Shown here: positions 1 to 64,000 of the stretch, in pieces | Numbering within the stretch: the stretch's first letter is position 1 | Layout: each line of letters opens with the position of its first letter | Origin: Adineta vaga | Lineage: Eukaryota; Animalia; Rotifera | Direction of reading: 5' to 3' | Assembly (NCBI GenBank): GCA_021613535.1 | Contig: CP075497.1 | Coordinates: forward strand, 4,154,001 to 4,218,000 | Length of the DNA stretch: 64,000 bases | Position numbers and translations under genes: made by a program | Notes under the pieces: model-generated | Told to the model about the DNA's origin: nothing | The model's database searches: none | What the model saw: the letters and a program-made list of their open reading frames with translations, nothing else

Positions 1-279
1 TAAATCTCCACAACGGATTCTTTTAATAATTCCACGTGCTGTCCATGTATCCATATCAAAGAGTTTCTCCTTGACTGTATAGTATTGATTTCCTGCAACT
101 GAAATTAGATTACTTTGAAGCTTAGTACTCGATGGTGTAAGCCAGCCAATCTTGCATTTAATAGCAGAATTTCGCGAATTATAGATAACAGCTGAATAGA
201 CATCAGTTGGTGAAGGTAATGTTGAGATTGTTGATGAAAATAATAAGATACAAAGAGAAAAATAGATTATCGTCGACAT
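1..279 (-). CDS. Small secreted protein of unknown family, 5' part (runs off the window edge)
   Basis: ATG at 279 opens 93 stop-free codons to position 1: MSTIIYFSLCILLFSSTISTLPSPTDVYSAVIYNSRNSAIKCKIGWLTP...RIRCGDL. Hydrophobic signal-peptide-like N-terminus; TATAAAA-like element at ~325-335. Confidence 0.7.
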   Translation of the reverse strand, partial: MSTIIYFSLCILLFSSTISTLPSPTDVYSAVIYNSRNSAIKCKIGWLTPSSTKLQSNLISVAGNQYYTVKEKLFDMDTWTARGIIKRIRCGDL

Positions 280-426
280 TATTTCAGATCTAGAACAAAA
301 CGAAACGGATAATTTTCTAACAGCTTTTTTTTATACATGGTGATGATCGACCATGTTGTTTTGATAATTTATTGTTATTTCATGAACAAAGACTAGAAAC
401 AAATTAATCTACTGTTCGTATTACTA

Positions 427-1428
427 CTATTGCTTCACAAATTTTTGTAATTTTTCAAGTAAACCAATATATTGTCGATGTTCATAAGCAGTAGAGAAAT
501 CGGTAAGTTGATTGGCAAATTCTAAAAGATGAGATAAAATTCATTTCTAATTGATCAGAAGAATAAAAATATGCTTCTTTTCTTTTTTATCAAATTAATC
601 TTTTTGCTATAGAATTTCTGAGACAAAAAAAAGACAATCGAAACAAACCTTCACCAATGCCATGTTCTTCAAGTAAATTGAGTAATTTATCATAAAGTTC
701 ACCATCAATCACTGAACAATCTGAACTATATATCGTTTCATTCCATTCTCCATCATGAATTGTAAATTCATCAATTTGAAAATCTTCTAAGAAATTATCT
801 GGAGCATCACTTTCTTGTTCGTTATTCATTCCAGGAGTTTGATCACGTGCATTAGGATAATCATTTGGTAAATATGAACAAATAAATGATAATATTTGAT
901 TATCACGATTTATATCGACAGTAAATGTTGGTCGAGATTTTAATTGTGTTGTCGCATCATCTGATTTTTGTTCGGATTCTGTAGGATTTAAATCGGATTC
1001 TTGATCAGATTCATTTGCATTCACCGTATTTGTTACATTGAATTTCACAGTAACTTTATCTTTACCCGCTTGACGAGTTAAGGTTACTTCTGGACCATCA
1101 GTTTGTACCTGAAAAATAATTAATGGATGAGAAATAAGAATCAGAAGAGAAAAATATTAACTTGAAAATTTGAAATATCTGGTAAATTGCTTGGATGTTT
1201 TTGAGCTGTTTTTTCTAATTTAATTTCTTTTTGAAGAAATGTATCCAGATCACGATAAGCATTATCATTCGTTTGTAACGATGAAAATGTTCGAATTGGA
1301 AGAGAACGTTGAATTATTGCTAATGATCGATGTGAATTTTGAATTGAAGAATATAAACGTTGATTTATATTCGTAGTTGTAAGTTTAGCTAATTGAAATA
1401 AATTTCGTGTAACACAACGAAACGCCAT
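427..1428 (-). CDS. C1QBP: C1QBP/p32 (MAM33 family) mitochondrial matrix acidic protein, 3 exons
   Basis: Basic Ser-rich presequence MAFRCVTRNLFQLAKL, then FLQKEIKLEK, RPTFTVDI, YSSDCSVIDGELYDKLLNLLEEHGI and a last exon ending FSTAYEHRQYIGLLEKLQKFVKQ*. These match MAM33/p32 motifs. Confidence 0.9.
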
Positions 1429-2246
1429 TTGGAAATAATCTTTAGGATAGAATAGAATAGAACTAAACTTGAGTAAGAGTAATATATCAGTTTGCTTTAG
1501 ATTTAGAGCAATCAATTTTTATTATTCAATACGTATGTGTTACATCAGAGAGGTCTGAAATAGATGGCGTTATTAGCTTTTAGATTTTGGTGTCGCTTAT
1601 ATACATTCGTACAATTCAAATGATTTCATCGTTTCATTTCATTGTTTGAATCAAATAATGATTGATTTGCATTAAAAGACTTCGAATCGAATATAAAATT
1701 TTATTTATGTGTTACCACATTTTGTCTACCATCCGATCAGATATTTAAATAGCTAAGAAAATTCTACAATTGATGAAGTGATTTTAAAGAATAGATGTAC
1801 AAAATATATTCTCAAATTAGAAAGAAACCTATGCTAATGTTAGTTAGAGTGCTTTACTCTAGCCTTGATTCAAGTAGTATTCTAATAATTTCGAGGTTAA
1901 AAATCGTCAAAACTTAGTCCATTCATGCATAGATTTTAGTTTCCTTGGAAGAATTCTTTTACTTTTATTGATATCTACAGGTCTTTTATTTTCTCATATG
2001 CATTTCCAACTATACTGAAACTAACCTAACATAGTGTAAAGAGATCAGATATACATTCCTTTCTCAGACTCCGAATATATCATACATAAATATACAATAG
2101 AGGGCGCTAAGAGAAGAAAAATCATTGGTTTTTCTATTGTTTATTTTCCCGTTGATTCATTTATTTTCCAACGAGTAATAACCGGAGCACTTTACGATTA
2201 CGAACAATTTTCTTTTAGATAAGACAAGTACAATTCACTGCAAACT

Positions 2247-3164
2247 ATGTATAGGAATATTTGAATCAAATAGAAATATATGATAAAATTTTCTTTTTCA
2301 GGGCTACTGTTCATCCATCAGTGAAATGGGGTCAAAAGAAGGATCATATTTTATTAACAATTGCTGTTCAAGATATTGACAAACCAGAAATTAATATTGA
2401 ATCAACAAAACTTCATTTCAAGTAGAAAATAACCTTATTTTTCTTTGATAAAGTCACGTTTTTATATTTTTCTTGTAGAGGTCAACAAACAAAAGGATTA
2501 ACATACGATGTTACATTAGAATTTTTTGATGAAATAGATCCACAAGTATGTTAAATGTATTTTTTACCATCAACTCACACATAACTCTCTCAATTTTAAA
2601 TTTCTCTATGAAAATTGTTTTAATTTTATATAGACATCAAAATATTGTAAAATTAGCCAAAATCATTGGGAATTTATGTTAAAAAAGAAAAATCCATCTA
2701 AACCATTCTGGAAACGATTGATTAAATCAACTGACAAGGTATGTGAAACTCATATCTTTATATAGATTGAATCTGATTCTTCCTTTTTCTATGGTTTTAG
2801 TACCAATGGATTGCTGTCGATTGGAATCATTTTACAGCTGAAGGTAAATTTAATGATCTTAGAATTGAAATTCTATTTTCTTTATCCTTAGGCGATGATG
2901 ACGATGAAATCGAGGGTGCTGATGGTAAAAATTGGGGCGATTTAGGTAATTTCAACTGTTTAAAAATAAAATATCATTCATAAATATATATTTTTAGATG
3001 GTATGTTTAAACAAATGGGTGGCGGCTTAGGAGGTTCATCGGCCACTGACATGAATGATCTTGAAGGTGAAGAAAGCGATAGTGACGATGAACCAATGCC
3101 TGATCTTGAAGAGGCACCAGAAGCAAACGATGACAAAGTCAAATCAAATCAAGAAACGAAATAA
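2247..3164 (+). CDS. PTGES3: p23 Hsp90 co-chaperone (prostaglandin E synthase 3-like), multi-exon
   Basis: Spliced product MATVHPSVKWGQKKDHILLTIAVQD...FWKRLIK...YQWIAVDWNHF with an acidic tail DSDDEPMPDLE. The start codon is split AT|intron|G (2247-2248 plus 2302). Confidence 0.9.
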
Positions 3165-3855
3165 ATAATCCCGTTTTTTCAAATTACATACATACGCTTA
3201 CATACGTTTATTCAAGAGAAAAACTTGTCAAATACTTTGTGTATTCTCATGTTTATCAAAACAATTGTTGTCATGCTTTTCTTTTTTTTTCATTGTTCAT
3301 TTTGTATTTGCTTTCCAGTCAATGTTTTAATGCGAAAAAGCGTGTGTGTTGTGGTTTCTCATCTATGATGGTAAAATAAAACTGTAAAAAATCACATTAT
3401 CTTTAGTTTTTCTTTCATTGAGATCTACGAGTGAATGTAATACGAACATTCAAATATGATGATATATGAAAACTCCTCTACTTGTTTTAGACTCTTGCTT
3501 CGAAATAGACATGTTCAAAACAAACATAAACCAGACCAAATATGTATTGGTGACAATATTCAAACACATTTTGATTTACAAGTGGCATTACTTATCTATA
3601 TCAATCATAAAATAAGTGAGTACCGATGTTTCTTTTTTAGACACTAAAAAATAACTCAAGTTCAATATACTTCGTGATTTGAATCGTCATTATAAATTAT
3701 CATTCATAGTAAATGCTTATATGTTAAGTTATACTTGTATAGAATGAATATAGATTTTGCATGTATATTTCTTTTCGAAGTAGTTTTGAGAATAGTCTTT
3801 TTTTATTACACACAGAAAAACGAATACTGTTCATTGACATCCAAAACAAACGGAA

Positions 3856-4958
3856 TTACGTTAGAAAAAGATCACCTTTCTTAAGTTTTTGAATTCGATC
3901 TAATAATTTTAATCGAGGTCCCAATTGCATTTGAAAAATAGTGACTAAATGTTCATCTTCTAAAAGTAGAAGTGCCGCTCCATCGATAAGATGTTCTTGT
4001 ATTAAAGATGCATAACAACTTTTTCCGAGAACACGTTCGAAAAATGAACATACATCATCGAGCTAAATAAACAAAGAAAGAAAAGAAATGCTTGTCCAGA
4101 TCATATATTTTCACGATAGGGAATCGAATATTTACTAACTAGTATAAGACTAGATGGATCTATCTTTCAGATGAGTTTTAACTGAAAATCTGTTATCTGT
4201 GATGATTGATTTTTCATTAGTGTTTCATAAATGGGAACAATGACAATGTACTTCGAAGAAGTATCAGATGATTTTTAGTCCTTTTTATCTGAGAGTCAAT
4301 CTTAAAAAGCAAAAGCTTACTGTCCATTGGTCGACATTCGATGAAAGAGGTGGACGAGAAATGATAGATTCGTTGGAGATAATTTTCTTTTCTTGCTTAA
4401 TAATTTGTTCGTTTTCTTTTCTTTGAAATGGTTTGGGACTCTCTCGTATTATCCAATCATCAATAAGATGTGTTATGACTGTATCCTTTGATTTATGCTC
4501 ATATATATTCTGTTCTTGATGATTTTGCATGATATGAACTAAAGTTGATGATGTTGACTTTGTTGTCTGACAATATTCCGTCGGACACACATTCAATGGA
4601 ACCAGTGTAGTCGTCACACGAGGAGTACCTTAAATTTTTTCATAGTTAGATAATCGAGATCTTTTCGTACGTACTAAATGGTTTATACGATGGATAGATT
4701 GGTACATTCTAGAGAGAAAAAGAAGTTAAACATAATTCTACTGGAATTCAAAGGCAAGTGTAACCTGTTGTGACTGATTGATCAAAGACGATTTACCTTC
4801 TAGAAGAAGAAGAAGAAGAATTATTGAGAGCATATGATTCGATTGAGAAAATATATACCTGATGGTGTCGAAGTATCGATTGGGAAAAGATTGGTATTAG
4901 TAAACGGTACTATTGGATTGAATGAAGTTAGTTGCGCATTTGTCCACATTGTCTGCAT
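3856..4958 (-). CDS. Short Polyhomeotic-like protein (HD1 motif plus C-terminal SAM domain)
   Basis: VITHLIDDWIIRESPKPF resembles the Ph HD1 motif. The last exon (WT)LDDVCSFF...IQEHLIDGAALLLLEDEHLVTIFQMQLGPRLKLLDRIQKLK is a Ph/Scm-type SAM domain. The start codon is uncertain. Confidence 0.75.
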
Positions 4959-7175
4959 AGGAATGATCTTAATCAAAGATTTTCGATAGTTAATCAATAT
5001 CAATCACATCTATTTTTCAGTCTCATAGATCTATATTAAAAAAGCTGAATATCTTCGTCTCTACAAGAGTCAAGCTTTTCTAATAGATGTTTTCACTGAG
5101 CAGCAATTTACCTGATACGTATTAAGAGAAGTTGGAATCGCAACTGAATTCTTCGATAAACTAACTATATGATTGTTCGGTCGGCGAATAAGTTTGATAG
5201 GTTTCTAAATAAAGTGGAGTCAAATTGTGAAAACATGATCATGTATAGCAATACCAGTATTTTGTTCTTTTTTGGTGATGATGGCATGAAAAATAAAGGT
5301 GACGCTGTATTATTTGATATTTTCATGTCTTCTTTTTCACTATGTTCTTCTTTACGTACTTGATTGAATGGTAACAGACAACGGAGAAAGTTTGTATGAA
5401 TAGTGAAATGACTCTTTTTCTTCTTCGCGATAGAGAAATGTGGCGAGCGAGAGAAGGAAAAAAAACGTTTTTTTGCGCTTTTTCTCTCTTTTGTCGCTTC
5501 TTTTTTTTTCTCCTTCTTCTCCTGTTAATGGTTGTAGCGATGTCTGTTAGATGAATTTCTTTTTTTCTCTCGATCAATATCCAATCGGAACGAAAGAAAA
5601 GAGAGGAAAGAGACGAGAGAAGAAGAAGAAGAGAGTAAAAAACACTTTTCCTTTTATTTTTTTCTTCTTCCATGATTCATCCAATCAGAACGACAGTGCA
5701 ATCCTCCGCATCGAAGCTCTTTTGTAACCATCTGACATCTATTGATGCTATTTTAATATATAAAATATACATATAAATCAATAACTTTATTCTTTCGTGT
5801 TCTGCTATGATTTTTTCCATGTGCAAGTCAAAGATCGGTCACACTCTCTTATCTCGTCACCTTCGGGTTCTTGACTCATATAATGGAAAACTTTTGTAAG
5901 ACTTGTGCAATTAAATATTGCGTCTATCGATTAACTATAGATAACCTTGAATTAAAATAGCAAAATACTTCTTATTCATCACTGATAAATATGTCAATTT
6001 CAATTTCATTCAAAGGACGTATTCCGCCAACGATAATATTATATTTTTTTCACTTGAAGATAGATGTTTGTTCTTATCTAAATCAACAATCTTATTTTCT
6101 ATTACAACTAGTTTCATCATCCACATTTACATATTTTATATCTGATATAATAATTTTTTGAAAGAAAAAAGAATTTGAAGTATCAGGTTTACTGTAGCCA
6201 GCAACTATCGTTATCATTATTTGTCTTTTATACCATATAATTTGACTTCGTCTTATTTTTTTGCAAGCAACGAAAACCTGAGAGAAAGTAAATAAACATC
6301 TTCGACAATTTTGTTGTTGTTGTTGTTGCTACTCTGTTAGTCTTTCATAAAAGAGTTTCTTTTTTCGTTGATCATAAGTGTATACGGTGGACTGAAAAAG
6401 AGTTCTATTTTTATGAATTCAATGTCAAGGTCAGATTCGAAATTGGTATTGATAATGAAAGAAATAAAAAACATACAAATACGAACAGCTTATTAATGTT
6501 TAGTAATGAGGGGGGAAAAGAGATATGTTTTCTTTTCAGCATGATTAAATCGTATATTACACGTATGTATTTTGGCATAATTGGAGAAGCTTTAGGTTCT
6601 TTTTATTTGATATAGACGAGAAAATATTTGATGTTGTTGCCTAGATATATCCGTCAATATTATTTGAGATAGTGAGTGAATAACAACATTTATTTAAAAA
6701 AAATGAACATAGACGTGGCGAGTGACACGTCAATATAGTAGTGCTCATTCGAAATGGCTCTTAGTCATTTGTTTTTTTGGGCGAGAAAAAAGTAAAGTAA
6801 AAGGTAAATCATGATGGATAAAGATGAAATATTTTACTAGAAGATTCTATGTCTCTGCCGGGCTAACATATTCGTTTCAGTTTTTCTATATTTGGTAAGA
6901 AAAATAAAGCAAATAGAGGTTTTTTTTCGTTTAAACGTCATTTTTATTATTTATTGGGGCTCGACATTATGCATCATGATGATAATTTCGGGGGTAAGTA
7001 GAGAAATGAGATTCATTTACTTTCTTGTTTCTAAGAGGTTTATGTACATTGACAACACGATCGTCTCTCTCGTCGTCATTTCTTAACTTGTTTTACATTA
7101 TCCTTTGACTCACAATGATGTCATTTGAAAGGAAAGGAAAAAACAACAGAGAAAAGAGAATGGTGGGAGACATGC

Positions 7176-7185
7176 TATATAAAAG
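7176..7185 (+). promoter_or_regulatory. Candidate TATA box of a distal promoter for the bZIP gene
   Basis: TATATAAAAG followed by an Inr-like GCAGTT at ~7200 and a donor-like gtaaga at 7401. Confidence 0.35.
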
Positions 7186-8315
7186 GACGATACGACACTG
7201 CAGTTGTTCTCCTCTCGTTTTTACTTACCTACGATCGAGAAAGGAAACCAGTTTTACAATACGATCCGTCACAGCACTCAATTTCATGAACAAATATTTG
7301 CAACACATTCATATATAGACTTTTTTTCTCTATATTGAAGCCAATCTGATCCTAGTTGCTGTACGTTACGTTTGCAGTTTTATCATTCCGAAACATTCCT
7401 GTAAGAAAATGTCTAAAAATTTTTCCCACTAAATGAAAATTGTTTTTGATAATTTATTTATATACTCAATCGAGTACATAGCTCCTTTTCTTCTTGCATG
7501 CACTCTTTTTTTAGAGGAAAAAAAAATTAAGAATACGTGAGAGTTGCTCTACATTTTGTTACTGCGCTATACGATGCAATTATACTGTCGTCAGCTACTT
7601 TCTTTTTCTACAAGAATACGTCAACATTTTTTCTTTCTTCCCTTCGACTTCCTAAAAAGAAAATTTTAAAAATTGTTTTTCTCGTTTTATTTTACACTCT
7701 ATTTCATAGTGGTGATTTGAAGCAGTCATGCGAAACCTTATTTGACATTAGGCTATCCTCATTTTTGCGTCGCAACAGGTTAATGCTTTGTTTTTTCGTA
7801 CTTCTGTTTTAATGCGAAAATGAAATGAAAAGAGCAACAACAAATATTTTTTGTTATTGTTCTGTGTTTTATTAGTGACATTTTTTTTTCTCATTGAAAA
7901 CATAAATGACATGAATAACATTTTCAAATTCTTGTCGAAAGAAAAAATAATCTTATCGTATTATTTTATTTTACAGATTTAGAAAAGAAAAGAGTTAAAG
8001 AATGTTTTTTCTTTAATTGTCGTCATCAACTAACAAAATCACATTCGAACGAGCCAAAAGAAAGATTGTGGTTGATATAAACATATGCGTTATATAAGTG
8101 AGCATTCATCAAGAAAAACAGAACATTACTAAAGATTCTGCCATCAACATTATCATCAGTGCATTATCATTCTTAAACAACAACATCAACAACTACGTCA
8201 ACGAAGTTTGTGTGTGACGAAAGAAGACGTGACAAAAAAAAGCATTTAAGAAAAGAAAACAGAAAGAAAAATATCTGGTGTGATATATACTACTACTAGT
8301 TTCATTAACTCGGGT

Positions 8316-8588
8316 ATGTTTCATAGTGGAGAGGAGCACAATCGCATTGTCGAGCATCTTGACGAATTACAGCATTCATATGGATCAACAGCAACAACAG
8401 CAAATTCAACAACAAACACATTCGAACTTGGTCATATCACCTCATCTGATTTTGACTCGATCGGATTCGACCTCGAGTGTGATTTTGGACGACGAAATTC
8501 ATGGACAGCAAGTCCATCTACCTGCAACTCTGGTAGTGAACGGCAGTACTTCACTACGTTCGCTCCTGAAGACAAGTGGCCTATTTAA
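8316..8588 (+). CDS. 90-aa upstream ORF in the first coding exon of the bZIP gene
   Basis: ATG 8316 to TAA 8588 encodes MFHSGEEHNRIVEHLDELQHSYG...GRRNSWTASPST...FAPEDKWPI*. Codon usage resembles real genes in this window, unlike the overlapping +1 frame. Confidence 0.6.
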   Translation: MFHSGEEHNRIVEHLDELQHSYGSTATTANSTTNTFELGHITSSDFDSIGFDLECDFGRRNSWTASPSTCNSGSERQYFTTFAPEDKWPI

Positions 8589-8663
8589 CGAAGGTTTGTA
8601 AAATGATGAAAAGAGAAAAATATTTCCTCATAACTATACTTCTGTTTTTTCTCTCTTTCAGAT

Positions 8664-9747
8664 ATGGAATCGTCTGACAAAATAAATGAGTTCTTTGCAA
8701 ATGGTACTGAATTTACTCTTCATCGTCTTTTAAGTGATTTTGGTGTTAATGATATGAATATCGATATGAATGACTTAGTCAAATTCGATCCAATGAAATT
8801 ACTTGATACACGTTGTTTTAGTGAATTTGTAAGGATGATATTATTTTCTTTTCTTTTTATCTAAATTATTCATTTTCATTTCTAGTTACAATGTGATTCA
8901 TTCGAAGAAGTTAACACACAGACGGATATTCACTCAGATCACCAAGATAGTATTCCACCATCTGCAATAGCTTGTTCGTCAGACTCATTCTCCACACTTT
9001 GCCCACTATCATTAGAACTTCCAACTAAAGAAGAGTTCTGTTTTGATAACAATCAATTAAAAACTGAACCTGAACATCCATTGGTTTATACTGAATTAAA
9101 TTCACTTGATAATGTTGTCTTAACACCATCAACATCAACTGCTATGTCTCATGAATTTAACTTTGATCCTACTGCTTTAGCTGCTATTGAACATGATTAT
9201 GGTTATTTAGCACAACGAACAACTGTTGTTGATACACCATCACCATCACCAACAGTTTCTAAACGAACAGTAATGCGCGAAAGTCGTCGAACATCTTCTC
9301 GACTTCAATCTCGTGCTACATTAATTGATTTTAAAAAAATCTTAGAAGATGAATCATATTCATCACCCATGGTATCTCCAAATAGTTCGATATCATCGAG
9401 ACGAACAAAACGTTCACGACATATCAATCGTGCAACAGATATCGAAACTGAAGATGACTTATCCTATTATTTGGAAAGACGTCGAAAAAATAATGAAGCA
9501 TCAAAAATGTCACGTGCAGCACGAAAACAAAAATTTGGTAATATGGATTCTCGATGGTAAAAGAAAAAACTTAATAAATTTATTAAAAAATATTTTCTTT
9601 TTCTTATCTATTATTAGCTTTGAATATGAACGTGTCAATGCTGAACTTCGTTTGAAAATTGCCACACTCGAAGTTGTTACAGCGAATTTGAAAGATGGTC
9701 TTATTCATACATTTCAACGTAAAGGTGGTGTTACTACAAAATGTTAA
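8664..9747 (+). CDS. bZIP transcription factor (PAR/C-EBP-type basic region); frame extends upstream via intron 8594-8661 to ATG 8380
   Basis: Basic region YYLERRRKNNEASKMSRAARKQK and spliced zipper CFEYERVNAELRLKIATLEVVTANLKDGL. Introns after 8828 and 9557 preserve the frame. Confidence 0.88.
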
Positions 9748-9946
9748 TTATATACGTACACCTATGTGGCTATATTCTCTTTTTCTTCCCTCTATCGACT
9801 TTTCATTTGTATCTGTCAAATATTTCACCATATACATATTTTCTACACTTCAGTGAGCATCCTTTCACTTCCTTTTCCGAGTGATCGCTTTTTTTCGTGT
9901 TTATGTTTAGTCGAGAGGCAGAAAAATTGTATTCTGATAGTAGGCA

Positions 9947-9976
9947 ATATATATATACATATATATATATATATAT
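9947..9976. repeat. (TA)n microsatellite in the bZIP 3' region
   Basis: Interrupted atatatat run read directly from the sequence. Confidence 0.85.
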
Positions 9977-10492
9977 GAACATTTCTCCCTATGATACTAT
10001 CAGACTCACATGTATGTGTGCGTGTGTGTTGTTCTATTTTTATTTTGTATTGAAAAAATTGGAACAAAAGAGAAAAAAAACTCAAAAAAGTAGAAAAGTA
10101 GACAAAAAAAAGTGTTTTTTTTTGTTTCTTCTTTGTTTTTCTTGCTTTTCGTTTTTTTCTTCTAAACTCGATTTATCGAGAAAAAAAACAAACGATAAAA
10201 TATTTCTCTGTCTTTGCATTTGTGATATTGTTTCTTCGCTCTTTTGATATTGTCATTAACTGTTGTAGTTTTATTTTTTTTCTCACTACTATTTCAATGT
10301 GATCAGAGCAAGTATGATAAAGAGATATGTTATAATTTCTTCATCGAATATCACCAGGTGAAAAATCGATAAAATAAATCAAATATCTTTGAATATTCTT
10401 TTCTTTATGCTATTCATAATCTGTCATTTGGATGAAATAAACAAAAGCAGAATTGAAATATTTGAAAGAAAACATCGAAGTTTTTCTTTTAG

Positions 10493-10864
10493 ATGAGTTC
10501 TGTTGAAAAAGATATTATTCATGATCATATCTATTTATCGAATATTCCGATTGAAAAAGATTGTAATCAAGCAGAAGCATCTTCAGATACTCGACGACAA
10601 CGAATCATTCGAAAAAAATGCGATATTGAAACAGACGAAGATCGACAAGCTTATTTTCGACGACGTACATTAAACAATGCATCCTGTCGAATATCTCGTA
10701 TTCATCGTCAAGCAAAATTTGATTTAATGTTCAAGAAATGTGCTGAATATGACGATTTAAATAGGAAATTAATTCGACAAGAATTAATTTTATTTCAAGT
10801 TATTAATCAATTAAAAGAACATCTACGAACCTTAGTTTCAAACAATACCAAATACAATGAATGA
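10493..10864 (+). CDS. Divergent bZIP protein, probable tandem paralog
   Basis: DIETDEDRQAYFRRRTLNNASCRISRIHRQAKF aligns with DIETEDDLSYYLERRRKNNEASKMSRAARKQKF of the upstream gene, followed by a leucine heptad. An acceptor-like ttttag precedes the ATG. Confidence 0.8.
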   Translation: MSSVEKDIIHDHIYLSNIPIEKDCNQAEASSDTRRQRIIRKKCDIETDEDRQAYFRRRTLNNASCRISRIHRQAKFDLMFKKCAEYDDLNRKLIRQELILFQVINQLKEHLRTLVSNNTKYNE

Positions 10865-11274
10865 CATATCAGATGTACATATCAAAACGTCCTTTTTATT
10901 ATTATTATTTGATTTAATCAGAAGAACAAAGAGAATACATAATCAAGTCGGACAATCGGTCAACTTGTCTGTCTCATGGGAGTATGGCATGTTGATAGTA
11001 TGACTCTAGTTCTATTTTACTCTTAAATGATGTACATGTTGTTACTTTTTTGTTTTGTTTTATTCGATATAAAAATGATAGATTATATTCAACTGACTTT
11101 TCTTTGGCTAATAAAGCAATGTTTAAAATACCCGATGAATGAATATGATAAATAGGGGTGATTGAGTCAAGCAAATGAGACGATTGTATATATGCAAATT
11201 TTCAATTTCCTTTCTCTTTTTCTCTCTCTCTTTTGCCTTTGAAATGGACACTTTCGTCTATGGTCTAGGTCGTC

Positions 11275-11300
11275 TGGCTGGTTGGCTGGCTGGCTGGCTG
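11275..11300. repeat. (TGGC)n tetranucleotide repeat upstream of the nuclear receptor
   Basis: tggctggttggctggctggctggctg. Confidence 0.8.
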
Positions 11301-11587
11301 ACTGCCTGGTCTGTGCTTGATTTTCTCTCTTGTGTGTTTATGATCGCTTCTTTCTCTCTCATCTATGTATATACAAAACGAGTATATGTATGTGTGCGAA
11401 CGCATTACTCATGCGATGTTTTGTACTGATACGAGCAGTGAGAAAAGAAAAATCAGAGAAAGAGAAAGAAAAATCAGAGTTAAGAAGAGAATAAGGCCAC
11501 TATATTCTTTGTTGAGATGTATACATATCCATCTATGATTTGATGAAACATCTGATCTTCTAACTCATTGATTCATTCTGCTCTGAT

Positions 11588-13384
11588 ATGGATATGCCGA
11601 TTGTTGATCAATCACATATGAGTTATTCTCAAACATCGTCCGTATATCTTCAAGATTTTCGTTCGGAACCTTGTCAAGTATGTGGAGAGAATGCGAGTGG
11701 TTGGCATTGTGGATCGATTACATGGTTAGTAATGTTTTACCCCTCCCCTTATTTTATTAATAGTAAATTGAAATATTTTCGTAAATATATTTAGTGAAGC
11801 ATGTAAGAAATTTTTTCTTCGATCAGTTAATGATGAATATCGTAAATATAAATGTATGAAAGATAAAAATTGTCTGATTACACGTACGACACGAACACAA
11901 TGTCAATTTTGTCGGTATGCCAAATGTATTCAAGTTGGAATGAAATTATCAGAAGGAAATCCAAATCCAAAAATTGAAGATATCTTCAAACAAATTCCAT
12001 GTGCTGTTTGTCATCATGCATCATCTGGTATTCATTTTGGTGCAACAACATGTGAAGTACTATCCATCTTTGTTATGTTTTTCCGAATGAAATGAAAAAT
12101 AACTATTGATTTATAGGGATGTAAAGGTTTCTTTCGTCGTACAATGAGAGAACGTATACCACCACGTTATAAATGTGCAGAAAATAACAATTGTGTTATA
12201 AATTATTCAACACGAAATGCATGTCGATCCTGTCGATTTCAAAAATGTCTTCGAGCAGGCATGTCAATTGAAGGTTCACGAATTGGACGACAATCGAATC
12301 TATTTAAACATAAAATGGTCGAAATGCAACGTCGAGGATTAATACGAACACAATTACGACATGTTATTGCATTAAATTCTGTTCATTCTCAATTAAATTC
12401 GTCGAAAAAAAAGAACACCATCCATTCTGAAAATGATAGTGAAGGTAATCCATGAGAAATTAGAAATAATACTATTCATTCTTTTTCTATTTAGATCTTT
12501 CATCGTATATTGAATCAGCCATGATATTACATTTCGAAGATAAATTAGAACCTGATTTACTTCAACAGATAACTGATATCGAAAATGCTTATTTAACATA
12601 TCTTAAAGTAAACAAATTCGAAACGTATTTATTTCAATTCAAATTTCGATTTTAGGAGTTACCATTTTGTTCAAATGATACAAATGATCTTTGGTTGACA
12701 TGTTTATCTCAATTAAATGAATATACTACACGAATGGCAGATTTTGCTATGAGTATTCCGAATTTTTCGACTTTAAATTCTGATGATCGAACTTTATTAA
12801 TTCATTCATCAACACATTCAGTTATACTTCTATGTCTTTGCTTTCAATCAGCACGATTTCGAGCATTAACGAATGATCTAAATTGGAATTATTTGAATAT
12901 TTCAATCAATTCAATTTGTGGTCAACATCTCCAACAAATGTTTCCATTCTTATTTGATTTAGATCAATTAACATATTCAATGGAAAAAGAATTTCAATTA
13001 TTAGAACTTGATAACAAAGAAATTGCATTATATCTAGCTTTACTTTTTATTTCTATTAGTAAGTAGAACCATTTTTGTACATCAAAAGTATTTTTCCTAT
13101 CTTTTTTTTTAGCAAATAGTAAATTTATCGAGATTGAAAAAATTGAAAAAATTGAAGAGCATCTCTTCTGTATTCTCTATGATTATATGGCTGGTAAGAT
13201 TCTTCTTCAAAAAACGAAATTTTATTTAAGAAAATTCTTATTTTTAGCTAAACGTGGTATTAATAGTAACGATTATTTTGTTTTAACAGTTCAAATTCCA
13301 CTTATTCATCGAATAAATAGTATTATATCAACAAATCTAGTTAATTTTAAATATTCATTTTCCTATAATTCAAATTCAATGTAA
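11588..13384 (+). CDS. Nuclear receptor with two tandem DNA-binding domains (2DBD-NR)
   Basis: DBD1 [28 protein letters not shown]...CQFCRYAKCIQVGM; DBD2 [27 protein letters not shown]...CRSCRFQKCLRAGM; LBD signature FAMSIPNFSTLNSDDRTLLI. Confidence 0.93.
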
Positions 13385-16300
13385 ACAATATATCTTATTC
13401 TTGTGTGTTATTCACTAATCAATTTCAAATAGTAATTCTTCGTTTTTTCTTTTACATGTTAATCTTCAATATTTTTTGTTTCTGTTTATTCAATGTAAAT
13501 TCTTTTTATGTTTAAAATATAATAAAACATATCTAGAGCATGTATAACATTAAATTAGAAGAGGATCGAGTTGTAATTCAGAAGTAATCAAGCATAGAAG
13601 ATTAAAAAAATGAATTTTTTTAGTGTAATGACTGTCCTACTTTCAGGACACTGATCTCTTCATTATTCATTTTTGAACTTACTAGTCTACAATTAAATAA
13701 ATAAGACTTTTAAAAGGATTACGTATGTATATACGATGAAACTTGTTTTCGTTTTCATATTAACAAAGAGATTTTTTGTTTCAAACGAAATGGAATTATG
13801 GAGGTTTAGTTTATATTGAAAACCTCATGTTGAAGATGAATAAGGATAATCTAACATGAGACATAGCTCAATTTGTATATCGATATACATTGATGCAAAA
13901 TGATTTAAGAAAATCTAACTAGTGCTTTGTAATTATGAATATTATTATTAATTATTATTGAACTGTAACTGATGAAAGTAGTTTCCGATATGTAGGAAGT
14001 CAGCGTTTGTAATATGTACTTATGACATACTAAAAAAGAATGTCGATCTCTTTAATTAGAGAAAATCTTCATCATTAATTTAGTAAATCGATATTCTAGT
14101 CACAATTTCTCTTCTGAAAAGTCTAAATAATTGAAATCTTTGTTTTTAGCAGCCATCTATCGAAAAAAGTTGTTTTCTTCATACGTCGAAAAAAAGAAAC
14201 ATGACATATTTTAACAATAGAATGTCAATCATTATGATACATTGGAATCGATGTCCTTACATAATAAAATAAACAAAGTTGAATTCTGCCTTGAAGCAAT
14301 TGTTTCTCATATTACAATAATAATCACTATATGATGAAAAAATCATTTAAATCGATAAGAATCTAATCATAGTGGTATCAAAATGACGAGCTTGTCAATG
14401 TATAAGATGACATAATCATTTTATTCAAACTATAAAGTTTTGAACATTCAAATCATACAGTTAATCAACTGTCTATACGTACGATTAATAGTAATAGTGA
14501 TGATCGACAGTTAAAAACGGAAGTTGCCGTTTTTTTAGATTGGTCGATGACGAACGACAGTTACAATTGTCCATCGAGTTCCGCACGCGAGTTAAAGAGA
14601 AAGAAAACGAATCAGTCAAACTTCCATTCTCGAGTGAAAAAAACCGGCAGTAATTTCTAATATGCACACATAGAGAACAACCTAATTGCTCGAAAATTGT
14701 CGCACGCGTGCCGACTGTCATTAAGTTTCTTCTCAATTTTACTCACATATATCTATTCTATCTATCCATTACAGCAATCAGAACAATTTTCTTTCGCTCT
14801 CATTTCCACTCGAATGTCGATCGATGATTGTATGAGATGAACGCGAAAGGAAGCTCATCATGTCAGCTGCCTTGACGAATGAATGCCGGAAGACGACGAT
14901 CATCATCTCGATGGTAGACTCTAGTAATCAATTCGAAAGAAGAAGCACAAAAAAACAGAATTCTACTGATTAGGTCGATCTAATGTCTAGGCGTGAAAAT
15001 GATTTTTTTTACGTATACACACGACACACCGATTCATTATCACCTTTTCACACAAGGATAAGAGAAACAACAGAAAGGCTCATGTTGAGTTAGTGTTCTT
15101 CGAATCATTTTTTCCTAATCAAGTGTGAATGAACAACATATATAGGTAGCTTTCTTTTTTCAAACAAACACAAGAAAAAAGTGTCAAAAGATTGCAATGC
15201 CGTGTTGATCTTGATCTATGAAATGCAGAGAACACAAGAAAATGAACTAAAATAAGATCAATCAAAACATTTACAAATGATGTTGAAAAAAGCTACGATA
15301 GTCAAATATCCGGTTGAAAGAAGATGATGACGACAACAACAACACAGAATTCCAACATCGATAATTCCCTCTTCATCATGCTTGTAATTAGCTAGTCCGC
15401 TTGCGCTTACAAGTCATTTGTTGGTTACGTGAACAATCTTTCATATGTACATATGCACACCATGTCATCCCTATTAATCGAATTAATCTACCTTTTTCTT
15501 CTCTTTTTATCGGCATATAATATAGAAGAAGTCTATGATGATGAGTGAAGTATAGTGGAAGGTACTCCCACTCGACGACTAATCTCAACATTCTTCGTCA
15601 ATAGCATTGAATCAGAAGAAAAGAACACGCACACCTTTATATTTATATATACATCCATTAGAGACAAATCGTGACAAACATCCATTATCAAACAAATATT
15701 AACTCATGTTTTAATATTTTTCGATTAAGAAAAAATATTATTCGTCATCGAAATAAAGAATTAGATGGAAAATAACTTCAATTATATTCTTGTCGGCAAA
15801 ACGAAGATATCGACATAACGATGATTGATCTATGGGTTGGTCCGATGAGCAAAGACGAATTGAATTTGCCAGAAGGCTTGAAGATGAGTTTGATATCGCG
15901 ACATACGTTGAATATCTTCAAAAAAAGAAAATAAGCCCATGCGCATTTACATCTATTGTAAATTAAAACAAGCTCGAACGGCTGCTGCCCACCGATTGAT
16001 AAGCATCGTTGGAGACTAAGCTTCTTTCACACTTCACCATAGGTGGGGAGTTCAATATGTATGCGTATTTTAATCTCACGAAAAAGCGAGATCGATAAGA
16101 TATTTTCTTTTGATCGAAAAAGGAAGAAACATTTTCTTTGAGAGAAAAAGAACGAAGCGTACCAAACAGAAGTTACCTCTATTTTTCGATTCATTAACAT
16201 CGATGATAGATTTGTCAATGTCGTCAATGAGGTAGATGAGGACATGGATCGATTAGCAACAATATCAGCTTGAATATGCATATGTACATATAGAGATCGT

Positions 16301-17584
16301 GAATGCGTCGAACAGCGCATCGTGCACATGACACACCGTATGATAAATGTTGGTTTAATGACAAGTAACGATGACATTGAATCGTCATCATCAACAAAAA
16401 CAACGAAAAAAAGACAATCAGAAAAAAAACCTTTACACAGCAGGAATTCTTAATGAGAAATTAACCTTTTTTTCATATTAAGGTATTTGCTCTAATGAAC
16501 GACGATGTGAACGATTGTTCATAATTTCGTTATTTCTCATTTTGAAAGGAACTGCTAATCAAATCGAAACTTTGTATGTTATTCTCTGTCAAAGCCAATC
16601 TTCCATATATTATGAATGTTCTTTGATGATTTTTTTTCTACACAGGATAGGTAGACAAATCGATTCGATTTCGATATTCTTTTACTCATCAGACATCTTT
16701 CACACGATTGTAATTAAGTCGGATAACGAACAAGTAAAGTTTTGTTCTAAACCAATCATTGTTGCTTCCTTCTATCGTCCAATGAAATATTTTTTCTCTT
16801 CTGCTTTCGAGGTCAAATAAAATTTTGTAATAGCACCAATGAAAAAAAGAAAATTCCTTCGTCTTCCTCTGTTGGTTTCTCCCTCTTTCTCCCTCCTCTA
16901 TTTCTTCCTTCTTCTCAACATTTTTCCGATTTGAAAGAGAGAAGCGAAAGAGAGAGAGAGAGAAAAACAGAAATTACATGTTCATGTGTCACCCATCTCA
17001 TCATTATCAGTTTGCATCCCGGTCGTCAACCTTCTAATTATTGAGAACGTCCTGCATCGAAGTCAGTTGTTTCGGGGTGGAGCTAAATCTTAATGTTCTA
17101 TTTTCTGAAACAAGATGAAATAAAAAGTAAGAGAAGAACAAAAAAAAATGAAGATTTGTATTGTATAACCGTTGATTACATGACATCAAAAACGTGTAAT
17201 TTCTTTCATTTTTTTTTCTAGAGACAATTCTATAATTAACTCTTTTCTCTTTTACTTGTCTATGGTAAACTTCGCAGATCCTATTTCATGGCAACATTAA
17301 TGACAACAAGTAATAACAACTCGGTATGTAGAAGAGAAAAAAAGATACGAACATTTTCGCCAATTTCGTTTTTATTCTGCTTGAATAGAAAAAAAAACGA
17401 GTCTGAATATAACTAAAATGTAGACACCCCGTTGAGTTGAATTCTATAGTCTCAATCAAGCGCGCACTACTCAATTACTATTGCTTATGCTTTGTTTTTG
17501 AACAAAAGAAGATGAATGAATGTACGAGGGATCATGTAACACTCAATATGGATTTCTTTTTTTTTCTCTTGTACCATATAGGAC

Positions 17585-19589
17585 ATGAACATGACTGCTG
17601 TCAATCCATTGGCTATGTTAGCTGCACAATGCAATAAAATTCCAACGTCCAATACAATGATGAATAATCATACACCACCATTATCCTCAACGACAACAAC
17701 ATCCAGTCGACCAAACAGTCCACCGTCATCACCACCTAAAACAAGTTTCTATGCTTGGAAAAAACCTATATCAACAAGTCCACCTATTTATCAAACGACT
17801 CCAATGAATAATTTTAATCATCATCATCATCCAAATTCTGAAATTGCTTCATCATTGGCACGTATTGGTCATTATGAACATTCGTTATTGAATAGTAATG
17901 GTCATTTAAAAGAGAATACTACAATACCATCACCAGGTCCACCATCAGCACAAACAACTTGGCTTGATATTCATCATCATCATCATTCATGGTTTGCAAC
18001 GACACAAACGCCGCCCATTGTTAACAATGAACAACAAGCAACACCTCTACCACCACCACTGTTTCCCGCAACATCTAATGTTCAATATCCACCTCATGGA
18101 CATCATCATATACAACCAACGCATTACAATGATTTTCTTTCGGTTGGCCAACAATATGCTGATTCTTATCGTCATGAATTTCGTTTACTTTATCCACCTG
18201 TTGTTCCACCACCACCATCATCAGTATCATCACAATTACCTCAATCAAATTCTTCATTTCCTTCTCATACTCCATCACCACCCTCTGCACAAGCCACTAC
18301 TTCATCACCAACGACAACAAATCATTCGAACAGTTCACCTAAGAATATAACTTCAAATAATTTAACACGAAATGGAAAACAACCCAAAGCCAGTCGAGCT
18401 CAATGTGATTGTCCTAATTGTCGTGAAGCTGATCGTTTAGGTTTTGTTGCTGGAGCTAATTTACGAAAACGAAACATTCATAGTTGTCATATACCTGGTT
18501 GTGGTAAAGAATACAATAAAACATCACATCTCAAAGCCCATCTACGTTGGCATACAGGTAAATATAAAAAGAGAACTAAAATTTTTGTTTTCACACTCAA
18601 CTTGTTCTTATCGCGTGTATTATGCAAATCAAATTTCAACATCTTTGAAAAAGAATGTCAATTGACTTCTAACACGCATTTCGATAAGAGAATAACTTGT
18701 GAATAGTTCTAATTTATTTTTTTTTTGTTTCTCTCTTAATTAAGGAGAACGACCATTTGTTTGTAATTGGCTATTTTGTGGCAAACGATTTACTCGTAGT
18801 GATGAACTTCAACGACATTTACGAACTCATACAGGTATGAAATGAAGATTCATTATGTCTGACACCCGATCATTTGCTCATCTTCAGTCCATTAAAAAAA
18901 ATAAACTACTATTCGATTTATCTTGTCCGCCCACCTTGAAATGACCACTATTGCCAAGGCTAATCGTGAGAGAAATAGAACACATCGACGCGATAATTAA
19001 CTTCGAACGAATACCTTTCGGCCAAGTCTATTATTTATATGGAATGAATCATTCATGCGTGATACATGAACATAAAGAAAAAGATGATCATAGGTTAGAA
19101 TGTTATAAACAAGAAACATCAATCAATCAATCAGATCAAGAAAAAAAAAGAAACTAAAACAAGATTTTTCTGATTTTATATAATCTGATAGATAATCTTA
19201 GCCTATCTCCTTGTTAAAATCGTCTATAAATGATTGATTCAAATCTCTTTAGGTGAAAAACGATTTGCATGTCAAGTTTGTGGAAAACGTTTTATGCGTA
19301 GTGATCATCTGAATAAACATGTATGTAGAATTTGTTTAATGCTATGAAATATACCAATCATTCATATATCTCTTAGGTTAAAACACATTCAATTAATATC
19401 AATGGTAATTTAAATGAAGAACATAGAATGAAAACACTTGATTCTGATCTCGACGAAACCAATCGTGATCATCATCATCATCATCAGCTTCAACAACATT
19501 CACATCTTCCACATCAAGCTTTATTACAAATGCATCATCCACGATTTATGGTTGCCGATATCAAAGCTGAACCGAGAATGAGCAATTAA
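17585..19589 (+). CDS. Sp6-9: Sp6-9 (Sp8/Sp9-like) C2H2 zinc-finger transcription factor
   Basis: Sp box [12 protein letters not shown]; buttonhead box [13 protein letters not shown]; fingers [77 protein letters not shown]; stop at 19587-19589. Confidence 0.93.
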
Positions 19590-19886
19590 ATAAATGAAGA
19601 TTCTCGGCAACATTTTCTTCTTCTTTTTTTCTCTCTTTCGACTATTTTTCCTCTCGTTTTTTTTGCGTACTTTTCTTTTTCATAATCTTGTACCTGTAGT
19701 GAAGATATGTGAAATATAACAACAACAAAAAAGAAAATTCTTTTTTTTTAATCATAGCCATGTTGAAATCTGTTCTTAATCAATAAGTTGATCAAAAACA
19801 GATTTACCAGGGTGGACAGTTTTTTTCTTCTTCTTCATCGTCGCATATATTTATATAACGTTCAAAAGACAAACATACATAACAAT

Positions 19887-21896
19887 ATGTCCTTGTTAAA
19901 ACGACTACTTAACCTTTTCTGTATCCTGAATTTACTTGGAAATCTCTCTACAATATCGTCATGTATTAATCATGATACAGAACTTCTTTGCAGACCATTT
20001 GATTTTTCTATATATAACATTTCATCCTTTGATAATAATATCTTATCATCAATTGATACATTTCATTTAACAAATAGTTATTATTCGGGTTATTTAAGTG
20101 AATCAATCAATAAATTGATTATCGATGAATATAATTATGAAACATTTACTTCAACATTTAGTTCAACATTTACACTTCATAGTTTATTAATTGAACATAC
20201 AATATTAACAATATTTCCAGTATGGTTGTGTACATTAAATAGAAATTTATCATTTATTGAAATTGATTATTCTCATCTCGAACAAATTCTTACACATGAT
20301 TTAAATCTTTGTATTAATCTACGAGTATTACGTATAACCAATTCATATTTACAACAATTTACGAATACATATCTTAGTCCGGTATTTTTAGAAGATTTAT
20401 ATTTGAATAATAATAATTTAACAGAAATTTCGATTGAAAATGGTTTGAATTTAAATCAATTTCCATCCTTACATGTTTTGGATTTATCTTTTAATCAAAT
20501 CGAACGAATTTTTTCGATTAATTTCAACCAAACATTACATTTAACTGCATTATATCTCTTAAATAATCATTTACATTTCATCCAATTGAATAATTATTTA
20601 TCACCATTAGAAATTCTTGACTTACAAGGAAATCCTTACTTAGAAATAGATAAACAATGGCATACATATCTCCCACATTTAACAAGAATTCGTTTTCCAT
20701 ACGCACATTTCTGTTGTTCATTCAAAACCGAACAAAAACCTCTCAATAATAAACATATTGAAAATTCCAATTATTTTAATGATAAAAATCTTTTACCAAT
20801 AACATTATCATCGCATTCAATCTGCTCCCCTTTACCTGATCCCATGACACCATGTGAATCATTATTTTCATCGAAATTTACTCGCTTTATTTTCCTTATT
20901 ATCATTTGTATTTCATTCAGTTCAAATTTTACTGCATTAATTATCGCAACATTTCGATTTATAACATCAGCTTATAATCGTTGGTCAATATCGACTCTAT
21001 TCAGTTTAAATTTAGCTTTAGCTGATTTCATTTCATCAATTTATTTAATCTTTATCGCGATTATAGATATTCGTTTTCATGAAAACGTTTATTTATATAC
21101 ACAACTATGGATTAAATCATATCTATGTACATTTGCTGGATTTATTTATATATTTGGAATTCAATCATCTATTTACGCATTAACTCTCTTAACTTTTGAA
21201 CGATTCTATACAATTCTATTTTCATTTACACGTCAAACACCATGGCCATTAAAATTTACATTTTCTATTATTTCTTTGGGATGGTTAATAAGTTTCATGA
21301 TTGCATCATTACCATTGATAGATATTAATAATTATCATGTGAATTTTTTATGTTTACCATTTCGAATGGAGACTTTATCAGATCGATTGTATTTATCTTC
21401 AATAATCATCATTGATCTTGTTTTTCTTGGAATAATTATAACATGTAATGGTCTTATATGTTTCAATTTTAGTAAATCTCATGTACGAACAATGAACGAT
21501 GCACGCGCAACAGTGAAAATTCTTTCCCTAGTTTTCGTTGTTTGTATTAGTCGTTTACCTTTGATTATTTATATATTTCTTGCATTAATGATGCATTCGA
21601 AGACACCCAATGATTCCAGTTTTCATTTAAATGATATGAAATTAGCGATTCTTTTCCTTCAACCATTTAGTTCATGTTTTAATCCATTTATGTATTCATC
21701 TTTATCAACATTTCAATGGACTAGTGCAACAAGTACAACAACAGATTTTGAAAGACCAAAACCAGTGAGCAGATCGATTCGTCTTTCACAATTTCGATCA
21801 AAATCTCTTGTATTCAATCGTGGCTATTATCCATTACGTTTAATGTCAATAACATCATTAGATTATCGATCTTCTTCATTACCAGAGACTCCTTAG
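19887..21896 (+). CDS. Leucine-rich-repeat GPCR (glycoprotein-hormone receptor/LGR family), intronless
   Basis: Signal peptide, LRRs (LEDLYLNNNNLT, LHVLDLSFNQI, LEILDLQGNP), hinge YAHFCC and CSPLPDPMTPCE, and 7TM motifs NLALADF, LTFERF, CLPF, NPFMY. Confidence 0.9.
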   Translation: MSLLKRLLNLFCILNLLGNLSTISSCINHDTELLCRPFDFSIYNISSFDNNILSSIDTFHLTNSYYSGYLSESINKLIIDEYNYETFTSTFSSTFTLHSLLIEHTILTIFPVWLCTLNRNLSFIEIDYSHLEQILTHDLNLCINLRVLRITNSYLQQFTNTYLSPVFLEDLYLNNNNLTEISIENGLNLNQFPSLHVLDLSFNQIERIFSINFNQTLHLTALYLLNNHLHFIQLNNYLSPLEILDLQGNPYLEIDKQWHTYLPHLTRIRFPYAHFCCSFKTEQKPLNNKHIENSNYFNDKNLLPITLSSHSICSPLPDPMTPCESLFSSKFTRFIFLIIICISFSSNFTALIIATFRFITSAYNRWSISTLFSLNLALADFISSIYLIFIAIIDIRFHENVYLYTQLWIKSYLCTFAGFIYIFGIQSSIYALTLLTFERFYTILFSFTRQTPWPLKFTFSIISLGWLISFMIASLPLIDINNYHVNFLCLPFRMETLSDRLYLSSIIIIDLVFLGIIITCNGLICFNFSKSHVRTMNDARATVKILSLVFVVCISRLPLIIYIFLALMMHSKTPNDSSFHLNDMKLAILFLQPFSSCFNPFMYSSLSTFQWTSATSTTTDFERPKPVSRSIRLSQFRSKSLVFNRGYYPLRLMSITSLDYRSSSLPETP

Positions 21897-22046
21897 CAGA
21901 AAAATAAAACATTCATATGAGAATATTTCAATGTATTGTACAGTTTTCGATAGATAGCACTAATGTATTTGGTCGTAGATGGTATTGTAAATAATAAAGA
22001 ATAGATATACGAAAAAAGAACGAAACATTGAGTTTATTTTTTGTTA

Positions 22047-23565
22047 TTAGAATGGATTGATTCGACCAAGTGATAAGAATTCTTCACGTGATTTTGGATC
22101 TTCACGAAAAACACCAAGCATAGCAGATGTTGTTGTTCGAGAATTGACTTTTTGAGCACCACGCATTATCATACACATATGACTAAACAAACAAGAGATA
22201 ATCGTTTCATATAATTCTATGTTCATACTTACAGGCATTCAACAATAACAGCTACTCCTCTTGGTTTAATAACTTCAACTATAGCTTCAGCAATTTGTCG
22301 AGTTAGACGTTCTTGTACTAGAATAGAAGACATTAGTTATTGCTTATTTGTTTTATTCAACAAACCTTGTAAACGTCGACTGAATACTTCAACAATTCTA
22401 AATATATAAAATGATGAAAAGTAATCATTTTCTGAAGACTTATCTATGAAAATACCTTGCTATTTTACTTAAACCTAATACCCGTTTATCAGGTAAATAA
22501 CCGACAGATACTTTTCCAAAAAATGGTACCCTATGATAAAAAAAAGAGAGTAAAAAGTTAATTTAAATAAAGAGAAATGATCATCTGTACATACATATGA
22601 TGTTCACATAAAGAATAAATATCAATTTCTTTAACAACAACCATATTCTCACAATCTTCATCAAAAACAGCATCACTAACAACATCACGAATGCATTGTT
22701 CGTATCCTTTTGTAAAAAACACCAATGCCTAACAAAAACGAAATATTCGATCCAATGATTAATTTTATGAAATTCATAGACATACTTCTGCAGCACGTTT
22801 TGGTGTTTTAAGAAGTCCTAAAAACGACAAGATAAATCATAAAGAAATCAAAAATACAAATATTTTACCTTGTCTTGATGGATCTTCACCAATACTTTCT
22901 AAAATAACTTGATAACTTTCAGTCATTTTTTTTACACGTTGATCACGTATTAATGTTGTATCATCTTCTCGTAATGCTTTTTCATCGAGTACATTTTGTT
23001 TTCGATGACCATTTGTATTTTGATCAGTATCACCATTGTTTTCCAATAAAATTGTCGATGATTTCATTGAACGAACTGAATCGTCTAGAGATTCGAATAG
23101 AATTATCATTTAGAAACAAAAAAGAAAATAATCAAATATTTACATAACATTATTGAACTTTGCTTTATTAGTATTTTCCAATCGGATAGAAAAATGAGCA
23201 CAAACTAACAAAGTTTACTCGTTATATACGATTGTTAGATGATATGACGTCATTAAATGTCGAAAAAAATGTAGCTGAACTAATAGCTGATTATCATATA
23301 GATGTAACAAACTGATTTATCACAGTTGATTTAATTCTTTTCTTCAGCTTTTTGTTCTGGTCTCCTTTCGTCTCATCAAAGAGAAAAACTGTAATAAGAA
23401 TAGAACTAAACTGTATATACAATCATATGACATGTAATAAACTACTCCTTATACGATCGAAACATTTTCTTATCTTTTGACAAGTAGATGAAAATGATTG
23501 ACATTCATAATTATTCTAATTAGACTTCACTTACCCTGTTCTGTATCTTCTTTTGATGACTCCAT
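22047..23565 (-). CDS. GCH1: GTP cyclohydrolase I, multi-exon
   Basis: Spliced motifs [82 protein letters not shown]. Distal first exon [10 protein letters not shown] starts at 23565. Confidence 0.95.
23244..23253. promoter_or_regulatory. Palindromic CRE (ATGACGTCAT) with a nearby TATA box at the proximal GCH1 promoter
   Basis: Perfect TGACGTCA at 23245-23252. Minus-strand TATATAA at 23222-23228 lies upstream of an in-phase alternative first exon (ATG 23150). Confidence 0.5.
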
Positions 23566-25797
23566 TGTTTAAAATGTTGACTATTGAATGATTTCTTTTT
23601 CTTCTTTTTTGAATAAGAAACATATATATATATATAGATTGAGAATGATCACAAGGCAACATATAGAACCATCTGTTACCTCTCATTCATTCACATGATT
23701 ATTTATATAATGGAAATCCTTCTTTTTATTTTTTAAGTAAAAAAAAATGATTCATTGAAGAAGAAAAAAACCTAATTTATTCGATTTCTTGTTATTATTA
23801 AATTATATGCTTTTTTTTCTTCATATCCTATAATTCTATTTACGGTTGTATGGTAGTCATCAGTCTTGTTATGTTGTTGACATACAGTACTTTTCTATTT
23901 TATTAAATTTCCAATAAGTTTTCTTTTTCTTCGTCTGTTTTGGATTATTTCCACATGAATTCTACTCATATCTGAGACATTAGAGACATAACGAACTGAT
24001 CAATCTATTGCTATCGAATTATTTGATTGAATCATATTCACTGATGAGTTTTTCCAAGAAAAAAAGAATCCTATATCAAAAATAAGCAAAACAATAGAAG
24101 AGGAAGAAGTCTTTCATTTGGTTGATGATCCTTAAATTCAAATCGACATCTTTACTTGATTAGTTTATGATTGAATTTTTTTTTCTTCTCTAGAATTTCT
24201 TAAATGATCTGTTCAAAAAGTATGCCGATGAGTATTGTTAATAGTGAATAAAAAACAATATTTCCATATAATATATAACCTTATTATTTATTCATCTTTT
24301 ATATGAATCCAAAACTAAAGAAGAATAATATAGAAAGCAATATAGTCTTTTTTTTCTCCTTCTTTTCCAATTCATCGAATAGTTATTCTGAATACATCAA
24401 CAAAAATTTCTTTTTGCATGCAACGTCATCACTTGTTCTTAGTGATGTTGCCATTCACTATTCCTTTCCGATTCGATATATAGAAGTAGATTCGATGGTC
24501 ATGTCGCTCAACATGACAAACGGATCTAAGCACAAGAGCAAAGAAGCAATGAGAAAAACTTGGTTGAAATCAAATAGTCGTAACATCATGCTCGACGATG
24601 TAGGTTAGAGACGAACGGGAACGAGAGAGAGAGAGAGAGTGAGAAAATGTGTGAAAGGCAGAAAAAAAAGAAGTAGGAAGAGAAGCGTGGCGTAGCAAAG
24701 CAAATCGTTAGCTATCAAATATCTTTCACAGTAGGTTTTCTCTCACTCTCTCTCTTCCAAATGCATCTATCGAGACTTCTTCTAAAAAAAACATTCGATC
24801 GGTATTTTGATGAGCTTGTTTCTTTCATCAATACTATTTCGTGAGTATAACAAAGACTGAATTGTAACGATTGTTTTCACAAAATAACAATAATATTCCA
24901 TTAGTTTAATTAATCTCGTGAAATATTCAACGATATGGTTGTATGAAATCGAGAAAGACCTACACAAATTATGTTAAACTGATTTCTAATTTAGTAGACA
25001 TACTGATCATGATTATCTGAGAGTTCTTTGTGTTTTTTGTTAATAAATGGCGTGTTTTGTTCTCTATTACGTAGATGCATTGGTCTCAATTAACTTTTCT
25101 TTCATTGACAAATGCCTTAATTTGTTTTATTAGAATTCTACATTCATATGTAGGAAAACTGGAAGTTATTTTTTTTTTACTTGTCTAAAAATATTCTCAT
25201 TCCAAAAAAACAGAAATGTTTTCTTTCTTTCATTTTCTTTTGTATTTCCATGAGGTCGGATAAGTTTTTCTGATCGTGTCTTGTTTTGATTGATCTCCTG
25301 CCACTAACACTTAAAATATGAGACTAGAAGAAAAATGTTTTCTTTTTGCTAATATATAAATATATATATATGTAATGATCAAATTCATGTCGGCTTTTCT
25401 AGTTTTTTGTTCATCCATTTTGCTTTCTATGGTGGCTTCCTTTTTTCATTACGATTATCAGAGAAGAACCATGTCGAAACACATACTCATACTGAGAATG
25501 ATGTTAGAGTTTTATAGAATGTGCCGAGAAGAATAAGGATAAGATCTCTTTTCGACAGATACTATTGAATTGTTATAGAAATGGTAATAGCGAGTAATGT
25601 TGACAGAAGAAGAAGAAAAAAAAACTGAGATTGATGTTGAAAATGAACATACATATATATGTCAGTACTTCTTTAAATTATTACATCAGTTACTTTTTTT
25701 TTCTTCTCGTTCGAATCTTTTGTTATATATGTTTTCATTGCAGATATTAATTCATTCTAGTTACATTTACTAAATTAAATCAAATTAATAAATCATC

Positions 25798-28083
25798 ATG
25801 GCTTCATTTATCATGAAACAAATGATGGGTTCTCAGTTAGATAAAGTTAAAGGTATGTTGTTGTTGTTGTTTTTCTTCTTTTGTATAGAATATTAGTGTT
25901 TCGTATTGATTGTAAGCAATATTTATTGAGAAAAATCTGACATTGATTTACTGCTTGACTAAAACAAATATGTTTTTTATTATTTTTTTGTCTTTTGCTT
26001 TCATTTCGCATACTCTTGTCTATTTATTTGCCTTTTAAACACTCTCAAACTCTATAAGAGAATAGAAGAACAGGAAACAAATAAGGCGACAAAGGATGTT
26101 GAATACATATTTTTCTTTCTTATTCTCTAACTGCTTGTATTTATATAAATAGATGATAGTAATAACTCATCAATAAAACTCATTCGGGTCGTCAACATGA
26201 GAGTATTAGATTGAAGACGCGATATATTTTTGTTTTGAATGTAAGACAAGAGCTAACTGATTTGATGATGTTCATATCCGAATGAATTAACGATTACATT
26301 GAGCTTTTAAAACAAATCGAGATAAGAGACTAGAGAGAAAGAGAGAAATATATAGATTAGTTAGTTAGTATTATGAGAAACGAAGAATAGAGAGAAAAGA
26401 AGAAAAAAAAAGTTCTTCAGTTTACTATCCACTCGTCTAGTATAAAGATGAGTAATAAATTCGATAATAAAAGTAAGTGAACAATTAAAGTCATATCTCT
26501 TGAATGAAATAATTCAATGATATATTTGATTTTTCTTCTTATTATAGAATTGGCCGGTGGAGATGGAGAGAAAAAAGAAGGTGGTGGTGCTGATGATGAA
26601 GAAGATCCAGAGGTAAAATAACATAAACATCTCTCTTTTGCTTATATTTTCTGATTGCTGAAGAATCTTCTTTTCTAATAAACAATTCTTCTTTATTGCG
26701 TTTAGGAAATACTTTCAACTAGAAAATCATTGAATTATTTTCTATTTTAATTTCTTCTCTCACATAAATGCATGTTACTGCCTTTTTCAGCAACATTTGC
26801 ATGAATGTGTTCAGTTGTTTTTATCTGAATTATGTTCATATTTATCTATCAAATGTTTATATCAATTTATTTCCTTTCATTTCATAGACAGATTGTAGAT
26901 TTGAACTGCGAAATAGAATAGTGTTTTTTTTAACAAGTAGCATGATATTCCTCTGCTTTGACTTTTATTAGTTTCTCCGCCTCCAGAGGTTTTCTATATT
27001 CCACTCTCTCGATCATTTTCAAGTGAACACTGAAAATGAGTAGTATTTTCCGTAGGTTTTTTTCTTCTTCTATTTCTTGAAAAACTAATGAACATTTCAT
27101 ATAGTCTCTCAGATATTTTCGTCCTGTTCGGTCACTAGTTGAAGACATCTGATTTTTCTTGACAACAATACAATTCAATGGATAAATTCGGTATTAATTC
27201 GTTTTTCCTATCAGCAACTTCACCATGTCCAACTCGACGTTTTTCACTTGTGCCACCATTCAGTAAATCTACGTCATCATCACCATTAAGTACACCGATG
27301 AATTTTCGTCGAAAGAGTATGATTGAATCATCAGAGGTAAGTGGATGATCATCAAGTTATTAAGTAATAGGATTGAATCTCTTAATTGAATTTTTGTTAG
27401 TAAAAAGAGACATGTTTTGACTAATTTATTTAGGTAGCCGAAGCTCGACGTGAAGCTGATGAAAAACGTAATGCAAAATATGCTAAAATGGAACGACAAC
27501 GTGAAGAAGTTCGACAAAATATTCGAGAAAAAGTAAATTTCATTTTGTTTTCTCTATTCTTCTAATCATATATATTTCAAATGGATTGTTTACTAACAAT
27601 AACTAATCTATTATGTAAATTCATCACGAAATGACCAAAATATAGACACACACACGCTATAGTTACTCTACATGTCTTTCAGGATTGATGATAAAAGTCT
27701 AACAGATGACAATAAGCTTTCAATTGTGTGCCTGTTGACCTTCTTTTTCGGCTAGAATCTTTGTAGATAATCTTGTCTTATATCGATTAGAAAATTTCTA
27801 TTTATAATTTCAACAATAATGGTTTATTTAGTATAATATCAAGAAAAAAGAAGAAGCACTTCCTCCAGTTCCAGCACCATGTGAAGGACGTTTAACAGCT
27901 GATAAAAAAGGACCTATACCATTACCAGATGATGATGATAGTAAGTTGTTTTTTTTCTATCTTTTCATTTTTTACTAAAATATGTTTTCTCATCATTCAT
28001 CAGGTTTTGATCCAATTAAAATGGCTACGGACGCCTTCAATACTATTTCAGAAAAATTACCATTTAAATTACCTTGGAAATGA
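25798..28083 (+). CDS. cpx: Complexin (synaphin), 5 coding exons
   Basis: MASFIMKQMMGSQLDKVK|ELAGGDGEKKEGG...EEDPE|VAEARREADEKRNAKYAKMERQREEVRQNIREK|YNIKKKEE...EGRL...|FDPIKMATDAFNTISEKLPFKLPWK*. All exons are below the ORF-track size limit. Confidence 0.93.
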
Positions 28084-28269
28084 CTTTGATCTGAATAAGA
28101 AATTTTATTTCCAATACAATAGGTTAACCCAAACTTTACAGGCACTTATACATATACATACACATTTATTTATTTATTTTTGTTCGTTTTATGAGTAACT
28201 GCTCATCTATATATATATATTAGCTTGATTTTGTGTAAACAGAAGAAAAAAAGAAAGAATGTCAATAAA

Positions 28270-28964
28270 TTAAACCGTTGAACTATGTTTCAATAAGACA
28301 TTCGTTACATTACGTGCATATGATTTAATTAAATTTAATTGTTGTTCATCCAAGAGAAGAGCAACTATTCCAATGATAAAAGCAACAACAATAGTAAATT
28401 TAAGTAAATTTTTAAATAGATCTTGTAATTGAGTATAAACAAATGTAATAATACGTAGAGGTAAGGCAATAAAAAATGTGAATAAACGTGAAATAAGTGT
28501 AACCACACGAATAATTGGATAAGTTATTCCATAAATTCGATTGATAAACAATGATATACCTTGATAGACTGAATAGAATGGAAAACAAAATGCTAATATA
28601 ATTTGAACAAGATATCTTATACAGAAAGGTAATGATGATAACATATTATTAAATGTTGCGATTGAATAATGTAAAAGATTGAAGAATTGAAAGATTCCAC
28701 GAATTAAATTGTAAAAAAATCTTCCGATTTCCGCAAAACGATTAGATGACGATGATCGTGCATATGAATATCGAACGAATCTAATTAATATATGAATATT
28801 CATTAACACTAGAGAAATTCTTCGGAAAGAATAAGTCTATTTTTAGTTACACATCGAAAAGTGTCAAATTTCTTTTGAATTTTCACACTATATTAAAACG
28901 TGTAAGAAAAAAAATCTTACCCTCCTCTTCCATTTGGAATATAACTAAGATGTTCAGTTGACAT
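28270..28964 (-). CDS. Hydrophobic/membrane protein of unknown function, 2 exons
   Basis: Exon 1 MSTEHLSYIPNGRG (ATG 28964, phase-2 donor at 28920) splices in frame to the long ORF FVRYSYARSSSS...; several hydrophobic segments. Confidence 0.65.
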
Positions 28965-29304
28965 TCTTTCTTTTGCCGTTTTTTTTTAAAGAAAATTAGA
29001 AATTTTTATTCTTTGTTATTTTATATGATTTTCAATAGGGTGAAAAATACACCATTCGTATATCTATAATTGTCTGACATCTATTGAGGGATTTTTTATG
29101 ACTCGAAATGATATTAACCATCCAACCAATCTTTCTGTTTTCTCTTCTTCCTTCTTCTTTAACAAACGAACGAACGAACGAACGAACGAAGAAAAAAAGA
29201 CGATGTAAATTACACTGTCAATCACTCTCGCTCTACAGATTAACTTCACTTGTTGACTTCGTATATTGTTGTTTATTATTGTTCATTCGTTTACAAGATT
29301 ATTT

Positions 29305-31189
29305 ATGGTTTTAAATCCATCTGAAATGGCAAATCTTGATGAAGAATCACGTTGGTTACATTCGGATGCTGATCTGATCTCTGGCCATGGCATTATTTAT
29401 AATGTTAATGTAATCAGATTTATTATCTTTTTATTACTGATTTAACTAGGATTTCTTTCTTTTTTTTTCAAGTATCTAGGATCAGTTGAAGTACTTTGTT
29501 CAATGAAAACACTTGATTTTGATAATCGAACACGAGTTGCACGAGATTCAATTCGTTTAGTATGTGCTGCTGTTGGAGTAAACTTACGAGAGCGGCGTAA
29601 AGTAAATAATTCGATTTTCTAATCGATTAAATTTGAAGAAAAATAAAAATGAAATTCTTGATTTTCATAGCCTGAAGTATCTTCAACTGTTCAACCAATG
29701 ATTGCTACGCAAGCAAATTTGACACATAGTCATATACCTGTTCAATTGACAATAAGTACCGAAGCACTTGTTCTTAAACGATCCAATGATTCTCAAATAC
29801 TTTATTCACATCGTATGGAAGGTATTTCATTTGCTAGTGCAGGTGAACATGTAAGAATGTTTATTGTTTTAATGATTCATTTAATGAAACGAATCTTTCT
29901 TCTAGGATACAAAAGATTACATAGCTTATGTTGCAAAAGATAATATGAATAGACGTGCATGTCACGTACTTTTATGCAAAGAAAATGAATCACTGGATGT
30001 TATTACAACAATTGGACAAGCTTTTGAATTAAGATATAATGAATATATTCAATTACAACAACAATCAGATGAACAACAAGGGTAGAATAGATTATGTCTT
30101 TATTTACTTTATTGTTATTATTTTTCATTGTCATATTTAGTTCATTGAAATCATCGGATCATGATCGACAGTTCCAACAGGTAAATTATTATTTACTTTT
30201 GGTTATGAACAACATCACTTTTGTATATTTTATCAATTCAAGAAATCGGATGATAATCAAATTCGATCTACTTCAACTAGTAACAGTAATCAAACGACAC
30301 CCTTACAAAGTATGTATTAATTCTATTAGTATAGACATTTTCTTTTTCCTAATATTAACTCTAATAGTTCATGGTCATTATCAGATAAGTATTTTACCAT
30401 TCTGGATTTGGTATAGACAAAGAAATGAATCTATAATATTGACATACCATAGAAAAATACGACAGAAGACAGAAATGAATATATCATATTTAATTTTCTT
30501 CTTCAGACATTAATATGGCTTCTCATTTCTATGTTTCGATGACCTAATGTACATTTCTATATAGACAGACAAATGATATCGTATATATGAAAGAATAAAC
30601 GTTGAATAAATATCAGTTATATATTTTTTCATCTTATATAAGTAGACGAATGACAATTTGAAGTGCTTCTTTTGAAAAGACAAATAATGAGTATTGTTTT
30701 TATTCTATGGTTTCGATATTTTAGATAAATGGAACACAATGAATAGTCCAGATGTTTATAAAGAAAGTTGGTTCCATGGAAAGATTAGCCGAGAAGCGGT
30801 AAGAAAAAGAAAAAAAAGAATATAAGTCTAAGATTCAAATTCTATTGGTGTCGATTGATTTAGGCAGAACATTTATTGACTCGTAGTGGAGATTTTCTTG
30901 TACGTGAAAGTGCTAAATCACCTGGTCAATTTATTTTATCAGGTCGTTATTATGATCTATTTAAACATCTTTTACTCGTTGATCCTGAGGGAGTAGTAAG
31001 TATTCATAAATCTATCAAATGTTATCAGTTATTTTAATCAATCAAATTGTTTCTTTTTAGATTCGTACCAAAGATTATGAATTTGATTCAATTCAACATC
31101 TAATTACATATCATAAAGCAGGCAATATTCCGATTGTCTCTGCTGATAGTGAACTTCTTTTACAAACACCTATTCGACGTTCTACATGA
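29305..31189 (+). CDS. SHC: SHC-family adaptor (PTB plus SH2)
   Basis: PTB WLHSD...[59 protein letters not shown]; SH2 [38 protein letters not shown]. Confidence 0.93.
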
Positions 31190-31565
31190 GTTTGAATATC
31201 TTATTTACATAGTTGTAGATAAAATGCTATTTCAAACAAAAAATATATTGTATATCTCACCGAGATTTATTTGTATATTGTTGTGAAATCGAACAATATT
31301 ATTTTTTAGATGAGCCAATTTACTTTTCCGAACAGTTCTTTTTTTTGTCTTCTTTTCTATTAGATTTTCTGCTTGACCTCATCTTCTTCTCTATTTGACG
31401 AGATGAATTCTATAGAAATCCTTTTACTTATCTATTTCCTTGTTTTATCGTTTCATTTATCTTTCCCGACTAATCTATCTTGTTTTATTTTATTTTGTGT
31501 TCTTTCATAAAATAGAGATGTTTTAAATCAAAATAATCGTGTTTTCAGTTGTGCCAATATATCAA

Positions 31566-32356
31566 TCATTTTTTTAATGAAAAAAGATTCTTAAAATCAC
31601 CAAGACTTTTGTTATTATTCCGAGAATAATTCTCTTCAGATTGTTCATCATCATCATCATCATCATTCAAATTATCTTGTATATCATCATCTGTTGTTAT
31701 TGGTAATCTTTTATGAAAGCGTTTGGTATATTCTTCTATTGTATGAGGAATATCAACTCCTTCAGCATTCGCAATCATCCGACTTTTTTCAATTAAACAA
31801 CTAAAACAAACGTGTTGATATCTTCTCGTAGAAAATTCTCTTGTTTTTACTCGAGTTTTTCTTTATATGTAGGAGAATTAATTGGATCGTCTTTATATTT
31901 TCGATAATCAATACTAGCATCGATATTTGCTGGTGAAGATATATTTGGTTCATTTAACATTGAGATAATACTTAAGAGAATAGATCGAACATTTTGCACT
32001 GCACTCCATCGTTCACAAGCTTTTTCTCCACTACGTTCATCTTCACCTGGTTCATGAAGTATTGAAATACAGATGTGTCCATCAGGATAAACATTTGGAT
32101 GCCATATATCACAAAGAAATTTGAATTTCGGTGGTCGATATGGATATTCAAGAGGAAATTTTAGAATACCTTTATAATAACCACCAGCAAAGAGAGTATC
32201 TGGAGCTCCAAAAATACCAACATGCCAAGTAAAAAAATCGTTTTGATCTGGTTGAACAAGAAATCCTTCGGGTGGATTTTTAATTAAATCAGCAAATTCA
32301 TTTTTCAAAATTTTTAATGATCCATGTTGGTGACTATCGTTATTGACATAAGTCAT
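31566..32356 (-). CDS. UBE2R: Ubiquitin-conjugating enzyme E2 R / CDC34-like, 2 exons
   Basis: WHPNVYPDGHICISILHEPGEDERSGEKACERW (acidic loop insertion), QNVRSILLSIISMLNEPN.SSPANIDAS and an acidic C-terminal tail. Confidence 0.88.
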
Positions 32357-33741
32357 AAACTTATAAATAGATACGACGTGTTTTTATTAAATAAATACAG
32401 TTTTGTTTATGATAAGAAAAAAAATCGTTAAATGTTGAATGGCGGGTAGAATTTTCAATTGCTATTATTTATATTTTAGATCGACATACTTCAATTGTGA
32501 TGGACATTCTACCGGGACAAACAGACGTAAGTGTGTTGAGTGTTGATTGACGATGAACGTGTTCATTATACCCACTTTAAAACTCTTCTTCTTTCTTTCT
32601 TTCTTTCTTTTTTTTACTCGTTCTCTTCTCCTATTGGCATTATTTCTTCAGTCAGATTAACAAGAAGTTCATTTTCTACATACATTCTCTCTTGAGAAAA
32701 TACATAAATCTAAAACGACAGACAAGAATGTCAATTGCCTAGAAAATATTTCTGGATTTTTCTTCTCAATTATCGTCATTCAATGTTAATCTCGTCCGAT
32801 CTATACTATTTCAATGAGGTCAGTAGAAAATGTATGTTTATTAACGATTTATTTTCTTCGTAGAAAAAACAAAGAGTGAAAAAATGATAGGTATGTCATT
32901 TACGTCAGCATAAATGTCGATAAAATACAGTTAGAAAATTGACTTTGACAGAAAAAGTGTATCTTATTTGTTATTCTATTGTATCTAATCATGATAATAT
33001 ATCATATATGTATATATATACAACGTGACTTTCATTCAATGTTAAGAAGAGAAACGAGTAGAAAGTTATTTTTATTTCATCGTGTACTATTATTAAATTG
33101 AATTTGTTTCATTTAATTGTTGAACAAAATTCATTTCATTTGATCAATGTCAAATAGGATATAAAATAATAGCTTTCATGTTCTTATCTTCTTCTTCTTC
33201 TTTTTTGACGACAATCTAGAATGTAGAAAAAAAATACTCGACCGGTTAGACATCTCATCGAATGCATGCACGCAAGCATGCAATCGGACACAGTATAGTA
33301 GGAGAAAAAAAGGACGCTGGGTTAAGAAAAACCTCCGTAATATACAATGGAGAGAAAGGCGAACACAACATGTATCGATTCAGATTTTTTTTCTCCTTTT
33401 ACCTGAGTGACAAGAGCGAGAGAGAGAAAGAAGAAAGGACAGAAGAACGCGAGTCGAAGTCTAAATAAACGACGTTTGTTTTTCGTCGTCTTATTACGAA
33501 TCGGTCCATTTCCTATACTTGAACTTCTTTTTTTTCTACAAACGAAAGCACAAAACGTCGTACAAAAACGTGCGTCTTCCTACACAAGCGTCATTTTTCA
33601 TTACGTTACGCTTGCTTTGCTTTTTCCTACCTTGTCTCTATCGTTTTTTCTGATTGTCTAATATTGAAAACGACTGAAAACGAAACGCAGAAGGTGCAAA
33701 TTATAAGTAACGACATATAAAGTATAACGTAATAAACTATT

Positions 33742-36700
33742 ATGGCTACTGATGTATTAGACGAACATCGTTTTACCAGTCAATGTTCCATATATGAACC
33801 ACCACGTACTCGATTATCCAAAGAAGGAAAACGTCGTATAACTGCAGGGTCAACAGCAACATTATATGATACAACATCAGCATCTTCAACTGCTCGTATT
33901 CGTCGTTTAAGATATTCAATACATACACAATCAAGTGTACCAAACGCCTCAACAAACAGTCAAACTATACAAAATCGACATTCAGTTTCGAATGATTTTC
34001 TATCTCTATTTCGATCATTGGCAATGAAACCGTTTAAGACATCATCAATGACAAATGCCACTACTGAAGGACAAACAAATCATATTATAGGTGGTAATCA
34101 AATAAATAATAAACCATCAGTCAGTCTTCTCAAATTTCGTCCATTGAGTGACAGTATAACCGATCAGACATCATTGACACAATCAACTCGTGTATGTATA
34201 TGAAAGAAAACGAAAGAAATATGTGTGAAAAGTACTTCTTCAAATCAAATTGAGAAGAAATAATATTCTCATTCGAGAGATTCTTTAAACATGTATAGAA
34301 GAGAAAGATGTGATGTAACCATTAACATACAATCTTAAATAGGTTCTATTACAATCACGATGTAGAAATCAGCGATAAAACATTTTCATGGAAAAATAAT
34401 TGAATGATGTGTTCGATCGCTTGTCTAGCTACTTCTATAGAGTACTTCTCTCTTTCTTATACACCCTCAACTTTGATAATGTACAAAAATCATAGTCGAA
34501 ACAAATGGAATATAAAAATCAAAATTCCTTACATACTTATTTCTATTCAGAGAATTGTTTTCAAGGTTTTGTTTTACAGATTTCATTTATATGACTAGTC
34601 ATTTATTTGTGAAATAAAGACGCAAAGGTCATGTAATCTTTACAAATATGTCCCCTTGGAATATCTTTTTCTTTCTTTTCGAAAAAAAACATGCAGTCTG
34701 CCAGTGTAATAGTAGCATATAATTCTAAGATAAAGAACGATGTGTGCTTTTTTATTTTTCATCGAGTAATCGAAGCGCATTAGAATAACAGAAAAAAAAT
34801 CGAGTCTTTCGCGGAAAAGCGTCAGACACTCGTAGTGTTTGGTTAAGCATACATATCTTTTTTTTTTGAGATTTCGACCTTGTTTTTACTATAAATACAA
34901 GAAAACAAGGAACATATGAATCGGTACTAAACTAAAATGCCGTGTAGTCCGTGTATTACTCTCACATATGATATCTATGATCTTATTCAACTAGTAAAGA
35001 TTGATAAAGAATTCTAATGTTATGAGAAAAAAAATGAATGATTTATTCTTTCTTTTAAGCAAACTGAAGAGTTTCTTAAACGGATGGGATGGCCGATATC
35101 TTCGACAACGGATGAAGCACGTGTTAAATGGAAGATAGCAATGAAATTTTTAATTCCAACTAAATTCGAAGTCAATCGAGCCATTGAATTGTACAAAACA
35201 CACGAAGTTTGTAGAGAAAATTCATTTGAAAATTTTTCATTTCATTTCATTTTTTTCAGAATACTCGAAAAACAGAAAATCTTGATCGTATTTGGATCAG
35301 TAATCCAAATCTTATACGAGAAATACAATCAAATAAATTCTTTTCACTGGTAATAGATATCATTTATTTATCAAAACACGTAATTATTCAATATTTCTTT
35401 ATATTTTAGCCACAATTACCAAATCAACCATTAACGGTATATTTCAATGCATCACAACTTGTAATAACTGTACCTACCACTACAATTTCACAACATGATC
35501 GAGAATTAGTAGCATTACAAGCATTAATTTGTCAACTCGATGTAGCTACTGAAAGGTTTGTTAGAAATGAATATGATTCACTTATTTCCTATGATTTATT
35601 TAGTATTGATATTCAACAAACTGGTTTAAACTTTATTTATGATATGCAAAATTGTTCAGCATCACAATTTGATATGAATCTCAGTAAAAAAATTCTCAAA
35701 CTTCTACAAGTAGATCTTATTCTCTTTTTAATCAGCAACTAAATGAACAATTCTGTTTAGAATGGATATCCAGCTATGGTAAAAAATATCTTTATCATTT
35801 CAGCACCAAAATGGTTCAAAATAGCCTATAAGGTACTCTCAATTTTTTTAAGTCGAAAACTGCGTGATAGGGTGAGATAACATCGAGTGTTTGTTAATTG
35901 GTTAAAAAAAACTTCTTACGTACCATTCGTTCATATCACATTATCACGCGCATGTTGTCTCTCATTTATTCACTATTCACACACATATACACATTTCGAT
36001 TTCGTCGTTGTTTTTTATTTGTTCTTATATATGAAATTCTCATCTATTTTTCATCTAGGTAACAATGTCGACTCCAGATCAAATGCGTGAATTTCTTCAA
36101 ACTCAATATAATTATTCGTTAGAAGATATTCCTATAACATTAGGTGGTACCTATGATCCTGCTTATCATGGTGATAATCGATATCAAATATGTTTGTCAA
36201 CAGTAACGAATTCTCAATCGATATGTTTTTCATATTATTCAATTGATTGTCAACAAAATCCAACGAAGACAACAAGTAATATTCTATTTTTTAATACCGA
36301 TCATCACCATCATCATCATCATTCGCATCAAAATCAAGATGCTATAAATACAATACCATCGTTAGCGACTACAAAAACAACATCACCGCAAACATCATTG
36401 GTTGCTATTGTTGCTTTAAGACGACATCATGAATCGGCATCGCATGTTCGGGTACGAAAACGTGAATCGTCATCATCAAGTGATGGTGAAAAACGTAAAC
36501 GAGGATCCAATGAAAGTCTATTAGAAGAAGAAGAACCATCATCAATAATTACCTCTCAATCATCCATTCCACAAGAAACTACATTCGAGTAAATATAAAG
36601 TGTATTTTGTTATTCGTTTTATCATTTATAGAATAGTAATTTGCTCTTTCTTACCTACACATTTGAGTCATATTTTCGTTAATAAAAAAAATCGGAAGAA

Positions 36701-39303
36701 AGGACAAAAAATAAAACAACATTAAGTAATAGACAGGCAAACAATAAATCCCTTTTGCTATTGATTCATAAATATTATTCACTGTTATTCATTCGAAAAT
36801 TCCATAAAGAAAAGAAAAAATTGGTAACTAAAGATTTGGTATGAATATGTATATATATATATATAAATTTATCAATGTAATGTGTTGATTTCTAAGTTAG
36901 ATATAATCTATGAATCATGGAGATAAGTTCAAGCGAACGATTTTGTATGTACGTATATATACATAAAGATGGATACATTTATGTATAACGCTTTGTTTTC
37001 ATATCATTGAGCCGACAAGTCTATATCCATCATTTATTCATCCCTGATGAGTGTCATCAACATGAATACAATCGCATCTATATACTAGAGAATAGGTAGA
37101 CGAGAGAGAAAGTGAGAGGCGTCTTCCCATCTTTCTTACTTTTTTCTTTCATTTCTGTCTATGCTCGACTACCTCAAGCTCACATCTACTCTCATTTTGC
37201 TCTTCGTTCTTTTGATTAGCAACTACTATTTCCTTTTCTCTTTCACTTTTCATCGATTAACTTACTCTTTTCTCTTAACAATGAACAATTACCCTTCTCA
37301 AACACTTTCACCTATATATCCTTATTCAGTTATTCATCAATATCCTCCTCAACCATACTATTATTCCTATAATGAATATCCATCATCGTTCTTGTTATCG
37401 CCAATATCTTATACTTCTCACCTCATGATCGATATTCATTATCAGTCCCATACTATGACGATAAAGATACTTATATTTCGGAATATTATCATCATCACCA
37501 TCAACATCATCATCATAATAATCATTCTCATCATTCTAATCAAGGATCATATCTTCCTAATCCCAAATTGAATCGACCACTTCTAAATCCAAGGTAAAAA
37601 ACAACAAGACTCGAATTTTTTCAGTTAGAATGACATATGATTTTTTTTCTCATTTGCATTTTAAAGTTTTCTCTGTCCTGTGCTTCATCATCATTTTTTT
37701 TCTTTCTTCTTGTTCTAGTCAATCACAAGCGACATCATTGTTAAATGAAAGTACATTTCGATCAATAACTGGCCATCAAGAACGAAGTGAATATGAAGCA
37801 AAAAATAGTATGAATGACATTGAAACTCGTGATCATGCTCTTGCAAAACGTGAGAATAAACGATCAGCAAATAGTTTATATAAACAATTAACACCCGTCG
37901 AATTTCTTTCTAAAACACAATCAGAAATTAGACAAGAATTTCGAAAATTACCAAATCCGTCAGCAAAAGATACGCATGCTGCAAAGTAAAATCGAAATTT
38001 AATTGCTTTTCAATGAAGTAAACAAACTTTTTTTCTTTAGAGATGAACGAAATCTTGATAAATCTCGTTATCGAGATGTAATACCAGGTGAAGCAACGCG
38101 TGTTAAACTACAACCTGATGGCGATGAAAAACATGATTTTATCAATGCAAATTATGTCAGTGGACATAATAATCAAGAAAAAGCTTATATTTTCACTCAA
38201 GGTATATTAAATAAAATTCGATAGATGAATTCTTGTTATAGTTAAGTTGATTTCTTTTAGGACCACTTCAAACAACAGTAAAAGATTTTTGGCGTATGGT
38301 TTGGCAAGAAAATATTGTGATTATTGTTATGACAACAAATATACGTGAAACAGGAATGATGAAATGTTTTCCCTATTGGCCAATGGAATCAAGAGAAATT
38401 GTGAATACTGGTTCATATCAAATACAAAATGAAAAATCTGAAAAATTCGATAGTTTTGTTATTACAACATTATCATTACGGAAAAAGAATCATCCAGAAA
38501 ATCGAATTATCTATCATGCACATTATTTAAAATGGCCTGATCATGGTATTCCATCGAATACGAAAGATGCTTTATTATTTTTGGATAAAGTTGAATACTA
38601 TCGACAAATAACGATGACAAAAGCTCCAATTCTTCTTCATTGTTCAGCTGGTATTGGACGTACAGGAACATTTTGTGCAATTGATATTGGAATAAAAAGA
38701 TATTTAGAAAAGAAATTTATTGATATTCCATCAACAGTATTAAAAATGAGAACAGAACGAGCTGGAAGTGTTCAAACAGAAGATCAATATTTATTTGCTT
38801 ATTTAGCCATGATGGATTATATAAAACAGCAACAAGCCTTACAAGAAAGAATCAATGAATCGAACAAAGCATCAGACATACAATTAACTGATGTAAGTCT
38901 ATTGACTAATTTCATCTAATTATATATATATATATTAAATTTCGCTTTCTTTTTCTCTTCTTTTCTTTAAAAGATATCCAATGAAGTACAAATAAAAGAA
39001 ATTGAAATCGATGGTAGTACAGTTGGAACCGTTCGTACAAAGTCCAATGGAAAAAAAATGACGGATTTCGAACAACTAAATAATCTTTTCATGAATAATG
39101 CTGATCCAATAACATACTTACAAGAACCACCGACTCAGCGAGGAAAAACATTAAGTGATTCATCTGTATCTGCTATACAATATGTTACACCAACAACATC
39201 AACATTTCAAACAGTTCCAAGTCGACAACGTTCTTCCACAGAACATATTTCATCGATGCCAGTTACGACTGACAATACACATCATAAGAAAGTTCGTAAA
39301 TAG
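33742..39303 (+). CDS. PTPN9: Non-receptor tyrosine phosphatase with Sec14/CRAL-TRIO domain (PTPN9/MEG2-like)
   Basis: CRAL-TRIO motifs (QQTGLNFIYDM, LLQNGYPAMVKNIFIISAPKWF, IPITLGG) upstream of a PTP domain (KSRYRDV, DFINANYV, QGPL, DFWRMVWQE, WPDHG, HCSAGIGRTG, QTEDQY). Confidence 0.92.
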
Positions 39304-40482
39304 TCAATGAACAAAAATCCATTGAGGACGGCTAGTCTTCTCTCTTTTTCTTCTGTATTATGTTCAAATTACAAAAAATGTAGTCGTTATATCTTTACGG
39401 TTGTTTGTATTTAACTTTTCTTGCTCTCTTTTCCTCTCTCAATTACATACACACGTAAATTTCATTGTTGTTGTCATATTTTTTTTTCTTGTTTGACACA
39501 TATAAATATTCATCCGAATCAAATTAGAAAGAGAAAAACATTACATTTTTGACAACGCAAAAACTAATTGAAAATGCAATCAAATCAAATATCAGATTAC
39601 AAGAATATTTGATGTTTATCTTCTATGATGTATAATATTTAATTAAAATACCACTGAACGACTTAAGATTCATAAAGAACATGTACCTGACAATTTTAAA
39701 GGAAATATGACATTTACTTATTGAAGCAAAGAAAAGCGATTCTATTAGTCGTTGTCATGTTTTTCAAATTCTTAATACGAATTTATCTTACGATAGTTTA
39801 AGCTCATATCTAGATTAACCTTTACTGTTCCTCTACACAGAAGAATATCAAATTTATATACATATCCGTAGGCGAAAGTCTCGTTACTTCACCATATTTT
39901 TTCTTTCAACGTGTCAAATAATGATTGTATCAAGGTTTTATTGTTCAGAATTGCAGAAAATGTACATTTAACAGATGAAAATCTTGTTTTTTGTTGAATA
40001 TAGATCATTGATAAGTGAATCTTTTCAAGAGTTCATTAAAAAAATGATGTATGAAAACCTAATTGATTTCGATATTTTGTAAATAAACTGTATTTTCTCA
40101 CTGTTCAACATATAAAAAACAAATATTAAACCGTATCTATCTTTCGATTTCATCGAATACTTGTTTCTGTTTTTCTATGTAACAAGGAATGGAAGTTGTC
40201 TACTGTATGTCCTTTTCCCTAGATTATCTGTATATACAGAAATAACCTCGACGGGATAAAAGTACATCAGGCGATTACATATATCCTACTTTGTTCACAT
40301 TGTTCGATACTACAATATCTTCTTTATCTATGATACTGGATAACATTAGATTACATCTCTCACTTTCTTTTGTTATGTAATTCAGGTGCTTTGTTTCCCT
40401 ATAGTATATATAGAGATGAAATTCACTGATTAGATTATCATACGCACATTATTTTATTTATTTATTTAACAAATTTTCAAAC

Positions 40483-41214
40483 ATGCAATCAACAATCATC
40501 GCTTTAGTCGCCTTTGGTATGCTTTTGACATTTGTACAATGTACTGATAAAAATATGGTTAGTGAATACCAAATCAAACAAAGTATGTAATTTGTTGTTG
40601 TTTTTGATTATACTTATTTCATTGATTGTGTACAATTATAGGCTTTATCAGTGTTGGTCGTACATATGATGTTGAAAGCAAAACAAATGCTCCAACAAAA
40701 TTCTCAGTCCGTAATGAACTTTTCAGTGTTGGAAAGAAACTTTATTTATTAGAAGATGGCAAAGAACGTTATTCAGTATGAAAAATTGAAAGAATTCATA
40801 TTCTTTTTTCTATTATCTATCTTTTTTTTATACAGGTTCTCCACAAACTTACAAATATAATGTCAACATGGGAAATCACTGACTTACATAACAACAAAGA
40901 AGTTGGTATGATTGAAAACAAACTTAAATTCGTTGGATCCATGATGCAAGCAACTGGTTCATTTGGTACCTACAAAATCGAAGGTGATTTCGGTAGCTTC
41001 ACATATACAATTATGAAAGATGGTGAAAAAGTAAATATTTGTTATTTAAAATAAGTTCGATACTAGTTTCCATTTCGAATTTCTTTAGGTTGCCTCAATC
41101 GATAAGAAAGTTCTCAGTTTACATCATACCTATGACTTAACAGTCTATGGTGAATCTGACCGTGCTCTCATGGTATTATTTTCAATCATTGTCAACGAAA
41201 TCCGTGAACATTAA
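40483..41214 (+). CDS. Secreted LURP-one-related (LOR, tubby-C/scramblase-like) protein, 4 exons
   Basis: Signal peptide MQSTIIALVAFGMLLTFVQC, then YQIKQ.FISVGRTYDV..FSVGKKLYL..YKIEGDFGSFTYTIMKDGEKVASIDKKVLSLHHTYDLTV and a terminal hydrophobic helix ALMVLFSIIV, the pattern of LOR/DUF567 proteins. Confidence 0.75.
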
Positions 41215-41354
41215 ACAACATATCGGTCTTCAATAGATATATATATATATGTGTGTGTGTCTGTGCAAATACATTTATATTCAGAATAATCTGCTATCTA
41301 TTTCTTAAATAAAATTTCAAATAATATAAACGATTGAATTCTATTTATTCTTGC

Positions 41355-43012
41355 TCATTGTTTCTGTTTTCGATCATTGAATAGTTCGATGATTGTTTTA
41401 TGTTGCCATGGTCGAGATGGTGGTGGTTCATTGGAATTATTTTCTATCAAATTTCGAAAACGATTAAGGACACGTTTTCGATAAGAATTACTCAATGATG
41501 TTGATCCAGTTGAAAGATCTTGTGTTGAAGACATTTTCGATAATCCAAGTTTATTCAATCGAGAAGATATTGAACTCGATAATGTTTGCGATTTGCGAGG
41601 AAAATCATTGTCATGATCATATTTTAATGGATGTCGTCCATCAAGATATTTTACTTGAAGTAATTTTGGTTCAGCAAGCATCGTATCATTATTGTTTGCT
41701 AAACGATATTCTGATGTAACTGTTCGAGCACATTTTTTCATTAATAATAATACAGATGATGTCTTCGAAAGACTCTGTGAACCTGACGTCATCGGAAGCA
41801 TTGATGATGATTGATCATACATTGAAATATTCATTGTCATTTGATCGTCGTCGACGATACGAGATTGATTTAGTGGAATATCATTATTCGATGGAGAAAA
41901 AGAAATTGAACTATTGTTAATTTCACTAGAAAAGAATTGTTTTGTAAAGAAATAGACAAATTAAATGTTCATATACATACGTTGATCTATTTTGTCGTGG
42001 AGGTAATCCAATGTCTTTTTTAACTGTAGTTGTTGTAACTGGTATTATTGGTACTGGAATAGGTTCAGATTTTTGTTGACCATATTTTTCCATACATGCT
42101 CGATCGAATGCAAATGTACGCGTTAATGTTGTTGTACCCATTTTTGGACCAGGCCGTTGTATTTGTACAGGATTTGATGTACGTTGAGTCGATAGGCTTG
42201 AAAAAGTTGTTGTTGTTCGGATTGGTATCGATACCGGAGGTGGCTGTCGATTTTCAATAGAATCAAGACTTGTATTTGAAATACAGATAGGATTCTTCAA
42301 TTTTTGTTCAGTTATATTTGTTGTCGTATTCAATAGTTCATCATCAGATGATGTTGAAAGATGTTGTTCTTTATTCGATACACGTGAATTTGTTTTCACA
42401 CGTTTTGTAAATCTACTTAAAGATTTTGCTTTATTGAAAAGTATCTCATTCGGTGATTCTTGTATGATCGGTTGAGTTACTTTAGCATATTCTTCAACTT
42501 CGCAAACTTGTTCTTGCAGTTGTTCAACTAAATATTCTTCCTTTGGTATCTTAATAACAAAAAAGAGAAGAAAAGAATTGACGTAATCTTATTTGAAATC
42601 TATCGAAAAAAAGTACTTCGATCGTCAATGAAACAGTGAATTGTTCATAATTCACAGGATGTTCATCCGTATTACTTTGAGCAAAATGTAATTCTTCCAT
42701 TTCTTCTACCATTTCTTCTTCTTCTTCGACTTCTTGTTCTTTTTGAACATTTGTTAAGATTTCAGTAACTGAACGAGGTCGTTGAATTTCCAATACAACA
42801 TAACAACTTTCTATTGATGATGTTGAACAACTTCTGCTACTATTATTTTGTACAGGAGTATGAGAAACATCAGTTATATCGGTTTCTTCAGGAATTGATT
42901 CAGATGTTAATAAATTAAACCATGAGATACCATTCGAAGTATTATCTGTCCAGCTACTTTCGTATACAATTTGTTCCGTATAATGATTTGTACAATCGCC
43001 GGTAGCGAGCAT
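41355..43012 (-). CDS. Ser/Thr-rich, probably disordered protein of unknown function, about 3 exons
   Basis: Three consecutive minus-strand ORFs separated by GT-AG intron-like gaps, with coding-like codon usage. ATG 43012 (MLATGDC...). No recognisable domain. Confidence 0.7.
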
Positions 43013-43788
43013 ATTTCTTTGAATTAATTTTTTTTTCTCAATCGATCGATTCAAAGCTCATTACTTTTTAATGATAATAATGATGATGATGATGTTCGTT
43101 TCACTTTGTCTTCACGGTCCTTTTTCTTTCTACGTGGAGACGAATAAAATGACAAAGAATATATATATATATATATATATATACATTTGTATACACACAA
43201 AGGTGATGTAAACACATGCACACATATGAACGGTAGGAGCATCCGGCCAAATCGATGGGTCTTGCGTAATCTTTTCTTTTTGTCTTCTACATATGAATAC
43301 AGGAAGCGTGATGTAGTATACTACGCTATGAAGTTGATTACAAAAAAAAAGAAAAGAAACGGATGATATATGTATGTGATATGTGCACTTGATTAGAAAT
43401 GAAAGATTGAATACGTGATAATATATCAAACTATAGATGTATCTCTACCGATGATGTACTGAAGAGTTGAACGCGAGATTATCGTTTAAAATGATTGCTT
43501 ACTTTTAGTTTAAATCATCTACGATTATCTTAATAGATATCTATCATCGAGAGTATAAACATTAGATTTTGATATCTGTCGATTAATCATTTATTTCAAA
43601 TATTAACTAATACTATTGATCATATGTAATACTCTTGATACAGATAGAAGGAAATCATATGACTGAAAATTCGAATTAAATATGATCTTATTATTAATCA
43701 AAAACATTTCTCCTCTCGAATTTCATTATATTCTGAAAATGTCAAATGATAAGATAAAGTTTGTTTGATTTGTGTTTCATTTTTAACA

Positions 43789-45267
43789 ATGAAACGTTTG
43801 TATTTACTCGCAATTTTCATCGTTTGTCAAGCTAGTGATGAACTTCAACAGATAACTTTAATGAGTTATAATGTCATGCTTCTACCAAGTATTCTTGTCT
43901 TTGAACGTGATCAAATAACTCGTGCACATCTTTTAACGAAAGCCAAATTTTTACATACAAGTGATATACTTTGTTTACAAGAAGTCTTTCAACAGAAACC
44001 AAGTGAAATTCTTCTTGATTCATTAGCAAAAACATATCCATATAGTACACCTGTACTTGGTAATGATGAAGATAAAGATGAATGGAATGATATATGGAAT
44101 GATCCAATCAGTTCGAGTTCATTAAAATTCGTTAGTGGTGGTGTAACTATTTTGAGTAAATGGCCAATTATTTATGCAGGACAATATTTTTATAAATATT
44201 CATGTAGTGCACATACGTTTGTTCGAACTGGTTTTGTTTATGCAAAGATTTTATATGAGAAAATGAAATATCCTATACATGTGTTTGGTACACATTTACA
44301 ACCGAATGATCATCGTGGCTGTTATATCTATGGTGAAGATAAAATACGTGAAAAACAAATGTTTGAATTACATGATTTTATTCAATCACGAAATATTTCA
44401 TCGAATCAATTAGTTTTTATACTTGGTGATATGAATATCAATAAATATCATTCGAAACAATATGAAACAATGGTTCAAATTTTAAATGTTCATCCACAAT
44501 ATTTACATTCATCAAGTGTTCCATGTAGTTGGGATAGTTCATATAATGCAATGACAAATTCAAAACATGATAATCAATTATTAGATTATATTTTTCTTCA
44601 TAAAAATCATACACCGAAAAATTCACTTTGGTATAATTTAATTACGGATCGAATGGCATCTAAACAATGGCATTTACTTAGTCGAAATCATTCGTTTTAT
44701 AATAAACGAAATATACCTTTAGTTGAACTTTCTGATCATTATCCCGTCATAGGTTTCTTTCAACAAAATAAACAACAATGGTCGCGAAAACAATCAGGTG
44801 TATTAACTTACGTGAAATTTGTCACTGCTGATAGAAATCTACCAGTGATGATTGTTGATCGTGAATTACGTATAGGAACATCGGAAAATGAAACAAGTTC
44901 ATTATTTATTCTAACAAATAATGGTACACCACGTCGACATCGATGTTTACGATCTGAACAATATATTCTCTTAATTGATGGAATTAAATCAGAATTTTAT
45001 TTATCAAATGAAAAACTCCTTCGAATGAAACATGGTAAAGAACAAGCAAATCGTTATTTAAAAATTATTCAAATTGATCATTCTTCCGCATGTATCCAAA
45101 CAAATTCAATCATTATTTTTCAATCACGTTTATCAACAGGAAATTTTTATATTAAAAATCAATCATCACATTTATGTTCTTGTACGCATGATCGATCTCA
45201 AGCACAAGAATTTCGTTTAATTGAAATTGAACGAAAAAATATTAGCTGTAAAATCACATATGAATAG
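43789..45267 (+). CDS. Secreted bacterial-type sphingomyelinase C (EEP superfamily) with C-terminal extension, intronless
   Basis: Signal peptide; SYNV, LQEVF, GGVTILSKWPI, GFVYAKI, HVFGTHLQ, GDMNI, LDYIF and LSDHYPV are colinear with Bacillus cereus/Staphylococcus/Leptospira SMase C motifs. Confidence 0.9.
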   Translation: MKRLYLLAIFIVCQASDELQQITLMSYNVMLLPSILVFERDQITRAHLLTKAKFLHTSDILCLQEVFQQKPSEILLDSLAKTYPYSTPVLGNDEDKDEWNDIWNDPISSSSLKFVSGGVTILSKWPIIYAGQYFYKYSCSAHTFVRTGFVYAKILYEKMKYPIHVFGTHLQPNDHRGCYIYGEDKIREKQMFELHDFIQSRNISSNQLVFILGDMNINKYHSKQYETMVQILNVHPQYLHSSSVPCSWDSSYNAMTNSKHDNQLLDYIFLHKNHTPKNSLWYNLITDRMASKQWHLLSRNHSFYNKRNIPLVELSDHYPVIGFFQQNKQQWSRKQSGVLTYVKFVTADRNLPVMIVDRELRIGTSENETSSLFILTNNGTPRRHRCLRSEQYILLIDGIKSEFYLSNEKLLRMKHGKEQANRYLKIIQIDHSSACIQTNSIIIFQSRLSTGNFYIKNQSSHLCSCTHDRSQAQEFRLIEIERKNISCKITYE

Positions 45268-45787
45268 TAAAATATATAAGTTCATCGAATTACTGTCCTC
45301 TTCTAATACTAAGTATTTCCTATCATTCAATGTTCTTTTCAAATAATTGATCAGATTTCTAATTCTTTGTATCATTTATCCACCGCATGGTTAGTATTAT
45401 TATTTGTTCAACTAGACACACACACACACAAACAAATAAACATGTCGACGATCTGACAGTATAGATAATGATATACAACAAAATACTGTATGTAGACAGA
45501 AAAATCTCGATGGAAAGAAAGAACAAACGAAATCTCATCATTGATTGATGATTTACTTGATTTCGTTATCAGAAAAATCAACGAGTCCGTATAATATATT
45601 AGTTTTCTTATGTTCTATTTATCTCAAACACACACACACAATACAAAAAGAAAAACAAGCATTGTTTTTTTAAGTTCATCATAGTCATGAATAAGACAAG
45701 AAGAGAGAAGATTTAATAAACATATACACATATGTTTCTATGTCGTATGTACAATGGCACGTAGGAAAGGAAGTAAAAGTTTTATTT

Positions 45788-48700
45788 TCAACTGAATTGT
45801 TTCGTCCATTGGGATTGAAATAATGTTCGTAATAAATGTCCGGCTTGACCAACAGGACTATCATCTTCATTGAAATATTCACAATTATTTAAAATTAATT
45901 CGACATCATGGAAAAAATCGTCACGTTTTGTATATTGATTATGGCGCATTTTCTTTTTCATTGTGGCAAAATCCATTGGTTCTTTAATACATTCATAATA
46001 TTCAGGATGTTCTTTATTATCAACAGGAGTTTGAAATGGCCATGAAACATCACTTTTTAATAATTCATTTAAAATAATTCTGAAAAAGAAAAACGAAATG
46101 TTTTGTCGAATCAGTTTGAAAGTATTCATGTCACTTTCTACCTGCAAGCTTTGGCATCATTATTTGTTTTGGATTTTTTTGAAGATTTTTTCTTTGAATT
46201 ATTATTATTTGTTGTGTTACCAATTATTGGTGATGGAATATCTTCATCAACATCGTTATTTTCGATTGGTGATGTATCATTTGTATTATTCATTGTCGTT
46301 GTATCTGTATGCGAAGAATTTGAATGTGATTCTTGTAATGATACATTCTCATGATTGTTGCTTTTAGATTTTCGATTATTGTTCGATCTATTTCGATTAT
46401 TATTCGTTGTTGATGGTGTCTGATTGATTGTATCACCATTAGGATTTGAGGGTGTTGATGTTTGTCGAGAATTAATTGAACGAGATGTTTGTCGACTCAT
46501 GGACTACAAAATTTTTAAAAAAAAGAAGAGATTCGTGTTTTCATTCGACAAATTTCATTGATAAGAAATCTTACAGATTTTGTTGGTGTTGTACCATTCG
46601 AAAATGAAGGATCATTAGCAGCACATAGAACACATAACCATTTTCCACGTTGTTGTTTAGCATTTTTCAAGCATTCTTCATGAAATAATTTTCCACAATG
46701 TTCACATCGATTGAATTGATCATCACTTTTATTTCCACAGACAAAGCATAAATTTTCACCTTTGGCTTTTCCAATACAAACATAACAATACCTAGATTAC
46801 ATATAAAACGATAATTTCTTAATGTCAATCGTCAATAAAAATCTTACCAATCATTCGGTGGTATAAATGACATCGGTGGAAGAAAACAATACGTATGTGT
46901 TCCATGATCACATCCATCACATAGTAATAGTTTTTCTTCATCATTATCTGAATTACAGATTTCACAATAAACTCTCATGATTGATCTTTCCCATGCAATA
47001 CAACGTTCTAACTGTGTTAAGCAAAGAGCTAATTGTGCCGGTGTACGTGATTCATTTACAGTTCGTCTCCAACGTTCAAGTTGTTGTGGTACTTCATCAA
47101 ATTTTGACGATGAAACAATTTCATTTGTCGAATTTTCTAATGTATGATGATAGGAACTATTTTGATTGATACGATTCAATGACGATAAATTCACTTCACA
47201 TCTACGAACAAATGGATGTTTTAAATAACGTCGTTCAATATTACGTTCAAGTTCAGTTAGAAGATGTTTAGCTTCATCAAGAACATCGGAACCTTTTGAT
47301 TGAATATCGGAATAGGTTAAACGTTTACGAGAAATATTCGAATCATATGAACGACATTGTAAACTTGAAGATATAATTCGATCGGATAGATTATAAATTT
47401 CATTGAGAACATCCATTTCATGTGTATCGTCAAAATTTGCATTTTCAGTTTCCATCAGATCATTTGATGATATTACTTGTTGTTCCGAATTATCATTCTC
47501 TGTATCATTTTCAGTGGATGATAGTGAGGTTTCCTTTGAGATTCGATTGAAAATTTTGTCTCATAGAATTTGTGATAATATCGAAATAACGTTGAAGCAT
47601 TCGACATAAATATCGTTCACGTTGACCACGTTTAGCGAGAGATTTTATTAAGGAACGTAATTCTTCAGATGTTTGAATTAACCACCATCCAGATTGAACA
47701 TCTAATAAAAGAGAAAAAGAAATAATAGATAAATACATAATTCGATAAAGTCATTTTTTTACCTTCTGGAATCGGTAATGGTTGTGTATATTGATATTTC
47801 TCTCGAATGCTTTGTTCGATTTGTTTATAAGCATTATTTGTTGATTCTTGTTTTACAGATGCTGAAAAATCATATGGATTTATTGTTTCATTTGTATTTG
47901 TTAAATTAAGAATATTCGTTGGAATAATATTTTCCTGTTTAATATTATTAAATAATATCGACGTGTTACTAAGACCATTCAATTCTTGGAATTGATCATA
48001 TTTATTTGATGTTGGTGGTAATAAATGTGCAGCTTGAGTATGTTGAAATTTCCAATAATCTTCTTCACATGAACGTTTCGGTTTTGAACATGAAAGATCC
48101 AGTGGCAGACTGTCATCCACGATTTCGTTGAAGGTTCGTTTATTATTAATGTCAACTTCGTCAATTGGTTCAGTTTTAATCACATCTGTTTGATCATCTA
48201 TACCATTCGTATTTTTTACATCTTCATTATCCTCTCTTTTTGCAGCCATACAAAAAGAAGATAAATCCATTGTAGCAAAATCTTCTGTTACATTCTCGGA
48301 TGTACTTTCTTGTTGTTGTTGTTGTTGTTGTGGTGGTGGTGGTGGTGGTGGTGGCTGTTCTTCTTCGTCATTATCACATTGTTCAGTTTTAATTTGATCT
48401 AAATCGATTGGAGTTGATTGTTCCACTGAATTTCCTAACAATGCTGATGATGGTGGCGGTGTTGGATTTGGATTTTTAACTGGTTGTTTTTTACGTTGTG
48501 TTGAACGAGATGGAATAATTATATCGATTGTATTCTCGAGTTTTAGTTTCGTTGCATTTTCAACTGTATCTTTGATAACATTCGGACAGATATCACCTGA
48601 TGTTAATCCTTCGACATAGATTCCTGGTAAATGTGAAAAATACCAATAACGACGACGATATCGATCTTGTCCAAGATGAAGTGCACGTGTATGAGAATGT

Positions 48701-51700
48701 TTATCAATGACACGACGTTTCATTAAAGTGTATTTTCGTGTTACGAGTGTTAAACGTTTATCTAAATCATCGATTTTTGTTTCATCTATTGTTTCAATGT
48801 CTTGATCGTCGGCTGTATCTGCAGCTGGATCATTTATCATCGATGGTTCTTCATTTTTCGTCGATTCTATAAGAACAAAAGATTTCATTGTTGAAATGAA
48901 AAGGTTTCCATGAACATACCATCATCACTTTCATCTGGACTTTCATTATCTGAACTGTTCATATCCTTTTCTCGGATTAATGTTGCTAGTTTCTTCGTAT
49001 TATTACTATATGAACTATTCGATTTTTCAAATTTCAAACGACGTAAACGTTTCTCTAGTTCTAGTTTTTCATGTTTTAGAACAGTTAATTCATCAATATT
49101 ACGATCGACTTCTCTATAATTTGAAAAATAATATTTAATTTAATCAAATGATTCACTATGTAACTTACTCGACTATTTGTTTATTGACGGATAAATCATT
49201 ACATAAAAATGCTAAGATTTCAATCTTTTCATCGATCGTTAATGATTGAAATGATATATCTGACAGATTTTGGGTGATCTATTCAATTAAAAAAAAGATT
49301 TTTTTATTTAAAAACATAAACAATAGTCAATCATCTTTTCTTTACTTTATCATCAAATCCATTTCGTTCCCGAATATAAAGACGAAGAACTTCACTGAAT
49401 GTATGTTCCGTTATATCGATTTCTGATAGTTTTTGCCCAAGAATGGTTAAACTTTTTTTCGGATTTGGTATGCCCGGATCTTCCAAAGCAATATTAAGTA
49501 AAATTTGACAAAGAGAATTGATATCACGTGATAATAAAGATTGTTGAAAAGTATTTAAGGTTGGAATTAGATTCTCAGCTACAAGACGAAAAAAAACCGC
49601 ATATTTAATCTTAGAAATGAATGATAAACACATACGAATTTGAAGAATATGTTTGAAATTATTTAGAAATTGGATAATCATTAGAGAATTAGCGAAAGCT
49701 TCAATTGATAGACGCATAGTATCCACCGGTTTTAATATTGGAAGTGTCTAGAAGAACAAAACGTTTCCAAAAGATATATTCAATCAGATTGATCATACTT
49801 TAAGATTTCGTAATTGCATATCCTCAGCTATTCTTTTCATTTCTTTTGCTTGAACTATTTCGATGTATTTTTCTTGCTAGAAATACAAAAAATCATCGAG
49901 AGTAAGAACATGGAAGACAAAAGATAACTATATTTACAATTTTCTGTTCACGTTCAGCATTTTTTTCGGCTTTTCGTTGTTCAATTTGTAGTAGTTTTTC
50001 TTCTTGACGTTTCTTTAATTCTAATTGTTTTAAATAAGCTAATTCTTGACGTTTACGTTCTTGTTCCTAAAATATCCATAGATATTGTAAATCTTTTGAA
50101 TTTCATTTTTATCTTACCTGTTGTTCTTGTTGTAATCTTTGTTTATGTTCGAGTTCTTGTTGTTGAAGTAATTTTTGTTGTTCCATAAAAACTTTAAGAA
50201 AATCCGCATGTTGATAATGATTGTTTGTTAGATGTTCCGATATTTTCGAACTATCACCAGTTATATTCTGTAATAAACGCATTGTTTCACGTTTGCTTTT
50301 GATTTCTGTTGCTCGTTTGGCCATTTCTATTTCGAGATAAATGATAATAGATCATCTAATTAAAATAATCAATATTACCTTCTTGTTCTAAACGAAATTT
50401 ACGATTATCTTCGTGTTTCTGTTGATGATGATCATTCGTACCATTATTTTGACTTGGAGTTACTGATGGACTTGATACAGTAGATGTTCTTGTAGGTGTA
50501 TCACCTTCATAATCAAATTTAATCCGTCGAAATTTTGGATTTATTTCTAAAATACGATTTACAATTTCATCTTCAGTTGATTCATGAAAGATTGTCTAAA
50601 TAAATATAGAATTTCTTATTTAATCAATTCATTCAAATAGATTTTCATTTACTTTTCCATCAGGACCTTCTTTTGGTTCATGAAAATGTCCAATATGTAC
50701 TTTCGAACTGAATGTAAAATGTGAACGATCCAAATCTGTTATGTTCTTTTTCGATAGATACTAAAATACAAGAAGAAAAATTCAAAGCTAAATATTCTGA
50801 ATGAATTTACTCGATCAATTTCTTGAAATGAACGTAGTTTTCTTCCACATGGCGCATAATATGAAACATCACCACGTACACCAGTTCGTGTAATTGCTCG
50901 AACAATTGTAACACGTTTCCATCTACAATATGAAAGATATGAATCTCCATGTGAAGAAAAAAAGGTATAGATTAAACATACCCGCGACTTAATGGTATGC
51001 GAACAAGTGCTTCATTGACTTCGTCAGTTTTCTTTCGTTTTGGATTTGGATCTGAATCATCTAAATTATTCGTTCATAAATTGATTTCATTTCATGTCAA
51101 AAGAGTATTAGTTATTTACCATCATCATTTGATCGAGATTCATCTGCAGATTGATTTAATGGAGTATCATTATTACTACTTCGTCGACTTAAATTTGAGA
51201 AATTTTCACGTAAACCATTTCCATTATTATTTGATTCCGTCTAAAATACAAAAAATTGGTTTATTAGACTTCTAGAATAAAATCTTTCAATAACAGCAAT
51301 CACAAGCTATAGAATAGAGACGACAATGAAATCTCACATCATCAATTTTTGTATCTTTAATAGGTTTAAATGTCCATAAATCAGATTGTTGTTGATCAAA
51401 TAGAATTGGTTTAAATAAAGAATCAATTGATGTTAAGGAAGATGATCCAATAACATCAGATGATTTCATCTTTGATTAAAATGTACTCATAGTTTGACGT
51501 AAATAAAATCTACTATTCGACTTACTAAAGCGGATTGAAGAAGACTTGGATTTGTTGTGAGAGATTTTTTTGTTGAACTATTTGGAGAAGTTTTCTCTCG
51601 ATTCAATTCTTGTTCTTCCGTCAAAGTACGAATAGATTTTGCTCGTTTTTTTGACTAAAAAGTAAATTAAACGATTATTATCTATGACTTTAGTCAGAGA

Positions 51701-53001
51701 TTTCTTTTTTTTTCTTTCTTTCATACTTTCGATGATGAGGGTGATTCGTTAAGTAGAGAATTGAGTGTTGCTGATGAATGTTTATTCTCAGGTGTCATAT
51801 GTTTTTGTGATTGTTTGGATTTCGACTGATGAAGAAGAAAATGAAATGAAAATATTATTATTTGATAAAAATTTTATTTACTGTTTGCTGTGAAGTTGAC
51901 TCTTTTGAATCTGAAAAAAAGGAACGAAATAGTTTAGAGTAAGGAAAGAAAACGACGGATTTTATATTCATTTACCAAGTGAACCAGTTAATCCTTCCAT
52001 ATATTTTGATGATGACGATGATGCTGTAAGCCAATCAGGTGATAAAAATGGATAGAGACTATTTGCAGTTGGATTCATTAGTGACGATGATAAAGTTGAA
52101 AAAGGATATGATGTCGAAGAATTATTATTGTTTGTTCCTGTTGTTTGCGAAAGTAATGATGGAAGAAAATAAGGAAATGTTGTAAAACCACCACCACCAC
52201 TACCGGCAGCAGCAGCAGCAGCTGCTGCAGCAAATGCAAGTGGATCGAGTAGTGTTGGATCTGTAGTTGTAGGTGTTTTTGATGAGGATGTTGAACTGGA
52301 TGGTTTAGAATGTGTAGAGGATGATGATGACGATTTTTTAGGATTATGCGATGATGAAGAACGAGAAGATGTCGATTTAGATGTCGAATGAGAATGAGAT
52401 TCATCGATCGTTTTCGATGTGGATGTTTTATCATGAATAGTATCAGCTGATTTTGTGGATGAGGACGAAGTATTAGTAGTAGTCGGCGTTGTTCGTTTTG
52501 ATTTCGAAGATTTCGTACTTGGTGAACCTGAAAAGAATGTATTTATTTAATAATAATGATTTGAATTTCAAGAATTTATCTACTTTTTGATTTATCCTCT
52601 TGTATTTTCTGTGTTTGATCATTAAATGCATTCATAAGTAATCCTAATTGTTTAGCATATTCATTGTAGTCTATATTGGGATTAGATGTAGATAAACCAT
52701 TTGACCAAACATCAGCTGTAGGAGAATGTGTAGAATTGTTTGATAGTAAAGAAGATAACGGTGGAGCAGATGGAAAACTGTTCAATGATGGAAAATTTGA
52801 TGCAGGTAAACCAAACGATGGATATGCTCCAAATGAAGGCATCGATGGAAAACCCATAGGGAGGCCCCAAGGGAGATCTAGAAAATATTATTATATAAAA
52901 AAAAACTTATTCTTCTAATGAAAGCAAGAAACCATACTGTTTAAATTTGAAGCAAGGTCATCTTGTTGCTTTTTTGTCTTTGTTTCTTTGCTATTGCTCA
53001 T
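45788..53001 (-). CDS. BAZ2: BAZ2/toutatis chromatin regulator (MBD/TAM, DDT, WHIM/WSD, two PHDs, bromodomain)
   Basis: RIPLSRGWKR..GDVSYYAPCGRKLRS (TAM); LMIIQFLNNF (DDT); LGQDRYRRRYW; LERNIERRYLK; CEIC...LLLCDGCDHGTHTYC (PHD); a second PHD; SWPFQTPVD..YYECIKEPMDF..NCEYFNEDDSPV (bromodomain). First coding exon MSNSKETK at 53001. Confidence 0.92.
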
Positions 53002-56000
53002 GGTCGTTGTTATTGCTGATCAAAAAATGAACATGATGCACATATACAATACACACGACCACCGGGAATAAACGATGAATCTTTCTTCTTCTGCTTCTGT
53101 TGTTGCACACAGCATCATCATGTGAACATCACATCTAGAAATAAGAAGCATACATATTATTCTCTGTCTCTCTCTCTCTCTCATCGGTCAGTAATAGTGG
53201 CATGAGAAGAGTAGAGAGAAAAACGAATACACACACACAAGGTTATGCCCGCTTGCCGCCGTCGACGACGTTGAACATCTATTATTGACACTTTTCTCTT
53301 CTATAAGCATACATACCCTTACACTAGTTGTGAGCGTCTTAATTTGATTTTAGTGCCTGTGTGTGTTGATTTATTTCTAGCATCACTACACAGAATTTCT
53401 TTCTTAGTAGTATAATATGGTGAGATGACATCCGATGATATAGTATTTGATGAATTTGTTAGATCTTGTGTGTTTATATGTAAGAAAAGAAATAAGTCAA
53501 AAAAAAGAAAAACGTTTAGTTAGAAATAAGAGAAAAAGGCAGAGTTGAAGGAAAGAAACGTATGTAACAAATAAGAAGTAAGGATGAGTTATGACATGAG
53601 AAGAAGAAAAAAAGAAAGAATTAAAATAAGTACGTATGTATGAAGAGTGAAAATGTTTCTCGTTTTGCTTTTTTTTTGGCAATAAAGTAAAGGAAGAAAA
53701 CGAGCAACTTCAATGAAAGTGTGTGTGTGTGTGTGTGAAAAGAAGAGGGGAAAAATCGACTACGACCGCTGCAATTAACCGGAAACGGTATCTACCCTCC
53801 ATACATACGACAAAAGACAAGAACAAGTAAAATGCTCAATAGGAGTAGAAACGACGACAACGTCAAGAAAGACGATTCCTCTCTCTCTCTCTCACTCGTT
53901 CTAACTACAAAATAAAACTCGCATGCACGCTCGTCTCGTTCACTGCTTATGTTATTGTTGATGATAATGATCTCACATAGTATAGTATATGTGAGTGTGT
54001 GCGTTCGATGGCATTCGTCGTAGTAATAGAAATAGTGGCTTCTAATCGCAAGAGCAAGAAGAAGAAGAAGGATGGATGGATGTGAGAAGGCAGACAAACT
54101 ATCGAGCAAGAGAGAGAGAGAGAGTTGTTTCTATATTTTTTCATCTCTTTGTACTCGATGCTGACGTGTGCGGTGTACCCTTGTGTATACGTATGTATGT
54201 GCACGAATAAAGCAGACAAAACGGCAAGTAAGCAGTACATCATTGCATGTATGCATGTGTCTCGACTACTTTTACATTATTCATTACTTAGTTTCTTTTC
54301 TTGTTTTTTTTTCAAATATACATATATTTATAGAAATACATGTGGTGATTTCTCAAATACTAATAAAATACTCAATCGAATTGTTATTTGTTTTACTTTT
54401 ACTTTTACTTATTCGTAATACTTAACAGTCAATCACTTCACCAATGACATTATTACCAAGCATATCTAAATCACTAACAATAATAGTAATTTTCCGTATA
54501 CATACCATCGATGTTATGTCGATGTAGAATCGTACCATTGTACAGAAGAATAAGAGGAGAAAGAATGACAGCACAAATATACAAAGAAAAAGTGAATATA
54601 TAACTCTTTCTTCTCTCTTTCTCACACACACATACATACAAATATACACATTCTTTTTTTATGCCACGTTGTTGCTCTCATTTTTAGGCTTTCGCATTTA
54701 AACAAAACCGTTCGCAACTGCTGCTGCTTTATTGTAGTCTTTTTTTTCTACTCTTTTCTCATCGACATGCGTTTGCACACACACAAATATATATATACAT
54801 CATCGCCTACTCTGTTTCTCTTTTTAAGCAGATTTCTATCTTTTATAAAGAGACACATCACATCTTTCGTGTAGTAACACACAACAACAATCAAACAGAC
54901 TAAGAAAAAGAGAAAAGAAAGCGATGGCACACGCTACTGTAGTGAAGAGAGAGAGAGAGGGAGAGGGAGAGAAGGAGATGATGCTGTCGTCGATGTTGAT
55001 AATGATTTGCCAATCTGCATCAATCCTGAATCTAAAACGCTTTTTTTCTATCTTTTTCTTCTTCTTTCTTTTGTCTAAAAGAAATAACAGTCATTTTTTG
55101 TCTATGATCGGTGTAAGTGTCTACTGATTGACCGCTTGCTTGTTCAAGGCGGTCAATAGTAACATTCTCCTTCGTTTACAAATTCAATAATGGTCAACCA
55201 TCATTCTCATTTCTCGCTTTCACACATACTATGGTAAAAGATAACACATATACACACATACATGTACACTCGTCTTTTTTTCTTGAATTGGCTGTAGTCG
55301 TTGTCGTCGTCGTTGGGACAAGATGTGAAAACAATAACCTTTTGCGCGTGTTTGTATGTTAGTAGAGATATGCTGCGATCATATTATAGACGAGGACGTT
55401 GAAGTACACAATTCATTTCTCTACTTCATCCTACCGGTCCTATAACTATCACTCGCTTATATTGTATTTTTCTCTCTGCACGCATATATATATATATATA
55501 TCCATATATGCATACATATCTCTATATCTATATAGAAAATTACAAAACATGCTTAATGATGGTGATATATGAAACTGAATAACAATTGACAATGAAGTAT
55601 AGACTAGAACGATGTTAATATAGAAAGAAAGAGAAAGAAATTTGTTCGTTTGCTTACTTACTTACCGTCTTTGTTGACAGCTGATAATGTCAAAAACGAC
55701 ATGCACACAAGAATGTTCATAAAGAAAAACGACGAAGAAATAGAAAAGATAGAAATTGAATGCGTGTATGAAAAGATTGCGACAACGTCAAATACTCATT
55801 CACAATGTTCAGCAACCTACTAACCTAATTTGCATTCAGTGCGCACATTGGCAGGCAAGCAAGAAGCAATGTATGCGAGACGAACGACTAAAAAGCTGAA
55901 AAAAAAGAGAAGAAAGATATGTGATCTCTATCCTTTGCGATGACTTGTCGTCATCGTTAACGGTAGATGATGATGACTCTTAGAAACACACAAATATATT

Positions 56001-56253
56001 ATATATATTTATATATTTATATATATATATATAAAGAGAGAGAGAGAAAGCGGGAAAGGGAATACGCAAGCGACATTGCGCACACGCGCGCGCGAGAGAG
56101 TGTCAAATACATATATACATGGCGGAATCGTTAAGATAAGAAACCGGCATGCGAGGAGTAAAGCAAGTGATCGATTGAAAGCATAGTAATGAAAAGAAGA
56201 AAAATCGACGATGATATTTGTTATAACCAATCTGAAACAAAGAAAGCAAAATA

Positions 56254-56281
56254 CATCATCATCATCATCATCATCATCATC
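56254..56281. repeat. (CAT)n microsatellite in the repeat-rich BAZ2 upstream region
   Basis: About 9 CAT units; several (GA)n, (GT)n and (TA)n tracts also occur in 53100-56400. Confidence 0.85.
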
Positions 56282-58300
56282 TGCTTCGACTCGTAAAGAT
56301 TCTTTCTCTTTTTTTTCCTCGAAGGACAATAACAACTATGACAGATATTTATATGTATATGTATCTCTCCATCTATCTGTGCATATACATATACAAACAT
56401 CAAGTACTGAATAAAATAACATTAGAACTGATGTTGTTAGTTACGAGATGATAAAGTCTGAATTATCTTTGATTTGTTATCAAATTTATAGAATGCTTTC
56501 TTCGAATTTGTTCGAAAAAGAACTATCCGAATCATATTACGCCAATATCTAGTAGAGTCAAAGTCTTAGAATATTTAAGAAACGAATACATTGAGTACTT
56601 TTATGTAACATGAGAATATATATTTACTTACATTGAAAATTTATTAGAAGTTTATATGGAAAGAAGAAATGTTAGTATGATAGATTCTTATCTGAATATT
56701 ATTAATGCTAGATAGATCGATGTCAAATGTTAACAATAATAGAATTTCTATCGAGTGTTAAATTCCATTATGAATAGATTTTTTCTTATGTTCGTTCGTT
56801 GATTCATTCTTGAGAAATGATATACTATGTAAGAATCAGATACATTTTTATACAGATTAATCAATAAATCTAACAACAAATGAATGAATATCATTTAATT
56901 TAAACTATTCTGACAAAAAAGGAGATATCATTTGCTTGAAAGAATAGTTTTTATTTAGATTTTCATTTCTTTTCAGATATATTGAATGTTAAAAAGGAAC
57001 GTTAAATTTTAACTAATATGTTCTTACATAATTGTCAATTTATGAGGAACTTCGTGCTGTCATAGTTCATTTACAATATTTGGATGCATCGATTATCATT
57101 CAGATATCTGATAGATGTAGTAATTGTTTTTTAGTTAACGTACCATCACCATCATGATTTACATACTGAAAATTGGTATAGTTTACACGTTTAATTTAGA
57201 AATCATCCATCTATTCACCGATTGTGATAGGAGTCGATGAAAGTATTAGAATTTAATTCGAATGGTTTATATGTATGAGTATTTCAACACCGTGAAAAAC
57301 AAGAAACAGCTTGAAGGTTACCATTCTTATTCGATGAAATACTCGATGTCAGCGGAACTCTTTCCTTAAATGATTCATTCTAAGATTCATGATGGTCGAT
57401 ATAGAAATTGTTTGTAAAATCGAATTTAAAATACAAATTCCCATGTTGATTGACACGATATTTTCTTTAAATGAATGAATCTAATCATCATATGCATCAC
57501 GAATCGTTTCTCATATTCATTGTGAATCTATGGAGAGTACCATTCAGTATCTTCTTGCTTTTACTAGTGCTTTTAATGATTTTTACATATATATTCTTTC
57601 TATATCAAACAAATCATTTTTGGATACATTGCATCAAAAAGACGTATGATGATGATTAGGTATCGATAATTGAAATCAATGTATATAATAGCAAGAGTGT
57701 ATTCCTGAACAAAATAAAAGCCAAAATGATTCATTTTGTTAATGAAATGAATTTCTCATGCAATAGTAGTTCTATAGTAATTTTTTGTAAAAAGGAAATC
57801 TATTGCATCATCTTCCGTTATTTCCTTATAATCATGTGTATTGTTGCTGAAAATCTGTGACTAGCTTATAACTATTTATATTTTATACTAACAACAAAAA
57901 TCGTATACATTTACAACGTAGAAGAAAGACAACCAGGTTTGTTCGATTCGATTACTAATATCACTGATATTCCGTAAAAACAAGAATAGAAAAAGGAATC
58001 CATAAAATATTTTTCCTCCGAAATCATTTGTTCTTTATACAGACCAATACAATGCTAGTAAACAAAATGCCTCCATCGTAAAAATCTGTTTCATGTACTA
58101 AACGTATATTTTTATTTATACCACGTTTGCTTTACAAACTAGTCCATAGTATAATACAGACAGAAGACGAAGAAAAACATGTTTATTCAAAATTTTATTC
58201 GCATTTCTTTTTCTCGGATTTTCTATAACTGACTTCTTATTTATTTATCTTCTAGATTTTTAACCATCCGTCATCTCTTACTTCGTTTTACAAACCAAAC

Positions 58301-59979
58301 ATGGCATCAAACCAAGGCAAAGGCGTAAGTCTTGTGTGTTAATGTCATACGTTCTTAATTAAATTTATTCTAGACACTTTACACCTTTCCCGGTAACTTT
58401 CGTGCTTATAAAGCGCAAATTGCAGCTCAATACAGTGGAGCACAATTGACCATTGCCGGCGATGATAAATTCAAAATGAATGACACCAATCGATCAGGAG
58501 AATATCTTGAAAAATTTCCAACAGGCAAAGTATGTTTCAAAGTGACAGAAGAGACTATTATTGATCTCTTGTATATCTAGGTACCCGCCTTCGAGAATGA
58601 TGCTGGTGTTCATTTATTTGAATCTAATGCCATTGCTCATTTTCGTAAGTCTATCAAACAAATTCGTCGATTAGAAATTCATTGAATTGACTTAATGTAG
58701 TTTCAAATGAACAACTTCGTGGTAAAACACCTGTAGAACAAGCACAAATTCTTCAATGGATTGAATATGGTGAACGCGAAATTAATCCTGCATCAGCTAC
58801 ATTGGTCTATCCATGCATGGGAATAATGCAATTCAATAAACAAAATAATGAACGTGCAAAAGATGAATTAAACCATATTTTAACATTATTAAATAATTAT
58901 CTTCGTACACGAACATATCTTGTTGGTGAACGTATCACTTTAGCTGATATTACCGTTGCTTGTGATTTATTATTACTCTTTCAATGGGTAAATCATTACG
59001 ATATACTTGTAACTTTATAAGGATAATTTTCGTGTTTATTTAGATTGTTGAACCAAGTTTACGTGAATCTCATCCACATGTTACTCGTTGGTTCTTAACA
59101 TTGATTCATCAAAAGGAATTTCAAGCTGTTCTTGGTAGTGATTATAAATTATGCGAAAAAACAGCACAATTCGATGGTAATTTCGAGCGATTAATTTCTT
59201 TTTAAACTGTTTGTAATTATTTAGCTAAGAAATTCGCTGAAGTTTCTCGTCAAGCACAAACAGTACCAACACAAGGACGTGCTAAAAATGTTTCACAATC
59301 AACCGATGATGGTAAAGGTGATAAGAAGAAAGCTAAAGAAGAAAAACCAGCAAAAGAAGCAGCTAAACCAGCCAAAAAAGAAAAGCCAGCTGAAGCTAAT
59401 GATGAAGAAGAAGAAGATGATATTCATGGTGATGAACCAAAACAAAAAGATCCATTTGCTGAAATGCCAAAAACATCATTCAACATGGATGAATTCAAAC
59501 GTGTCTATTCCAATGAAGATACTGCTACAAAAGCTCTTCCATATTTCTGGAAAAATTTCGACAAAGAAAACTGTTCAATCTGGTTCTGCGAATATAAATA
59601 TCCTGAAGATTTATCACAAGTTTTCATGACTTGTAACTTAGTATCAGGATTTTTTCAACGTTTGGAAAAATTACGTAAAAATGCATTCAGTAGCATGTGC
59701 GTTTTTGGTGAAAACAATAACAATACAATTGCTGGTATTTGGGTTTGGCGTGGTCATGAACTCGCCTTCGAAGTAAAATTGAATTGAAAAATCTCTTCTC
59801 ATTATTATTTATTTTTTACATTTTAGCTTTCAACAGATTGGAAAGTTGATTATGAATCTTATACATGGAAAAAATTATCACCCGATGATGAATCAACGAA
59901 GAAATTAGTTGATCAATACTTTCTCTGGGAAGGTGAACACAATGGTAAAAAATTCAATCAAGGCAAAATCTTCAAATAA
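58301..59979 (+). CDS. EEF1G: Elongation factor 1-gamma
   Basis: [91 protein letters not shown]. Confidence 0.96.
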
Positions 59980-60815
59980 ACGAGAAATTATCAAGATCGT
60001 ATAAGAAAAGAAAGAATAGTTTGCAGACAAAACGTTTTGCTGTTTATTTTAACCATTCTGACACTCATGACGTGTGTTAGCTTCTATTATTTTTTTTTCC
60101 TTGTCTGCTTAAACGAAAATAAAAATAAAAGAAACATCCGAAAGAAAAAAAAACCTGAAATCAATTCTTATAATTCTACTATGGACTTCATATAATGATT
60201 GCCATTGGTAATAGTTCAAGATAGGCAATTTTATTTGGAATACATTTAAAAAAAAATGATGGTCATGGGGTGGTAACGGTGTGTTGTTTGAATTATGGGC
60301 TGATTCTTGATAAACCGCTACCTTCGGACCACCAATTCTATGTATACTAGATGTAGCTCTTAATCTGTTATTGGCTTGAGATTGTGCAATTACATCGAAT
60401 AACATATACATATACTAAGTCTATTGTACATAGTTGTGCCATTGAGAGATCGATTCTAATTCAGAGAACTAAAAGGATGTCCTTTTTCTTACAGCAGTTC
60501 CCTATGAACGATGACGATGACATCGATTCATCCAGATCGAAGATAATTTGATGTTATTAAAACTCTTGAACGTTGCAGATTTTGATAGGTTATTTAGGAG
60601 GCATGGTTACTAATATTTCTAACTATCTCCAATGATACCAGATAACTCTAAAGTCGATGATTTCTGACAATGCGTAAAACAAAAGATATTATATGCGTCA
60701 TTGAAAACACAACATTTTTATCGTTATCTATTCTTGTTTTTATACCTATATAAAATGAGAAATCTTCTCATATATAATATTGCAAACTTATATTGATTTA
60801 CATAAGAAAACAACG

Positions 60816-61342
60816 ATGACCGATGCTTATGCAACGAAAAATGAAATTTATCCTACATTACCATCAGTAGAACCGGACACTCGCGATCCACTTGGAATCA
60901 ATAAACATTTTCAAGTATGAATATCATATGCCATCAGATGAATACATAGATTTGTTACTCTTTTCTTTAGTTGGATTTCTGCAATGTCATTGCAGAACCT
61001 GATCGAAGTGCTTACAGTTTTGAGTTATTACATAAAGGAAGTAATAAAGTTTATTATTACACAAAAATATTCATCTATCGTCTCTTGACAATTATTCTTG
61101 GTTTACCTTTGATGTTAATGTGGGGTCTTATTCTTGGTACTTATACATTTCTTATGATTTGGATTGGAACACCAGCACGTCGATTAAATCAATCACTTAT
61201 TGCTGAATTTGGTATCTACATACAAACAGTAAGTGATGCTATTATTGCTCCAATCTCTCGTTCAATGGGACAGCTATGGTCAAATATTCATGCAACTATT
61301 TCGACCCGACAAATGGAAGCAGTAAATCAAATTCAAGTATAA
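60816..61342 (+). CDS. CAV: Caveolin-like protein, 2 exons
   Basis: RDPLGINKHFQ|LDFCNVIAEPDRSAYSFE is a variant of the FEDVIAEP signature, followed by the hydrophobic hairpin YRLLTIILGLPLMLMWGLILG...IWIGTP. Confidence 0.9.
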
Positions 61343-61600
61343 ATAATAACATATCAAACTGGTTCAAAACGGAAGTTCTAGTTTTCCTTTTTTTAAACAT
61401 TTACTCATATACTGTATTCAGACATTAACAAACCATCAATAAAATAACTAACTGTCTAGTTCGAATTCGAATTAGGTAGCGAGTTTAATTGCTTCACATA
61501 ATTTATCAGTTTTATCTTATAACATGAAAGTTTAAGTATAAATCATTTATATATAAAAACAACAATAACACTTCAAACTTTAATAATTTGTTCTTTTGTT

Positions 61601-63435
61601 TTAGAAAGGAAGTTCGAGTTTTTTATAAGCATTTGCTAACAAATTGTATTCAGATAATATCAAGCTATTAATAAAATCATTGTTTGTGAGAAATTTAATA
61701 TTTAATGAACGAATTAATAATTGAAGACGTGTTTTAAGAAATGTTCGAACATCATTATCTTTATCTAATGCATAATGATCAAAGAAATTATCCATGGTCA
61801 TGTTCTCTGCAAGTACTTTTGTTATCTCATCTAATAAGAAAAGAATCAAATAAGATGAATAGATCATATGAAATATAATTACCTGAATTCATGAGAAATA
61901 TTTTAATAAAAATAAAGATAGTTAGATTTAACAGTTCATTCTCAACGAATAAAAGAAATTTATCGGATCTAAAGAAAAAAAAAGAATTGTTCGACGAAAA
62001 AATCTTTCAATACTAGATATTTACGTTTCTAATCCATATCGTTGTAAAAGTTGACTTTTCTCATCGAAACCTTTATCCGTCTTTGGAAGAGCTTAAAAGA
62101 TGAAAACAACAAAATATTTTGTATTGGAAAACTGAAAAGATCTTTTCTTCTACCTAATCTTAATGAATATGTGTCATATGGATTGTTTTGATCAGGAACA
62201 AAACCATTGTGAATTAAATATTCTGCATTTGTTCGTTTTCCATAAAACATAAATATTTGTTCATCTTTTTCAATATCTTTCATTGTTTTACATTCAATTT
62301 GTTTAAGATTTTCATCATAATGAATACATTCTTGACCATTTTGATGATTAAGAAAATCCATAACTGGTATTAATCCTAGTCGAGGTTCACCTTGTTCATT
62401 CGAAACATTGTTTTGTCGTGTTGAAACAACACTTACTGCCCATCTATGTTCCATCAAAAAAATTACATCAATATCATCTACAGAGAATATTTACCTATAC
62501 GTATCAAAAGAAAAGTTTTCCGAGAGTTTAGAAAGTGATAATTGACCCTATGAAACATTTCAAGTTATAGAAGAAAGACAATTTCGTAAGGATTTTACTT
62601 TGAGAAGATTATGTAAATAACAATATTGTCTAGCAATTCGTTGTATATGCATCAGAACATCGCCTATCACAGATGAAATCAAGTTTTTTTACAATGAAAT
62701 CAAAAGGAATTATTCTTACAAAGTATAGCAGATGATTTTAGTCGATTGAGTTGATCAAGATCAAAATACAATGGTGTATTGAATTGATTTGGTAAAACAT
62801 CAATATACGGTTTCCATTTTGATTCTGAACGTTCATGAAGAAGAAACAATGCTAAAGCTACATTTGGCATTGAACGAAGCAATTGATCATTTGTAACTAA
62901 CGAGGCAAGTGACGAAGAACTTTTAATTGTATCCGTTGTAATAGTGAGTGAAAGTGGTACATTGAGAAAACATTCGTTAGTCTAAAGATATATCAAAACG
63001 TAGATAGAAAAGGATTAAAAACAATGTATTACGCAAAGTGGTTTTGTTGCTTTTAAACCAAAACCATAGTTTTCAAATGAACAAATTGTAAAGTTTGAAG
63101 TATCAATACCATTTGAATGTAACCATTTATTGAAATCGTACAATCGTTCTTCACGATTGGAAATCGGATTTGATTTTAAAAGTTCTTAATCCATAGAAAA
63201 AAGCTCGTATTGATAATCTTCTACATCATCTTACCTTTTTCAACATCAATTACTTTTTGTAATTTCTCATAGATCGGTTCGAATTGAGACCATTTTGTTA
63301 TTTCCTTTATCGATACACATTCTATAAGAATTATTAGATTTGAAAAACTAAAACATAGGTCGATCTACCTTGATAAAGTTGAGTAATAAAATCTTCACGA
63401 TTTTGTATCAATTGTCTCTTTTTTTTCTTATCCAT
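61601..63435 (-). CDS. SETD3: SETD3-like actin-histidine N-methyltransferase, multi-exon
   Basis: YGFGLKAT, MPNVALALFLLHE..WKPYIDVLP..FNTPLYF, IARQYCY, RWAVSVVSTRQN, LIPVMDFLNH, FYGKRTNAEYLIHNGF. Confidence 0.88.
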
Positions 63436-63844
63436 CTACAATACATTCATCTTTCATACTTCAATCTTCATCGAAAACAAAAACAACAATATCAATCCTT
63501 TCTGTATATTCAATCTATGAAATTCTATTATCATGCCTAGAAATCTAGTCAGCATATAAATAAAATTACAAGTAATACATGTATATGAGTATATTAATAC
63601 TAAATCTCGAATAAATTAAAACAAGTATGAAAAAAATAGAACGATCTTTTGTTTTTAAGCATTGGTGAATAAACAAATCTTCGTTATAATAAATAGGATT
63701 GACACTATTATCGAGTTCTACAAACGGAAAAAATTCAATTGTTTTTATCAAGCGCGGATAAATAAAACTAACACCTGAGCTTCACAAATATTTAACCTAT
63801 CACAGATAGGTTCACAAATACATCTACATATCAACTTTTCTTTT

Positions 63845-63979
63845 CTATGCATAATAATTCGGTGACACAAGAACATCAGCAAGAATTACAAGTTGATCTT
63901 CTGTGAACTTCTCACGATGTTCATGCCACGAATCATAATGAGTTCGACGAAATTCAGATAATGATTTCTTGATCGATTT
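63845..63979 (-). CDS. PSME4: Last exon of proteasome activator PA200 (gene continues beyond the window)
   Basis: After acceptor tttgtag: [44 protein letters not shown], the PA200/Blm10 C-terminus with the YYA HbYX motif. Confidence 0.92.
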
Positions 63980-64000
63980 CTACAAAACAAAACAAACAAA

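Follow-up and report, generated by a model that had tools for sequence, protein, structure and literature searches.

The window analysed here is a 64,000-nucleotide stretch of Adineta vaga DNA, and the locus described below lies on its forward strand, in AT-rich animal DNA with short introns. It holds a four-exon gene for a bZIP factor, and the first exon is open in two overlapping reading frames. Frame A is a long upstream ORF (uORF) that starts at ATG 8316 (AUG-A) and overlaps the main start; frame B starts at ATG 8380 (AUG-B), 64 nt after AUG-A, and forms the first coding segment of the bZIP protein. In register, frame B is A+1 and frame A is B-1. This two-frame exon 1 is a genuine feature of the A. 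vaga bZIP gene. The features, in window coordinates, are as follows.

7975–7976, + strand: 3′ splice acceptor AG (pyrimidine tract, cag/AT), putative trans-splice site by homology; leader start 7977
8002–8016, + strand: uORF1, 4 codons plus stop, about 25 nt after the acceptor
8085–8132, + strand: uORF2, 15 codons in the window, lengthened by a 1-nt insertion
8133–8315, + strand: AUG-free spacer, ending in invariant CGGGT before AUG-A
8316–8588, + strand: frame A, long uORF of 90 codons plus TAA, overlapping the main start, with its stop 5 nt before the exon 1 donor
8380–8593, + strand: frame B, first coding segment of the bZIP (MDQQQ... to ...GLFNE plus 1 nt), where protein P0036 starts
8550–8593, + strand: most constrained dual-coding block, TTFxPEDKWPI-stop in frame A and SLRSLLKTSGLFN in frame B
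8594–8661, + strand: intron 1, GT donor at 8594 and AG acceptor at 8660–8661, phase 1 for frame B
8662–8828, + strand: exon 2; ATG 8664 is an internal Met of the annotated protein
8886–9556, + strand: exon 3, with the basic region at its end
9557–9617: intron 3
9618–9747, + strand: exon 4, with the leucine zipper, then TAA stop at 9745–9747

Gene model and encoded protein

The four-exon frame-B model of the window is identical, residue for residue, to I4U23_028552 (P0036), a hypothetical A. vaga protein of 393 aa at NCBI. Frame B runs across intron 8594–8661 in frame to exon 2 (...FNE-D-MESSDK), and its removal is borne out by P0036 and, in relatives, by the spliced contigs L017 and L040. Both contigs are fully spliced mRNA copies, in which frame B yields continuous bZIP_2 proteins of 382 and 386 aa. 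Splicing of frame A to exon 2 from another donor, for which an xGT codon in frame A is needed, was considered and rejected; the only conserved candidates, AGT at codon 4 and a TGT midway along, make weak donors or have been lost in some relatives.

The bZIP_2 family PF07716 matches the natural full-length L017 protein with E = 7.6e-10 (39 bits against a cut-off of 22.3). The closest solved bZIP structure is NFIL3 (E = 7e-4), and no ATF4 chain occurs among the solved-structure matches up to E = 1, a weak test of ATF4 orthology. Judged by its sequence, the encoded protein is a PAR/NFIL3-like bZIP factor, not ATF4.

The start of frame B can be placed at its own ATG, since in several species the frame contains stops 5′ of that codon. 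This ATG precedes a conserved THSN block in all relatives, at positions that vary relative to AUG-A (+31, +55, +58, +64, +82, +91). Codon 22 of frame A is TAT, GAT or CAT, each of which preserves the ATG of frame B. Position -3 is always a purine (G or A) for AUG-A; for AUG-B at +64 it is C. The existing bZIP models of A. ricciae and A. steineri begin at the exon 2 Met, equivalent to 8664, and are therefore without the frame-B N-terminus.

Conservation and age of the two-frame layout

The layout was compared across 35 loci, and the statement that follows covers every complete one: frame A is open to WPI-stop, and frame B has an ATG and no stop between it and the donor. The genome of A. vaga used in the comparison comprises 100.8 Mb in 6 contigs. 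It contains an ohnolog of the locus (L002) on another chromosome, which shares 68% nucleotide identity and has both frames open. Frame A of the ohnolog has the same start as in the window, ATGTTTCATAGTG, and the same end, TGG CCT ATT TAA followed by 5 nt and GT. In addition to both ohnologs, the layout is found in two bdelloid families, and in a tree of frame A the ohnolog-type copies fall outside the Adineta–Rotaria clade. The layout is therefore probably older than both the ohnolog duplication and the split of Adineta and Rotaria. In Didymodactylos the protein begins with MKTSGRFN, and frame A may end at that place as well. Since more than 25 independent assemblies show it, a one-base assembly error is excluded as its source. 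In the aligned orthologs the frame offset and ATT-TAA are kept, the extra T is not missing, and the frame opened at 8316 stays free of stops.

The original prediction described ATG 8316 as opening 90 codons that end in AAG TGG CCT ATT TAA, which proved correct, with the stop at 8586–8588. It also held that codon choice in frame A is that of real genes and that frame B resembles a shadow frame. Neither part of this stands. Codon usage is gene-like in neither frame (relative synonymous log scores are about 0 for frame A, about -0.3 for frame B, +0.59 for exon 3 and -0.6 for the third frame), and the order of A and B flips in two relatives. Frame B, far from being a shadow, encodes the annotated 393-aa protein, is under purifying selection and has its own ATG in every relative.

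About 27 distinct sequences from Adineta, Rotaria socialis and both A. vaga ohnologs have frame A open between MF(H/Y)S and (K/R/Q)WPI-stop, with lengths of 86–117 codons. One further locus with a frame-A motif and a lost stop (L042) was judged doubtful and left out. A search with the peptide retrieved 12 homologous ORF clusters at full-length coverage, and a profile search added 10 more. The frame is annotated as a stand-alone protein in A. ricciae (P0002) and Rotaria socialis (P0017). Conserved blocks lie at the start (MFHS..NR.V), in the middle (FEL and GFDFD) and at the end (TTF..EDKWPI) of the peptide, and all indels among relatives are multiples of three. The RRNS (PKA-like) and SP sites to which attention had been drawn show no conservation across peptide alignments. 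Searches of Pfam and Protein Atlas with the peptide returned no relative. Structure prediction shows the peptide as disordered and without a fold (mean pLDDT 58, pTM 0.14); such predicted disorder says little on function. It carries an acidic, DFD-rich stretch that, in our reading, would suit an activation domain.

The end of frame A, TGG-CCT-ATT-TAA, is invariant in the roughly 27 sequences bar one silent CCC. The base 3′ of the stop is C in most relatives and T in two, which gives a tandem TAA-TAA in frame A. A stop codon followed by C is a weak termination context. An invariant ATT-TAA-C is equally the expected look of a frameshift site.

Selection on the two frames

The chance baseline for an open frame was obtained by counting shadow-frame stops in exons 2–3 of this gene family. 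The -1 shadow, which is the relation of A to B, contains 0.116 stops per codon, so that 67 codons would be open with P = 2.5e-4; for the +1 shadow the values are 0.05 stops per codon and P = 0.03. The probability that one frame is open given the protein of the other was then computed by exact redrawing of synonymous codons. It is 0.0029 for frame A given the frame-B protein in the window (0.0002–0.03 in relatives), and 0.06–0.42 per lineage for frame B given the frame-A protein.

Both frames have also been kept open over time. On a 24-sequence tree, under the null that selection tolerates a stop as well as an average missense change, frame A should have gained about 16 stop-creating changes and frame B about 12; none is seen in any extant sequence. 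As a control, the shadow frame of exon 3 acquires stops at the neutral rate.

Substitution rates were estimated on a common 7-taxon tree, by parsimony on small trees, with exons 2–3 as the neutral yardstick (1.56–1.76 synonymous and 0.64 nonsynonymous changes per site). Within the overlap, changes that are silent in A and alter B occur at 0.56 of the gene's synonymous rate (P = 1.4e-4), those that are silent in B and alter A at 0.53 (P = 1e-5), and those that alter both frames at 0.41–0.52. The comparison uses these absolute rates against exons 2–3 in place of a two-omega estimate from within the region, which was dropped: sites silent in both frames are nearly absent, so the two omegas are inseparable there. 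In the 20 codons 5′ of the overlap, changes show a third-position excess in frame A, with omega of 0.43–0.56 (p = 0.0035–0.03) and values above 1.2 in the other two frames. Purifying selection acts on A and B both; it is not confined to the MDQQQ frame.

The constraint is distributed differently in the two frames. In pairwise comparisons frame B shows the normal ordering of codon positions (second > first > third) and the slowing at B-silent sites is uneven, which makes B the somewhat more constrained frame. In frame A, the constraint falls mainly on the start, the end and the openness of the frame. Block 8550–8593 is nearly frozen in every codon phase across all relatives, with only two frequently varying sites, both silent in B; in the last 8 codons, seven B-silent sites are without any variation. 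With neither frame allowed to close and purifying selection on each, the gene contains about 70 dual-coding codons.

The leader and its short uORFs

The mRNA contig L017 begins with 8 nt that are unlike the genomic sequence of the same species (L018) and lie exactly upstream of the acceptor. Seven of these 8 nt match the end of the bdelloid spliced leader, whose tail occurs in this genome as at least 44 exact copies followed by GT. The acceptor and the next AT are invariant in the 13 aligned Adineta and Rotaria leaders, window included. Trans-splicing is shown in a relative, and the window's own site is a putative one assigned by homology. In this close relative the junction lies about 310 nt upstream of AUG-A.

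In the same 13 leaders, uORF1 has its ATG, place and length fixed without exception, and its residues vary. The ATG of uORF2 is present in 12 of the 13, and 10 of them have the 3-codon form ATG-NNN-NNN-TAA; the ATG is missing in one aligned leader (L021) and in L015 and L026. The spacer that follows spans about 180–230 nt. From about -180 to 0 no ATG occurs in 29 of 30 loci, the exception (L019) being a rearranged contig, and CGGGTATG is invariant at the spacer end across aligned leaders. In the ohnolog lineage, the short uORFs are mostly absent and the frame-B ATG lies at +31.

A conserved TATATAAG-like element at 8091–8098 was considered as a TATA box. This reading was rejected because the leader-tagged mRNA contig contains the region.

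An overlapping uORF as a probable gate on bZIP synthesis

These features are probably best explained as an ATF4-like multi-uORF leader, in which the last uORF is long, encodes a conserved peptide and overlaps the main start out of frame. AUG-A is present in mature mRNA upstream of AUG-B in L017 (64 nt before it) and also in L040, and by homology in the window. The stop of frame A lies 207 nt past AUG-B, and the overlap is out of frame in all relatives. Among the three options first put forward, the peptide-dependent uORF survives, recast as an overlapping uORF; the +1 frameshift is not needed, and reinitiation fails on an ATG that is not conserved.

Ribosomes initiating at AUG-A would be carried beyond AUG-B and be unable to make the bZIP, so that bZIP output would come solely from ribosomes that bypass AUG-A. 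Leaky scanning might let them do so; alternatively, ribosomes that have translated the short uORFs might regain initiator tRNA late, following the delayed-reinitiation logic of ATF4 and GCN4. As the ohnolog lineage is mostly without short uORFs, delayed reinitiation cannot explain everything there. The sequence of the frame-A peptide would also matter, above all its invariant end TTF..EDKWPI-stop; it may slow termination or work as a small, disordered, acidic peptide. Termination of frame A with two exon junctions downstream could, in addition, expose the mRNA to nonsense-mediated decay. We infer translation of frame A and any stress response; the mechanism is drawn by analogy with ATF4, ATF5 and GCN4.

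Alternative explanations

A second reading is a dual-coding gene with two products, in which frame A encodes a trans-acting small acidic protein (86–117 aa) and any effect on the bZIP is secondary. We regard this as a tentative possibility, on the doubtful side; it is compatible with the overlapping uORF, and the two can coexist. Conservation spread along the entire frame-A peptide would agree with it, as would an omega of about 0.5 for frame A both before and inside the overlap, but part of this conservation is borrowed, because the middle and end blocks coincide with conserved blocks of frame B. In some pairs, moreover, first codon positions of frame A in the overlap change at nearly the pace of silent sites. 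Frame A is well longer than typical regulatory uORFs, and gene predictors made it a gene of its own in two species; the peptide is nevertheless predicted to be disordered and has no Pfam or Atlas relative.

The idea preferred in the original prediction was a +1 shift. As a programmed ribosomal frameshift at AUU-UAA-C, it would have ribosomes on frame A slip one base at the stop and go on in frame B, yielding a bZIP fused to the acidic frame-A peptide. Its sequence arithmetic is right: dropping one T at ATT-TAA gives ...KWPI-NEDMESSDK, and the junction peptide of the fusion would read WPINEDMESSDK. The first ORF does end at a stop with the second in the +1 frame, and a stretch suited to an activation domain would be joined to a transcription factor. 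The probability that frame B is open given the frame-A protein is, furthermore, not small (0.06–0.42 per lineage). The shift is unneeded, however, since frame B has its own start and is constrained upstream of the junction. Frame B does not depend on it: it has its own ATG everywhere, about 12 stops expected and 0 seen, and amino-acid constraint upstream, and the annotated protein is frame B itself, starting at AUG-B. The TGG-CCT-ATT-TAA kept in about 27 sequences would fit a shift site, but WPI-stop in A and GLFN in B fully account for its invariance. The weak termination context given by C after the stop in most sequences is replaced in two relatives by T, and so by tandem TAA-TAA in frame A.

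Nor was a clear stimulatory structure found downstream. The fold of L017 540–680 has z = -1.86, with 8 of 200 shuffles folding as well; the synonymous rate of exon 2 is the highest, its silent sites not being slowed; and an Rfam scan for an RNA element near the shift site gave no match. Among 1.84 billion representatives, no frame-A-like segment is fused to any protein, which also speaks against a fusion product. A programmed shift is accordingly improbable as an account of the locus. Equally unlikely is the narrower claim that the invariant AUU-UAA-C is a working +1 site in an animal outside the antizyme family, at which a fraction of ribosomes make an A–bZIP fusion. If true, it would give three products per mRNA: the A peptide, the B-bZIP and the A–bZIP fusion.

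Termination of frame A followed by reinitiation at ATG 8664 would yield a shorter bZIP, in agreement with the A. ricciae annotation. The spacing on which this rests is real: after splicing, the uORF stop lies 7 nt before ATG 8664 in the window, and the natural spliced contig L017 has TAA, 7 nt and ATG. The A. ricciae and A. steineri models both start at this Met. We consider the reading highly improbable. ATG 8664, taken at first as the bZIP start, is an internal methionine of the annotated protein, and neither the ohnolog (SESTDK) nor L040 (KSDSFDK) has it, while every Rotaria protein lacks it too (DW/DV/DA-ESSDK). Reinitiation after about 90 codons is in general inefficient, and it would leave the selection on frame B upstream unexplained.

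Finally, the reading that frame A is untranslated, exon 1 being conserved as nucleotides (RNA structure or DNA element) and A open by accident or assembly error, is close to refuted: nucleotide constraint could mimic the similar slowing of all three substitution classes in the overlap (0.41–0.56), but about 27 sequences stay open despite about 16 expected stop-creating changes, the start and stop of frame A are fixed, frame-A periodicity extends 5′ of the overlap, indels come only in multiples of three, and more than 25 assemblies share the layout.

Comparison with known systems

The overlapping uORF proposed here has its closest counterparts in the leaders of ATF4 and ATF5. These also belong to bZIP mRNAs and have a very short uORF (3–4 codons), an AUG-free spacer and a last uORF that begins upstream of the main AUG, crosses it in another frame and terminates within the coding region. 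Several differences are apparent. The bZIP here is PAR/NFIL3-like rather than ATF4, the leader contains two short uORFs, and spliced-leader trans-splicing adds to it. The overlapping uORF is 86–117 codons long, shares about 70 codons with the main ORF and has a conserved peptide. In ATF4, uORF2 has 59 codons and the overlap is shorter.

Conserved-peptide uORFs, such as those of sucrose control in plant S1-group bZIP genes, the upstream conserved coding region of AZIN1 and the fungal arginine attenuator peptide, resemble frame A in that the peptide is under purifying selection, that its strongest conservation is at the C-terminus by the stop, and that a transcription-factor gene is involved. 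In plants, they are biased toward transcription-factor genes (PMC2075485). Such uORFs usually end before the main start, whereas frame A overlaps it and shares part of its conservation with frame B; stalling here would be by analogy with them. Eukaryotic dual-coding regions (PMC1868773) likewise have two overlapping frames that are open and constrained over deep divergence. At this locus, one product is most likely regulatory, and the overlap is 5′-terminal and arises via alternative initiation, not alternative splicing. The +1 frameshift genes antizyme and prfB share with the locus an ORF1 stop with ORF2 in the +1 frame and an invariant codon–stop junction. They differ in that the downstream frame here has its own start, is selected upstream of the junction and is accompanied by no stimulatory structure that we could find.

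No paper linking uORFs to gene control in bdelloids was found in the literature searched. By analogy, the locus offers a clean candidate, of ancient conservation, for translational control of the ATF4/GCN4 kind acting on another class of bZIP; its hosts are noted for their survival of desiccation and radiation. Constraint on about 70 codons in two frames at once is also demonstrable here, which is rare among animals. The portions of the A. vaga desiccation and radiation tables in PMC10809525 covered here list two bZIP genes as induced; FUN_028552 and FUN_014428, ids guessed from NCBI locus tags, do not appear in those portions. The comparison also corrects existing annotation: A. ricciae and Rotaria socialis each have the uORF entered as a protein of its own, and the frame-B N-terminus should be added to the bZIP models of A. 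ricciae and A. steineri.

Public annotation of the uORF and the bZIP gene

The uORF that overlaps the bZIP start out of frame is annotated publicly as a separate protein in two relatives: Adineta ricciae (GCA_905250095.1; fetched locus L010, 3001-4503) and Rotaria socialis (GCA_905332245.1; locus L045). The public bZIP models of A. ricciae and A. steineri, of 321-322 aa, begin at exon 2, and as a result lack the N-terminus encoded in frame B.

Elements of the leader

In the alignment of Adineta and Rotaria leaders, conservation from Adineta to Rotaria is seen between uORF1 and uORF2 (window 8017-8084; alignment columns ~125-200), where the aligned leaders carry a GTCGTAGTCGGCTAACG-like block followed by GAGCCAAA. 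This stretch may act as a structural element or promote reinitiation. Further along the leader, at window 8205-8235, lies a GTGTGTGACG...GACGTGAC element containing CRE-like TGACG half sites, which is kept in several Adineta relatives.

The leader of L019, a contig from Logan SRR15442441, has no kinship to the other leaders and contains many ATGs. Upstream of exon 1, this contig carries bZIP exon 3 in opposite-strand orientation. It is probably chimeric or rearranged.

Tandem paralog and 3′ region

Close downstream of the bZIP gene is a tandem paralog:

10493-10864, + strand, single-exon ORF of 123 aa with a bZIP-like basic region, RRRTLNNASCRISR

It is matched weakly by exon 3 (E = 2.5e-4). 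A. ricciae (L010, 5207-5575) and a further locus, L011 (2838-3209), likewise have an ORF of this size 3′ of the bZIP gene. Runs of TA and TG microsatellite occur at window 9940-10040, likely within the 3′ UTR.

Spliced-leader copies in the genome

In the A. vaga genome (G000), the exact spliced-leader tail with GT after it occurs at least 44 times. Example regions that hold such copies are:

C5:9884354-9925971, spliced-leader tail
C2:8684671-8691981, spliced-leader tail
C6:4520544-4531668, spliced-leader tail

Many of the copies are arranged in clusters and in head-to-head pairs whose members are spaced by ~165 nt, and they presumably represent SL RNA gene arrays.
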